Shown here: one piece after another, positions 1 through 64,000 of the stretch | Position numbering within the stretch: the first letter of the stretch is position 1 | Layout of the letters: each line of letters begins with the position of its first letter | From: Lytechinus pictus | Lineage: Eukaryota | Length of the DNA stretch: 64,000 bases | Direction of reading: 5' to 3' | NCBI RefSeq assembly: GCF_037042905.1 | Contig: NC_087251.1 | Location: forward strand, 41,480,001-41,544,000 | Translations under genes and position numbers: made by a program | Notes under the pieces: model-generated | Databases searched by the model: none | Seen by the model: only the letters and a program-made list of their open reading frames with translations | Told to the model about the DNA's origin: nothing

Positions 1-952
1 TAACACAGGCAATGTATACCACAACTTATTTTTCAAATATGTTATTTCCTTTAATCTTCATGTCATCAAAATACTATTTTAGTATAGATTATATTTAGGA
101 GGTTTTGGTAAAGATTAGTGACTTTTATAATCTTGAAACTGAAACATTTACAGACCTTAAGAAAACTAAGATTTAAATTGTTTTGATGATGATTATATTC
201 AACATATTGAAAGATGCAATTATTTAACTGTATGAAATATGAATATTGCAAGTATTTGTATGCCTCGATTAACCCAGTGATAATGTTAATTTCATAATGA
301 GATTATCTGCAGTGTCTTTTGAAACATTTCTTTTATGTGTGTATAAGTAATTGTGAAATTGTAAAATATTCATATTCAGTTTATTTTCATTTCAGTTGCC
401 CCTCTTTTGAATGTGATATTTCAGTCTTGCCTCAGCTTTGTTATTGAACTGCAGACCTATTGACCCAAATTCACAAAAGTTTTGGATCTGTAGTTTTGAA
501 ACAATTTAATGCATTTATTACTCTTAAAGCACATATTTGAGGGAGCGTCCAACGCTTTTATCACAGTGAGCTAAGTACATGTAAATGCAGTAGAGAGTAT
601 CCTTGGTGACAGGGTGATTTTAATGCAAAAGCGTTCATTCATTGACTCATTATTAGACGCTCCCTCAATATTCTTGCATAAACCATGATTTTAAACCACA
701 AATTCCAAACCATCTCTGTGAGTTTTGCCTATTGTGATAGAAAAATGCTGGATTAGTAGAGTATTTGCAACAGCAACATGAAAATGTACTAGTAATTTAA
801 TGATAAATTATTAGCAATTTGTTGATGCCTATTACAAAAAATTATGATTTGAAATTCAAAGTGAATTTACCAAATTTTACATGGTAGATATATGGATATT
901 TAAGTTATTGCCTGCTGCATTTTGATTCGTGTTATTTTCTTGATGCTACCAG

Positions 953-1135
953 GTATATGGTGTTGGTGATTTGATACCAGCCATCTTGGCTGCAGAGAGT
1001 AGAGCATCTAACTCAAGGAATTGGAGACTCCATGTTGATATTCTAGAGAAACTCGCCTGTCTTCCTAAGTGCTTAACCAGTGATCAGATCCATTCCAAGT
1101 TTATTCCTCTTTTCTTCAAGCATGTCACTTCTCAT
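953..1135 (+). CDS. PPP4R4: PPP4R4 exon (VYGVGDLIPAILAAESRASNSRNWRLHVDILEKLACLPKCLTSDQIHSKFIPLFFKHVTSH)
   Basis: cag|GTA...CAT|gtgag, 183 nt, phase 0-0. Confidence 0.93.
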
Positions 1136-4100
1136 GTGAGTTTCTAAATAGAAGAACGAAAACAAGCTTCAAATTATTATAAGAAGTGGTTTAATTGAGG
1201 TTAAAATTGTATTTATGAGGATTTTCATATCAGTCATGTCCTCAAGAATGTTGAAAGTTTGCTCTTTTTTTAAATTCATATAAAGTGTATTTTGGTTGTC
1301 TTTATTGACTGATTTATCTTTTTTTTTTGGGGGGGGGCATGGTAGTGAAATATTGAAGTAAGTATGTTGTGTTGTTATTGCAGGTCATTCTTTTACTCTT
1401 TCAATTGTTTGTTTAAAATTGGCTCACCATAAGTTCAGTCCTTTTTATTGCAAGTAGCAACTTTACAGATTTGATTAGTATGAATTACACTTCATAAGTA
1501 TATCCTTCCCACCTGCACAAAATTCACAAATATGAAACATGATTATAAAAATCATTTTATACATTTGACATTAAACCCAGATTGATATCAGGCACAACAG
1601 TTCCTGTTTGTTTTTGTTTTTTACTTCCTTAGATTTGATTTATTGATTTCCGTTTTACAATTGTACATAATATGATAAACATAACATAACAAGGTCAAAA
1701 ATACTACAAGACATAATATAATATATATATATAACATAATCATAGATTTAAGGAAGACTTGCATGAATATTGGGACGATATCTTTTCATTGAATATTAGT
1801 CTATTTATTTTTTCGATTATATGAAAATAATGAATCTTGAATGTGTGCTTTGTTTTGATTTCAGAGAGCTTTGCCAATTCAGCATGCAGCAGCTAGGACG
1901 TTGTGTGTTCTAATGAGAAACTGTAGGAAGTTAGATCATAGACAAGACATGGTAGCTAAACTCATCCATGGTAAGTCACTTACTCAAATATAATGCTCGA
2001 TTTATACAAAAGCCCTGTACTACATGTCCATGGTATATGTATGATTATTACCTGTACAAGGCATTTTAGCAGATAGATAAATGTCATATTTCGCTTGCTA
2101 CGAGACCAACGGGGTAAACATTTGCCATATTGACCTCCCAGTGCTTTGCCCATAGGAACACTGTACAAAAACAGAGGGCAATATTGGCCATATTTCTGCT
2201 AGTGCGCTTGCGTAGTAGGAGCCGATTTTGATCGCTGATTTCAGTACCGGTATTTGCGAAATCTGGTTGCAACCAGTTTGTGAACCAACGCATTGTAGAT
2301 AATGTGCGGTGCGGCCAGTGCATACACATTCCAAGCTGATCAGATCCAAGCGCAAGATGTGTTAACTGTATGTGAGTGCCATGCATGATGCGCAACTGCG
2401 CGGTAATAATTTACGTCACGATTGCTTAGCAGGTATTAGTTCGCCAAGTTTGTGAATAACATGACATTAGAACTAGTGGTAGGCAAAGAGGCATATGAAT
2501 TATTCAAAATTTTAGCTTGAATTACACATTATTCAACTCTAGGTAATAATTATAATATTGACTGGCTCTTCTTTCAGGAAACATCAAATATGTTGCCCTT
2601 AAAAGAACCATATTGCCCTCGCCTAAAGGCTCGGGCCAATATGATTCCGTCGCGGGCAACATATTTGATGTTCCCCTTAACCCTATCTTAACTGGGCTAT
2701 TTCGGACCAGTAGGCCTATATACTGGGGGGGGGGGGTCAATTTGACCCCCCTCAGATCTCGGCTGCTGATTGCGCAATCGCCGCGAAAATTTGCAAGCGC
2801 GTAGAGCCGGATATAAACTACAAGAGTGTATAGTAAAATTTTCAACAACAAAAATTATGATACTTTTATTAATTAATTATGCAAATAAGCATGTGAAATT
2901 TGCCATAAATTTGTTTTTTTGTGTATGTATTTGCCTTTAACTCAATTTATATAGCTAGTAGAATGCTAATTTTTGGTGAGAGTATCAATTATTACATTTC
3001 TAACAAATATCTACAAAAACATAGCAAAAATATAATTAATTTCTTATGTATTTTATTGTTTTTTTAATTCTTATGTATTTCTTTGTTTTTTCAAACCTTT
3101 GTTTTTCCCGATGAACTTTGTCAAGGCCCCTTTTGTGATCATAAATAGCATAAAATAAATCCATTTAAACCAACAAAACTAAAAATAATCATACATTTAT
3201 GATTTTAGGTCAAAAAACACAATTTGCATTGACTTTTTACACGGAATCACGTTTTTGAGCAATTTCTGATGCGCAAGACTTGAAAGTAAAAAGTCAGTGA
3301 GCGGCGCAGTCAAAAAAATTTGTGCGACGGCGTAGTGACAAAATTTGTTGAGGGGGGGTCAAATTGACCCCCCCCCCCCCCCAGTTTAATAAGGGTTAAG
3401 GCCAGTCAATATGATATAATTTTATTTTCACGAGAACCTCCATAACAAATGACTGGTAATTCCCTGTGCATCGTGTACTTTTATCAGTCTTCTATAATAA
3501 GATAAAATATCTTATTTTAGATGAATTTAGATTAAGAATTTAAATGAATTTAGATACAGTAATATTTTCATAGTCATTCATATGCACAAGTAGGGAATAC
3601 TTCATGGTAATATGGACATTAAAAAACTTGCTAAATGCTTTAAATATTGCTTGTAAATACATTGCTTTTTTTTTTCTCTCTCTCTCTTGGTGCACAGTCA
3701 GCTGAAGAAAGTTGTCAATGTTCACTAAATGTTAAAATATCTGTATTTATATTTCTCTTTCTTGTTTTATAGAGTGCTGTAGGAGTAAAAGTAGTCGCTA
3801 TAGGAGGTTATACATTGACATATGTGTCATAGTTATGGAGATGTTCTCTAAATCATTCTTCAAGGATAATTTCATGGAGCCATTGATGGATCTCACAGCG
3901 GATCCTGTTCCTAATATCAGGTATGTAACAGGGCTTCAAGGAGAATTTCATGGAGCCATTGATGGATCTCATAACGGATCTTGTTCCTAATATTAGGTAT
4001 AAAGCAGGGCTTGAAGGAGAAGTTCATGGAGGCATTGATGGATCTCACAGCGGATCCTGTTCGTAATATCAGGTATGTAACAGGGCTTCAAGGAGAATTT

Positions 4101-7100
4101 CATGGAGCCATTGATGGATCTCATAACGGATCTTGTTCCTAATATTAGGTATAAAGCAGGGCTTGAAGGAGAATTTCATGGAGCAATTGATGGATCTCAT
4201 AGCGGATCCTGTTCCTAATGTCAGGTATGTAACAGGGCTTCAAGGAGAATTTCATGGAGCCATTGATGGATCCCATAGCGGATCTTGTTCCTAATATCAG
4301 GTATGTTACAGGGCTTCAAGGAGTATTTCATGGAGCCATTGATGGATCCCATAGTGGATCCTGTTCCTAATATTAGGTATGTAGCAGGGCTTCAAGGAGA
4401 ATTTCATGGAGCAATTGATGGATCTCATAGCGGATCCTGTCCCTAATGTTAGGTATGTAACAGGGCTTCAAGGAGAAGTTCATGGAGCCATTGATGGATC
4501 TCATAGCAGGTCTTGTTCCTAATATTAGGTATGTTACAGGGCTTCAAGGAGTATTCCATGGAGCCATTGATGGATCTCATAGCGGATCCTGTTCCTAATG
4601 TTAGGTATGTAACAGGGCTTCAAGGAGAATTTCATAGAGCAATTGATGGATCTCATAGCGGATCCTGTTCCTAATGTTAGGTATGTAACATGGCTTCAAG
4701 GAGAAGTTCATGGAGCAATTGATAGATCTTATATCTCAACAATTATGGTTCACATTTGGAAAAAATTCAGTGATTCCAAGAGAAGAATTTCTGTTTGAGA
4801 GATGTGTTTATTAAAAAAAATAAGAGTAGGCCTATATTTATTTGTCTAGTTATGATCTTTGGAACCAAATTTGATCAATCCTTTGAATTGATTTGATTTG
4901 TCAGGTTAAAGATGTGCTCTCTGCTTCCTCGGATCAAACATCAGATGAAGCTACCTGAGGACAGAGAGAATCTTCAAGCCTTGGAGTTGGTCGTTAGAAG
5001 GCTACTCTCATCAGAGAAAGATAAAGATGTAGATGTGGCCATTAGACAAGTGAGTGTTATTTACTTATTATTTGTTTTATTTCAAAGGTCAAGTCCACCC
5101 CAAAAAAATGTTGATTTGAATAAATAGAAAAAAATCAAACTAGCATAATGCTGAACATCATCAAAATCGGATGTAAAGTAAGAAAGTTATGGCATTTTAA
5201 AGTGTCGCTTATTTTTCACAAAACGGTTATATGCACAAATCAGTGACATGCAAACGAGACAATTGATGATGTCCTTCACTCACTATTTTTATTGTTTGAA
5301 TTGTACAATATTTCATTTTTTTTACAGATTTGACAATAAGGACCAACTTGACTTAACCATATAGCATTAAACAATGCTAATTCCACATGTTCAGGGAGGA
5401 ATTAATCATATTTCACTTGACACTAAGGAGAAAATTTGAATATTTCATATAATAAAATACAAAAGAAATAGTGAGTGGATGACGTCATTAGTCTCCTCAT
5501 TTGCATACCGACCAGGATGTGCATATAACTGTTTTGTGAAATTAAGCAAAACTTTAAAATGTCATAACTTTCTTATTTTACATCTGATTTTGATGAAATT
5601 TTCAGTGTTATGCTTGTTGGATTTTTCAGACCCCCCCCCCAGTCTTCTTAGGCATCAAAATAGCACAGTCTTTTGAGGATTAATAGGGTATTAGATGCAT
5701 TGATTTTAATCAGTAAAAGTAATAATTTTATGAAGTTTGGCTAGAAACAGAATTGCATTGGATGTGTCGAATAAGATCATGTTTTTAAAAGTAATTTTGG
5801 TTCTGATATGAACTTAAAATATTTTTTACATTCTTGACCACATACCCAGGCATTGTAATTGAAATTAAAAAGAAAAAAAGAAATGTGGCAGAAAAATCTC
5901 TTTGTAATATGGACTTATCATGCAAAGCAACCACTCTCCAGTGAGAATTAATTCTGTCATTTCTCAAAGATTTTAAAGTTTTTCTGTTATCATAAGAGTA
6001 CATTGATGACATTAGTGCCTAAATCAGCAGACTGCCTTGTGAAAGCTGGATGGTTAATAAGATGTTTTCACCGTTTATTTAAAGAGATCCTTTACTTTCT
6101 TTTCTTTTCTTGCAGGCTGTTTTTGAATTGGACAGAATACAAGTTCATGTAGACTCAGTAAGTTTACCCCCCCCCCTTCTCCACTTATACTTAAATACTT
6201 AAATGTGAATTATTCATCTAGAATATTAATAAAACAGACAGACATTTACCATTAGTATGATGAAATATTGAACTTCACTTTTTTTTAATTGTGTAATTGA
6301 TTACTAGAGGCTTTAGATAATGTGGGTTAAGGGTTTCCATGACATTGCTTCGGCGACAACTGCCATGATGGAAAGTATGCACATTAAGCCAAACATAAAA
6401 TCTGTCCTCCAAAACTAAATAAACCATAATCATTATTTTTACATTATTCTGAACCCAAAAATCTATGACAATGCTAACTCTAACCCTATGCCCTCTGAGA
6501 TATTAAGACCAGAGCAAATGTCGCAGGAGCATATGTGGTGTCACCGGTTTGGTATTTGAATTAGATAGTGGCGGGACACCACTGTAATTTTTGTAAGCAG
6601 GGTCCCAGCGCCAAGGCTCCGATCAGGACCTTGCGCACCAATTGAAAAATAATTACAGAAATCTAAACTGATTCAGATCGTTAAGTTATCACTATTCATA
6701 CAAAAATTTTCACATGATATAAAAATTTGAATGATTGAAATCAAAGTATAGAAAGAAGATCACTGAGCAAGATTTCTCAATGATCTTGTTTGAATTTATC
6801 GACCTCCAATGTTACGATGTTGTTTTGAAATTCTTGATTTTTTTCTATCACCTTTCTAGCTGAACATGTCACAGTATTACGAAGACGACATGCAAGACAG
6901 AAAGAAAGAGGCTGAGGAACGTTCCATGATGGAGATTGAGAGAAGGAATATGGATGAAGGAATAGAGAAAGGAGCAAGAGAGAAAGGATCAGCCAGGCAT
7001 ACAGAGAAGAAGAAAGAAAAAGAGAGCAAAACAGAAAAGAACGTTCATACACACAGTCAATCTAATCCAGCATCCGCTCCATCAACTTCTTCAAGAAAAG

Positions 7101-10100
7101 GTTTGTCAATTGATCAAAGCGCAATATTTGTGCAGTTTTCTGAGTTGGAGTGATCTGTTTAACTTTGTATTGTGTGTGTATGATATTATTTGGTCTTGAT
7201 TTTATTCCTCTTCCGTGTAACTCTTTATACATTATGCTAATGTGCAGTATCGAGGAGAAAAAGAGGACACACACATGCACAAATGCTTACACATGAAAGA
7301 CAATTAGATAGAAAATTGATAACAGGTAAAAAAATAGTAAGAATTGCTTGTAGAGAGTAGGTTTGATTCAATATACTAATGAGAGAATTGGCATTGCCCT
7401 TTTTCAAGAGCCAGTTTTAGCAGTGATTTGGTATAGGGGATGCTTGAATTAGTCTTTATATTTAATATTGGTTTGTGTGTCTGTTTAATTATTATCCACC
7501 TTTATGAAGGTAAAGTTTTCACCTTTTAGCTTATCCACACTGATTTGGTTTGCATGTTTTGCTCGAGGGCGTTTTTTTTTTCCACTCCATTTTATTCATA
7601 AAGATTGTCTCATAATACTTGATAAATAAGACAGTTTATTAGTTTCTTAGCAATATCAAAGCTTTGCATATTATTAGAATGCACAATGTGAGTTATATAA
7701 TTTCAATTTGCATGATCATTTGATAGATAAAATAGATTATTTTGGTACATAGATTTGTTATTTAGAAAAGGGTAGCTGTGCATGATTCTTTGGTTTTAGC
7801 TCAATGCAGTGGTGTTATCTGAAGCATTTATTTATATATTTTCTTTGTACTCCTCCAATATTTTCCTTTTCATTTTAATATTCAACTTGATTGATTATTT
7901 GATCGTGATTTTTTTTTTGTAGGAGGTTAGTTTCTCATTTCATAGAGTCTAGGAAGTACAATTATGCTGATATTGCTTTTCGATACTCAAATTTGATTAA
8001 GATTTCTTTTAAAGCTCATTTGATTGTTCTTTCACATTCAAGTGCAATGTCATGCTTTAAAACTATCATAGGAATGGCATTTACAAGCTTTGAAGTTTTC
8101 TTTAGTCATTCATTCTAGGGTTTCGTTTTAAAAATGTACAACAAATTCAAATTTTTCTATGAAAGCTTGACATCAGCCAGTAAAAAACTAAATTTTCTTG
8201 TCTTTTAACATTTTTCAGAATTTTGTTTTTCTGATTTTTTATACGAAGGCACATTTTATATTTGAGACTCTAATCTCCTAATCTTAACCACTGCATGAGT
8301 TTGCTGTGCTTGCTTTGTTTCTATCCTTCTTTCCACTCTATATCTCTTTCTGTTTGCAGTGTCTAAAAGCACCAGCCACAAACACAGTAGTACACCGTCA
8401 GGGGGCAAGAGCTTCCTGACTAATGGCCCCCAAACTAGCAAAAATATTGCCTCGTCATCATCAACCAAAAGCTCAGTCTCGAATGGTCCCCACTCGGGCA
8501 AAAATGTTGCTTCGTCATCAACAAAGAGTTCGGTGTCTAATGGTACCCCCACTGGCAAAAATATTCCCTCGTCATCAGCAAAGAGTTTGGTGTCTAATGG
8601 TCCCCCTAGTGGCAAACATAATGCACCAACATCGTCTTCCAGGAAGACTTCCCCTCCACAGGGTCCTCCAATGAACACTGCTATTAGAGGTATGAAGCAT
8701 TTAGATGATACTCTGGAGTATTTAAAGAGGGTTTCGCACTGAGCCTGTGTAGAGCTACATAGTTTTGCATGCCGACTACGCCAAAGTTGGCTGAATGCTT
8801 ATGGTAGGAAAAATATTGCTCCTTGCACGATTGACGTAGTTATGGAATTTTTTATTGCAATTATGAAATGAAGTCTGGATATTTCTTTAGACTAGCGCAG
8901 GCTGGCGTACTCTTGTGCAGGTACATCATAGAGAAGCGTAGCTTTGCGTATAAATCTTGCACCATTGTGTAGTAATGCATAGACTTCCGTAGAAATAAAG
9001 AGTCTAAGAAGTGTATGCTAACATGATTGTATATAGTATGGAAGATGTTGATTATCGTGGTAGTATAGAATCGGTAAAGGAAATAATCTGTTGTCTCACG
9101 ATGCGGCAAACTGAAATTGCGACGTTGCGACTGCACCTGCTAGTCTTCGTCAGGCAATGAAGTGGACAATCGCTGTGTGCGCCTTTTATACCGTAAGCTG
9201 CGTGCCGTCGGTGCCGGCACCGCCGCGCTACGATTGGTCGGAGTAACCGACCAATCAGGGCAGCTTACGGTATAAAAGGCGCACGCAGCGATTGTCCACT
9301 TCATTGCCTGACGAAGACTAGCAGGTGCAGTCGAAACGTCGCAATTTCAGTTTGCCGCATCGTGAGACAACAGATTATTTCCTTTACCGATGATTGATTA
9401 TGTTTTGCATACATGTACCTTGATGTTGCCCTGTCCTACAGTGCTGTAGACCATTCATTGTAGGCATCGCATAGAGTCTATGCAAGTTCATGTAACTCTA
9501 CGCAAAGCTTGGTGTGAAACACTTCAGAGAAAAAAAAAGCTTGTTATAAATTTGAATAGTCTTACAAAACCATGACGACTTTGATAATTCAAAGGTGCTT
9601 CCTTGATGCATGCTTGTGAGAAATACTTAAACAAGGAAGTGAAATAGTTCGAAAATTATATTAAGAAAGCATTGTGTTGTATTATCAAATGATGATAATT
9701 CTTTATAAATGTAAAGTATGAATTCAGATTCATTTAATGAATATTGAGTCTTTCATATGTGGGTATCAAACTTGTTCTTGTATAAAGTATTCATCATGGT
9801 TTGAGCTCTGCCCATGTGAACCCAACACTAAATTTCAGTATTAATTTTCATGCCTGTTTTTCACCTACATGTACAAAAACTAGCATAAAGACTTTTGCAA
9901 ATAAATTTATTATACTTAAACCTGCTAGTAAGAGATTGGTCCATGTAGATGAATAATTCTTATCAGGTCAAATAACCATTATCTAAAAGAGCCTTTCTAC
10001 TTATTTTTATCAAATGAACCGAACATTGCTTAATGATAAAGTCTATCTAATTGATATTTTTTTCTGTTGGCTACACTTATTTCTTGTTTTTTTTAAACTA

Positions 10101-13100
10101 TATTTTAGGTAGAATTATGACTTGACATGTATGTTTAGATTTCCTTGCTGTTGAAAACTCAATATTAGATCGCTTTCTACTCTTTAACATTTTTTCACTG
10201 GAGCTTTGGTTGAGACCACTATACCATGATGTGATATAGATATAAATGATGATGTATTTATATTTTTGACCATTTATAAAGGAACAAGAACTATTATTTG
10301 GACTGTTTATTTTGATGTAGTCGGAAGCTCTTAGTTTCACCCCATGGAAAACTGATATTCAAAGGCCGCCATTATCAAATCAGCAATTTTATCATATTTT
10401 TCATTGACCTTGTACACTGAATATTAATGAATAAAACAATATCTTATGTTCTGTTCTTTTCAAACAGGAAAAAGTAAGTGGTCCTGTTTATTGTTGTATT
10501 AGACATTGGATATTCATTAGTTCATTTCACTGCATAATACTTTTTAAACCAGAAATACTGTTACATTAATCCATTATTTTCTGTTATATTTCCATTCATG
10601 AAAGCAAAAGGAGTAAATAAATATTAAAAAAAATAATGTGGATAAACAATAATATGTGGAAGAATATTGAATACCCCATAAGTGAAAACCCATAATTTCA
10701 TTTTATAGTTCCATATATATCTCACTTTTCATTTTGTTTGTTTGATTGAAAGGTGATTCAATGCATGACGAATTTTCATGTCAATGTATGCATGCATAAT
10801 GCATGCTGCATGCTTTTTTATTATCTTCTCATTGTATTCTAGTATATGCATGGATTAATGATTTCTTTATGTGATTTTAAATAACAATTTCTTTATTGTT
10901 TAATGCATAAAATATAATGTGCTTTGTACCCTTCACTGCAAGCATTGAATTTCACATCAAAGAATGGATTTAGTTGGGTATTTTCTACAGGATAATTGCA
11001 CAAAAATGATTAACGCATTTTAAATGTTGGTTTATTTTGCATATGAATATAGTTATCTTTTAATATTTACTGCAAAATAAGTTAATCATTTGAAAATGTA
11101 TTAAATTGCATTCTACATTACAGCTGATTGTACTAGTCATAACTGCATGGAAGCCATATTCAACTTTTTTATTTTCTCATCTAGTTTATATACATGAATT
11201 TTATATTCTTTAATAGCAATAATGATGATAATGTTGATTTAGTACTTCATGCAATTCATTGTATGCCATTTTCCATTAAGCTTTAATAGCTGATTATAAT
11301 CATAAATAAGGAACTTTTACATATGTTTTTTTAAATATAGACAAGAATGCCTGGAAACATTGATAAGCATGTGGCATGTCAACCAAACAGGATTATGTCT
11401 GCAATTTTCCATTCTGTGAAGTCTTTATTTCGACTTTTTTAAAATCATTTTCATCGTTTGTTTTATTCTGTGTTTGTTGTTGAAGAGATGCATTATTTTT
11501 TTATATATTTTTTTTTTATTGAACTACACGTACCTTTGTTAGGGCTTTGTAAAGTTACATTACAAAGGCACATTCTACATACACTATTGCAGGGGGAAAA
11601 ATCTGTCATTTTTTGTTATTTTTTAAAGTTGAATGACAGATTCTTATAATTTCTTATGTCGAGGGTGGAAAGGTTACATCGAATGTATTGTACTTCGTTC
11701 ATTTTGTGCAAATTTGATCTTTTGTTACATGAAATTTGATGAAGGTGAAGCACGTAACATTTTCTTCATTGCTTTGTTTAGTACAATGGGCTTACAATAC
11801 TACTATGAAGTTTATCCCTGCGATTAGATATGAATGATTAGATACATTGATGTTACTAAGTGGATTTTATTCAAGTTTATTAGGCATTATCAAACTAAGA
11901 ATGTTCCATTAAATAGTGAATTAATCTGTTATTTTAGCTGGAAATCTCTCCGGTTCTATTTTGTAGTATGATTAATCAGAATTGAAGGTCATGTTATTTC
12001 TTTTAGATGTGATGTTACAATATGATATTATTTATTATGTGTAATAGGATGCATTCATTACATGTATATGCATGATTATATGTTTTCTCAATCTTTGTAT
12101 TGTCTGTCTGTTTGTCTATAGCTGCATCTCACAAGGCCCAGAAAGCACCCAAGAGTGAGGTATCATCAGCGCCCCCCTCTAGGACATCCACCAGGGCGGG
12201 GAAGAAGTCACCCTCGGCTACTCTCCTTGAACCAAATAATAACGTCAAGTCAACCACAAGGTAAGGGGGCATCTTAGATAAAGGACAGAGTGGGCGGTTA
12301 TCACTGGCTTATTTGTTCTGGGCCAATCAGGTGCAAGGATTTGCATTATTAGCTTATAACAATTGTCAGTGAAACACTATTTCTTTCATGAAATGCTCCT
12401 TAAATTAGATTCTTGAGCCCATCTTGCCAAGATATGCTTGATTCAAATCGCACCTTTATTGCGATTGTTCTCAGCTGCTATTGATTAAGTAAATAATTGA
12501 GATTAATATTAATGTATTTAACCAGGAATAAGCTGAAAACCTTTTTGTGTTATAGAAAATGGTCGTGCACTTATTTCATTAAACATTGAGTATCACTGAA
12601 GTTCTGAAAGCTACAGATAAATCTCTTTGGTAGTGATTGAGAAAAATAAGATATAAAAGGGAAGTGGTGAACTGAAGGAACTAGAACATCGATGTAAGAT
12701 ATAGGAGAAAAAAAAAGATTTACCCATATAGACACACAGAGAATAGCTAAGTGATATGGAAAGGAGCCATAAACAGGTCATAAAATCTTGTGAAAATAAG
12801 GTTTTTGAAGATATCATTGTAGGATATGTTTATGAATTTCTTTATCTCTCCTTTCCTATAACACTTTCCATTTGTCTATGCTGGCTTTTCAATTTCAATA
12901 TTCAATCTTCTCTGATGAAAGACAAAGAATTTCCTTCATTAAGCTTCCTGATTGTAAAAGAAAACTTTGATGTTTTCCTGCATCACCTTTTCCTCATTTC
13001 TAAGCATTTTGATGTTGAAAGCCTTTTTTGTACTGAATACCTTTTGGCATCTTCGCTTGCAATGCTTGATGGGATAGCATGGATGCATTGATTGTTTTCT

Positions 13101-16100
13101 TTGTTTGAACAGCCGTAATAGATCTGGTTCTGATGGCTTGCTAGCTACGTCTATGATGCGGAATACAAGGTTTATCCATCGCTTCTAACTCCTGCTTACA
13201 GTTTGGCTCTAAACCACTTTCTCTCTCCTTTCGCTCTGTAGTTATCACATATTTGCCAGGCAAATGTATGTGTAACATCTTTCTTTATTTAAAAATCGCC
13301 TTTCTTGTCTGGCTTTCATGGTTCTTCTGGTGCTTTTATCATTGTCGTACTTGTGTTCTCCTTTTCCATATGCCATTTCATTCATTTATAAAAACAGTTT
13401 GAGTGTCAGAAATATGGCTTTATATTTGGTTTTCCATGATTGGTTCCTGTCAAGTTGAAAAGTGTGTGCTTGTTTTGAATATTATGTTTACATAGGATAT
13501 TAATTTGTGATTCTAATAAACATGTATGTATGTTTTTACTTCATTGTAAAGCTGCAAGTTCAATTTACATGCTTACTTTTTATGTGATTGAATTGAATTG
13601 AATTTATTCAAACCAGTCAAAGGAGAACAAAATACAAACAAAATAAATGGTTACATTATAAAGAACTAAAACAAATGGCAGGTTTGGGACCCCAAAGAAG
13701 CACAGCTTGTAATCAGGGGCCCCTGCATTAGATATTTTACTCAAACATGGAATAACTATGAATAGAAGAAAAAAAAATACAAGGTATTTAAAGATCACAA
13801 CAGGAACACTACCCACACGCAAGCATACACACACTCACACAGACAAACACACACATTCACACTCCAAACATGTCACCCCCAGGTGCAACTAACAACTGGT
13901 CTTAAATTTATCAAGTAGGTATTTATGACATAATTTCTTAAACCGAGATAGGGTACTGCTACTTCTTATATCAGCAGGACACATATTCCATTCTTTAACG
14001 CAAATTGTTCTAAAGGATTTCAATGTAGCATTAATTCTAGCATAGGGTTGGTGAATAAGATGTCTCTGACGTGTGTTATAATTATGAATCTTAGAATTAA
14101 CCACAAAAGTTTCTTGTAAAAAAGAACAATGCAGGGATTGGTATTTATGTGATTGAATTGTTTAATTGTTGTGTGCTGTGATGTAAGTTTACATAATTTA
14201 TTTCAGGATAAGCAGTCCTTAAGATGTGATAGAAATTATGAGAAATAAATATAAACAATGAAAACAAAAATTTCAATGAAAGTGTTAGTATTGATCAAGC
14301 AATGACAAAGCTCAAAATATCTGTACTAATCTATATTCTAATAATAATAATAAATTTAATTTAATAGGCACTATATCCATCTTGTGAGAGGTGCTCAAGG
14401 TGCACAAGTGAAGGGGGGAGCAAAAAAAATAACAAAGGAATTTTATACTGAAAAAAAAAGATCATTGATAAAAAGAGTTATGGAGTTAAGTTTTTAGCTT
14501 GATCTTAAATGTTTCGTCACACTTGCTATCCCGGATCTCTCGTGGGAGGGAATTCCATGGCGAGGGCCCCGCATAGATGAATGCCCTTCCCCCCACTTTG
14601 TTTTACATTTTGGAACTGATAGAAAACCAGAGTCACTGGAGCATAGAAGCCTAGAAACCAAAAGGTTAAGATATGCCCTTAAAAAATGTTATTAATATTT
14701 TGATTGATATCAAACTCATATTTAGGTGATGGTAACTTGACATTTCCCTTTCATGTCCCTGCTTAAATGAGATAAGTACCATAAATTGTACAGTGTATAC
14801 ATGAAAGTGTTTCACAACCTCCAAAAAATAAGAATGCGGTTTGTAGCTTTGCATCATTACCCCCTCCTCAGTGCAACAATAATCCAGTATTTTAAAACAA
14901 GGAAAAAGAAAAACAAAGATATCTGATGATTTTCCAGTGATTCAATCGCTTGCTGCATGCACTTATTCATGCTTCCATGCAATAAACATGGTTTCATCAT
15001 TGATGCCTTTCATGAAAAAAAATAACTTCACTGATTTTTTTTTGTGGTTGATTTTGAAATAAAAACATTAATGACCTTATCTTATGAAATTGTTTGACAG
15101 TGTCAGTTTGAAGTGGGCTTTAAAGGTAAAAAAATATATAAGCATTGCTTCTTTTGTATACAGTAGGCCATGTCCATTTTCATCTTTATGTCTGTATGAA
15201 TAGCTTAAAGGGGAATGAAACCTTTGGAATAAGTAGGCTTGTATGGAAACAGAAAAATCAAAGAATAAGAACAAAGAAAGTTTGAGAAAAATCGGATAAA
15301 TAATGAGAAAGTTATGAGCATTTGAATATTGCAATCACTAATGCTATGGAGATCTTCCCATTGACAATGCGACAAGGATGTGTGATGTCACATGTGAACA
15401 ACTTTCCCTTTGATGGACTATAAAATACCCTCAAAATGTCTCTTTCTGCTTTTTCTTGTGGTGATACAAACTCTTTATCTATGATGTATTCTTAAAAAAT
15501 CTGTATTACATGCCCTCCTTTAGAAAGAACACATGATCTACTGATAGATGTGATAAAAGAGGCAGTTTAAGTGAAATATATACTAAAGTAATGGGGAAAG
15601 TTGTTTACAAGTGACATCACACGTCTTTGTCGCATTGCCAATTTGAGAATCTCCATAGCATTAGTGATCACAATATTCAAATGCTCATAACTTTCTCATT
15701 ATTTGTCCAATTTTTCTCAAACTTTTGTTGATCTGTTTCTTTGATTTTTCTGTTTTCACACAATATATCTTGTTCCAAATGGTTTCATTCTCCTTTAACA
15801 TGCAGACTGTTTGCAGTGAGACACGGTTCCCTAACAACTCATCTCTGTGACTGTACATACTAATGGAAGTATATTATTATCATTTTGTTTGACAGAACTA
15901 CAAGGGTTCTAGAATACAGTAGTTCCTTATCATCTCCTACAGCCAGCAGTGCAGCTAAAAGATCAACTAGTGGAACACATGTATCAGGTATGCACTATCT
16001 GCAAGGATATGGGAGTTCAGCTTGAAGCTGATTTCAGCTACCCCCCCCCCCCCCCCAGCTTATTCTCAGCTGCTTGTGTACTTTGGTTGTACAAAAGTAT

Positions 16101-19100
16101 TAGAGCTTTTGAAATTTCTGTGATGTTCATATTTGGTCACTCACCTATTTGTATCTGATGAAGGAGGGGAGAAGAAAGGGGGGGGGGAGGATGGGGGAGT
16201 AGTGAAGAGGAAGGAGGAGAAGAGGAAGTAGGAGGGTAATGCACTTAGTAGGAAGAAGGAGTAGAAAGAGAGAAGAGGAGGAGGAGAAAGGGTGAGAAAG
16301 AGAGAGGGAGAAAGAGGAGAAGGAAGAAAGAACAGGAAGAGGAGGAGGGTGGAGGGTGGTGCACTAAGTAGGAAGAAGGAGTAGAAAGAGGAGAAAGGAT
16401 GAGAAAGAGAAAGGGAGAAAGAGGAGGAGGAGGAGAAGAAGAAAGGAGAAGGAAGAGGGTGATACACTTAGTAGGAAGGAGGAGTAGAAAGAGAGAAGAA
16501 GAGGAGGAGAAAGGATGAGAAAGAGAAAGAGGAGAAGAAAGGAGAAGGAAGAGGAGAGGGTGGAGGAGATGCACTTAGTAGGATGAAGGAGTAGAAAGAG
16601 CGAAGAAGAGGAGGAGAAAGGATGAGAAAGAGAAAGGGAGAATGAGGAGAAGAAAGAGGAGGTGGTGTAGGGTGATGCACTTAGTAGGAAGAAGGAGTAG
16701 AAAGAGAGAATAAGAAGAGGAGAAAGGATGAGGAAGAGGAGGAGAAGGAAGAGGAGGTGGTGTAGGGTGATGCACTTAGTAGGAAGAAGGAGTAGAAAGA
16801 GAGAAGAAGAGGAGAAAGGATGAGAAAGAGATAGGGAGAAAGAGGAGGAGGAGAAGAAGAAAAAAGAAGGAGAAGGAAGAGGTGGAGGGTGATGCACTTA
16901 GTAGGAAGAAGGAGTAGAAAGAGAGAATAAGAAGAGGAGAAAGGATGAAAAGGGAATGAAAAGGGTGGTGAACATAAGCATGGAGGAATAGAAAAGAGAA
17001 AAAGGGAGGGGAGAACATTGAGAAGGAGGAGGGAAGAGGGAGGGGAGGAGGGAATAGGGAGGGGGGAGGGAAGGAAGAATAGAGAGTGGTTAATGTATAT
17101 CTAAGTCAGAAGTATACAAGAACTTGTGTAATTTCTTGCATTGTTAATACTCTCTAAATGACACGTATTCTTTCCTTGTTCAATGTTTATAGAATCCAGG
17201 AAGTCTTCAGCATCATCAGTCAGCTCAACTCGGTCCGGCAATTCTTCTTCTAGTCATCTATCAACTTCAACCTCTTCAACCAGAGTGTAAGATATGAGAC
17301 AATATTGTGATGTTAATAGGACGGTGTACTCATTGAGATGCTCTTAACCCTTATTAAACCAATTTACCCCCCCTCGACAAATTTCATCACTACGCCGCCG
17401 CACAATTTTTTTTACCGCGCCGCTCGCTTTCAAGTCTTGCGCATCTTTTGAGACCAAATTTGCGACGCCCGGGTACGCGGTTCCAAAATTAAGCAATAAT
17501 TTGTAAGTGCATGTCAGACCAAAAATTGCTCAAAAACATGATTCCTTGTACAAAGTCAATGCAAATAGTGTTTTTCAACCAAAAATCATAAATGTATGAT
17601 TATTTTTACTTTTGTTGGTTTAAATGGATTTATTTAAGTTATTTATGATCGCAAAAGGGTCCCCGACAAATTTTAAATTTTGAAAATTTTACTATACAGT
17701 CTTGTAGCTTACATCTGGCCCTACTCGCATGCAAATTCTCGCGGCGATTGCGCAATCAGCAGCCGAGATCTGAGGGGGGGGTCAGTATATCTTGGACTGA
17801 AAAAGCCGAGTTAAGATAAGGTTAAAGACTGTCCTTAACCCTAAAAGGAGGCTAAATACCCCCCCCCCCCACACACACACATACAAAATTGATATTTTTC
17901 TATTTATTACTCATTAAATTTTGTGCCTTCCTATTTCACTCATTATGTGCAAGATCAAGTTCACTTTTGCTTGGCATACAGATTCAAAGCTTCACATGGT
18001 TTGGTGCTAGCATGTTGGAACTTATAAAAACTGCTTGAAAACATTATTTCTTGAGAAATATTTGTGAAATGTCAATGCCAGTAATGTTTTTGTTTAATAT
18101 TATCTTTTTGAAAACATTTGGAGAAGGTGTGTCTATCAGGATCCCAAGTATATCAGAATATAGATTATTGAGACAACTTGACATATGATCAGTATGATTA
18201 TAAAAGAAAAATGAACTCTCTGGCCAGTGTTCTGAAGTCAGGTTTAAAGGGGAATCCAACCCAAATAAAAACTTGTTGTTATAAGGAAAAGATAAATCAG
18301 ACAAGTTGATAGCTGAAAGTTTGAACAATATTGGACAAACAACAAGAAAGTTATTGAATTTTTAAAAGTTGTAAATATTGGTAATCACTATACCCATGGA
18401 GACTTCAAATTGGCCAGATATGGGATGTCATAGTGATGTAAGGCAAGGACTACTCTTCCATGTACTCCAATACATATTATGGCTAAAATGTCATTTTTCC
18501 CAAAAGTTTTATTTCAAATTATATTTTTCTTTCATGAGGACATAAAACAATATACTACCTGGGTTATATTTAGATTACTGCCCCAGGGGAATGGGTACTT
18601 AGGAGAAAACCACAAATCCCTGATAATAAAGTACATGGCTTATGGGAAAGTTGTCCTTGCCCCTTGTCATAATTTACTTACCCAGTTGCCAATTTGAAAT
18701 CTACATAGTATTAGTGATCTCAATTTTAAAACAGCTATAACTTTCTTATTGCTTGTCTGATTTCTTTCAAATTTTCACCATTCTGTTTAATTCATTTTTC
18801 TCCTTCCCAACACAAGATTTTATGGCCAAGGCTGGATTCCCCTTTAACTTAGACCACAGTCTAATTCTAAAATTATGGGGAGCCAAAAATTCTGTTTATA
18901 TTGTATATATCTTATGTTTACTAATTTATTTCCTTTTGCTTTCATAATGAAGAAAAATACTTCAAAATACATGTACTATAGTTATTCCCATACAATTATG
19001 AACTATTTGGGTGTCATATGATAGTAAATTGGATTTGTGCCCCAATTAGCTCTTCATAGTTAAGCCACAACTTTAAACCAGGGTTTAATTCAAACCCGAG

Positions 19101-19312
19101 TTCAGAATACAGGCCATGGAAATTTTGAGAATTGTGTCAATAAGTATCTCAAATACATGTGCATTACCGGTAGAATGAAGATTATTTTAATAACTTAACT
19201 CATAATTGAGGAGTATTATTTTAAAGAAAGAAAATTCTCTTCATAGAATTCTTAACAGTATACCTTTTTTTTTTTTTTTTTCTTCAGGAGGAAGTCCACA
19301 CACAAGACTTGA
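953..19312 (+). CDS. PPP4R4: Serine/threonine-protein phosphatase 4 regulatory subunit 4, 3' portion (5' exons lie upstream of the window). join(953-1135,1865-1970,3773-3920,4905-5049,6116-6157,6860-7100,8360-8689,12122-12260,13113-13169,15896-15987,17193-17286,19288-19312)
   Basis: Manual splicing with AG/GT boundaries and matching phases gives 1602 nt, or 533 aa plus TGA. Peptides DLIPAILAAESRA..WRLH..LEKLACLP..LTSDQI, ALPIQHAAARTLC, FSKSFFKDNFMEPLMDLTADPVPNIRLKMCSLLP and RRLLSSEKDKDV..ELDRI closely match my recollection of the HEAT-repeat region of human PPP4R4. The Ser-rich tail exons are inferred from phase and composition. Confidence 0.92.
1865..1970 (+). CDS. PPP4R4: PPP4R4 exon (RALPIQHAAARTLCVLMRNCRKLDHRQDMVAKLIH)
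   Basis: ttcag|AGA...CATG|gtaagt, 106 nt, phase 0-1. Confidence 0.93.
2681..3395. mobile_element. piggyBac-like MITE
   Basis: TTAA on both sides (2677-2680, 3396-3399) and CCCT...AGGG termini; a second copy lies in reverse orientation at 17348-17821. Confidence 0.8.
3773..3920 (+). CDS. PPP4R4: PPP4R4 exon (ECCRSKSSRYRRLYIDICVIVMEMFSKSFFKDNFMEPLMDLTADPVPNIR)
   Basis: tttatag|AG...ATCAG|gtatgt, 148 nt, phase 1-2. Confidence 0.92.
3858..4730 (+). repeat. 76-bp tandem repeat, ~11.5 copies, made from the PPP4R4 exon end plus splice donor
   Basis: Units start at 3858, 3934, 4010 ... 4694; consensus CTTCAAGGAGAATTTCATGGAGCCATTGATGGATCTCATAGCGGATCCTGTTCCTAATATTAGGTATGTAACAGGG. Confidence 0.97.
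4905..5049 (+). CDS. PPP4R4: PPP4R4 exon (LKMCSLLPRIKHQMKLPEDRENLQALELVVRRLLSSEKDKDVDVAIRQ)
   Basis: tgtcag|G...CAA|gtgagt, 145 nt; overlaps ORF 4912..5127. Confidence 0.93.
5086..5629. mobile_element. Palindromic MITE (AGGTCAAGTCCACC family, Kolobok-like), right end truncated
   Basis: Long imperfect inverted repeats; same family as the full copy at 28103-28635 and the fragment at 43907-44058. Confidence 0.7.
6116..6157 (+). CDS. PPP4R4: PPP4R4 exon (AVFELDRIQVHVDS)
   Basis: Long pyrimidine tract, tgcag|GCT...TCA|gtaagt, 42 nt. Confidence 0.9.
6860..7100 (+). CDS. PPP4R4: PPP4R4 exon, charged/coiled-coil region (LNMSQYYEDDMQDRKKEAEERSMMEIE...SSRK)
   Basis: ttctag|CTG...AAAG|gtttgt, 241 nt; ORF 6866..7153. 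Confidence 0.88.
8360..8689 (+). CDS. PPP4R4: PPP4R4 Ser-rich exon with four internal ~20-aa repeats
   Basis: tttgcag|TG...AGAG|gtatga, 330 nt, phase 1-1; ORF 8359..8742. Confidence 0.82.
9070..9391. mobile_element. Inverted pair of Penelope-like (pLTR) / retrozyme-like terminal repeats
   Basis: 132-bp arms (9070-9201 / 9260-9391) with 2 mismatches; CCAAT at 9251, TATAAAA at 9271, hammerhead motif; possible TSD TTGATTAT at 9048-9055 and 9394-9401. Confidence 0.7.
9303..9345 (+). ncRNA. Minimal type I hammerhead ribozyme
   Basis: Stem I ATTGC/GCAAT, core CTGACGA (9308-9314), stem II GACT/AGTC, GAAA (9333-9336), palindromic ACGT mini-stem III, cleavage triplet GTC (9338-9340). Confidence 0.75.
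12122..12260 (+). CDS. PPP4R4: PPP4R4 exon (ASHKAQKAPKSEVSSAPPSRTSTRAGKKSPSATLLEPNNNVKSTT)
   Basis: ctatag|CT...ACAAG|gtaagg, 139 nt, phase 1-2, open frame. Confidence 0.82.
13113..13169 (+). CDS. PPP4R4: PPP4R4 probable cassette exon (SRNRSGSDGLLATSMMRNT)
   Basis: tttgaacag|C...AAG|gtttat, 57 nt, symmetric phase 2-2, weak donor. Confidence 0.6.
13596..14143 (-). mobile_element. 5'-truncated LINE (CR1/L2-group, Crack/Daphne-like) 3' end
   Basis: ORF2 C-terminal-like peptide HNYNTRQ...SFRTICVKEWNMCPADIRSSSTLSRFKK, an AATAAA(TTCAA)n tail, and a 17-bp direct repeat TTTATGTGATTGAATTG at 13579-13595 and 14144-14160. Confidence 0.8.
14340..14665 (-). mobile_element. L2-like LINE 3' fragment
   Basis: Degenerate frame RAFIYAGPSPWNSLPREIR...FKIKLKT, with a (TTA)n tail. 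Confidence 0.65.
15209..15794. mobile_element. Palindromic MITE, TTAA TSD, AGGGGAATG termini (Kolobok-like)
   Basis: ttaa|AGGGGAATGAAACC...GGTTTCATTCTCCT|ttaa with ~200-bp TIRs; second copy at 21043-21596. Confidence 0.8.
15896..15987 (+). CDS. PPP4R4: PPP4R4 exon (TTRVLEYSSSLSSPTASSAAKRSTSGTHVS)
   Basis: tttgacag|A...TCAG|gtatgc, 92 nt, phase 2-1. Confidence 0.82.
16160..17085 (+). repeat. Polypurine (GGA/GAA) minisatellite with ~95-120-bp unit
   Basis: Anchor GATGCACTTAGTAGGAAGAAGGAGTAGAAAGAG recurs near 16240, 16360, 16463, 16569, 16675, 16770 and 16891. Confidence 0.9.
17193..17286 (+). CDS. PPP4R4: PPP4R4 exon (ESRKSSASSVSSTRSGNSSSSHLSTSTSSTR)
   Basis: tttatag|AA...AGAGT|gtaaga, 94 nt, phase 1-2. 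Confidence 0.8.
17348..17821. mobile_element. piggyBac-like MITE (deleted reverse copy of 2681-3395)
   Basis: TTAA flanks; shares the CGCGGCGATTGCGCAATCAGCAGCCGAGATCTGAGGGGG block. Confidence 0.78.
18248..18843. mobile_element. Kolobok-like MITE nested in a Harbinger-like MITE (~18221-19116)
   Basis: ttaa|AGGGGAATCCA...TGGATTCCCCT|ttaa; the joined flanks match the uninterrupted copy at 53751-54053. Confidence 0.78.
19288..19312 (+). CDS. PPP4R4: PPP4R4 last coding exon (VRKSTHKT*)
   Basis: Long T tract then ttcag|G AGG AAG TCC ACA CAC AAG ACT TGA; the phase matches the previous exon. Confidence 0.78.
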
Positions 19313-21042
19313 TGAGAAATGGAATCTACTTCTAATATATCCTACATATCTGCTACAGGAACAAACTGCCATATGAAGAGTGAATGTGTGTATGACAGTG
19401 TGAACCAATGTTACAGTGACCAGTCATTCATGCCATATTTGAGATGACTGACATGGAGGGATATTAAATGTCAAGTTGACGGACCTTAGACAGTCTGACA
19501 GGGACATAGTGGTCATGTCATGTCTTGACTTATCTGACGAGTAGCAGTGACTAAGGAATGCTGTACACTGCTATCATGTTAGCATTTGTGCATTTTGACG
19601 GAATTACATTTCGGGGATAACTGAGGAGCGATCGTGAGAGGAGTTGTCTGATGTTCCATCTGCTGAGTCTGCTTGATTAGACAGTTACCATAGTAACAGT
19701 CAGACAGACGCCTATGCTGCTCAGCCCTTCAAAATTAAGGAAATTTACCGGATTTGTCAGATGATAATTGTTGATGAAATACACTCTGATCCAGGCATCT
19801 GCGTTAACAGTGATGTAGGCTTTATCATAAAGCTCTTTGTGTGGAATTATTCCCCTTGGATTAGCTTTTTCCATGTTGATAGAATATTAGTGGGAGACAA
19901 AATTAAATAATGTAATCTTTGATGTAACAAATGCCTGTGCATGTGATCTTACATACTTTGTTCTCACCACTTCAACAAATCATCATGTCGCCAAGGGGAA
20001 AAAGTGGTAGTTCTGATTTTTTCATTCATTTTTCCAGTTCATATTTGGAAAAATATCACCATTTTATTACAAAAATGCAGCTTTATTATGCAAATGGCAT
20101 AAGCAACAAATTATGTGATGAATGTGCTACAAGTCACATTACAGCACTTAATTCCTGATCACTGTTTTGCACAATTTTCCATGATGTTGAGAATGATTTG
20201 AAGTGGATGAAAAATATATTCCCCCATATGTTTGCGGCAATGGGCAAATTTATTAGAATATCGTTTTGCACGTTGCAGAAGTCAAATAATATAAATTATT
20301 CAATAATTTTTTTCATCATACTCCATTTCAAAATAATTTTTTTTCTAGTCTAATTCATAATATAAATATACCATGATTCATCTGAATGATAAAAGCTGTA
20401 TTTACCTTTTCAGGCACAGTTTGGTTCAGTCTTTAGAAGAATAATTGTTTTACTAAAATAATATTAGAAATCAAAACGAGGATGAATGAACTTGCAACAA
20501 TGATATTATACAGGAATTTCTGGCTTATATGTTGTGAGCAGTGATCATCACAGGAAAGTTTAAATCGACATATTTATTTATTAATTTTTGTTGTGTGTTC
20601 TCTGTAATGTATGAAATGCAGTTATCAAAAAAAGCCTTCATTAATCCATTAGTTAAAATGCTTGTTATCACCACGTAAAATTTATTAAATGTTACTTTAT
20701 ATTCGTAATATTTTGATGAGAAGGAAGAGAGGGGAGAAAGAGAAGCTCTCTGATAATTTATAGTAGTTGGCTCGTAGTGTTGATCTTATAGGCTGCCATT
20801 CAAGTTGTGTGTGTGTATGGGTGGGTGTGTGTGTGTGTGTGTGGTTTTCAACATTTTCTTTCAATTCTTGCCATGTAAAGAATATGTTGGTTTTTGCCAA
20901 TTTGAACAGAAATTATCAGAAATCTGATGCATTGAGTCCAATGGTGTGCATCGGATGGATAAATAGGCCTGTGTTTTGAAGTCAGGGGTTTAAAAGTAGA
21001 GGTTCAATGTATCAGCCCATTTGACTTGCAAGTCATTCTAAA

Positions 21043-21596
21043 AGGGGAATGAAACTCTTGGAAAAAGTTAAGCTTGTGTGGAAACAGAAAATCAAAGAAT
21101 AAGATCAAAGAAAGTTTGAGAAAAAATTGACAATAATGAGAAAGTTATGAACATTTGAATATTACGATCCCTAATGCTATGGAGATCCTCCCATTGATAA
21201 AGATGTGTGATGTCACATGTGGGCAACTTTCCCTTTGATGGACTATAAAATACCCCCAAAATGTCTCTTTCTGCTCTTTCTTATGGTGATACAATCTCTT
21301 TATCCATGATGTATTCTTTGAAAATCTGCATTACATACCCTCCTATAGAAAGAATACATGATCTACTGATAGATGTGATAAAAGAGGCAGATTAAGTGAA
21401 ATATATACACAAGTAATGGGAAAGTTGTTCACATGTGACATCACACGTAATTGTTGCATTGCCAATAGGAGGATCTACATTACAATGATGATATGAACTG
21501 TAAATGCTCATAACTTATTATTTATTCATTGTTTCTCAAACTTGAGATTTTTCTGTTTTTGCAGAAGCTATCTTGTTCCAAAGATTTCATTTTCCT
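21043..21596. mobile_element. Kolobok-like MITE, copy of 15209-15794
   Basis: End-to-end similarity to 15209-15794. Confidence 0.8.
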
Positions 21597-21729
21597 TTAA
21601 CTGTTTGAGAAGGATAAATAAGATAGTTGTCTTATGATAAACATAATATACATAAATTTGCAAAGCGCAGCTTTTATATAAATATACTCAGTTAGATAAA
21701 TTATATGTGTACAAGGCAATTTTCTAAAT

Positions 21730-21880
21730 TAAAGAGAAATGTTTCCAATTTCTATTTGAAGATAGCAAGTGATGGAAAACTTCTTAGGCCATGTCAATTG
21801 ACAGGCTATTCCATAGTTTGGGGGTAGCAATTGCAAATGCGCAATTGCCGAGTGCGATGTTTTGTGAAAGGGAATCTTCC
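21730..21880 (-). mobile_element. L2-like LINE 3' remnant
   Basis: Degenerate frame LGNCAFAIATPKLWNSLSID...FK*KLETFLF. Confidence 0.55.
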
Positions 21881-23220
21881 CTATTAACAAATTAGGGAGG
21901 AGCATGTTAAACATAAGAAACATACAATGAAATCAAAATGTTGACATTTTTGGCTTTCTATAATTTCAGCAAATAATTAGACCATGGTATAAGTTAAATA
22001 GAATACGGGCCATAGAGTACAATTAAAACTATTGTGTATAAAGAATACCACATCATATCATAGGAATTCTCAGTTATCTGGTAGGGCAGGGGGGGGGGGG
22101 AATGTCCAGTGTATATGTCCTGAAGGCTCTCCAACTTCAATCCAACTAGAATTCTAATTCCACTATATTTCATTCTTTGTTACTTCCTGAATGGTGAATT
22201 TAATGATAAGCAATTTTTATGTGATATTTGATAATCCTAGGTTTGAGAGTAAGCAAGCAATTACTGTTGGTGAAGGTGATTGCCAAGGGATTGATGGAAC
22301 AAAAAAATTTAGGGTCAATGACCTCTTGATTATGAACGTACTCAAGACTAATTTTTAAGGCTTTATGACCTTATGGGCTGAAGTGATCAGTGAAACCCAA
22401 AAGTACCATGACTGCGAGTGATGGGGGAAACTACCTTTTTTCACATGACTGACTTTTGACCAATCCTGTAGCAAGATTCTTAGTATGCGGAATATAATAA
22501 ATAGTACTTATGCCTTTGAAGTAATAATTGTTTCTGTTGAAATTGTCTCATATTTTGTCACACATGCTTGGGGCTTCAAATAGAAATGATTATTATTTTC
22601 AGTTACTTTGATATTTTTTCTGTTGAAGTGGCTGCCTTTCTTTGTATCTCAACTACTTAAGTTAATTGCATTTGACATCAATGGGCACTTTAGAACTCTG
22701 AGTATGATTGAGATGAAGTGTATTCATTTTGTGCTTTTTGTCTTTCCTGTCATATAGACATGTATTGAAATTGTGCCTTGTCAATGTCCAAATGTGTGAA
22801 CTTAAATCCAATAATTGAAGGAAAAAAAAATTCAAAATCGTTTGTGCCTTAATATAAACATTGTCTTTATAACTCTGTAGAAACAATGTGCCTAACGTAT
22901 TCAATATTGAGGTTGCTAATTTTTTTAAAATACATATCAGGAAAAGTGAATGAATATATCAAGAATCTCACAATAATATCCAGTATGCTACTTACCGTTA
23001 TGAGCTGACATTCAGTACCGGTGGTCTAGTTAGAAACATCTGTGATTAAAGAGTGTTTGGTTTCTTTTTTTTTTCTCTACTTTTAGTCAGAAGAAGCAAT
23101 AGTTCATCTCAAAATCTTGCAGTGAAAGCCTTTGTAATTGTGTTTGAAAATTGTGGTTCTTATAATGTCATTTGTCTTGATATTTCACCACTAATAATAA
23201 GGAATCTAATTGTGATTTAA

Positions 23221-24072
23221 AGACCCAGACCAAACCCATAAGTGAAATTGGCAAATCATGTACAAATTCAAAGCTTGTAAACTGCAAAGCACAGCAATGC
23301 AAGCTTTATGCATTTTCACGACTTACCAGCTGAGTATTTTGCTAAAGAATAGCTCAAATTATCAGGCTTCAAAAATAGGCTTTCTCGTGCTTTTCACCAA
23401 CCTCAAAACCGTGACGTCATGTCGTGTTTGAAGCGATGTGATTCCATAGGTTTGTACCCAAAAGAATGGGTGATTTGTCTGCTTTTCAGATTACGTATTT
23501 TATTTTCTTCATTTCTATCACATAGAGATATCATAAAAATCTTTTCCTTCAAGCTTTAATTGATGAAATCTACAGCTTTGCAGTTTTTGCCAACATTTAA
23601 TTTCTCACTTATTTGGCGCAGCTATCCAAGTCTATCTGCATTCAGATTATGTGTAGAAGTTTTCCTGACATAGCAATTCAGGCCCAATCAGAGCCATACA
23701 AAGAAATTACAAAAAAAAAACCTAGTGCAGGTCTCCATCCATGTTAGGACTGAAAAAATATCAGTGCCATTTTCCTTTGAAAAAAAAAAAAAGAAACAAA
23801 TTCATGATCTGGAATTACCAAAATAATCTTTTCTATGTACGAACCTATTGGATCACAACCTCCAGACTCAATGTGAGGTCACGTAATTCAGGCTGTTAAG
23901 AAGCTTGATAAAGCCTATTAGTAGTATCTGTTAATTTGAGTTTTTCCTTGGGCAAACTACTCAGCTGTCAAGCAATGCATTTGCATAAAGCTGACTTTGT
24001 TGTACAATGTAGCTTTTATTACTATATTTCCCATTCGTCAATTTCACTTTAAGCTCCCGGCGTTCTGGGTCT
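23221..24072. mobile_element. Possible TTAA-flanked MITE
   Basis: ttaa|AGACCCAGA...AAGTGAAATTG mirrored by CAATTTCACTT...TCTGGGTCT|tcaa. Confidence 0.5.
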
Positions 24073-25660
24073 TCAAGTCACTTCTCAGTTTTTTTGTACT
24101 TAACTCTTCAGCCAAATCAATAAAATGTTGCTGTGCCATAGAAATACCATGAAGAGAGGTCGTCTGAAATGAATAGTGCTTACATCAAAGTAAGAAACAT
24201 TACCATTAAAATTATTGACTACAGCAGGGTTGATTTAAAGGGTTAAGACTTTATTCAGTGTAATTTTATTTTTCATAAGTTATTTTACAATTATTTGCTT
24301 ATTGCTAAGAGTATAAGTTCTTTTAGACACATGAAATCAGTAAGGATTTCTGGATTTCTGGCAAAGCTCCTAAATTCCCCTATGTGCCTTTTGTTCCATT
24401 TGAAGATCCAGAATTTTCTCTTACTGGCAGAAAAGTGAAGAGAGGCGGGGGGGGGGGGGGGGGTGGAAGAGTGAAAAAGAGAGAGAGAGATAAAGGATTG
24501 GAAATTCTTTCAAGACATATTAAGTGAATCGTGGAATAAACTGACATATGGAAAACAACCAACAAGTGTGCTTAAAACAAGTTGTTGGGCTTTCATACTA
24601 AGCTTTGTATTCACTGATAAAAGTGAAATTTGTTCCCATTTTTTTTTAATTGCTTTACATTATTTTTGTTTTGTTTTGCAGTATCATGTACTTGATGAGG
24701 TGTATCAATTTGTGCTATTTCTGTTTTCTGCAAGGTTTACAAATGCTTTGAAAATACAAGTTTACTCATGTTATGCTTAGAACTGCTGTGCCTGCCATGT
24801 CAAAAAAAAATGTAACACGATGCATGTACAAATTAACTGATACTGTGATTTGCATGCTTCTAAAGTACTACATCATTAGAAATGCATGGTTCGATATTAC
24901 TGCTCTCATACCATACTTATGTACTTATTAAACCAAGTGCAATATACCTTGTGAAATAGAAATGCAAGTATGAAGGATATTAAGATGTGTAGAATGATAT
25001 TTGTTCCTTTTGCTTATGTGTTTGTATGAATTTGTGGTAGATTTAATTCAAATTTGAATGATCTACCACAAAAATGATATGAATATTCTTATATAATTCA
25101 ACAGTATACTATTGCATTAGTAATGTAATATAAACTATGATTGGTATTGAGATATTGACCTTCCTTTGTATTCATATTAATAATGATTCATTCATACGTT
25201 ACCTTGGCCATATCACATAGGTTTCATAGTATTTCTGTAAATATTGTTTTCCAATGAATGCAACTCCTTTTGCACATTTTTCTATACATTTATACCGATT
25301 TCACCAGTATGCTCACTTCAGTGCTGGAAGAATGTAAATATAGTTATGGAAAAGACAATTGAAATATTGTTTCCATTGTGTCTTGTCTTTCAACTGAAAT
25401 TTTGCGTATCATTTTAATGTTGCAGATCTCATGAATTGATTTTAAAATTGGGATGGTAAATTTGTGTTATTATATACCATGTAGAGAATAGCTTTATGAG
25501 AATGGGTCGGGCAGAGATGAGTTGCAGAGAGGGTTGGCTTTACTTGCAATTTAAATGATCAAATGCAAGTCCCATGTGTGCATTAGCCTGGTTAGAAATC
25601 ATGTTGCGTTTGATTTTTTAGTTATATTTTATTGCAACTGTGTTTCTGCAATGGGCTCCT

Positions 25661-25941
25661 AGGCCTCGTCTTAAAAAGAGTTACGATTGATCCAATCAGT
25701 CATAATTCTATGGAGATTTGTCAGTGTCATCATTTTTTTCTACAGAAAATTTGCACAATGTCCTTCGTTCACAAAGAGAAGCACAGTGAATTTTCAAGGA
25801 TGAACAATGAATGCTTGAATATCCATCATACAATTTAGTTAGCAAATAGTTAACAAACATGCATAACAGATGTTGATGTTGCTTTGTCGTCCATAGTTGT
25901 GATTGATCAGATCAATCACAATTCTTTGTAAGACAGGGCCC
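25661..25941. mobile_element. Harbinger-like palindromic MITE
   Basis: GGCCTCGTCTTAAAAAGAGTTACGATTGATC ... GATCAATCACAATTCTTTGTAAGACAGGGCC. Confidence 0.55.
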
Positions 25942-26352
25942 CAGATCATTCCAAGGAGATATACCTGTCCAGAATATGGTTTCGTTGAAGAATAGGAAAA
26001 TCAAATTCAGAATTTGACTGTATGGAGTAGTGAAACAATAGTATGAAACGGTATGCAGTCTGCCAAGTGACATTGCTACATCTTCCCTTAAAGCCCCTTT
26101 CACTATTGGTCGTGCGACAGCTTACAACCTTTGGAATTCTGTGCAACATATATTGTGACCAAATGATCGCAAACGATCGTACGAGCAATTGTGAAAGCCC
26201 CTTTAAATACACAAAATAGTACATGCAAGACATTAGTCTTCTGTGTAGTTATTAGCTAGATGAAGTAAACATTGTTCCAGGCAAGAACTCACACTGTTTT
26301 TTTTTTATTGGGGGGGGGGGGGGTTGCCAAGGGGAAAAGGCTTCTTTAAATA

Positions 26353-27101
26353 CAGGGCGTTTCCAAAAAAAAGGTAACCGAAGTTCAAAAGTCAGCTATA
26401 TAAAAAAATACATCATTCTTGTCATTTTTATTCTGCATAATTGAGTAACACATCAACTTTAATTTGACACCTTTCTTGTGTCACAATTGTCATGGGTCAC
26501 ATAGTTATGGTCCATCAAAGGCGAAGGGTACAAAACCCACTTTTTCCAAGTTTGGGGTTTTAATGTACATGCACGAAACCTACTTTGTTGTAAGTTCAAC
26601 CCTAACTTTTGCACCAACACCTTTAACGTTTTCAGTTCTTTGATCCCTCGTCAATGCTGCATGTCTTGCATTGCTCTTCTAACCATTGCGGGGTTGTGAC
26701 GAAGAACATTTATTTTATGCTAAAAATAAGCCTGCAAGTCACCGAGGATAAGCCAAGCCATAATTGCAGCTAGACACCGATTATGTAACATTTACTTTAA
26801 AAAAAATTCTCAGAAGGGTAACGTTTTACTGAAATTTGCAGGGAAAATCTCTGATGAAACAAAAACCATACAACAAAGTTGGTTTCATGTTTTTACATTA
26901 AAACCCAGAAAAGTGGAAAAAGTGGGTTTTGCACCTTTCGCCTTGATGGACCATAACTTTGTATCCCGTGACACAAGGAAAGTGTCACATTAAAGTTGAT
27001 GAGTTACTCAATTATGTAAAATAGAAATCACAAGAATAAATCATGTATTCTTGATATAGCTGACATTTGAACGTCAGTTACCTTTTTTTAGAAACGCCCT
27101 G
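26353..27101. mobile_element. Tc1/mariner-like MITE
   Basis: ta|CAGGGCGTTTC...GAAACGCCCTG|ta with ~230-bp imperfect TIRs. Confidence 0.8.
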
Positions 27102-27301
27102 TATATTATATTTCAGTTGGAAAATGTCTCTAATGGTGATGGCCTATTATGCTACCGTATTATAGACTGGGAAAGAGAATAGCAAGGTATTTGATACAAA
27201 CAAACAAAAGACCTGAATAAAACTACAATCAGCATTATTTATTACTCCCTTTATATAAGCTAAAGTCTTTAATGCACCAAAGCATGAATCTGAGCCTAGT
27301 G

Positions 27302-27440
27302 CAGGGGTCGCGGAAGGGGGGGGGGCTTCAGCCACCCACTTTTTTACAAAACCATGTACAAAAACGTAAAAATGACCATATGTGATTTTCTGCATGGTCA
27401 CCCCCCCCCCCCCACTTTGAAAACCGTTCCGCGGCCCCTG
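27302..27440. mobile_element. Short GC-ended MITE (hAT-like, 5-bp TSD)
   Basis: CAGGGGTCGCGGAA...TTCCGCGGCCCCTG, flanks TAGTG/TATTG; copy at 54118-54279. Confidence 0.7.
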
Positions 27441-28102
27441 TATTGCTTATTTACAGCAGTGATTTTAATGACATCTCAACCAAGATGTACATGTATTTTA
27501 ATTGCAGCAATGGTATCACAACCAGAAAGAGAATTATGCAAGACAACTGGTTATTTGTTGTTGTAACATTTTATCTGGCAAAGGTTCAATATTCTCTCTC
27601 ACCTTCTAAAAAGAAAAGGAACTAAATGCAAAATATGCTCAAGATAAAACATAAAAAGGATAACCAAATTTTGCGCAAGAAAGAAAGAGAAAAAAAGGTT
27701 GAATTAAGCACTAGGAGCAAAAATCACTGAGCCCAGACAGACCGATTAGTAGTGTGTATATTTATTTGCAATCCATGAAGTGATACTGTACACATATTTA
27801 CAATGAGAAATTGAATATCTAGTTCAATCCACTTGGTCCTTCATCTTACATCATACACTAAACTGAAATTATAGAGAGAAAAGTCAAATATAGCTGAACT
27901 TCATATCCCATATACAATATCCATTTCATTACAAGATTCTTAAGAAAAATATTTGATTTTTTTGCCCCTCGTAATTCCCTTCCTCATTTTTATGCAAAAT
28001 CTGAGATAATTTATGAAGGCTGAGGTCCTTGAAATCAAACTTGAATATGTTTACCCACAGTAATGGACTTGTAAAATACCTGTATAAAACGCAGGTCCTT
28101 AA

Positions 28103-28635
28103 AGGACAAGTCCACCACTCCAGCAAGAGGTTGGTTTGAATAAAAAGGGGAAAATCAAAATGTCATCAAGTTGGATGTAAAATAAGAAAGTTATGAATTT
28201 CAAATTTTCGCTTAATTTCACAAAACAGTCAATACTCACATCCTGGTAAGTATGCAAATGAGGGGACTGATGACATCATCCACTCACTATTTCATTACAT
28301 GAAATATTCTAATTTTCTCATAATCATGTGAAACAAAGTGATTCCTTCCTGAACATGATAACATTTTGTGGGTCAAGCAAGGAAGTCCTTATGTCAAATC
28401 TGTAAATAAAAAAAAAATTAAAAATAAAAATAAAAAAATAAAACACGAAAGAAATAGTGTGTGAGGGACATCATCGATTATCTCATTTGCATATCCCTGA
28501 GTTGTGTACATAACTGTTTTGTGAAAAATAAGCAAAACTTCGAAATGTCATAACTTTATTTTACATCCCATTTTGATGAAATTTTCAGTGAAATGCTTCA
28601 TTCATATCAACTTTTTTCTTGGGTGGACTTGACCT
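28103..28635. mobile_element. Kolobok-like palindromic MITE
   Basis: ttaa|AGGACAAGTCCACC...GGTGGACTTGACCT|ttaa. Confidence 0.8.
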
Positions 28636-29226
28636 TTAAGCTAGAACTTTTAACGTAATAGTTCAAGGTATTAGCCAATGACAAATATCAAGTGTAATTA
28701 ACAAAATATGACATGTATATGAAAAGAAGTGTACAAGTAATAGTGTACTTTTGAGATTTCAGCTGGGGCATAGAGTACAAACTCTACTGCTGATAAGAGT
28801 GAGATCAATAATATATTCTATGCTTTCAAATCTCTTCATACAGTATAGTGCAATACATTATGAATATCAATTATTTACACAAACTCATGGAAATAACCAG
28901 CATTATAACACAAAAAAGACAAAAGATAAAACTCTAAATACCATAGTAAAGATTGATACAAATGAAAAGTGAAAGAACAGAAAATTAGACAGGAAAATGT
29001 TTCAGTTAAGACGGAAGACATTTAACATCATTACAATGTGCAATTTGTAAGCAATCATAAAAGGGAGAGAAGACAGCTATTTTCAAAACAATGAAAAAAT
29101 ATAATTCATAGATGAATATAATTTGCTCGTCTGGTAATCAATCTCTAAAGCATTACTGCTTATTGTTTTCATAATGATCAAATACGCCCAAAAGATTGTT
29201 GTTACTAACTACAAACTGAGATTTTA

Positions 29227-29526
29227 GGACCATATTCTGAACCTTGGTTTCCTTTCATTTAGAGTCTAAAATTGTGGTTTAATTATGGATAGCCTGTTGT
29301 GACGCTATTTTTTACAGTACAGAGGTTCATTTCATCAGTATATCTGGTGCCCAATGCTTTCATAACTTTCTAGGAATGATAACTAAAATAGTTTACCTCA
29401 TTATTAAATTAACGCATAGAGAAAGATCACGGTACGTTAACAAAATTTTGACATTTTTAGCTTTCCATAATTTCAACACAAAGCTAGACCATGGCCCAAG
29501 TTAAAATCGGCTTCAGAATACGGGCC
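29227..29526. mobile_element. Harbinger-like MITE (GGCCCGTATTCTGAA family)
   Basis: Inverted termini; related copies at 53751-54053 and 18221-19116, partial copy at 21930-22012. Confidence 0.6.
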
Positions 29527-30096
29527 ATAGAGTGAGAATATACTATTGCCTACTTGTAAAAGCTGATGAGACTTTAAATGTGCAAAACATTTCTTTGTTT
29601 CCACCTGGGAGAGACAAAAAAAAGTGAGTAAAACAGTGATACAGACATGAACGTCTTCAGCTGACTTCTATAAATTTAGCTGGTAATAACACCAACTGCC
29701 GTACTTTGGCAAAAGGAAGCAAGTTACAAAAGAACCATTTGTTGTAAATGAGCAATGTGTGTTCATCATCTGTACATAGGCATCAATGCAATTCAACAGC
29801 ATATTTTCTTCAATATCTTTCCACAGAACGATCATTTCTTCCCCAAATTTAGCCGGAACGTACAACATACAAAGGGTGTTTCAGAAAAAACAATAACTCA
29901 AATTTGACTGATGTGTCACTTGCTTCCTTTTGCCAAAGTTTGGCAGCAGCTCCATAGGGTAGATTGCTAAATCAAGACTGATTACACAGTCAGACAAATG
30001 AAACCGAATCCAGACCAACCAAATCTATTACGTTATGTCCTATAGCATACCATCGGCCAATTTAGAGTCGGTTAAATCGGTGAGAATATTGCATAA

Positions 30097-30513
30097 TGGC
30101 TACCGCACACCTTACGACCTGACTGGTTTACGACTGGTCTGTGACTGAGTGAAGGGAAATGCGACGTCACAGCTCTTGTCAGCTTGAGAGTCGCAGACCG
30201 GTCAGAGACAAATCGCAAGGAAAATTGATTTGACATGTCGAACCTTTATAACTGGGTCGCAAACTCAATCCAACTTCAAGCCAATCAGACAGCAGAGTCG
30301 CACTTAAATACTGACAAGTACATGATATGCAACACGCATACGCAGTAGTAAGCGTCATTTTCTCAGTTGCTATGGCAAAAACGAAAAGCATATGCATGAG
30401 TCACTGACAGCAGGGTAGTTAGATCGTAAGGTGTGTGGTGTCGAGGCTTATGACTACCTTCACAGATCAGTCGTACTCGTAGACCAGTCAGGTCGTAAGG
30501 TGTGCAGTGGCCT
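30097..30513. mobile_element. PIF/Harbinger-like MITE
   Basis: TAA on both sides; GGCTACCGCACACCTTACGACCTGACTGGT mirrored by ACCAGTCAGGTCGTAAGGTGTGCAGTGGCC. Confidence 0.72.
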
Positions 30514-30836
30514 TAAGACCAAGAAACAAAGAAAATGATAGCATCTTCCAGACATGGTGTGACATGATTCAGCAACATTTTACGTACAAAATCAATGGGA
30601 TATAAGGCATTACAAATGTCTTTTGCTGCAGGGCAACAAAAAGCCGTTGTCTAATGAAATTCCTAATAAAAGTTACCGTGAAATAAACTTGTTCAATGTT
30701 GCGCAGACAAATTAACAACATCATAATGAACTCATTATGTCGCCATTTAACATGAGTCATGCCATCATTGTGATACCATGAGTTTGTCTGTACAATTTTA
30801 GAAAATTGTTGGGACTTGAAGCATGTAACACACCAG

Positions 30837-30993
30837 GGGAGTGTTTCATCAATATTTTCATCCGACAAGTTGTCAGATCTGACATCTTTCTCTGATGTTG
30901 ATTGGCTGAGAGGTACTGTTACTATGGTAACTGTCGGATAAAATGGTACTTGTCGGATAAAACGTCCGACAAGTCCTTTCATGAAACGCCCCC
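30837..30993. mobile_element. Short Harbinger-like MITE with CAG TSD
   Basis: cag|GGGAGTGTTTCAT...ATGAAACGCCCCC|cag, internal TCCGACAAGT repeats. Confidence 0.6.
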
Positions 30994-32397
30994 CAGAAAT
31001 GTGAATTGATTAGCATAAGAGAGGTGATTTATCTCATTATGTTTTGTACACTATATGAAAAAATGTTGTTGAGCTTCGTCTTACCATAACTGAAAGAGGG
31101 TCACAGTTTGTTTGAACGATACCCTTTTGATAAAAATAATAATTTCTTGCTGCATCCCACGAGAACATCTTGTGTTACAAAAGGAGACATTCCGAAGACA
31201 GAAGCGCATTGACGAATCTTTTCAAAGAAAATGTGACTAGAAGAACAGCCGCGAGTATTTTTAGCAAAGAAGCGCACAAGCATAAGCGTCAAGGGCGCAA
31301 AGGTAATTACGCCTCATGCCAACAATGTGCTTAATAATTTTTCAGAGGAAACAATTCTATTGGTTGACCTGTGCATATAAAGAGTTTAATGATACATTGA
31401 TGATAAATTATTGGGCATGTCAGAGATAAAATAGGGGACGTCCTTACAGAGATAAGACAACTTTCAGAATACCAATTTAAAAAATAATTTTAGCCTGCTG
31501 TCATATTTCTGAGTTACAAGAATATTTTACAAAAAGTTCAGACAATTTTCTGAATACCACCCCTGATATTGATAGAGCTGTCTCCAAGTTGCATGTAGCC
31601 TTCTGTTGTGAGTAACTCCTGCACACAGAGCTACATTGTACATACACACTGCACATAGTACATAGGTCATGCTGGGTTCATCTACAGTTCAGTACAGATT
31701 CGTACAATACTGTGGTTATTGAAACCAACCCTCGTTCATTTTCAAACTTTGGTTTACATCTCCAATGTTTTAAAGAAGTTTTTGTAGAAATGATCCTTCA
31801 CAACTTTGTGACTGATATTTTTACACTTATAAACTGTATGTTTAGCCCATTTTCAAAGAACCAAAATGAGAGTTTTTAAAATCAGAATAGGTGAGCTTAT
31901 ACTTAGAGTGTGTCCTGCTCATCTATGAAGGCATCATTATTGCTTCTAAAGATACATCATATCATCATGATAAAACATGAATACACACTTCAGAAATTGC
32001 AAAAACTGAATCTTCTGTGCCACTACTTATTCATTTTTCGTTATCAATACCACTGAAACTAAATTTTTATAAGAATAAGTTACTTCAACAACTTGTGAAA
32101 ATCGTAATTTTCAAAATCAATATATATATTCTACAATCGACCTTGAATTACATTAAAATACTTTAATAATGACCTCAAATTAATTTTGATTTACATCGAA
32201 GCCATACACTTTTGGTAATTGAATTTAGAAATCTAACACAGGTTTTAAGAATAAAAAGAAAAGTGACATTTTGTTTGGATTTTCGATGTTGACTACTGCT
32301 GATAATGTATAACAGAGAAAGAGAGGGAGAGAGAGAAACAAAAACAACAAAACACTGATATTGACATGTTTAGAAAAAAAAACTCACACACTTGGTG

Positions 32398-32909
32398 TTA
32401 CTTTTGTTGATGGTGTTCTTTCTTTGGCTGGTATTGGTTTTGTCGATACATTAGTTCCATTGATGGTGATTGCCCGGGGGACAGTACTAGTTCCAGGGAT
32501 GGTGTCACGTCCGTCGGCGGCGTTTCTCCTTTGGACGGGCTTCCTTCTGTGCTCCGTGATCGCGCAAAGAATTTGATTTGAACTTGACCTTGCCCTGATT
32601 TTGACTTGATATCAGGAGGAGCAAGGTTGATCTTTCCATCCTCGGACACTACTTTACCATGCTTGCTCCTCAGATGTCGCTTGTAGGTGTTCCTGGTCTT
32701 GAAGCGTGCGGAACAGTCGCTGCAACCGAAGGGTTCCTCGCCGGTGTGACGGCGCAGATGCTCGCGGTAGTGGCTGCTGTGGCGGAACTGTCTCTGACAG
32801 TAGCTACAGAGGAAGCGTGCTTCCTTGTTGTGGATCATAGTGTGGTACTTGAGGCTATGAAGACGGGTAAATGTTGCTTGGCAGATGTCACATTGGTAAG
32901 GCTTGATAC
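32398..32909 (-). CDS. Zinc-finger gene last coding exon (three C2H2 fingers plus tail)
   Basis: catcag|GT ATC AAG CCT TAC CAA TGT...TAA, 512 nt. Confidence 0.9.
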
Positions 32910-35900
32910 CTGATGAAGGGAATACAAATCAAGATGGATGATACAAACTCCATGTGAGTATTTCAGCAAATAGTGATTTTTCACTGACTTTTTTTTTTTA
33001 AGCTACTGTAATCTTTGCATCTGACTGGATCAGAGCAAAGTAGTCAGTAAATTTCACTGGCTGTATGAGATGAAATGATAGAAATAACTTACTAATTGTT
33101 TCATGAAAATGCTTCCCAGGTTCTCTATTTGAACCATGATAGCAAAAACAAATTTCTCTCTGAGTTATAGTGATAAGCAAAGCATTTACCAAAAACATAA
33201 AGAATGGGGAAAGTAGACAAATTCATCAATAATTGCACTTAAAAGTAGCATACTGCAACAAACAGACACATTTGTGTAGAATGGACCTCAGCAAAACAAA
33301 GAAATCAGTTTTAGAAAAGCCTTGAAAGAATTTAATTTAGAAAAGTAAATTTCAGGGATCCTCATCAATATCTTGAAGACGGTCATAATGTTGATTCCAA
33401 AAGAAGTGGGCTACCATTTAAAAAGCATGGGACAAGTCACATGAATTTCTGATGCGGTACATCTTTAAGGGTTAATGATTCCTAATGGGTAATGAAAAGA
33501 AATCATCAGGAAAATGAAGTGTGGATTTTTAATTGTGAAACATAACCAAATGAAAGCAACCATCTGCGGTGAACAGAGGCCTAAAAAACCAAATAATTTC
33601 TATTTAAAGATGAGTAACATAACTGTTTATAGTTAGCAAGTATCACTCAATATCAGAATACTATATAACTTAGAGCTTTGACACAAAAATAAAAATCCAT
33701 ATTTTATTATTCAAAATAGAATCTGAAATAGAAAAGCTGTGAAAATTCATTTTGCCCAACTGATCATGGACCCGGCACCCATTGTGCAGCACCAGATCAA
33801 CGTTGCAGCAACTCCTCATCTTTTTGGTCTGACATGGTCAAGGTTGGAACTCAAGACCTCCTGGTTGTGAGACGGACAATCTACCAGCTGAGCCGACACA
33901 CCAGTATCAAAGAGTATCAAGATTGATCACTGGTTGAATTGTAATCACAACCTATGCCTATACTTGCTTGCCTGTCATATTACTGAATAATGTGGTGATA
34001 CTACCTACCTGCATGACTCCTGTAGTGAGCTCTGAGAGTACTTGCAGCAGTGAGTACCTTGTTACATATCTCACATGTGAATGGTCCTTTACGCTTCCGA
34101 ATCTTGGAAAAGGACTGCAGGTAATGAAGGGCAGATTGCTGCAATAAGAGAGAGAGAAAAAAGGAGCATATAGTGTTGAGGGGATATAAACCAAAGTGTT
34201 TCATCAGTTTATATACTTGTTAATGACAAAAAAAAAATTATCAGACTTGGATGATCCTATAGGAAATATTCCAATTCTTTGGTATTGTCGGCTGCATGAA
34301 AATCCAACCTGGGAACATTTTTTACTGAAAACAAACATGACAATTTATTTTTGAAAACTGACTCATCATAATGAGATTCACAATGTTAGATATTTTTAAA
34401 TTTGAGGATCATGGCACTCCATACACTCATGCATTGCCATTTATAAGTTTAAAAAAAATATATATGTGAGGAGGCGCGATAGCTCAGTCAGTAGAGCGGG
34501 GGATTCGTATTCCGGTGACCCGGGTTTGATTCACACTTGGTGCGCTAGTGCCCTTTGGTAAGGCATTAATCCTCATTACCAGGTCCTTCGCAGAGGACCT
34601 TAAGCCGTCGGTCCTCTAGTTGCTTGCTTACAAGCATTCATGCTTTCTTAGCAATTAGGTAAAAAATCCCCACCAATCAATCAATATCTTTTTTAAAATT
34701 CAATTGATTAAAGCTAGATAGAATGCCTGAAATTAAGAGGATCTTAATTAAATTTATATCAATTTTGCATCAAGGATGACAACAAGTGTTGTCAATCCAC
34801 CATCCAGAGCGGAATTTAGTTTACTGACAAATAGAAATGATGCAATCTCACTTCTCAAACCAGGCAATTCCTGAAGCAGAATCCAAAAGAATGTCTGTGG
34901 TGGGATAGCTTGAATTCATTGAGACTCACAGATATAACATTAGGGATTTATTTACCAGAGCTTTTCACAAAGTCTGGTGCCCATAATTATCATCCACTTC
35001 CCCATGGAAACCCAAGACAGAGTGTCTTTGATTGCAATGGCAGCTACAAGTTTTTGACAATATAAACCTTCATTCATACCTTGACTTCTTCACTTTGAAT
35101 GTTGACTTTAATCTTTGGTTTGATTCTTGATTTCTTGGGTTTGTCGGCCATCACTTCCTCATTAGCCACAGTGACATTGGCTCCTTCCACAATGACAGGC
35201 TCTTCATTCTCATTAGAAACCTTAGGGTCAGGAGATGGTGGGTCAATGTCTGCAATTAGTTTGTACAGCTGGTCATTCATTGTGGTCACGAGGGGATCTA
35301 TATCCATTGCATCATTCTCCCACTCGTCTACTAAACCCGGAGGCGAGTCTATGGGCCGCCCCTCCGAATCCAAATGCACAGGGGCTCCATGGTTGAGGTT
35401 ATTTGTGAATGCATAGGTGTGGTCAGCGCTGGGCGCGTTGACCGCAGTCGGAATTAAATCAGGCATGGTGATTGCTTTTGGATTTGGCTTCTTCTTTGTC
35501 TTTTTGGAGACCTTACAGAGCTTGGGAATTTTCTTGACTCTGACCATGTCCTTTGAGATTCTTATTGGTGATGGCGATGCTGAGGTGGAAGATGAGGAGG
35601 AGGATCCAGAAGAAGATGAGGAAGAGGACGAGGAAGAGGATGACGGTGTTGGTGATGTAGGCTCTTTCTTATAGACTCGAACTGAATCTGCATTAACATT
35701 GTCTTTTCCATCACCACTCACTGCTTTCACCAAGGCTTCTGCAGCCTCGATATTCAACCCTTGACTCTCTTTATCCACCATAGCTTCCACTGCCTTGGCT
35801 AGTGATTCTATATTTAGCCCTCTTATTTTGGAGTCATGAGGGGAAGAAAGACCCACTTTGGAAGCTGTTCCTTCTAACACACCACGCCCTTTCTTCACTA

Positions 35901-38900
35901 CGACCCTCTCCTTGGGATCGCCACCGTATGAACTGTCATCAACGTCTATTAAATCACTGTTGTTTTCCTGCTTGGTGGGAGCATTCATAATCCCCAGTAG
36001 CCGTCCTTTGGGTAAGAGGACCACCTCACTGATGCCTTTCTCAGACCCATCAGCAGACCGGATGACAGTGTAGCTGGAGCGTTTCATGCGGGAGCTTACA
36101 TTCTTTGGCAGCGTGACTCTCATGGGGCGGGGAGCGCTGGGTAGGATGTACATTGTAGAGTTAGCAGGATTCTCAACTCCTTTCTTAGCTGTAATGTAAA
36201 AGCAATCAGGAAGAATAGATAAGTGTCTCAGGCACATATTAAGTTATCATCATTGAGAGAACAGTGTTTTTAACTGAAGTCACTACCCTGGGGAAATATG
36301 ACATTCTTATTATTATCAATTACTATCATCATCATTATCATCATCATCATCGTCATCATCTTCATCATCATCATCACCACCACCACCATCATCTTCTTCA
36401 TCATCATCATCATCATCATCACCACCACCACCATCATCATCATCATCACCAACATGATCATGATCATCATTATCACTATTACATCATTTTAACATTGAAA
36501 ATATGCTACATGAACATCTGAGAAGCAACATGAATTATGGAAGAATGGATTTAGTTTTTCCACAATGACTAGAAAAAAAGCTAAAGTAATCTTTGACGGT
36601 CAGTTATAAGTGAAACAGAAAAGTACTGTTCAAGTAAACATAACAATAAGATGATCATTACTTGGTGCATTCTCTGAACAGATAATGCATGTCACATTCA
36701 AATGAATAAGTACTTACATTCTTTCTTTTTGTGTTTTTTTGCTGAGGGTGCCATCATATTTATTCCTAGGGATAAAAACAAAGATATCGTGAAAATAAGG
36801 GTGGTTCATCTGTAGTGTACTTGGAATGCAAAGAAGAGTCTTTTTTTAAAGGCCAAATGTCACACATTCTGCAAAATATGGGTAAAATATTACTGAAACA
36901 GATAAATAAAGGTCAAATTCTGCCATAAAAGGCTGACCACACATTATGCTACACCATACATAACTCCTACAATCAAGAACAAAATGTCCATCAATTTCTC
37001 AAAATAGTCTTACAAGGTCAATGCCACATTGTAAAACATTGGGCCTAGAGGGGATATCCCAATTTAAAAGTTGCAATCTTTCTCCTTTAGAACAAATACT
37101 GAAATCTCCCTAATCTACTTTCATTAATTTTGTCCCTATATACCTCTGTTGGTGACAGTGAGTAGTTCTCCCACGTGTCTGAGAAGGTGTTTGGTGATCT
37201 GTCTCTTTGTGTCCTCATCATTCCCATAGAATTTTTCAGTGCAGTAGTGTGGTAGCATCTTACAGCTATATACATGCTGCTTCACTTGAGCTTTACTTTC
37301 TTCTGTTGGAACCTGCAATACAAACGAAAAAGAATTATGAGATATTTGGATAGACGTTAATAGACATTACATATTTTTTTAATTACATTCATTAATAGTC
37401 GTATTACTGATGTCCATGCTGATGCTGTTGTTGCTATTATCTTTATCATCATAACCACCATCATCATCATCATTACCACCATTGCTGCTGCTGCTACTAC
37501 TACTACTTTTTTTTTTTTTCTAATTTTTTAAATTTTATTGATTTTCGAGATTTTTTGTAACATAAAAAAAAAAATCATACAGGAATTACATAATTGTATA
37601 ACATTAAAAGAACAATAATCAAATAGGAATCACTGTAACAATTACCAAAAAAAAAAAAAAAAAAAACAGACCTGATGTAAAAGCTAAAAAATGAGTCCCT
37701 GGTGGTTTGGATTGTCTCATTATCAAAATATAATTATGGATAATTGAAATAAATTCTCAATAGGGGACCATTTTCTATAGTGCGTGTTTTCTTTGTGCTT
37801 TTGTTTAGCAATTACCAATTCTATATGTCTGATTTTGCAAATGAACGCTTCAAAACCTATGAAACTTACTACTAAATTCCTGCATTTCTGAATATAAATG
37901 TATCTCTTCAATAAGATACGACTACTACTGCTACTGCTACTGCTACTACTACTACTATACTACTACTGCTACTGCTACTTCTACTACTACTACTACTATT
38001 ATTACTACTACTCCAACCACCATCACCTGTTATACTTCTACCACTATCATTATCAATATCGTCATTCACGATCATAGTAACTGGTAACATGTAATTCCTT
38101 ACTCTACAACATTCTACTCATCATACCTTGAAACTTGTATGTTTGGAGAATTTCTTGACCAGCTCAGCAGCGGGTAGCATCCTCAGAAGGTCCACATCCA
38201 GGACATTTCTTGCAATATGCTTGGACCTCTTCTTCGTAGGAGCCGGTCTAGGGCTACTCACCGATAGACCTGCTTCTCCATCCTTTGACTTACTAGGTCT
38301 GGTTTCTTGATCCCTGGGCACACGGTCAGCAGCAAGAATAGGAAACACAAAGGTCTTCTTCTTCCGCTTTTTCTTTTTAAGTTTGAGTGAAGCTTTGTGC
38401 GCTTTGCTCAATTTAGGTTGTTTTATCTCCTCTGGTTGGATGTGGACAGCATGAGTAGACATCACATTTACAGGCTGAAAAAATAATATCACAGAAAATA
38501 ATAAATGAAAAAACTTAAAAACAATCCCATGCTTCATTTGATTGATTTAATAAATGATCTCATTAATCATCAGATAACCTTGTCATAAAATCAAATAAGA
38601 ATCCATTTATCAGGAAAATTATCTAAATAAAAATAAATGATATATTACATTCAAATATCAATTAAAAAAAAAACAAGATATAGCAAATAGAAGGAAAACA
38701 TTATTTTCACAGAGCAGTCAGCTACTTCTACAATCTTTAAAAAGCAATACAAATTGAAACACTCTGCTTTTATAAAGCATGAATAGGAATAAAATCTCTA
38801 AGCACTGACATAGAAATTTTCTACATTGTTTGTGGCTAAAGATTATGATTTGAATGTCTATGGTATCATCAGAATATGATACCAACTTGTTTGCATTTTT

Positions 38901-41900
38901 ATCAGGAAAATGCAGAAATTTACCTTAGCTGGAGGGGCTTTTTTCTTTTTGCGCTTCTTCCTTCTACTTGATAGCTCCACATCTGGAGACAAAGGCCTCT
39001 TTGGAATGATCTTCCTTTGAGGTCTAGTCCTAGCAAGAGAAGCTTCATCTGGCTCAGATTTGACTGTACTCCTTGATGGCCTTGAAACCCGCTCTAAAAT
39101 CAATAACAACAAAAGCATTTGTAACTTTCAATTTCATCTATAATTACAGACCTGTACAATATTTTTTTTGCAAAAGATGCAGTTAAGTTCTGTTGGGCAT
39201 TTTAATGAAGCATTTTATACATTCCAGGTTGTGAAGATTTGTAATATTATCTTAGATTCCTTTCAAACAATTTATGAAATATTGTTTTTAAATTTCTTCA
39301 AATTACAGTCTTGTCTCATTTTCTCAGTAACACAATATCTCATTTTGTAGATTTCGATATGGAGATAAAAGTGAAATTGGTCTTGTACACATGTTAGGAA
39401 GGGTTGTTGATTGTCTGAAAAGACAATAATTTCAAGATTTTTGTATTTTCATTAATTGTTGAAAGTTCTGTCAGACAATATTGCAAAGGCCAAAGCACAA
39501 GCCTTAACAGTTATTCATGATATCTGATACATGAATTTTTAAATAAGCCAGCTAAAGCCTGAGCAAACAACGTTTTTACCTGATTAATTGTACGGATCAG
39601 ACATCGGACCCCCATTCTACCTTTTGCTAGTGAAAAAAACAACTTTTTTGGGTTTAGATCTATAGATTAATGAATTTAAAGCAATTTTATCAAGATTAGA
39701 TCCCTAGGCCTATATATTTGTTCCTGATTTTTTTCATAAAATAATTATAATCTGTTTAATAGACCCATGCTCTTGGTGGTTTTCTGTGCTTATTTCATAG
39801 GCGGATCCAGGGGGGCCCGCCCCCCCCCCCCTATTGGCAGAGCAAAAAAAAAGACAAAAAAGGGAAAAGAAAGAAAAAAAGGGGAAAAGAGAGGAGAAAA
39901 AAAGAAGAGGAAAAATAAGAGAAGGAAGACGAGTGAATAAAATAAATGAGGGGAAGAACTGGATAATCTTTTTTTTTTAATCATTCATGTCATTATATAA
40001 AATTTTCGCTTGCGCTTCGCGCTCGCATTGCTTGATAGGTGAATTACATATATTGCTCAGTATAGAGCTTTAATAATCGAGTTTAGACGTCAATATACAA
40101 AACATATTTCAACTCGGAATCAAACTTTCATTATTTTGTTTGATTTACAAATTGATTTTTTTAAATGGCTTTGTAAAAATGTCAGTTTTATGGTCTGAAT
40201 ATCAACATTTTCTGCTCGCTTGCACTCGCATTATTAATGTAGGAAGATCCCCAAGTACTCATCATTTTCATGATTTATAAAACATGAATAGTGTCCTGTT
40301 TGATTTAATTTGTCAGGTAGGCCTACCTATTATTTTCTTGTATTCCAAAAAATTCTCAAAAAAATCCCTATTTAGGTCTGATTGTTAAACGTTTCAGCTA
40401 GCACTGGACGCTTGTATTTTGATCGGTGAGTTATGAATATCTCAATATATCAATTCTTTAACAAACTACTTAAAATCCCAATTTCATGACAGTTTATCAA
40501 AAACTTCGGCTCGTGATTTGCGCTCACATTAAGTGCTTAAAATATATTAACTCATGCAATAAATAAGATTTTAATTTCACAATTAAATTGTCCCTTTTTT
40601 CAGAATGGAATATGGACAAGTTTCATCTCGCGCTTAGGAAGAGAAATAGGAAGATAGTCATCATTTTCATGACAAAATGTTCTCAGAATGTCCCGGTCCT
40701 ATGTCAAAAATTCAAAGTAATAATAATGAAAAACATCAGCTCTTTATTAAGTGCGATCCATCATTATCCACCTCACAATTTTCCTACAAAGTGCTTGAAA
40801 TATAGACTATTGACCCTTTTTTAGATCGGAATATCAGATATTTTAAGCTCGAGCTTTGCGCTCGCTTTATCGACAAAAATACATTTAGAATGCCAAGATT
40901 CTAGGTTTAAATCTGAAACACGCACACGTGAATAGAGTGTCCCCGTTTGTAGGTCTAAATATCGAATTTTTCCGCTCGCTCTTCGTGCTCGCATCAATTG
41001 TTTAGTTATAGATCTATACCTATCTTGTTAATCACAATTAAAAAAGAGCTTAAAATTTCAATTCTTTAGGTAGAAATGTCAAAAATTTTCAGCTCATGCT
41101 TCGCGCTCGCATTATTTGTTTGTTGAAATATGACACAGAATCCTGACATCCGAGGCACAAAACTGGACCCTCACAAAAAAGGAAAAGTTCTGTCTCGTTC
41201 GTTCTCCTTCTTTCAAAATTGAAAACAAAATGGCCGATCGATACCGAGAACGAACACGACATGGAGGTCTAACTTTTCCTTTTTTTGAATGTCCATCTTG
41301 TGCCTCAATGTCAGGATTCTGTGTCACGATAGACCTTCATCCATATAATCGAGGTAAGTGCATAATTTATTTTTTCCCCTTTTAATATTAGAGTAAGTTA
41401 ATTTTGAGTGCTAGCCTATATTGCGACCCCATTCTAACCCATTTTGGAGAGTACCATGTCTGCCTAGTATTACACATACGACTCCTGGGCTCCAGCCTGG
41501 GGGCTCGCTGGGTTAAGTACCAGTACGTTTCTAACTTTATTTAATAATTTATATGGCCAGTGTCAGTGACACCGGCCGGCAGTGTCGAATTCCCAATTTC
41601 CACTCCAGAGTCCGACGTCCAGGATGCATGCACATGAAGGTAAATAAAGCATTAGGCCTAAAATGCCGAATGAATCGTTGCAGCATGTAATTTTCAGTAG
41701 ACTGGCTTCCTCAACGTCAACTGCCTCTCGATCCTCCTTGTCTCGTTGTTGTCTTGCTTGATTGCTTGGCCCTAACGTTAGATGTCGTCCTGACTGCGCT
41801 ACTACGGCGTACGGTACCGGTACGTTGTATGTTGCTGTGCACACGCACACCGAGTTGCGTTTCACGTTTGTCTGCGCGACGAAATTGGAATGTAAATGAG

Positions 41901-42045
41901 TTTACATTAACTATAATAATACCTTTAAATAACGTTTAATTTTGACAGAAAATACGCAAAAATAGTAAATACACAACTTACCCTTCTTTTTATGGTCGGA
42001 TGCTGACTTGGTTGGGTTATTTTGCTTTCTTTTCATCGAAGACAT
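32398..42045 (-). CDS. C2H2 zinc-finger protein, 833 aa. complement(join(41982-42045,38924-39093,38127-38474,37144-37312,35080-36188,34009-34138,32398-32909))
   Basis: All six introns are GT-AG with consistent phases; total 2502 nt. The start is aaaATG (MSSMKRKQ...). Four tandem C-terminal fingers: CEIC..HYRSH, CDIC..HTMIH, CSYC..HLRRH, CSDC..HLRSKH, with AGIKPY/TGEEPF linkers. Basic NLS-like runs are present in the N-terminal region. Confidence 0.88.
33826..33902 (-). mobile_element. tRNA-derived SINE head
   Basis: The reverse strand has A-box GGCTCAGCTGG and B-box-like GAGTTCCAACC, but no intact cloverleaf. Confidence 0.5.
34009..34138 (-). CDS. Zinc-finger gene exon 6 (first canonical finger, FTCEICNKVLTAASTLRAHYRSHA)
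   Basis: tgcag|CAA...GCAG|gtaggt, 130 nt. Confidence 0.92.
34470..34685 (+). mobile_element. tRNA-derived SINE
   Basis: A-box TAGCTCAGTCAG, B-box GGGTTTGATTC, a tRNA-unrelated body and an (AATC)n tail. Confidence 0.75.
35080..36188 (-). CDS. Zinc-finger gene exon 5 (long low-complexity exon with poly-Ser)
   Basis: tacag|CT...AAG|gtatga, 1109 nt, inside ORF 35074..36237. Confidence 0.9.
36323..36480. repeat. (CAT/CAC)n microsatellite
   Basis: Direct observation; it produces the spurious poly-His/poly-Met ORFs. Confidence 0.95.
37144..37312 (-). CDS. Zinc-finger gene exon 4 with atypical C-x6-C...H-x3-H motif
   Basis: tgcag|GTT...AGAG|gtatat, 169 nt. Confidence 0.85.
37507..37915 (-). mobile_element. 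5'-truncated L1/Tx1-like retrotransposon inserted in a (CTA)n microsatellite
   Basis: Peptide KRYIYIQKC...FICKIRHIELVIAKQKHKENTHYRKW resembles a Tx1 ORF2 C-terminus; AATAAA and a poly(A) tail; CTA repeats on both sides. Confidence 0.65.
38127..38474 (-). CDS. Zinc-finger gene exon 3 (PVNVMSTH...KHTSFK)
   Basis: tttcag|CCT...AAG|gtatga, 348 nt. Confidence 0.87.
38924..39093 (-). CDS. Zinc-finger gene exon 2 (ERVSRPSRSTVKSEPDE...RRKKRKKKKAPPAK)
   Basis: ttttag|AG...AAG|gtaaat, 170 nt. Confidence 0.85.
39796..41115. mobile_element. Probable non-autonomous DNA element with a recurrent CGCTCGCGCTTCGCGCTCGC motif
   Basis: Starts CATAGGCGGATCCAGGGGGG; about 7-8 motif copies between 40003 and 41113; matching right terminus not seen. 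Confidence 0.5.
41131..41327. repeat. 30-bp inverted repeat enclosing a CpG-rich core (small MITE-like)
   Basis: TGACACAGAATCCTGACATCCGAGGCACAA / TTGTGCCTCAATGTCAGGATTCTGTGTCA. Confidence 0.65.
41982..42045 (-). CDS. Zinc-finger gene first coding exon (MSSMKRKQNNPTKSASDHKKK)
   Basis: aaaATG; ends AAG G|gtaagt, phase 1, matching the next exon. Confidence 0.75.
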
Positions 42046-44239
42046 TTTTAGGATTGAGTTGATGGTCGTCTGCTGTGCATTGATAGCAGAAGCATCATGG
42101 CTGTATACCGTTTTCCAGCAAAGATATACCTTTTGGAAATTACCCAGGGTACAGTGCGTTCTCAAATAAAAATTTAGTTTTCATGCAAAATATGACTTTT
42201 ATCATAGGTGTTTTAGTCTCAACAAATAATCTTATTTGACGTATCTTGTATTTACAATGACAGATATTATAAAAAATACAGTTAAATCTACTTTTTATAG
42301 TGCCCCAAAAAGAAATGCTTTATGGGTATAAAGAATTCGCGAAGAAGGTAAAAGGTGTAGACGAGATTTACGAACGTGATTTTTAGATGGATCTCGTGAA
42401 CGACGAGAAATTATCCCTGTTAGATTTTGCTGGTAAAAAATTGTTCAAGCACAGTCACAGAGCCATCAATGTAGGTAAGTGAGATAAATCGACCAAAATA
42501 TTATAAATTTCATCACAAATGCGTTATAAATTATTGAGGACATATTATATATGATATGAGAGTTGACCCTTAAATCAAGTTATTATAAATTCTATGTATA
42601 TAACCTACATAATCCTGTTCAATTTGCAATCGAAATTGTCTTGTGTCTTGTGAGAATCAATGAATGTGAGACTGACATTGACAAACTAGTGAGAGAGTGA
42701 GACCGATTGAGTCAGCTGAGGCGGAGTGCATTGCATTCTCACAATGGGTGATTTCTGGTGTTGGTGTTGTGACAACACCAGCCACATCACACTCATTCTA
42801 TGATGAACAAGGTTCTTCTTCTGTTGAGTTCAGTCCTCTTTACCATGTTTACAGAATGTTATGAACTTAAGTTATGATCATGATGATAGACTAGACAGCT
42901 GGCAGCTGCCTGTTTCGAGGAGTTTTTTAACATCTTTAATTTTTTTTATTTTAAATTTCTCCTCGTACACAGACGGCTCGCTATCATGCAGCCACCATTA
43001 GGGGGTTAATGCAAAATCCCCCCGACTGGGCTCATTGATTTTTGTCTTTATTTCATAAAAATATATAAAAAGAACTGTACCAAAATAAAGCTAGATTATC
43101 ATTCTGTTTTGGCCTGAAATGCACCAAACGGGGAAAAATAAACTTAAAAGGGGGAAAACAGCGACTTACTTTGGCTGTCGCGCAACTTCACTTCCCTGTT
43201 TTATCCGAACTTAATACAGAAATATGGCCATCGAGTCCCTGTACAGATCGAGCTAGAACTTCGGTCTCTGTATTTGGTGAGTAGAGCCAACAGAGTTCAG
43301 CGGAACAGCCAACATAACAAGAGATCGAAGCTTTTGGTCTAGGTTATGATCACTAGCTCACTGCAACCATCCTGCCTGTGGGGAATCGACAGGTAGGACT
43401 ATGGTATGCCAATGCTGTACAGAGCACACACTTTAAAAAATCATTAAAATATCACGTTTGTGACCAAAATTTCTAATTTCCATACAGTTGCAATTTATTT
43501 GTCATTAGTAACTTGGGAATAAATTTTGTATTCACCAGAGCGCTCAAAAACTTGAATTTGGGGCATATTTTTGTGTACGCCCTCTATTGTTGGAAAGTAA
43601 TATGGCAAGAAAATTTTCATTTTTCAATCTCTATTTTTAATTAAGAAAAAAATGATTTAAAAAATCAAATTTACTTAAGAGCCAAGTTGTATCATGAAAA
43701 GGTGTAATTGAAACTGTCAGTGTAAAAAATCAAGCCTTTGTCCCAAAGAAAAAGAGAAAATAAGCCCAACATTGCTACCCTTATTTTGCTACACATGGAG
43801 ATATAACAGAGAACAAGGTTATATCATAACCTTGTTCATTGAATGAGTGGTTATGATATAACCTTGTTCTCTGTTACTACACATCCATAAGAATAATCTC
43901 ATTTCAAAGGTCAAGTCCACCCCAGAAATATCTTGATTTGAATAAATGGGAAAAATCAAACAAGAATAACGCTGAAAATGAGGAGACTGATGACATCACT
44001 CACTCCCTATTTCTACTGTATTTTATCATATGAAATGTGAAATATTCTAATTTTCTCACGTAATAAGGCAGGGCTCCACACTAACCCTTTTTTCTACTGG
44101 TCCAACCTATTCATGTCGGACCAGTAGATACCCAGATTTTCCGAACCTAAAATCTACTGGTCCCAAAAAATAAAGAAAACCTTTAAAAAAGGAGGAGTTT
44201 ATTTTGCTGTCCTTTCTTGTAACCCCCCCCCCCCTCCAA

Positions 44240-44885
44240 AAAAAAAATGAAGGAATGAAAGACAAACAGAAAGCAAGACACAAGAAAGAAAGAAAGAAAT
44301 AAAAGGTAGAAGAATAGATGAAAAGAAGAAAAAAAGAAAGACTGACAGACAAAGAAAGGAAGGAAAGAAAGAATGAAAGGAGAGAAAGGAAGCAAGCAGT
44401 AACAAAATATAGAAAGAAAAGGTAAAAGGATAGATTGAACGAAGGGAAAAAAGAAAGAACAAAAAACAGAAAGAAGAAAGGAAGGAACGAATGAAAAAAT
44501 AGAGAAAGGGCTGAAAGAAGGAAGAAATAAAAAACAAGAAAGGTTAAAGAAAGGATGGATGGAAGGAAGGAAGAAAGAAACAGAAAATAACAAAGAACGA
44601 AGGAAAAAAAGGGTAAAAAGAAGGAAGGAAAGAAAGAAAGGAAGAAAGTAAGAAGAGATAAATATAGGATGGATGGACTCAAGAATTAAAGAAAGAAATA
44701 AAAAAAAAAAAAAAAAAAGAAATAGAGAAAAACATTTTTTAAATGGATAGAAATAATGAAAGAACGAATTAAAGAAAGAAAGGGAAATTAAGAAAGACAG
44801 TAACAAAAAAAATGAAAGAAGAGGGGGAAGAAACAAAGAAAGATTGAAAAGAAAGAAAGATAGAAAGAAAACAGAGGAAGAAAGC
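44240..44885 (+). repeat. (GAAA)n-like polypurine tract
   Basis: Direct observation; it produces the Phe/Leu/Ser ORFs on the - strand. Confidence 0.92.
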
Positions 44886-44945
44886 TAAAACTATCATAAA
44901 TAAATTATCAGTTTCTTTTTGGCTCAATTAAAATATAGCTACGAA

Positions 44946-47762
44946 TAGACGGGTAAATATATGGTTTGACCCGGAACAAATTGCAACAAATGATTTTTCA
45001 ACGGTATTTTGTACTATTTGACCTCAGGAATAACATACTAAAAATCTACCAAAATCCGCATCCGGGAAAATTGTTATTTTCAAGATGGCGTCCAAGATGG
45101 CCGCCATTCACTAAAAATGGATATAACTCACTCATTATCCACCGTAGAATCCTATTTGGGTTCATATTCCATGGTCCAATGGGTAAAATAATTTATTTAT
45201 ACAAGTTCAGAGTGAATATTAGCACTCCAGGGTACCAAGCAAATCCAAGATGGCGCCCAAAATGGCTGCCGTAGTCTAAAAAATCCACAATTCATCTATT
45301 ACTTACTTAAGTGGCTTTAATTTGGTTTCCATTCGATTGTTTTAATGATGAAGTAGTACGTCGGGACAAGTTACAAGGACAACCAGTGGTCTGGTGTGTC
45401 AAAAAATACAGGATGGCTTCCAAATATTGAGTTTAAAATGGCTATTAATCCTTAAAATGGACATAGCTCATATCACATCCACTTGAGAGATATGGTTTTG
45501 GTGTCTAGACCATGGTTTCAATGGTCAAATAATACATTGGAACAAGTTACAAGGACAGTCAGTGGTCCGGTATGTTCAAAAATCCAAGATGGCTTCCAAA
45601 AATGGAGTAAAAAATGCTGTTGCTCCTAAAAAAAACCAACATAGTTTGTTCAATATCCGGGAATATGATTTTTTGCCTATACCATGGTTTCATGGTTAAA
45701 ATAATACGTTTGGACTGGTTACATTAATATGCAGTTGTCCAGTTTGCCTAAAACACAAGAGGGTTTTTAAAAAAGGAATATAAAACGACACATATCATTC
45801 AATAGTGGTCAGAGTTCTACAATATTCATCTGCAAGAAATAATGTTGGTGTCCAAATTGTGGTATGAAGGGTCAAATAATACATTCGGACAAATAACAAG
45901 GATGGTTAGTACACCATTTTGTCAAAGAATCCATGATGGATTCTAAAATTTCATAAAAATGGGTGCTGTTACCATCTCATGAAGCAATATGATAACTTGT
46001 CCCCATGCATTTAAGTGTAGGCACCAAGATTATTTCTAACAGGTATATATTTTATGGAGCAGTAGTCACTTTACATGCTTTAGAACCCATTTTTAAGCCA
46101 ACTTGGATATCATGGTAACCAGTCGCAAAGTATTGGGACCCTTGAAACCCTAGTGTAGACACCAAAATAATATCCCCAAGGTGTATTTATAATGTTCTAC
46201 ATCCACTTTTACGTAACAGCAGTCATTTAAGACCCCCATTTTTAAAGCCATCTTTGATTTTTGGACATACCTGACACCTGACTGTCTTTTCAACTTAACC
46301 CAATGTATTGCTTGACCCTGTAAACTCTAGTATAGACAGTAAAATCATACCTCCAAGGTGTATTTATAATAAACTATGCATACTTTTAAGTAGCAACAGT
46401 CAATTTACACCCCATTTTTTAAAATTAATCTTGGATTTTTTAACATACAGACAACTGATTGGTCTTGTAACTTACCCTAGTGTATTACTTGACCCTTTTA
46501 AACCATGCTTTAAACACAAAACTCTTATTTCCCGGACAGATATTATACAAACTATGTCCTTTTATAGGTAACATCAGACATTTCTTACTCCATATTTGGA
46601 AGCCATCTTGTAATTTTGGACATACTAGACCACTGACTGCCATTGTCTTGCCCTAATATATAATTTGACCCTTAAAACCATAGTTTAGACACCGAAATCA
46701 TATCTCATAGGCGGATTTAATATGAGCTATGACACTTTTAAGTATCAACAGCCATTTCAGAATCAAGTTTTGGAAGCTATATTGGATTTTTGGTCATACC
46801 AGACCACTGACTGGCCTTAAAACCTGTCCCAATGTATTATTTTGGCCCTTAAACCAGTGGTTTAGACACCAAAATCGCATCTCCCATGCCGATATGAAAT
46901 AAGTTATGTCCGCTTTAAGTAGCAGCAGTCAATTTAGAATAAATTTTTGGAAGCCAACTTAGATTTTTTGACCGACCAGGCCACTGACTGTCCTTGTTAC
47001 TTGCCCTGATGTATAAATTGATCCTTGAAACTAGTGGTTTAGACACCAAAATCACATATCCCAGGCCAAAATTAAATGAGCTATGTCCGCTTTAAGTATT
47101 AGCAGCCATTTCAGAATCCATTTTTAGAATCCATCGAGGATTTTTGAACATACTGGACCACTGACTGTCCTTGTAACTTGTCCCAGTGTCTTATTTGACC
47201 ATTGAAATCATGGTCTAGACACCAAAATCACTATGTCCCAGGCGGATATGAAATGAACTATGTCCATTTTAATTATCAACAGCCATTTTAAACTCTATTT
47301 TTGGAAGCCATCTTGGATTTTTGGACACACCAGACCACTGGCTGTCCTTGTAACTTGTTTCAATGTAATATTTCACCCTTAAAACCATTGAATAAAAAAC
47401 AAATTTAGATGAATTGTGGATTTTCAGCCTACGGCAGCCATTTTGGGCGCCATCTTGGATTTGCCTGGTACACTGGAGGGCTTATAATTCATTCTAGCCT
47501 AAATCAATTTTTGTACCCCCAGACCATGGAATATGAACCGAAATAGAATTCTCGAGTGGATAATGTGTCAGTTGTATCCATTTTCAGTTAATGGCGGCCA
47601 TCTTGGACGCCATCTTGAAAATAACCACTTTCCCGGATGCCGATTTTGGTAGATTTTTAGTATGTTATTCCTGAGGTCAAATAGTACAAAATACCGTTGA
47701 AAAATCATTTGTTGCAATTTGTTCCGGGTAAGGCTATTTTTGGTCGTATATTGACCCGTCTA
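44946..47762. mobile_element. Foldback-type (Academ-like) non-autonomous transposon with internal ~177-bp subrepeats
   Basis: gaa|TAGACGGGT...ACCCGTCTA|gaa; ~400-bp unique TIRs, then about 4 forward and about 8 reverse tandem subrepeats. Confidence 0.8.
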
Positions 47763-49655
47763 GAAAGAAAGTCAGAAACCAAGTGTATCAACACACACAC
47801 AAATGCATGTGGGGCTATTATGTATTGAGACGATGTCACTCGAAACCCGATCTGTTTGAACTAAAACAGAAGTGAAAATTTCTCCTTTTACTGCTTACAA
47901 ATGACAGAGTTACCCCAATATTTAGGAAATATGGACATTATAAGAGCTTTTCATGAGTGTGAACTGTGAATTTTGACGGTTCTGTGAGAGATTTCTGCCA
48001 GAGGTTGGCCAAGCTAGCTTCGTTCGTGCAGCCAGTAGAAAATTTACCATGTGGGCTGTGTGGCTGGCTACATGTACACTGTATGGTACCTTGATAAAAA
48101 TTACATGCGATTCATTCTGTGTGTATTCTGTGTGTGACAGAAATTAACGGGAGGAAAATGGTTTGCAAATTGAGTCATGGAATATTTTTTATGTTTATGT
48201 TGGACCAGTGAATTTTACCATTTCTGGAAAAGTTACTGGCCCAACAATGGTTTTTATTACTGGTCATGTCAGACCTTTAAATCTTGCTATTTTTGGAAAA
48301 AGATTTACTGGCCCGACAATGATATTTTTTTTACTGGTCATGTCGGACCAGAAAATCTTGCTATTTCTGAAAATCTACTGGCCCGACAGCCATTTTTACC
48401 GGTCAGGACCGTCGGACTGGCGCTAGTGTCGCGCCCTGAATAAGGGTGTTAAAAACACTAAAATAACCCTAACCCTATTTCGCTAGGAAAGCTACCTGTT
48501 TAGGGTCAAATTTGTAAGGGTAAAAGACTAAAAAATAAGGATGTACTTTTTGCCCCGACAGTCAACGCTACGTGCTTAGAGTCTGACTTGCGCGAGATGT
48601 GGGAGGTGGGGCCGTACTAAACACAATGAAGTAGGTGAAGGTAAAACCGACGTCTGTGACATATAACAATTAAAATATCACTGTACTTGTTTAGGTGTTA
48701 ATTTCAGGGAATACTTGCCAAGGGTATCGTTTTGTTTCCAATACTTGTTAAGGGTAGGGTTTCACATGCCAATGCTTGTTAAGGGGTGCATTTTCAGAAT
48801 ATGGAAAATGCTTGTTTAGGGTGCTTTTCGCGACCCCATGGTCGCGCATGATCAAGGGCGGAAATCTGTCTCCAAAGGTAGGGGGGACCATCGGCTGGGA
48901 AATTTGACAAGCAAAAAAAAAAAAAGTTATCACCCCAAATGTAAGGTAATTTCGACCAAAATAAATTTGACAAGCATTAGATATTGTGTCCCCCCTACTA
49001 TTTTGGGTAGAGAGGACACGTCCCCCATGGGATTTCTGCCCATGCGCATGATATCCACTCGTCAATGGATGTGGCCCTCCCCCGGGCTTTAATCCTAACA
49101 GTCCTAGGGCTAGGGGACCTTAATTGCTCCCTCAAAAATGTTTATGATAAATCCACAACATGACAAGGTCACGTCATATCGTTCAAGACCTTTTTTGGGA
49201 TGCACGTATGGGTATGCGGTTATGATATTACACAAGAGTGTGTCAGACCCTGAATTGCTTACAAATTTGATTTTTGGTGTAATGTGAATTCTCGCCAAAA
49301 TTTGTATCTGTGTCACTATTTGTACTTTTTAATGATTGGAAAGTTATTGGCAATAATCGCATTAAAAAAAAACAATAAAAGAAGGAGAAAAAAAATATAC
49401 TGATTTTGTTCTAACATGCATTTGATCAGAATTCCTCTTTTAAAAAAATAAGCAGATCAAAGGCTTATAAACTTGTATTTCATGCACTAAAATTGGTGTA
49501 ATGTAATTCAGAAATTGATGTGTAAATGTATTATTAATTTCTCTTTGTGTATATAAATATGTTTAATCGTTTTATGATTTCTGTACACAGTGTATGCTGA
49601 ATCATTTATTTTTATTATTATTTATTTATTTTTATTTGTTAATTTTTTATTCATT

Positions 49656-49692
<37 letters not shown>

Positions 49693-49742
49693 TATAAATA
49701 TACATATATATATATGTATATACAAATATGTATATATATATT

Positions 49743-50748
49743 CAAGGCTCGACATTAGCGGTGGCCCGGGGCCACCAGAAATTCACCTCGGGCAACCATT
49801 ATTTAAAAAATATTAAGTTTTGGTGGCCCGAATCGGGCAACCAATAATTTTCAGAATAGCGCAATTTTTCTCCCCATTTTGCACGCATTTATCAACTTTC
49901 TACAGTTCAAATTGCAAGCCAGTTCGTCATGCGCCCTTTTTGTTGATCTACACACAAACCCACACACAAAGTTGGCCTACCGCTATAGCATTAAGTAGCT
50001 TTTATCCAGCCGGCCGCGCCGGCCGGCTGGCGTGAGCTTTGCATGCTTGAAGCAGCTGTGCATTAGCAGCCTATTCAGACTCAGGGAGCTGCAATACGAA
50101 ATGTTGCTGCTAAGAAATCTTCCACAGAACGGTGAAAATCCAAGTCAAAGTCACATTTTACACCAATGAAATGCCCTTCTACAGACCTTTTTGCTAAAAT
50201 CTGGTGTATCCTGATTATTTGCAAGCATTGAAAAGAGGAATCATGACCTCTATTTTGACTCAAAAAGACCGATTTCCAAATGAAAATAATGCACATAAAA
50301 ACACATAGGTGAGTACATCACAGTCCCACATGTGCATTTGTATGTATGTTGTTACTTGGTTTCTTTCGAAGCTGTGTCTTTTCCGGTCTTTTCTAGCCAA
50401 AAATAAACAGACAGTTACTTTCTTTCTTGTTTATAAATGACTTCTTAAACAACTCTTGAGAAAGTAAATACTTTGGGAAGGCATTTCATTAATATGAAAT
50501 GTGAATTTTTCCAACATTTTGGCAAATTTAGGGAAGGAATTTTCTCACACTTGTTTTTGCCGTTTTGTTATTTTCTTACATTTTTTTGGACAGTGGTTAA
50601 ACCATTTATACCCATTTATTCATTTTTAATGTTTTTCTTTATATTTTTCGGGCCACCAAACTTTAATATCGGGCCACCAAAAAAAATTATTTGAAGGTTT
50701 TGGTGGCCCGAATGGGCCACCACCAAAAAAAGTTAATGTGGAGCCTTG
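49743..50748. mobile_element. P-element-like MITE, 7-bp TSD
   Basis: ATATATT|CAAGGCTCGACATTA...TAATGTGGAGCCTTG|ATATATT; subterminal GGTGGCCCG repeats. Confidence 0.75.
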
Positions 50749-51851
50749 ATATATTGTTTATTTCTTTATTTTATCTTATTTTTTATTCATAAAATGTACT
50801 TATAAAAGGGGGCCTTCACCCTACAAGCCCTGCTTTTTAGTTGGTCTTCTTCCCTTTCGATTTCATGGTATTATTGTATTATAAAAAATTATTTAAATGT
50901 TATATTTTGTAAATATGTATATTGAACTATCATTGTAAATGTAAAAAGATTGAAAGAGGAAATAAATGAATTGAATACATATTGAATATAATCAATTAGT
51001 TAACTGGAGAAATTTGGTTAATTATCTATTTTGTAATCTTAATTTTTAGTACAAATGTTGTGTATCATTGCAACAACCCATGATGTAGTCATTTTGCCAA
51101 ACATATACATGTATACAGTGACAAGAATTTTGGGGGCAAAAATGTGAAATTAAATGTTATGATTTGATAAGTGTAATTAGTATGCATACAATAACAGATA
51201 ATTATTCAATTTTTGTTACAGATTTAATTATTGATTTACAAGATTAAAACGGCAAAATATGAGGGTGATCCAATGTTACATTAACTTTTGACACTATCTT
51301 ATGTGCAGCAGGTCTAATTTAAGAAAAACACTTTTCAAAATTCATATTTACATTGACGTCTATGTAATGATTAGCTTTTAACTAGTCATTTTAAGGAAAA
51401 ATAAAGGTATTTGAGACTTAAAACACCAAATATAATATCAAACAAATATTTTTTTCACCATTTTTACCCTGTTCGCGAAATTGGACCACCTTTACATGCG
51501 ACCATGTGTGTTCTTGAGGATGATAAGGTCAAAAGTCATCTAGGGGTCAAAAGATCATACTGCATTTTATTGATCGCGAAATCAGTCTTCTGGTTTGTGA
51601 ACCACCTTGTTTATATTATTTACAACATGACTTAATCATATTAATGGATAACATAAATATGGCTTTATAATTTTGATTGATGCACATTACAAGACTTAAA
51701 TTTGTATCCGAAGTAGACTTAATTGCCATTTCAGAAAATTAAAATCATTGACATGATAAGAATAGTCGCCTGTGGAAAGAACAAAACAAATAATCCAAGA
51801 TGAATAGCAAAGAAAAAGAATATTCAACTCTCCGAAACCTTCATGTATATA

Positions 51852-52250
51852 CAGCGCGCGACACTGGTACTGGTCTGATGGTCACAGACCAGTAACTTGT
51901 CATAAATAGCCAGATTTACTGGTCCAATATGGCCAGTAAAAATATATATTAAACTGATACGTATGATATTTTCTTCTCTTTTGTAAATTATAAAAATGGC
52001 TCTGGTGTCTTAAAAAGTGGCTCTCATGAATTGTGTTGTGTGTGTTTGTACTTTTTTTTTGGGGGGTGGGGGGGAAACAATGAGCAATAAAAGACAGCAA
52101 AATAAACTTGTCTTTATTACGTTTTTCTATATTTTGGGCGACCAATAAATTTTAGGTTTGGACCAGTAAAAAAATATGAAAAACTCGGGTTCTACTTGTC
52201 CGACATGAACAGGTTGGACCAGTAGAAAAAAGGGTAAGTGTGGAGCCCTG
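51852..52250. mobile_element. P-element-like MITE (short reverse copy of 44069-48438), 7-bp TSD
   Basis: GTATATA|CAGCGCGCGACACT...AGTGTGGAGCCCTG|GTATATA. Confidence 0.75.
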
Positions 52251-53096
52251 GTATATATGAATTTAAAAATACAAAATAATTTTTAAACAACAATGTGTTG
52301 TCAATTTTGTTTGTTTCATTCAAAAATAAAAAATTCTTTTGCATTGAATTTGAGTTTTGTCTGAGAGCCAACAGCCTGTAGAGTCCATCTCTAATTGATC
52401 TTCCAGTCATGTCTGCCATTATTAGAAGGGCACTTTCCCCCATGGCTCATTACAATAAAAACACTCGTGACTCGTCCTCAGTTTGGCTCAAAGCAGTGAT
52501 CTCCTCTGCTTTGCTCTCCTTTTATGTGATCATAATCTGTAGTGGAGTCACATGAATGCTGTGGCAGACATTCTATGATTCTTAACTAGCTATTATTGAT
52601 GTTCATCCTGAGACGAACATCACGATATTTAAGTCTGGTTTGGAATCGTGGTTGGATCATTTGCATTTCTTATACAGGGGACATGTTCTGTTTTCACATG
52701 TATATCGCCTGTGTACAATGTTGATCAGGACTCAAGTGTGACCTGTTGTTTTGTACATTACATTCGTAGATAATATCTGGTAATATGAGCACAGCTCCTT
52801 GAAGTGGGCTGTGGTATATTCAGGAAATTACAATCGTTTTTCCCTTCATTTCACAGACTAACATATTGTATGAATAATGATTTCTCCAGGTATTGGTAAT
52901 ACCTCTCAACGTCATTGTAGATGTAGATGGTATCAAAACTTCTCGATAGGCGTATTTCACTTTCAGCAAGCATTATTTCCTGTTATTCCCATACGCTGCT
53001 ACCCATTTACGTGTCTTCAAACTCTCAAGCAGCATGCCATTTTAGTTGGCCAAAAAGTGTTTTTTTACTCCCTTTCTGTTCTCCTTTTCCCTACAG

Positions 53097-53351
53097 AGAC
53101 TGGAGTGCAGCTGTCACGTGCTCAGGTACAGTCTAAAGAGGAAGGGGACAATTTTCACTCTAGTCGACGCTGATGCTGTGTTGTTGAGTAGCTCATTTAT
53201 CGCATGCGTGCTGAATGCTGCCCTGATCATTCGATGTACATAGGACAGCCGCTGTTGGACTAGCTGGATATTTTATGCTCTGTCCTGGACTGCTGGATAA
53301 TAACCAGGCGATTGATACAAGATCCCGGAGGATCATGGGGAGTTAGATCAG
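53097..53351 (+). other. Putative non-coding (5'UTR) exon of an unidentified + strand gene
   Basis: Strong pyrimidine tract plus ctacag|, GC-richer body, CAG|gtttgt donor; only short ATG-initiated ORFs inside. Confidence 0.35.
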
Positions 53352-53750
53352 GTTTGTTTCTTTATTCTCCACAGTCATGTGACAATATAATATTTAGTTA
53401 GAATTGCAAGCGATATGTTTAGATTGGTAAAACCATTAACAACCAAGATTACATCTTGCAACATCGGTGCCACCTAGTTTATCTTGATTTCAAGAAAGTC
53501 TTGTCATTTCCCTTGCTACATTTATTTATAGATACCGGTAATGTACTGCATGTAGGCCTATATTGTTGATGGGAGCTTGCCAGTTTTAAGCTGGAGGTTT
53601 ATGTACGTGTCGTGTAGAAATAGGCAATAGCATACACTTTTCATGCAGATTTTGCTTCTATGCTCCCGGTCGGCCATGGACTCTTATTTTTGTTTGGAGA
53701 GTTGCAGTTTAAAATGCATATCGCTGCATGTACAGGTAATATGGAATCAT

Positions 53751-54053
53751 TGGCCCTTATTCTAAAGTCGGGTTTAACTTAGACCATGGTCTAACTCTGT
53801 GCTAAAATTATGGGAAGCCAAACATTTCAAAATTTTGTTTACAGTGAATGCTTCTCATGTTTAACGTGCTCTTTACTAATTATTTAATGGTGAAGACAAC
53901 GGTCATACTCACCCTTCCCTGCCAGAATATTAATGTTTTGGGAGTCAAATGAGCTAATACATTGAACCTCTACAGTTATAGACTTCTGTAACGACTGGCT
54001 TTCCATAACTGAAAACCAGAGTTGAAATTAAACCCGCCTTCAGAATACAGGCC
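53751..54053. mobile_element. Harbinger-like MITE
   Basis: TGGCCCTTATTCTAAAGTCGGGTTTAA...AAACCCGCCTTCAGAATACAGGCCA. Confidence 0.65.
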
Positions 54054-54117
54054 ATTGACTATAAGACATGAGTAGCTGCACAGGTGATGCATTTCATGGG
54101 TCATTGGTAGTGTTACT

Positions 54118-54279
54118 CAGGGGCCGCGGAACCAGGGGGGGGGGGGCTGGGGGGGGGGCTTCAGCCCCCCCCCCCCCCACTTTTTCCAAAACCGTGTACA
54201 AAAACGTAAAAATGACCATATGATTGTGATTTTTAGCATGGTCAGCCCCCCCACTTTGAAAACCATTCCGCGGCCCCTG
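54118..54279. mobile_element. Short GC-ended MITE, 5-bp TSD TTACT
   Basis: TTACT|CAGGGGCCGCGGAA...TTCCGCGGCCCCTG|TTACT. Confidence 0.75.
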
Positions 54280-54426
54280 TTACTGTTATGCTGCAGCTAT
54301 AGTCGCACCAACTGACTTGTAACTGACTGATGATAATGCTATTCAAAATAATGTAATCGCTTTGATTGGTCTAGGGTCTGTTTTATGATATTATTATATA
54401 TTTATGATATTATATATATATAATGT

Positions 54427-54563
54427 GGAGCGTTGTGGCCCCGTGGATCAGTCTTCTGACTTTGAAACAGAGGGTCGTGGGTTCGAATCCCAGCCATGGC
54501 GAAATTTTCTTCAGCAAGAAATTTATCCACATTGTGCTGCACTCAACCCAGGTGAGGTGAATT
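54427..54563 (+). mobile_element. tRNA-derived SINE, 3'-truncated
   Basis: A-box TGGCCCCGTGG, B-box GGGTTCGAATCCC, followed by a non-tRNA core ...CACTCAACCCAGGTG. Confidence 0.72.
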
Positions 54564-57500
54564 ATTATTATTAGGCCTATATTTTTGATGGCCTTCATTT
54601 GTACTTTAGGAATAAAAAAATGGGAGAGTAGAGTAATTTGTTTTTGTTCTTGCTCTCTCATTTGTAATGAAATGTGATGGTGTAGTACCCATACTTCTGG
54701 TGCATTTCTTTGTTAACATACGGTAGTCTTGCAGAGGATAAGCAGTAGAAACGTTCATTTATTTTCCTATTGTAATTTCTAAAGTGTATCTCATGCATGA
54801 CTATAAACTATGTTATTGTTTAATGTTTGCAGCTGTCTTTTGTTCTGTCTGATGAATAGGTAGCTTTTCATTCCTTATTTGACGATCAACCGTGGGTAGT
54901 GTTTCACAAAACATTTCTGCATCGGTTTTCACTGACAAATTTTCTCTCAGCCAGTCAGATGCAAGAATTTCAGTAGCCTAGAACAATCTTTTTCTTGAAA
55001 GCAACCCAGACATAAGGATGCCTTGTAGTGTATGATAATCATTGGACAAATGATGGTTACAGGCAAAGGCAGTTACTTGTACTCAACTACTAGATGATTC
55101 TATAGGATTCATAAGTGATGCATTATTATGACTGCAGAGTCACATCCCTTTTTAGTTTGCCCCACATGACTTAAGTTGTGATAACGTACTTTAAATTTTG
55201 CAACATTCTTGGTTTACCAGGAGACAAATAGGAGTCTAGATAGCTCTAAGACTATTTCAAGTACTGTAATGGCCATGACTTTGATATTTTTGTAATCTTC
55301 AATGCATGTGTATTGTGCAGAGCTGGTGATAAAAAAAAATTAAATTGTAAGTGATGAATGGAATGTCATCTGGGGGCAATGGCATCGTGGCTCCATATCA
55401 CAATACTTTGCAATCAATCGCTAAATGGCAATAGCGAATCAAGATCATTGTTGCATGCCCCGTTTGTTTTAAACACCAACCAGGAACCAATTGGAGTTTT
55501 TCTTTCAGATTTGCAATCAATTGCAAATCTTTGTGTTATGGGGCCCTGATCTGATTTTGGATTGCTTCCGAAAATGTGATTACAGTGAACTCTGAGATAA
55601 TGCGAAAGTAGACTTTGTAATCAACAAATGTTAATTGTCTCTATATCATTGTGGATCTAGATCTGGTACAGTCATATTAACTTATTAACTGAAAAATAAG
55701 CTGAGAAATGATAACACTGAAGATCACCAACACAGATAAGCACACATGGGACAGTGTACATGACTTATTATTGCATGGAAAATGACCCGACATCATACAA
55801 GAATTTAATTTCATGCTTGTCTTTAGTAAGTTTTCTAAACAATTAGACCTACACAATTTCTTCCAGAATGCTTTGGCACATTAAAAAAAAATATAAATAC
55901 CTACTGTACACCTGGGCAGTCATTTGATTGGATTCTGTACGAACTCATTTTGAAATCATGACCACAACTGGCATTTATTTTAAAGATAGACAACCTGATA
56001 TTTGCAATCATAAAACACAGAGCTCTGTATGCTGTTTTGTAAACTTGAGTTGATGATATGAGATATATGACATTTCGGTAACTCGATGTTTTACCTTTAG
56101 GGCACATCCTCTTCATTTTATAAAATGAGGAACTAAAGAGTATTAGATTATTCCTGGCCAGTTTCATGTTACAGGATATTTGGAGCAGTCTTAATATCCC
56201 TTCCTGTCTTCTTCCATTCATGGCATGGCATGATCTGAAAAATGAGACACAGTAGTGAGCTTCGTAATAACCTTCTTCCCTGTCTCTACAAAATTGATGG
56301 TATCAGTTAAGGCCATTGTTTGGGATCATTGGTCAGGCTTGTGCAAGTGTGGTAGCGTATTATTTTATTGAATTTTTAAGACTATTTTTGTGACTACACC
56401 ATTAGGTACATTTTTATATTGATGTACATGTAAGTTGAAATTACATGACTTTTACAGCGTATTAAATTTGTATAGGCCTGTATCATCGCATTATCAGTCA
56501 GATCAGGACCAAGCTACACTGCATTTGTTATTAGTGTGTCAAACACTTGTATGTGTTTTGGGGAACATTTTATGTACTTTATTTACTGTATGTTTCTCTT
56601 GATCATGTTACTCAGTCTTGCATGTATAATACTATCAATGATAATGGCCAAAAATGTAACATTCACATGCACGTTGTGACTCTTGCACGTTGTGACTCTT
56701 GCAGTGCTGAGACATGGTTACCTTGGATATACTCAGCTGAGATATGAAATGCAAAGTTAAGCATGATGGTTACCCATACACCTGGGTGGAAAGTGGCAAA
56801 TACAGTGCATATCTTGTCAATGGACAATAGTGCTATGTTAGGATTTGACTTTTCTTTTAGAAATTAATTTCTAATTCTATACTAAGGTTCATCTGGGAAG
56901 CCACTCATTTACTTATGATATTTCTATGTTTGCTAGTGAAGTAGACCTTCTACAAGTGTAAACCCCTATGGAAATAAGCCAGAAAAAAAAATGTAGGGAG
57001 GAGGGGGTGCTTTACATGTTTAAACTCATCACATGCCTCCACCAGCAAAAATTACCCTTTTGCATGTTTTTCTGGTTGCATGTGTCCAGCAATATAGTTT
57101 TTTAGCATCAGTGTTGGAGAAAACAATCATAAACTTTTCATCTAAAGTAGCGTACAAGCATGTTTTCTGTCATTTCAAAGAATCCTATGTACATGTAGAC
57201 GTGTACATTAACACCCATGTACTACCAAGGAGTTACTCCTTGGTACTACTGTCACTACTACCCACCCTGAACATTGCATTGCAGACAAGCAAAATCAATT
57301 CTCATTTCAATCCATCGTGAACAACGCTGACATCATCAAGATGTCCCAGATCACCTATCTACATCAACTACATTATGATTGTTTCCTCTTTAACATGATA
57401 AGGCACAAGGGTTTTTAGATGACACATTGATGACATCCAATCAGGTAAATTTTACAAGTTCCATGATACGCAACTGCAAGTGACCTTGTCATGACCCGAA

Positions 57501-59289
57501 TGCTGGTGGACTTCAAAGAGTTTATGAATCATCATCAATCAATAATGTGCTGCTCAATGGGAAGGCCATTTCATATATGCATCTAATTTGCTTGATAAAT
57601 CATATCTGTGTGGCTACCTGGGCTAGGCTACATGTATGTATGTGCTCATGTCTTGGTGAGTGTCACTGTTTGTTCTCTATTTTGTGGGTAGGGAATTTAT
57701 TATCAGCACTTGAATCCATCTCATTCTAGTGATAGTCTCTAGGATCAGACTTTAATTTCACTCATTAATCAATGTATGAGCTTCATTACATAGCCAGCAT
57801 GTTCAGTAGAGATCCTCTAAATCTATATATTCCTGAAGACTCATCTTTGGAGTTGAGCATGGAGGTAATGCCTACCTACAAGTAGATCTGCATACTGTGC
57901 AGCATTACTACCTTATTTGTTTAGCTTAATAATTGCTTATTGCACAGGGATCCACAAGACACCACGATCCCGATTTATGGAACTCTACTGGTCAGAGTCT
58001 ATCAAAAGGTGTCCATCTCTTTACTCAGTTAAAGCAAATGTTATTAAAAGTCCATTTTATTATCAGAATATCTAAAGTAAGTTTTCTGTGTCAGTATTTC
58101 AGTTAATCAAAATTTAAATCACTATTCCTTTGATTTAATCATCACCAAGTACTCTCCCATGAACATCATCTCCATGGCTTTCATTTTCACCATTATCACC
58201 ATAATCCTCTTTTTTATCATCTTCATCTTCATCATTATGAAATTATGAAATAATATTACCATTTTGCTTTATATTAAATGTATTAATTAATCTAATGAGA
58301 TTTAGTCCGGGGTTGTCATTTTTTAAAAAGCAATCTGCTTATAATGACAATCCTTCTGCAAACTGTTAATGTTATAATTTTTTGGTAGTAAATCATATTT
58401 GTTTAGAATGACTTATTATTATTTTTTCTTCATGATTCATGCCAAAAATCAAATACCAATATCATCATGTTTGTTTTGTATTGAAAAATGTGTGATATAC
58501 GAATGCTATGAGTGCAGGAGAATCACATTTTTAATGAGGTGAGAGAATTGAAAGTTTATTTCTTCATAAAAAAATCAACAATAACAGAATCAACCTTCAA
58601 TATGATTGTCTACAAAAAATGAGGGAATAGAAGCAACTATTAGGTAGTATAACCCTGAACTCCTGAAGTATATGAAATAAGAGTTTTCAGTGCTTGCTGA
58701 TAGATATTTGATTACTTTGTCATATCATATATTAATTGCACTTTGAATTGGGACTGTATTGATGATAACAATCATGCAGGGCATCAACACGAATGCAGCT
58801 GTATGGCAGTGCTGAATTTGTGCAATATTTATGTTGAGCGCAGCACGCAGCAACTGCATTGGCAATTCTCCATACAGTCGTAATGGATTAGAGTTTCATT
58901 CATTGTGCGTAAAGTATTAACTCTACTGCTGTCTGTGAAAGAGATTAGGATTAATCCCACCTCAACTTGGTGATATCACTCCCAGACATGGGTGCTGGCA
59001 TACTAATACGACCCTTGACCTTGTCATAAGGGACCATGATTCATGTATTCTGCTTCCTGCTATAGCCATCACAACTTGTTGCCAGTGGCCAATATGCCCT
59101 CTTTCCTTGCCAATATATCAAAACATAATACATCAACAGTAGCTGTGTTTGTAAAATGTTAGAAACTTTGCCCATATCATGTTTCATTGTTTAGATTGTA
59201 TTTTTTCCCTGGGGATGGGTGAAGGGGGCGTGTCACCTGCCTACCTCATAACTTCATGAATATTTGAAACCATAGACACTGGAAATGAT

Positions 59290-59882
59290 TATATGATATT
59301 GACTTGGCCTTGAGGGGAACATCATATATATTGCCCACAAAAGAATCATGTTGGCCCGAGTCTTAAGACGAGGGCAATATGGTTCTTTTAAGGGCAATAT
59401 ATTTGATGTTCCCTGAAAGGAGAGCCAGTCAATATTTTTGTTATCATCCAAGTCAGATATCTAGAGCAAGAATCATAAAAATGGAGATATTTCTTTAAGA
59501 ATAGAGTTCTATTGTATGATTTATATCATGTTAATATCAGGGTCTACGCTCTGCACTTTTATACCATTATGACGTACTTGTAAGCGCCCGGATCCAGCGT
59601 TGTCTTTTATGATGTATATTGTTGGTGCGCGGATTATTTATATGAAGCGTTTCTCTTTATACGCATCCTCAAATGCCCGGATTTGAGACCAGAGAAAATA
59701 CAAAGGCATATTTTGCGTCGTCTGCATGCAAATTTACGCACATAGAGAATGAGCAATATACAAATAATATACCTATCCCTTCCCAATATTCAGAAAATCT
59801 AGGGCAATACGGTTTTGTAAATGACCAGCTCAGATGTCTGATACGCAGCTGATTCAGGTAATAATGTCTGATATCAAATATA
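59290..59882. mobile_element. Repeat element with internal palindrome; related reverse copy around 2555-3415
   Basis: 59290-59435 is the reverse complement of 2555-2680 joined to 3400-3415. Confidence 0.6.
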
Positions 59883-59929
59883 TTAGGCCTATATGATGAG
59901 ACCCTTATGTTCTTCTGCCCATGTTTTTT

Positions 59930-61152
59930 TGTCTCGCCTGCATAGCAGAGCGAGACTATAGGCGCTGCTTTTCTGATGGCGACGGTGTCAACATTGAAAT
60001 ATTAAAAGTTAAGTTTTTAAAATTACACCATAACTTTGAAAGTATAAGGACCTAGTTCATGAAACCTCGACATAAGGGCCCGAATTCACAAAGGTGGTTT
60101 TGAAAACCCACGGTTGAATCCATGGTTTATGTAGATTTCCTGTATGAATTACGCTTAATTTACCGCGTATCGGGCGCGTGTATGAAACATGTCCAATGCT
60201 GATGCGCGCCTTTGTTACAGTGCGCCAAATTGACACCCGTTACCATGGTTAGATACGCTATTTTATTCATGAGTCCATTGTTTGAAGAGTGGACTCATTA
60301 TTCAAAACAGTGGACTCATGAATAAAATAGCGTGGATAACCACGGCGACAGGCGTCAGTTTGGCACACTGTGACAAAAGCGCGCATCAGCATTGGACATT
60401 TTTTATACGCGGGATAAGCATAATTTATACAGGAAATCTGCATAAACCATGGACTCAACCGTGGGTTTTCAAAACCTCCTTTGTGAATTCGGACCAAGGG
60501 TACCAGTAGTGAAGTATTACTGAACATCCTGCACGAGTTTCAGGTCACATGACTAAAGTCAAAGGTCATTTAAGGTCAATGGACTTTGGCCATGTTGGGG
60601 GATAAATTTTGAATTGCCATCATAACTTAGAAAGTATATGGACCTAGTTCATGAAACCTGTACATAAGGGTAGTGAAGTATTACTGAACATCCTGCCTGA
60701 GGTTTAGGTCACATGAACAAGGTCAAAGGTCATTTAGGGTCAATAGACTTAGACCATGTTGGGGGAATCAACATCGAAATCTGAACCTAAGTTTAAGTTT
60801 TCGAAATGTAATCATAACTTAGAAAAGTATATGGACCTAGTTCATGAAACTTGGACATAAGGGTAGTGAAGTATTACTGAACATCCTGCCCGAGTTTCAT
60901 GTCACATGACTAAGGTAAAAGGTCATTTTAGGTCAATGAACTTTGGCCATGTTGGGGATAATTGTTGAATTGCCATCATAAGTTTGAAAGTTATGGTTCA
61001 TGAAATGTGGACATAGGGCTAATCAAGTATCACTGATCATCTTGCACAAGTCTTAGGTCACATGATCAAGGTCAAATGTCATTTAGGGTCAATGAACATT
61101 GTATTTTTATTACACGAATGATGTACAGGGGAGACTGCCAGAGGTGCTCCAC
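59930..61152 (+). mobile_element. Helentron-associated (HINE/DINE-like) element with internal ~165-190-bp tandem repeats
   Basis: T-rich insertion site, subterminal IR TGTCTCGCCTG / CAGGGGAGAC, short internal IR GCGAGAC, 3' small stem-loop then T run, four tandem units. Confidence 0.6.
60077..60495. mobile_element. Harbinger-like near-perfect palindromic MITE nested in the Helentron-like repeat
   Basis: aag|GGCCCGAATTCACAAAGG...CCTTTGTGAATTCGGACC|aag, arms ~200 bp. Confidence 0.8.
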
Positions 61153-61778
61153 TTTTTTTTTTCCTTTCTGGAAGATGCTTTTTTTCTACAGGCCTATTTG
61201 CTTTATCATGACTTTTACACCATCGTTCTTACACCTGCAAAGAATTTTACTCCTGACATTTTACAGAAATGAAATTCAAAGAAAAAAATCATAGGCACTG
61301 ATAGATATTAAATGTGGAAATGTTAATATCTATCATTAGAAATTGTGCTCTTTGCATTATTTTATTCCATTCCTTTTTTAAAATAGAAAAGCCAGGTTTG
61401 ATCCATTAGTGAGGATCCTTCCATGGTGTTTAATTTCTTGTGCTTGTCTCCTTGAGTGATGTCTCTAAAGTGATCTTGTCCTTGGTCCTTGGAAACCCAG
61501 AGTACTTATCACTCTACCCTTGACAGTAATGGCCGTAGTGCTGATTTTAATAATACAAAGTTCACTGTGGGTTATCAGAGCTTCCTCACTCAATGCTGTG
61601 AACATTCAATGCAACAGTCATGGTGATGATAAGACATGGTTTGTGTATAATCTGGATGATAGTCACATTGGCGATGTCACCATCTAAATGTAGGTATTAC
61701 AAGAGTTTTACTTTCTTGTGGTTTGTGAGAAAATTTATCTAGGTCCTGATATGGCATGTTTACGGATAGGTAGCCTAA

Positions 61779-62213
61779 GGGTATGTTCAATGTTGATTTT
61801 CAAATTTAAACTGCAACATGAATCATGATTGAAAACTCTATTAGAAAACACAGAACACAAACGCGATCAGCGGTGCACTGTACAGTCTCCAAAAAAAAGT
61901 TGTATATGTTGATCTTCTTTAAATGTTTGTGTAGGCTTCCAATGCAAGAGCAAAGATAAAGACGTTTCAAAACTCAATTGTGTTCAATGTCGCATTCGCA
62001 ATGCTTAAGGTCGTAAAATTTTCAGCTGATCGAGTCTACCAATGCATCTTTTTCGACGTTAAATTTTCCTCGGAATCATGATTAGAAAGACATTTACTTT
62101 TAGGACCGTGAATGGAGGACATTGAAAACATCCTTTGTTTCTCATTATATCCACGTTTCGTAATCACGTTTCATGTTGCCGTTTAAATTGGGAAACCGAC
62201 ATTGAACACACCC
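61779..62213. mobile_element. Harbinger-like MITE
   Basis: taa|GGGTATGTTCAATGT...ACATTGAACACACCC|tga, ~50-bp TIRs. Confidence 0.65.
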
Positions 62214-64000
62214 TGAGTATTCTCATATCAATGCTGATGTTGCTTCTTGTTGCATTTTTGTGTAGACTCTAGAATTGATAGGTCGAAGTGAGACATCCGA
62301 GGTCTATTTATAAAGAGACAATTTACAGTATGATTTGAGATTGTAGATATTTAGTGGGTAAATGTGCATGTAGGGAAAGCGATTTTCCGCAATCGCGGAA
62401 AACAGACGGAATTCATAGAATCAGCCTTTTGAAATGGAAAGTGGCTTTTCAAACGGAAAATCACGGAGAACATATTTTTTCTCAAAATGCACAGAATAGC
62501 AACAGAAATTACACCTAAATCCTCAACGAAATACGAATATCAACTGGTAAAAAAAAACGATCTCACTTCGCTACAACAATCATGACAATCCACACATCAT
62601 GTCTGCGCTCAAGCCCCTCCATCACTCAATCGTATCAAAATTATCGTATAAAAAAGTATCGATTTCCAATAGAAAAATCGCAATATTGATAAAATTTTGT
62701 AGTTTTTTCCATCATCAAAAAAATAGAATAGTAAATTGCAAAATGTAAAAAATTTGGCTATTTTTAAACAATTCATCTTTCCTGTGTCTACTAAAAGCAA
62801 ACAAGGTCCCAGAGGTCTCTTTTAACTTTTGAATAGTTGATTAATGTTTAAATCAACAGAAAATCATTGTTAAATTTTATGCCATTCATCAATTTTAGAG
62901 AAATCTCTCTTCAGATTTGTGTGATTTCTTTACCATTATCAGTGTCATGTCCGTTACGTTTTTCACTTAAAGTTTTCACAGCTTACAGGAAATTTGTCTA
63001 TTGGTACTGCAGATTCAGATTCTATGTTAGAATTAAACCCCCTACCATGTGTAGCAATCATTTTCCCTTACCACTTCTCATTTTCATAAAAATGGCGTAA
63101 CGGACATGACAATTCGCGTAACGGACATGACGCCTTATATATGACAAAAGGCAGCATTCACAAAAACAAAATATTAGGCTCAGTGTCACAGACTGAGGTC
63201 AGTCTCAATTGCTTGAGGATAGCTGGATGTAATAACTCCTAGAATCTGCATGTCATTCAAGCAATTTTTAGAACTGGTGAATGATGAAAGTTCAGCTCTT
63301 GTTCTGGTAGATTTTTCTGAGAATTAACGGTATGCCACATAATATTAGGATAAGATGCAGCTAGATCTGGCAACATACTCAGATCACAATCTGCATCATT
63401 TGTGTTTGAACAATATAATTGATTATCTTAGGTGTTTGCACTGACAGTTTGAAGCATGATAAAACTCCAACTTGTGAATTCATGAGATCATTGATGATAT
63501 TGCTTCAAAGTATCTGGCTTTCACCAACCTCTACTTCTGCAGTGATGGCATGGGCTCAAATTTAAAAACAAGTTTGTATTGATTCAGATATCTGTGTTAC
63601 ATGATGTAGCTCTATGAATCCAGGAATCTACAGTGGCACTTCTTTGCAATATCACAAAGCAAAGGGGCTGTGGAAGGAATGTGGCGCGATAAAAAATTAT
63701 GTCATAGTATTTTGGTCAGCCATAATCACAATTTGAATGATGTATCTTCATTTGTACACAAGCAGCCACATTTGTCCGCAAGCAAGATCGTAAGATTTAG
63801 AACATTCAAGATTTGATGAAAGGATGATTATACTCAGGATGATATTTATTTTGAATAAAAAATCATCTCAGAAGCGATTTAAAAACATTCCGATTACCTT
63901 TCAACTCATACAAAATCGATAATGAAAGACTGGTTTCCAGGTACTGCTATTAAATTTTGAAATACTTTTTGATATCATTTTTTTTAAACCTTAAAACTGA

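What the first reader, a model, noticed from the sequence alone, without database searches (positions are those of the whole stretch)
3858..4730. Exon end and 5' splice site amplified into an 11-donor tandem array
Seen: the 76-bp unit is the last 63 nt of the PPP4R4 exon plus the first 13 nt of the intron. AG|GTAT donors therefore recur at 3921, 3997, 4073 ... 4681 (nine GTATGT, two GTATAA). Only the first donor gives intact protein; reading past it hits TAA at 3988-3990. Each unit also has YAG|GT after a short pyrimidine run, the form of a recursive-splicing (ratchet) site. Inference: the spliceosome has to pick 1 of 11 near-identical donors. Copy number could tune productive versus NMD-targeted mRNA, the array could be removed recursively, or it could be a snapshot of intron gain by AGGT tandem duplication.
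Basis: partly seen in the sequence, partly recalled or inferred. Interest (0 to 1): 0.72.

Follow-up and report, generated by a model that had tools for sequence, protein, structure and literature searches.

The report
Repeated splice donors; only first used
In a sea urchin phosphatase-subunit gene, the end of one exon and its splice signal are copied ten more times into the intron, but the messenger RNA reads examined all use the first signal, so this is an ordinary new example of a repeat type already known from human and amphioxus genes.

Summary
A 76-bp unit (63 exon nt plus 13 intron nt) is repeated 11.5 times at 3858-4733 in a sea urchin PPP4R4-like gene, giving 11 AG|GTAT donors. The array is real: independent contigs hold it, and a second species has it at the same place. 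In two raw RNA-seq runs, 36 of 36 reads at the acceptor junction trace to the first donor. None of 88 laid reads crossed a unit boundary. That bounds use of later donors at about 8% of steady-state mRNA; NMD was not blocked. Unit ends are poor acceptors, which argues against recursive splicing. The unit already contains intron sequence and the true acceptor lies outside the array, so AGGT-duplication intron gain fails. This is a splice-junction minisatellite like human F7 intron 7 and the amphioxus 'mirages'. The scan's earlier notes (unchecked AI notes) report the same arrangement at several other genes of this genome and in other animals. One modest extra: the latest 152-bp duplication began inside the coding exon, while a protein change in that exon has not spread into the copies. 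New member of a known kind; low interest.

The parts
3773..3920 (+). coding exon of the PPP4R4-like gene; its last 63 nt are unit 1's exon part
   Evidence: tblastn of P0005-P0008; exon letters in RNA loose ends
3858..4733 (+). minisatellite, 76 bp x 11.5, first unit spanning the exon-intron boundary
   Evidence: TRF; unit alignment; no copy elsewhere in the window
3918..3926 (+). authentic donor D1, CAG|GTATGT (intron starts at 3921)
   Evidence: all junction reads carry unit-1 letters (decoded)
3994..4686 (+). ten silent pseudo-donors D2-D11 (GT at 3997, 4073, 4149, 4225, 4301, 4377, 4453, 4529, 4605, 4681); D3, D5 and D6 have the same 9-mer as D1; D2 and D4 are the weakest (5 of 9 consensus letters)
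   Evidence: no use seen
3988..3990 (+). in-frame TAA met by any transcript that reads past D1
3881..4021 (+). first copy of the most recent two-unit (152-bp offset) duplication; it starts 40 nt inside the coding exon
   Evidence: 141 nt with 1 mismatch to 4033-4173
4033..4173 (+). second copy of that duplication (explains unit 2 = unit 4, and unit 3 resembling unit 1)
4734..4904 (+). unique 3' part of the intron with the true acceptor (CAG, 4902-4904)
   Evidence: RNA joints; orthologous DNA contig in organism B; no convincing likeness to either exon
4905..5049 (+). next coding exon

Best explanation
This is a tolerated splice-junction minisatellite. A segment spanning a pre-existing exon-intron boundary was tandemly duplicated and then expanded by slippage or unequal exchange (mechanism inferred). 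This happened before the window's species and a second species separated (shown by shared position and shared variant sites). The spliceosome takes the most upstream donor and removes the whole 984-nt intron in one step, so the mRNA and protein are normal. First-donor use is shown for steady-state RNA. The cause is inferred: exon definition from the acceptor at 3772, plus co-transcriptional commitment to the first donor, as in the F7 scanning model. The ten later donors are unselected by-products. The copies drift without coding constraint, while selection keeps unit 1 coding.
For: raw RNA X21 and X22 (about 6% of each run read; 34 and 54 reads laid). Junction reads number 12 and 20, plus 4 loose ends with unit-1 letters. 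The letter found only in unit 1 is in 12 of 12 and 28 of 28 reads, and the letter found only in units 1 and 3 is in 17 of 17 and 31 of 31. Unit-3-specific letters are not listed. Depth is zero at 4685-4892. First-bin depth equals exactly the exon-anchored reads, so no read crosses a unit boundary. X1 has one junction contig, of unit-1 type (depth 97.7), beside unspliced contigs. X3 (organism B, DNA) has head-to-tail unit joints, a contig running from the last partial unit through the next exon, and variant sites shared with the window's units. Variant alleles in the copies are 16 nonsynonymous and 3 synonymous against an expected synonymous share of 0.19, so there is no coding constraint. All 8 database proteins have the donor-1 junction peptide. 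Precedent: F7, LMNB2 and PDGF use only the first donor (PMC1557585 Introduction). Mirages do not disturb splicing (PMC3087553 passages; PMC3902484 passage).
Against: Only 36 informative reads from two runs of one study, with NMD active and no intronic reads. The 95% upper bound is 8% of steady-state mRNA, and the true splicing share could be higher before decay. Tables list only events seen in 3 or more reads. CBS and the 6-16 gene do use second and third donors (as cited in PMC1557585). Persistence in two species is compatible with selection as well as with drift. The reads were laid on one unit plus the acceptor side, not on the whole array, so donor identity rests on diagnostic letters.
Confidence: 0.85

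Rival explanations
1. Leaky donor choice coupled to NMD. A minority of transcripts use D2-D11, gain the stop at 3988-3990 and are destroyed, so copy number or the strength of D2 and D3 sets PPP4R4 dose.
For: Every downstream choice includes the stop. D3, D5 and D6 have the same 9-mer as D1. CBS and 6-16 use the proximal pseudo-sites (cited in PMC1557585). ABCA7 VNTR length is linked to splicing that yields premature stops (PMC13747324 passages). The array persists in two species.
Against: 0 of 36 junction reads and 0 of 88 laid reads show read-through. X1 has no contig for another donor although it holds unspliced sequence. Donor letters are no more conserved than chance. The nearest competitor, D2, is the weakest donor.
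Confidence: 0.1
2. Recursive (ratchet) removal. D1 is joined to the AG at a unit end, regenerating a donor, and so on to 4905; the final mRNA is identical.
For: YAG|GT at 10 of 10 unit ends. The mature mRNA cannot distinguish this route, and no nascent reads were available.
Against: The 22 nt before the unit-end AG hold 7-9 T, against 11-16 at the gene's 10 acceptors. Another AG lies 19-22 nt upstream in 8 of 10 units, against 26-88 nt at the true acceptors. Matrix scores are -3.4 to -0.6, the 50th-66th percentile of 372 background YAGs. True acceptors score 3.0 or more in 9 of 10 cases (leave-one-out; one scored -1.5). The intron is 984 nt, and multi-step splicing generally involves longer introns (PMC4829307 passages). 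CAG|GT also ends another exon of this gene at 15987.
Confidence: 0.03
3. Snapshot of intron gain by tandem duplication of an exonic AGGT segment.
For: The spliced junction reads AG|GT, a proto-splice site. Mirages have been proposed as seeds of new introns (PMC3087553).
Against: The model needs a wholly exonic duplicated segment, with the last AG as acceptor (PMC3443670 passages). Here the 13 intron letters match the next exon's start at 4 of 13, the acceptor lies in unique sequence 171 nt beyond the array, and that sequence resembles neither exon. Organism B has the same intron.
Confidence: 0.01
4. Assembly artefact.
For: Units 2 and 4 are identical, and exact copy number was not verified by a spanning read.
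Against: Units differ at a mean of 7.2 of 76 letters. Contigs from X1 and X3 hold several distinct units and the array's right border.
Confidence: 0.01

Closest known systems
Human F7 intron 7 37-bp VNTR (Borensztajn et al. 2006, PMC1557585; I read the abstract, Introduction, first Results section and Discussion)
   Same: The first unit spans the exon-intron boundary, the donor is reiterated into the intron, and only the most upstream donor is used.
   Different: F7 has 4 exon nt plus 33 intron nt, in 5-9 copies with identical donors. Here there are 63 exon nt plus 13 intron nt, in 11.5 copies with diverged donors. Latent function of the pseudo-donors was shown by mutation in F7 and is untested here.
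Human LMNB2 (100 bp x 10-15), PDGF (81 bp x 16-18), CBS intron 13 and 6-16 minisatellites (seen only as cited in the Introduction of PMC1557585)
   Same: Donor-spanning minisatellites; LMNB2 and PDGF match in unit size, copy number and first-donor-only use.
   Different: CBS and 6-16 also use two pseudo-sites; no such use was seen here.
Amphioxus 'mirage' minisatellites in Adh3, globins BflGb6 and BflGb9, troponin C and PGBD5 (passages of PMC3087553 and PMC3902484)
   Same: Tandem copies of an exon-intron boundary in an invertebrate deuterostome, with 81-100% unit identity, tandem turnover and normal splicing.
   Different: This case is in an echinoderm and is shared by two species. Haplotype copy-number variation, shown in amphioxus, was not measured here.
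Human ABCA7 intron 18 VNTR (passages of PMC13747324)
   Same: A repeat at a donor, with potential for stop-containing read-through transcripts.
   Different: There the repeat lies adjacent to the donor and aberrant splicing is reported; here none was detected.

Membership tests
Splice-junction minisatellite (F7 type, 'mirage') | Tandem repeat whose first unit spans a real exon-intron boundary | tested here: met
Splice-junction minisatellite (F7 type, 'mirage') | Copies carry reiterated splice signals | tested here: met
   AG|GTAT in 11 of 11 full units
Splice-junction minisatellite (F7 type, 'mirage') | Normal mRNA made from the authentic (most upstream) donor | tested here: met
   36 of 36 junction reads are of unit-1 type in steady-state RNA
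Splice-junction minisatellite (F7 type, 'mirage') | Tandem turnover within the array | tested here: met
   152-bp-offset duplication of 141 nt with 1 mismatch; 72-nt and 55-nt unit variants in organism B, one contig each
Splice-junction minisatellite (F7 type, 'mirage') | Copy-number polymorphism between alleles | tested here: inconclusive
   X1 has one unit variant absent from the window's 11 units, but no record spans the array
Splice-junction minisatellite (F7 type, 'mirage') | Pseudo-donors become active when the first donor is mutated (F7) | not testable with these tools
   needs a minigene or an edited allele
Recursive splice (ratchet) sites | Juxtaposed acceptor and donor, YAG|GT | tested here: met
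   10 of 10 unit ends, but inherited from the exon end
Recursive splice (ratchet) sites | Acceptor of real strength upstream of the AG | tested here: not met
   T count, distance to the previous AG and matrix score are all at background level (matrix from only 10 acceptors)
Recursive splice (ratchet) sites | Typically in long introns | tested here: not met
   984 nt; PMC4829307 passage gives a mean of 40 kb but a range down to 650 bp
Recursive splice (ratchet) sites | Exon-to-ratchet intermediates in nascent RNA | tested here: inconclusive
   no intronic raw reads at all
Intron gain by tandem duplication of exonic AGGT | Duplicated segment wholly exonic, so the intron start equals the next exon's start | tested here: not met
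   4 of 13 letters match
Intron gain by tandem duplication of exonic AGGT | The duplicated AG serves as acceptor | tested here: not met
   the used acceptor is at 4904, outside the array
Intron gain by tandem duplication of exonic AGGT | Intron absent in outgroups | not testable with these tools
   present in organism B; no genomic DNA of more distant echinoids was reachable

The most novel reading that the evidence does not exclude
The array is not inert. Its copy number sets a leak to downstream donors that NMD hides, tuning PPP4R4 dose, and this is why two species keep it. Because recent turnover has a breakpoint inside the coding exon (3881), the array could also overwrite the exon's last 20 codons with variant letters, acting as a local source of protein variation in a conserved HEAT-repeat region.
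Probability: 0.07. Interest if true: 0.55.

Novelty: new member of a known kind. Interest (0 to 1): 0.16.

Why it matters
Little by itself. It is one more natural case in which the spliceosome ignores ten near-identical downstream donors, supporting first-donor choice outside mammals. Its value is as a data point. It is shared by two species and has diagnostic letters per unit, so donor use and exon-array exchange can be read from ordinary sequencing in an embryo that is easy to manipulate. If the scan's unchecked notes are right that such arrays are common in this genome, the open question of why they form at splice junctions is better asked genome-wide than at this locus.

Tried and rejected
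No whole genome is held for this window, so there was no genome-wide count and no outgroup intron check. The run search listed no holder on record as RNA (no RNA holder listed, not used as evidence); 4 of the 23 listed runs were laid. Summed contig depth in X3 and X1 was not used as copy number, as the tool warns. The count of public runs holding the joined form was not given. Selection on donor letters: not significant. Coding constraint on the copies: none. Likeness of the unique intron to the upstream exon: a 17-column local match, reached by 22 of 500 shuffles in one of three comparisons, treated as chance. Echoes at other junctions of this gene: 1 of 20 junction flanks in the window has tandem copies, namely this one; one other flank had a 19-nt hit far away. 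Look-alikes in other scanned genomes: none. A recalled UPF3A VNTR precedent gave 0 papers and is not used. PMC10078293 passages were not relevant. Searches for this array or an echinoderm mirage in print (listings only, top 20 of 3,658, 2 of 2, top 10 of 135; and, 1 of 1) showed no such paper. The library lacks most subscription journals, and no supplements were read.
Full report
Observation. Tandem Repeats Finder reports an array at 3858-4733, period 76, 11.5 copies, 89% matches and no indels. The 11 full units differ pairwise at 0-11 of 76 letters, mean 7.2. Each has AG|GTAT at unit positions 62-67, giving donors at 3921+76n; nine read GTATGT and two GTATAA. No further copy exists in the window. 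Translation past the first donor stops at TAA 3988-3990, so every downstream donor gives a truncated frame.

The gene. The 48-aa exon peptide found 8 proteins among 8 candidates, all named PPP4R4-like. Five, labelled Lytechinus pictus, are 100% identical. The others are from a second Lytechinus species (98%), Strongylocentrotus (94%) and Diadema (81%). tblastn places ten coding exons on the + strand between about 950 and 15990. The array's intron is 3921-4904 (984 nt, phase 2). All 8 proteins read ...DPVPNIRL.MC... across it, the product of donor 1 joined to 4905. These are database gene models and only weakly independent evidence.

RNA test. Four of 23 listed runs were laid on 4605-5080, which holds the last full unit, the partial unit, the unique intron and the next exon. 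Units were told apart by diagnostic letters. In raw RNA runs X21 and X22 (one study; about 6% of each run read; 34 and 54 reads laid), 12 and 20 reads join the unit to the acceptor. Four more reads have loose ends with unit-1 letters. The tool places the joint at 4676-4901 because unit 1 and the intron both end in TCAG; this is the D1-to-4905 junction. The letter unique to unit 1 appears in 12 of 12 and 28 of 28 reads. The letter shared only by units 1 and 3 appears in 17 of 17 and 31 of 31, and unit-3 letters are not listed. Loose ends upstream of the unit (12 and 25 reads) carry exon letters. Depth is zero from 4685 to 4892. The first bin's depth (2.25 and 4.69) equals exactly those exon-anchored reads, so no read crosses a unit boundary. 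Array contigs of X1 and X3 were laid across such boundaries, which shows the layout can detect them. Thus 0 of 36 junction reads come from donors 2-11, a 95% upper bound of 8% of steady-state mRNA. Limits: NMD was active, there were no intronic raw reads, and tables hide events seen in fewer than 3 reads.

Reality and age. X1 (organism A, kind not on record) holds one junction contig of unit-1 type at depth 97.7. It also holds an unspliced contig matching 4646-4930 with no difference, and several unit variants, one of them absent from the window. X3 (organism B, DNA) holds head-to-tail unit joints, including 72-nt and 55-nt units (one contig each). It has a contig running from the partial unit through the next exon, with 11 substitutions and six indels in the unique intron (about 7%) and one substitution in the exon. 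Variant sites 4641, 4653, 4656, 4676 and 4678 vary among units in both organisms. The array therefore predates their separation (inference). Divergence between units (9.4%) is of the same order as the intron divergence between organisms.

Evolution of the copies. Among 19 variant alleles in the exon-derived part, 16 would be nonsynonymous and 3 synonymous, against an expected synonymous share of 0.19, so the copies are not under coding constraint. The donor letters are invariant, but with 24 of 76 columns variable this has P about 0.09-0.2. Unit 1 encodes KDNF, whereas all ten copies have the GAG codon of KENF, the state in P0006 and P0007. X3 shows no contig with the window's letter. So the exon changed after the array arose, and the change has not spread into the copies. 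On the other hand, 3881-4021 is repeated at 4033-4173 with one mismatch in 141 nt. The latest duplication in this allele therefore had a breakpoint inside the coding exon. Turnover does touch the exon; overwriting of the exon by array letters was not seen.

Rivals. Recursive splicing: the YAG|GT is the copied exon end, and the pyrimidine run is the Pro-Val-Pro codons. Unit ends have 7-9 T in 22 nt against 11-16 at ten acceptors of the gene (most placed by tblastn plus AG, two by reads). Eight of 10 have another AG 19-22 nt upstream, and all score at the 50th-66th percentile of 372 background YAGs. One true acceptor also scored low (-1.5) in leave-one-out, so the matrix is rough. Intron gain: the model requires an exonic duplicated segment whose last AG is the acceptor (PMC3443670 passages); neither holds. 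NMD-hidden leak: not excluded. It has precedent in CBS and 6-16 (as cited) and ABCA7 (passages).

Mechanism. Shown: array anatomy, first-donor use in steady-state RNA, presence in two organisms, and neutral-looking variation. Inferred: origin by duplication across an existing junction, expansion by slippage or unequal exchange, and first-donor choice by exon definition and early commitment. In F7 minigenes each pseudo-donor works once the upstream ones are mutated, yet only the most upstream is chosen (PMC1557585; abstract, Introduction, first Results section and Discussion read).

Comparison and novelty. The arrangement is that of human F7, LMNB2, PDGF, CBS and 6-16 minisatellites and of amphioxus 'mirages' (passages). 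The mirage lead came from an earlier scan note and was checked in those papers. Earlier notes, unchecked, describe the same thing at RCE1, UBR2, ISYNA1, TRPA1, TBC1D9 and a kinesin gene of this genome, and in a shark, an annelid and a camelid. Within this gene, 1 of 20 junction flanks in the window has tandem copies. My searches showed no paper on this array or on an echinoderm mirage (listings only, limited library).

Verdict. Real, accurately described, and a new member of a known kind. Interest 0.16. The most novel surviving reading (a copy-number-dependent, NMD-hidden dial, with possible exon overwriting) has probability about 0.07.

Noticed in passing
window 8420-8624: A coding 57-bp x 3.5 repeat (about 19 aa) inside exon 8360-8693 of the same gene. 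By eye the Strongylocentrotus protein P0007 has about six copies against four here, and isoform records P0001-P0003 lack this exon.
   Followed up: partly
window 3994-4002 and 4146-4154: The nearest competitor D2, and its duplicate D4, are the weakest donors (5 of 9 consensus letters), with three clustered changes in the intron part. This could protect D1, but with 2 of 10 weak donors it is not significant.
   Followed up: partly
window 3867: Unit 1 alone has the letter giving Asp where P0006 and P0007 and all ten copies have Glu; the array preserves the ancestral codon.
   Followed up: yes
window 3834: RNA reads and the X1 contig carry a silent Val-codon difference from the window in the exon upstream of the array (loose ends).
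   Followed up: no
window 16204-17086: A composite GA-rich repeat with units of about 95-107 bp, just downstream of the last mapped PPP4R4 exon.
   Followed up: no
window 46137-47388: A 177-bp x 7.1 tandem array at 73% match.
   Followed up: no

Follow-up and report, generated by a model that had tools for sequence, protein, structure and literature searches.

What kind of event placed a long inverted repeat with a hammerhead motif in an intron of a Lytechinus pictus gene, and does this copy do anything to the gene that carries it? Within the window, by which we mean the whole 64,000-nt stretch analysed, the repeat consists of two arms (9070–9201 and 9260–9391) of 132 nt each, which are 98% complementary and lie 58 nt apart. 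A preliminary description had called this structure a perfect palindrome. The arms and the spacer are as it gave them, and because the arms mismatch at two positions (9127/9334 and 9176/9285) the palindrome is nearly perfect rather than perfect. Other elements of that description are borne out on inspection, namely the spacer hairpins, which can be read at 9209–9222 and 9232–9256, and the order on the plus strand of CCAAT (9251), TATAAAAG (9271–9278) and the hammerhead string ATTGC-CTGACGA-A-GACT..AGTC-GAAA-CG-T-C^GCAAT (9303–9345). The antisense copy of the hammerhead has GCAA instead of GAAA, as had been noted. Folded as RNA, the region reaches −292.4 kcal/mol vs −103.8 ± 4.7 kcal/mol for 100 dinucleotide shuffles (z = −40), none of which was as stable. 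One match arose when a hammerhead descriptor of the same strictness as the window motif (helix I of at least 5 bp, helix II of at least 4 bp and a fully palindromic helix III) was run on both strands of 200 dinucleotide-shuffled versions of the 64-kb window. The hairpin and the hammerhead motif are beyond chance.

Our analysis indicates that the palindrome very probably arose in one integration of a canonical, endonuclease-bearing Penelope-like element (PLE), here called family X, which left two 5'-truncated 3' ends head to head as a neutral relic. The extent 9070–9391 first assigned to the locus describes the arms correctly but not the insertion, which is wider (about 9035–9390); since a 35-nt tail is part of it, the insertion starts at about 9035 and not at 9070. 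Its features are as follows.

9023–9034, unstranded: left probable target-site duplication, ATGATTGTATAT, adjoining the insertion and matching 9390–9401 at 10 of 12 positions
9035–9069, minus strand: optional 35-nt PLE tail that extends the left copy at its 3' end; the same sequence recurs at other loci
9070–9259, minus strand: left copy, a 5'-truncated piece comprising the final 190 nt of PLE family X (blastn)
9116–9158, minus strand: left-copy hammerhead motif with A13 changed to C (GCAA), cleavage-site equivalent 9121/9120
9183–9190, minus strand: left-copy TATAAAAG box, mirroring 9271–9278
9232–9256, unstranded: inverted CCAAT pair (ATTGG..CCAAT), a 10-bp hairpin in the left copy's promoter-like region
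9260–9390, plus strand: right copy, a 5'-truncated piece comprising the final 131 nt of PLE family X, without tail (blastn)
9271–9278, plus strand: right-copy TATAAAAG box, 37 nt before core C3 and 32 nt before helix I
9303–9345, plus strand: sequence-intact minimal type I hammerhead motif, predicted cut 9340/9341
9390–9401, unstranded: right probable target-site duplication, ATGATTGATTAT, whose first base is possibly the element's last base

Both copies were delimited by blastn against an X fragment nested in a tandem array (C15, see below), with 93% identity over 188 nt on the minus strand for 9071–9258 and 95% on the plus strand for 9260–9395. The supposed spacer (9202–9259) is part of the left copy. 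The right copy terminates in ..TTTACCGA, as is the case at other X loci. The ATTGG..CCAAT pair upstream of the TATA box is also present in the array copy and occurs twice in a sister family, Y.

Judged by its sequence, the window motif has each feature that defines the published PLE minimal hammerhead. The conserved core boxes, C3-U-G-A-N-G-A9 and G12-A-A14, are found in the right arm and not in the left, where the second box reads GCAA. In the right arm, helix I (ATTGC/GCAAT, 9303–9307/9341–9345) comprises five standard pairs and encloses the core CUGACGA (9308–9314), an extra unpaired A (9315), helix II (GACT..AGTC, 9316–9319/9329–9332), GAA (9333–9335), the ACGU palindrome (9336–9339) and a C at position 17 (9340), so that this position is H and not G. 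The extra A and the G-C pair that follows it recur in families Y, Z and F7. Helix III is not stable and is palindromic at 15.2–16.2, which would be the basis for a dimer, reading ACGT in X and Y and AGCT in Z and F7. In the left copy all helices are intact and the damage is limited to the second core box. As GAAA is kept in 10 of 13 dispersed copies, the GCAA of the left copy is the derived state; every feature is intact in four of the 13, the window's right-arm motif among them.

Covariation was assessed across four families (n = 4), X, Y (L080 and L081), Z (L082) and F7 (L069), and because a MAFFT alignment across them was out of register, the helices were tabulated by script. Helix II occurs as GACU/AGUC, GUCU/AGAC and GAGU/ACUC, with pair 10.2–11.2 alternating between A-U and U-A and pairs 10.3–11.3 and 15.2–16.2 between C-G and G-C. 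Helix I, with variants AUUGC/GCAAU, UCAC/GUGA and GCUU/AAGC, is wholly different in Z and F7. The core of family Z carries U3/A8 in place of C3/G8, a variant already published for PLE hammerheads in the portions of PMC4209133 drawn on here. Family Y retains only two standard pairs in helix I; this family may be active, because open frames of 852 and 898 aa contain its matches (at C7:27068448 and C21:3771893). The Rfam hammerhead models did not match the window motif, either at E <= 10 over 8800–9700 or at the gathering score over the window. We give this miss little weight because the same models fail on all five other PLE loci tested. A Hydra-type hammerhead model (R1) scored the window motif at 8.5 bits (E = 4.7). 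The earlier view of the arms as PLE 3' ends with a minimal type I hammerhead motif and a 4-nt palindromic helix III is retained.

Comparison with other family X loci showed how such an arrangement varies. The element end is identical to the window arms at all nine other dispersed loci compared, and a shared 3' end with variable 5' truncation is seen at 10/10 loci, the window included. The inner break points differ, with pieces of 29–281 nt when the X fragment nested in the C15 array is the reference and copy lengths of 132 to >500 nt when a longer copy is used. Inverted head-to-head twins make up seven of the ten loci, again counting the window (the second arm of L007 is weak, at 72%), with a different inner junction at each locus, and the other three are single, non-inverted copies. 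A full or partial tail is present at one end of 7/7 twin loci and at 0/3 single loci. The 35-nt tail is common to six other loci, on the left side at L003, L021 and L026 and, as the reverse complement, on the right side at L002, L007 and L025. Family Y has a homologous tail in L081 and not in L080, and similarity of the tail to the array sequence 32–66 nt past the X end is weak (score 22). The target duplication in the window, 12 bp long and imperfect, lies in AT-rich DNA; similar repeats of 11–14 bp flank three of the five other twin loci examined (L026, 13/14; L021, 12/14; L007, 9/11), and none was found at the remaining two, L003 and L002.

Near-perfect inverted arms flanked by a direct repeat of this kind are what would be expected of a DNA transposon of the MITE or foldback type whose terminal inverted repeats span 132 bp and which makes a target-site duplication, and such features had been named beforehand as grounds for giving up a PLE origin. 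The inverted arms and the duplication are indeed present, but we read them as products of PLE integration. The arms correspond to the 3' terminus of an element that carries a putative PLE endonuclease frame, the structure is asymmetric in length (190 vs 131 nt) and has a tail at one end only, and the variable inner junctions and the single copies at 3/10 loci also speak against a DNA transposon, an origin that we regard as extremely unlikely.

The putative endonuclease frame is seen in the longer copies. Eight of these (L004, L005, L026 and L075–L079) run upstream into a reading frame of GIY-YIG pattern with a PLE-type linker, and the motif ..VVYKIPC..C..YIGETGR..R..EH.. is legible in L075, L076, L078 and L079. 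The hammerhead lies downstream of a putative PLE endonuclease frame in L004, L075–L078, L080 and L081, and in family X its cut site is 50 nt from the shared 3' end. Pfam returned no GIY-YIG or RVT_1 match for three family X fragments (E <= 0.1); among nine longer database homologues of the X linker/endonuclease piece, two matched PF00078 (RVT_1) and all nine PF26215. A search for copies of the arm next to a PLE RT or GIY-YIG reading frame had been suggested; the longer copies adjoin the GIY-YIG-type frame, and no RT-bearing full-length X copy is among those recovered, whose counts are lower bounds and of which the nearest pieces are fragments of 79–87% identity.

The C15 tandem array, whose units measure 2829 or about 3244 bp and include a 509-aa RT frame, was considered as the parent, which would have placed the window arms in the Hydra clade of PLEs, and was rejected. 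Homology with the window is found only in the last ~281 nt of the unit, the dispersed copies enter a different, putative canonical PLE endonuclease frame upstream, and a relic hammerhead of Hydra type, which is the array's own, lies about 100 nt beyond the X homology. Based on these three observations, we conclude that the array units carry a nested family X fragment. An apparent discrete 5' end of X, with starts clustered at unit positions 2544–2577, was an artefact of using this nested fragment as the reference; measured against a longer copy, lengths are continuous. Pfam gave no match for the ORF pieces of the array (E <= 0.01) or for three full-length sister ORFs (E <= 1), and no RT match was obtained by phmmer or by profile search against PDB sequences.

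The insertion had also been described as protein-free and PLE- or retrozyme-like. Its PLE derivation and the lack of protein are upheld and the retrozyme part is not. A short, protein-free, non-autonomous element of that type, spreading alone via circular RNA, would fit a protein-free insertion bearing hammerhead motifs; animal retrozymes are derived from PLE pLTRs, according to the portions of a preprint used here (Li et al. 2026). However, the locus is without direct or tandem repeats (none was reported by TRF in window positions 3500–17300 at a minimum score of 150), and its two motifs lie on opposite strands, so that no unit-length RNA could be excised. The copies also have no common 5' end, and their lengths, over the range given above, grade into the endonuclease frame, which identifies them as the 5'-truncation spectrum of an autonomous element. 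We therefore find a retrozyme-like origin highly improbable.

Under the preferred reading, a single PLE integration, the PLE endonuclease would have nicked both DNA strands, each of which would have primed reverse transcription beginning in the 3' region of the element RNA. On one strand synthesis would have begun at an RT start site that includes the tail and on the other at a start site without it, after which the two short cDNAs would have met and been joined. These steps are modelled on published PLE biochemistry. In the sections of the literature consulted, inverted 5'-truncated PLE copies with a one-sided tail of 30–40 bp are described (Craig et al. 2021, PMC8557442), the PLE-specific tail being treated there and in PMC11167929; two RT start sites bracket the tail and both strands are nicked and extended in vitro, where the hammerhead is dispensable for insertion (Frangieh et al. 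2024, PMC11167929); and dual minimal hammerheads 100–700 bp apart on opposite strands are known from truncated PLEs (PMC4209133). The presence of one tail per twin insertion means that natural insertions agree with this two-start-site, two-strand priming biochemistry. The type of insertion is ordinary and already described.

With regard to the host gene, RNA reads define two expressed exons and the intron between them.

8358–8687, plus strand: expressed upstream exon of the host gene, from RNA depth in three runs, with a loose end at 8358 and a junction at 8687
8688–12119, plus strand: host intron with the insertion, junction 8687->12120, GT..AG
12120–12260, plus strand: expressed downstream exon of the host gene, from RNA reads

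One upstream exon of the host gene, for which the name PPP4R4 had been proposed, resembles HEAT-repeat proteins of the PP2A-A/PP4R1 type, and the gene is here taken only as HEAT-repeat phosphatase-subunit-like. The GT..AG junction is crossed by 44 reads (8, 28 and 8 in runs X18, X19 and X20), which substantiates the proposed location in an intron and the sense orientation of the sequence-intact motif relative to the host gene, and the host intron is removed normally. In three ribo-depleted RNA runs of the same species label, about 6% of each, the intron bins flanking the element had zero depth and no reads were assignable to the window copy. Because reads over the element have foreign flanks or fixed diagnostic mismatches (e.g., 9356 C>A in 8/8, 7/7 and 24/24), they come from other copies. 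Such reads, not being from the window copy, also showed no pile-up of starts at 9341 or 9303 or of ends at 9340/9341. The suggestions that this copy cleaves itself or is transcribed from its own promoter accordingly found no support. The idea that the upstream arm would sequester the motif is in line with the predicted fold, which encloses the motif in the hairpin; in the lowest-energy fold of the hammerhead alone, the core GACG pairs with CGUC. On these models, cleavage by a monomeric minimal hammerhead within a hairpin of −292 kcal/mol is unlikely here.

We consider it very unlikely that the locus is a functional intronic ribozyme and promoter, which would cleave the host pre-mRNA or a TATA-started RNA and affect host output. 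Few dispersed copies keep every feature, and the right-arm motif is among them; it is in sense orientation to the host gene, and a TATA box stands 36–37 nt from the core in three families. Against these points, the junction is well covered, flanking intron bins are empty, the element reads are foreign and read starts do not accumulate at the predicted cut or at helix I; the pre-mRNA hairpin and the pairing within the core are likewise unfavourable. In vitro, moreover, single minimal PLE hammerheads gave no detectable cleavage and dimers little, in the portions of PMC4209133 drawn on, and other X copies decay freely, mostly at CpG sites. Co-option of the hairpin as a source of dsRNA, feeding endo-siRNAs or serving ADAR, with regulation of the host gene or silencing of family X as its role, seems to us scarcely credible. 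A near-perfect duplex of 132 bp would form in the pre-mRNA, but in the same three RNA runs, about 6% of each, the window copy yielded no reads and the arms showed no A>G cluster, and the twin architecture is the default product of integration. The insertion is probably a spliced-out relic without importance to the host gene.

As a separate observation, the ribozyme core lies 37 nt from the TATA box in families X and Y and 36 nt from it in Z, a spacing conserved across three PLE families. The linker/endonuclease piece of the three families that share it is only 47–62% identical to that of X. As an observation, this spacing may be new.

The 3' module of the element, which each copy brings along, contains a pair of inverted CCAAT boxes and a TATA box; the minimal hammerhead motif follows about 32 nt after the latter, and the module also has an RT entry region. 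Where the element is full and in tandem, this module would be the pLTR. Transcription would begin on the first base of helix I or close to it, and the hammerhead, either dimeric or assisted by helper factors, may trim the element RNA. A stricter version, in which pLTR transcripts start exactly at that base, the hammerhead is a 5'-terminal device for cap removal and the right arm could fire within the intron, strikes us as unlikely. If it were true, the cut would split off a leader of about 38 nt that bears the cap, and the element RNA left behind would be uncapped with a 5'-OH. The window's right arm would then unite promoter, ribozyme and RT entry site in one complete mini-unit, and a living sister family, Y for example, could supply the enzyme that copies its RNA in trans; X and Y have the entry region ..CATCGTGAGACAAC.. 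in common.

Hammerhead-bearing, near-perfect intronic palindromes of this kind are, at 7/10 loci here, the default product of PLE integration and should not be annotated as regulatory ribozymes. That current Rfam hammerhead models miss every PLE hammerhead examined here is of possible use to specialists, as are the conserved TATA-to-core spacing and the single tail of each twin insertion.

Among known systems that generate inverted structures, LINE-1 twin priming involves a second primer that anneals internally to the same RNA, with inversion of one copy as the outcome. As in the window, two cDNAs from the two sides of one staggered break yield an inverted, 5'-truncated structure; unlike LINE-1 twin priming, both window arms end at the 3' terminus of the element, which points to two initiations at the 3' end. 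MITEs and foldback elements share with the window long terminal inverted repeats and a target-site duplication, whereas the window arms are asymmetric 3' ends of a retroelement, with variable inner junctions and single copies elsewhere.

Non-LTR retrozymes of animals were reportedly the subject of work by Cervera and de la Pena in 2020. As characterised in the consulted portions of the Li et al. 2026 preprint, animal non-LTR retrozymes are, like the window insertion, protein-free, hammerhead-bearing and PLE-related. They consist of direct tandem repeats that yield circular RNAs, whereas the window holds an inverted pair with no excisable unit.

The minimal hammerheads of metazoan PLEs, in the portions of PMC4209133 (Cervera and de la Pena 2014) drawn on here, share with the window motif the CUGANGA and GAAA boxes, a short 5-bp helix I, an unpaired base separating positions 9 and 10.1, the G10.1-C11.1 pair, the absence of a real helix III with a palindromic ACGU in its place, and a location in the PLE terminal repeat region. 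Pairs of motifs on opposite strands also occur in both, and the published U3-A8 variant matches family Z. Helix II has 4 bp in the window motif vs 7–8 bp in the Schistosoma families. Those portions of PMC4209133 mention no echinoderm example among PLE minimal hammerheads. The complex PLE insertions, as presented in the consulted parts of PMC8557442 and PMC11167929, show the same 5' truncation, abutting inverted copy and tail at one end. In these the inverted copy usually lies beside a full-length unit, whereas both copies in the window are short (190 and 131 nt), so that the terminal module alone is left.

The inverted repeat comprises arms at 9070–9201 and 9260–9391, each of 132 nt and 98% complementary, which are separated by 58 nt and mismatched at two positions (9127/9334 and 9176/9285). 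The sequence bears out the preliminary description in its arms, its spacer, the order of CCAAT box, TATA box and hammerhead motif, and the minus-strand mirror motif, which carries GCAA where the plus strand has GAAA. The parts are arranged as follows:

9023–9034 and 9390–9401: flanking repeat, ATGATTGTATAT versus ATGATTGATTAT, 10/12 matching, outside tail and arm
9035–9069: tail of 35 nt, directly left of the left arm
Left part of the insertion, minus strand: tail and 190-nt copy
Right part, plus strand: 131-nt copy, joined to the left copy at 9259/9260
9251, plus strand: CCAAT
9271–9278, plus strand: TATAAAAG (TATA box)
9303–9345, plus strand: hammerhead motif ATTGC-CTGACGA-A-GACT-(9 nt)-AGTC-GAAA-CG-T-C^GCAAT

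The 58-nt spacer corresponds to the extra inner part of the longer (190-nt) copy, and the hairpin in it is formed by an inverted CCAAT pair that belongs to the element itself. When 200 dinucleotide-shuffled versions of the whole window were scanned on both strands with a hammerhead descriptor matched in strictness to the window motif, a single match was obtained; the real window holds two more loose matches (43987 plus and 25129 minus), which look like chance.

On sequence grounds, both arms belong to a canonical Penelope-like element (PLE) family, named X here. At least 88 matches to the arm were identified in G000 (812 Mb), the assembly to which the window belongs. When nine other dispersed loci were compared against one reference copy, all nine and both window arms shared the terminal element base (..TTTACCGA) and the inner ends varied. 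Head-to-head inverted pairs are present at 7 of 10 loci, the window counted, the second arm of L007 being weak (72%). Measured against a longer copy, X copies range in length between 132 nt and over 500 nt, with no common 5' end. In agreement with the PLE-like origin suggested previously, the longer copies (L004, L005, L026 and L075–L079) run upstream into a frame (..LDSVVYKIPCVACDKVYIGETGRP..ERMLEH..AEHAWN..NRDNGIDIP..W..) that appears to contain a GIY-YIG pattern and a cysteine/histidine motif after a PLE-type linker. Pfam gives no match on fragments of this frame. The longer database homologues of the linker/endonuclease piece carry PF26215 in 9/9 cases and PF00078 (RVT_1) in 2/9, and the named homologues are from sea urchins. 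No full-length X copy was found among the G000 matches listed; for sister families 61–63% identical to X, matches among those listed lie inside open frames of up to at least 898 aa.

The 35-nt tail sequence recurs at one side only, on the left in L003, L021 and L026 and on the right, as the reverse complement, in L002, L007 and L025. Across ten loci only, it accompanies 7/7 twin insertions, in which two 5'-truncated 3' ends are joined head to head, versus 0/3 single-copy loci. PLEs are described as having an optional, PLE-unique tail of 30–40 bp, often one-ended (PMC8557442), which in vitro corresponds to the interval separating two reverse-transcription start sites (PMC11167929); the segment 9035–9069 is this tail. 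In the sister family Y, another canonical PLE family of this genome, the tail is likewise optional: a homologous one is present in L081 and missing in L080. Abutting repeats similar to those of the window are found at L026 (13/14), L021 (12/14) and L007 (9/11) and are absent from the compared flanks of L003 and L002. Because tail and flanking repeats mark its edges, the insertion spans about 9035–9390.

Frangieh et al (PMC11167929) describe nicking and extension of both DNA strands by purified PLE protein, with reverse transcription starting at two internal sites on either side of the tail. We propose that a single staggered break could allow two primings, one per start site, and that both cDNAs would abort early and then join, yielding exactly the observed twin structure. 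One priming from each start site would also account for the single tail per twin locus.

The proposed minimal hammerhead ribozyme (min-HHR) found no support in a model search but does have the expected sequence. Rfam gives no hammerhead at the window motif at E ≤ 10, but the motif contains every element listed for min-HHRs of metazoan PLEs by Cervera and de la Pena (PMC4209133): both core boxes, the G10.1–C11.1 pair, a palindromic 15.2–16.2 and a short helix I. Since Rfam models make no detections among the other PLE hammerhead motifs found in this genome, their silence at the window is uninformative. The same architecture occurs in the same place in families Y (L080, L081) and Z (L082, with a linker/endonuclease piece 47% identical to X) and in a further element, F7 (L069, minus strand). 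The variants among X, Y, Z and F7 are:

Helix II: GACU/AGUC, GUCU/AGAC, GAGU/ACUC
15.2–16.2: CG or GC
Helix I: AUUGC/GCAAU, UCAC/GUGA, GCUU/AAGC
Core, family Z, L082:271–277: UUGAUAA for CUGANGA, a U3–A8 covariation

These changes between families are compensatory, and Cervera and de la Pena (PMC4209133) describe the U3–A8 covariation in the Schistosoma elements called Cercyon. The weak point is helix I of family Y, with only two standard pairs; a 2-bp helix I is described for Drosophila virilis in the same 2014 paper (PMC4209133). Within X, 10 of 13 dispersed copies keep the two boxes intact and 4 of 13 keep every feature (one further copy, with a helix II deletion, was left out). Among tandem-array copies, 17 of 18 examined carry G5→A. 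Across X copies the motif decays as neutral DNA would, chiefly at CpG positions.

Counted from its first T, the TATA box precedes the first hammerhead core base by 37 nt in X (window 9271–9308) and Y (L080, L081) and 36 nt in Z (L082:235–271). With this spacing of 36–37 nt, transcription is predicted to start at the base that opens helix I, and the constancy of the spacing in X, Y and Z may be the one new point.

Three ribo-depleted RNA runs with the same species label were mapped to 7900–12500, using ~6% of each run. Exons 8358–8687 and 12120–12260 are joined by a GT..AG junction (8 + 28 + 8 reads). The GT..AG ends are on the plus strand and first mates map to the minus strand, a combination that fits a plus-strand gene, since most stranded libraries give first mates antisense to the RNA. 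As the junction spans the insertion and the gene is on the plus strand, the insertion is intronic with the intact motif in sense, and the 44 junction reads uphold the placement given in the preliminary description. A second junction form (8690 to 12122, five extra A between the sides; 3 reads in each run) may reflect either a different allele or use of an alternative donor. By language-model features, one upstream exon-like frame (947–1138) resembles HEAT-repeat PP2A-A/PP4R1-type proteins. Three tandem repeats were also observed in the window:

3858–4733: 76-bp unit × 11.5, 89% matches, with a frame resembling a HEAT-repeat exon of the host gene (..FMEPLMDLxADPVPNIRY..); apparently a piece of exon with splice site that was amplified in tandem
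8420–8624: 57-bp unit × 3.5 inside exon 8358–8687, coding a serine-rich repeat, with many allelic differences in RNA reads
16225–16956: purine-rich, units of ~106 and 223 bp, accounting for the GC skew (0.405) and AT skew (0.253) of bin 16001–18000

Depth is zero in the intron bins flanking the element in the three RNA runs. Reads covering the element either continue into foreign sequence, at 9068, 9283, 9308, 9314, 9345 and 9391, or differ from it at fixed positions, for example 9356 C>A in every minus-mate read; these reads derive from other, transcribed copies. Their loose ends indicate that at least 3–4 other X-fragment loci are transcribed, on both strands and within longer RNAs, and one foreign flank is seen repeatedly beyond the element end, in each of the three runs. 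No read-end pile-up was found at 9303 or 9341 in these runs. Other observations also weigh against activity. Single min-HHRs were reported not to cleave in vitro, and dimers to cleave only weakly (PMC4209133); in the anole PLE, insertion in vitro did not require the hammerhead, and no RNA-seq ends coincided with the cut site (PMC11167929). Because the two window motifs lie on opposite strands, no cis dimer is possible. Being transcribed first, the upstream arm would lock the right arm into a duplex of 132 bp; the earlier suggestion that it could sequester the motif is consistent with the predicted fold of the region, a single hairpin of −292.4 kcal/mol (z = −40; 0/100 shuffles as stable). The best fold of the isolated monomer pairs core GACG with CGUC. 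We consider our overall reading of the window insertion, including that this copy is inert, to be highly probable.

A tandem array on contig C15 (G000:C15:1878000–2022400; loci L008–L020, L022–L024 and L027–L060, L029 in detail) was rejected as the parent element, since X homology covers only the last ~281 nt of its unit, a nested fragment. It forms two large tandem blocks in opposite orientation, with units of 2829 bp and about 3244 bp and an open 509-aa RT frame in most. Each unit contains the nested X fragment, and the longer units an additional inverted X piece. A relic second hammerhead, of Hydra type, lies in each unit ~100 nt beyond the end of the nested fragment (L029:1111–1164 and 3940–3993; 27.8 bits to model R1). 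We infer that the X fragment inserted before the array expanded.

The RT-bearing ORF of the array has no Pfam match, and nor do three full-length sister ORFs. For P0001 (L062:2–2191), an intact relative 74% identical, the AlphaFold model has a pLDDT of 85.9 and Foldseek retrieved telomerase and other reverse transcriptases, telomerases being 8 of the best 11 (E about 1e-7). This Hydra-clade PLE protein gave no Pfam RVT_1 or GIY-YIG match and no PDB sequence match even by profile, and its tie to telomerase-type reverse transcriptases is by predicted fold only. Its family (P0001, alignment A1) has 3115 relatives at E ≤ 1e-10 among scored candidates. Every Hydra-clade diagnostic set out by Craig et al, 2021 (PMC8557442, section 11) is present in the array protein family: the RWK motif, DKT instead of DKG, a CxCX5C linker, CxxC and CxH around conserved E and N, units < 3 kb and, in sister families, (TA)n targets. 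A Hydra-type hammerhead whose helix III forms a palindrome of 4+1+4 (e.g., ACCG-C-CGGT) follows the ORF at 12 of 13 loci sampled. In Hydra-clade families the motif lies 15–50 nt from the element 3' end, as at:

L062:2484–2537; L064:2231–2281; L065:2336–2382; L068:166–215
L071:372–411 and L063:912–951, both minus strand

Their helix I shows three pair types at each of six positions, and Rfam hammerhead models detect none of the six. Several Hydra-clade copies end in (TA)n microsatellites. Directly after the (TA)n beside one Hydra-type element, a 171-aa open frame with a GIY-YIG-like C-terminus (L064:2277–2789; ..ESFWIYKLKTLYPHGINVEE) probably belongs to another PLE inserted in the same microsatellite.

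Among the papers listed in our literature search, none was found to link sea urchins with PLE hammerheads, and the text of Cervera and de la Pena, 2014 (PMC4209133), contains no echinoderm term; supplements of the cited papers may hold echinoderm examples. In the truncated PLEs of that paper, motif pairs lie 100–700 bp apart on opposite strands (PMC4209133), and the window insertion has its two motifs on opposite strands. The window feature is a member of this described class, PLE twin insertions with min-HHRs.
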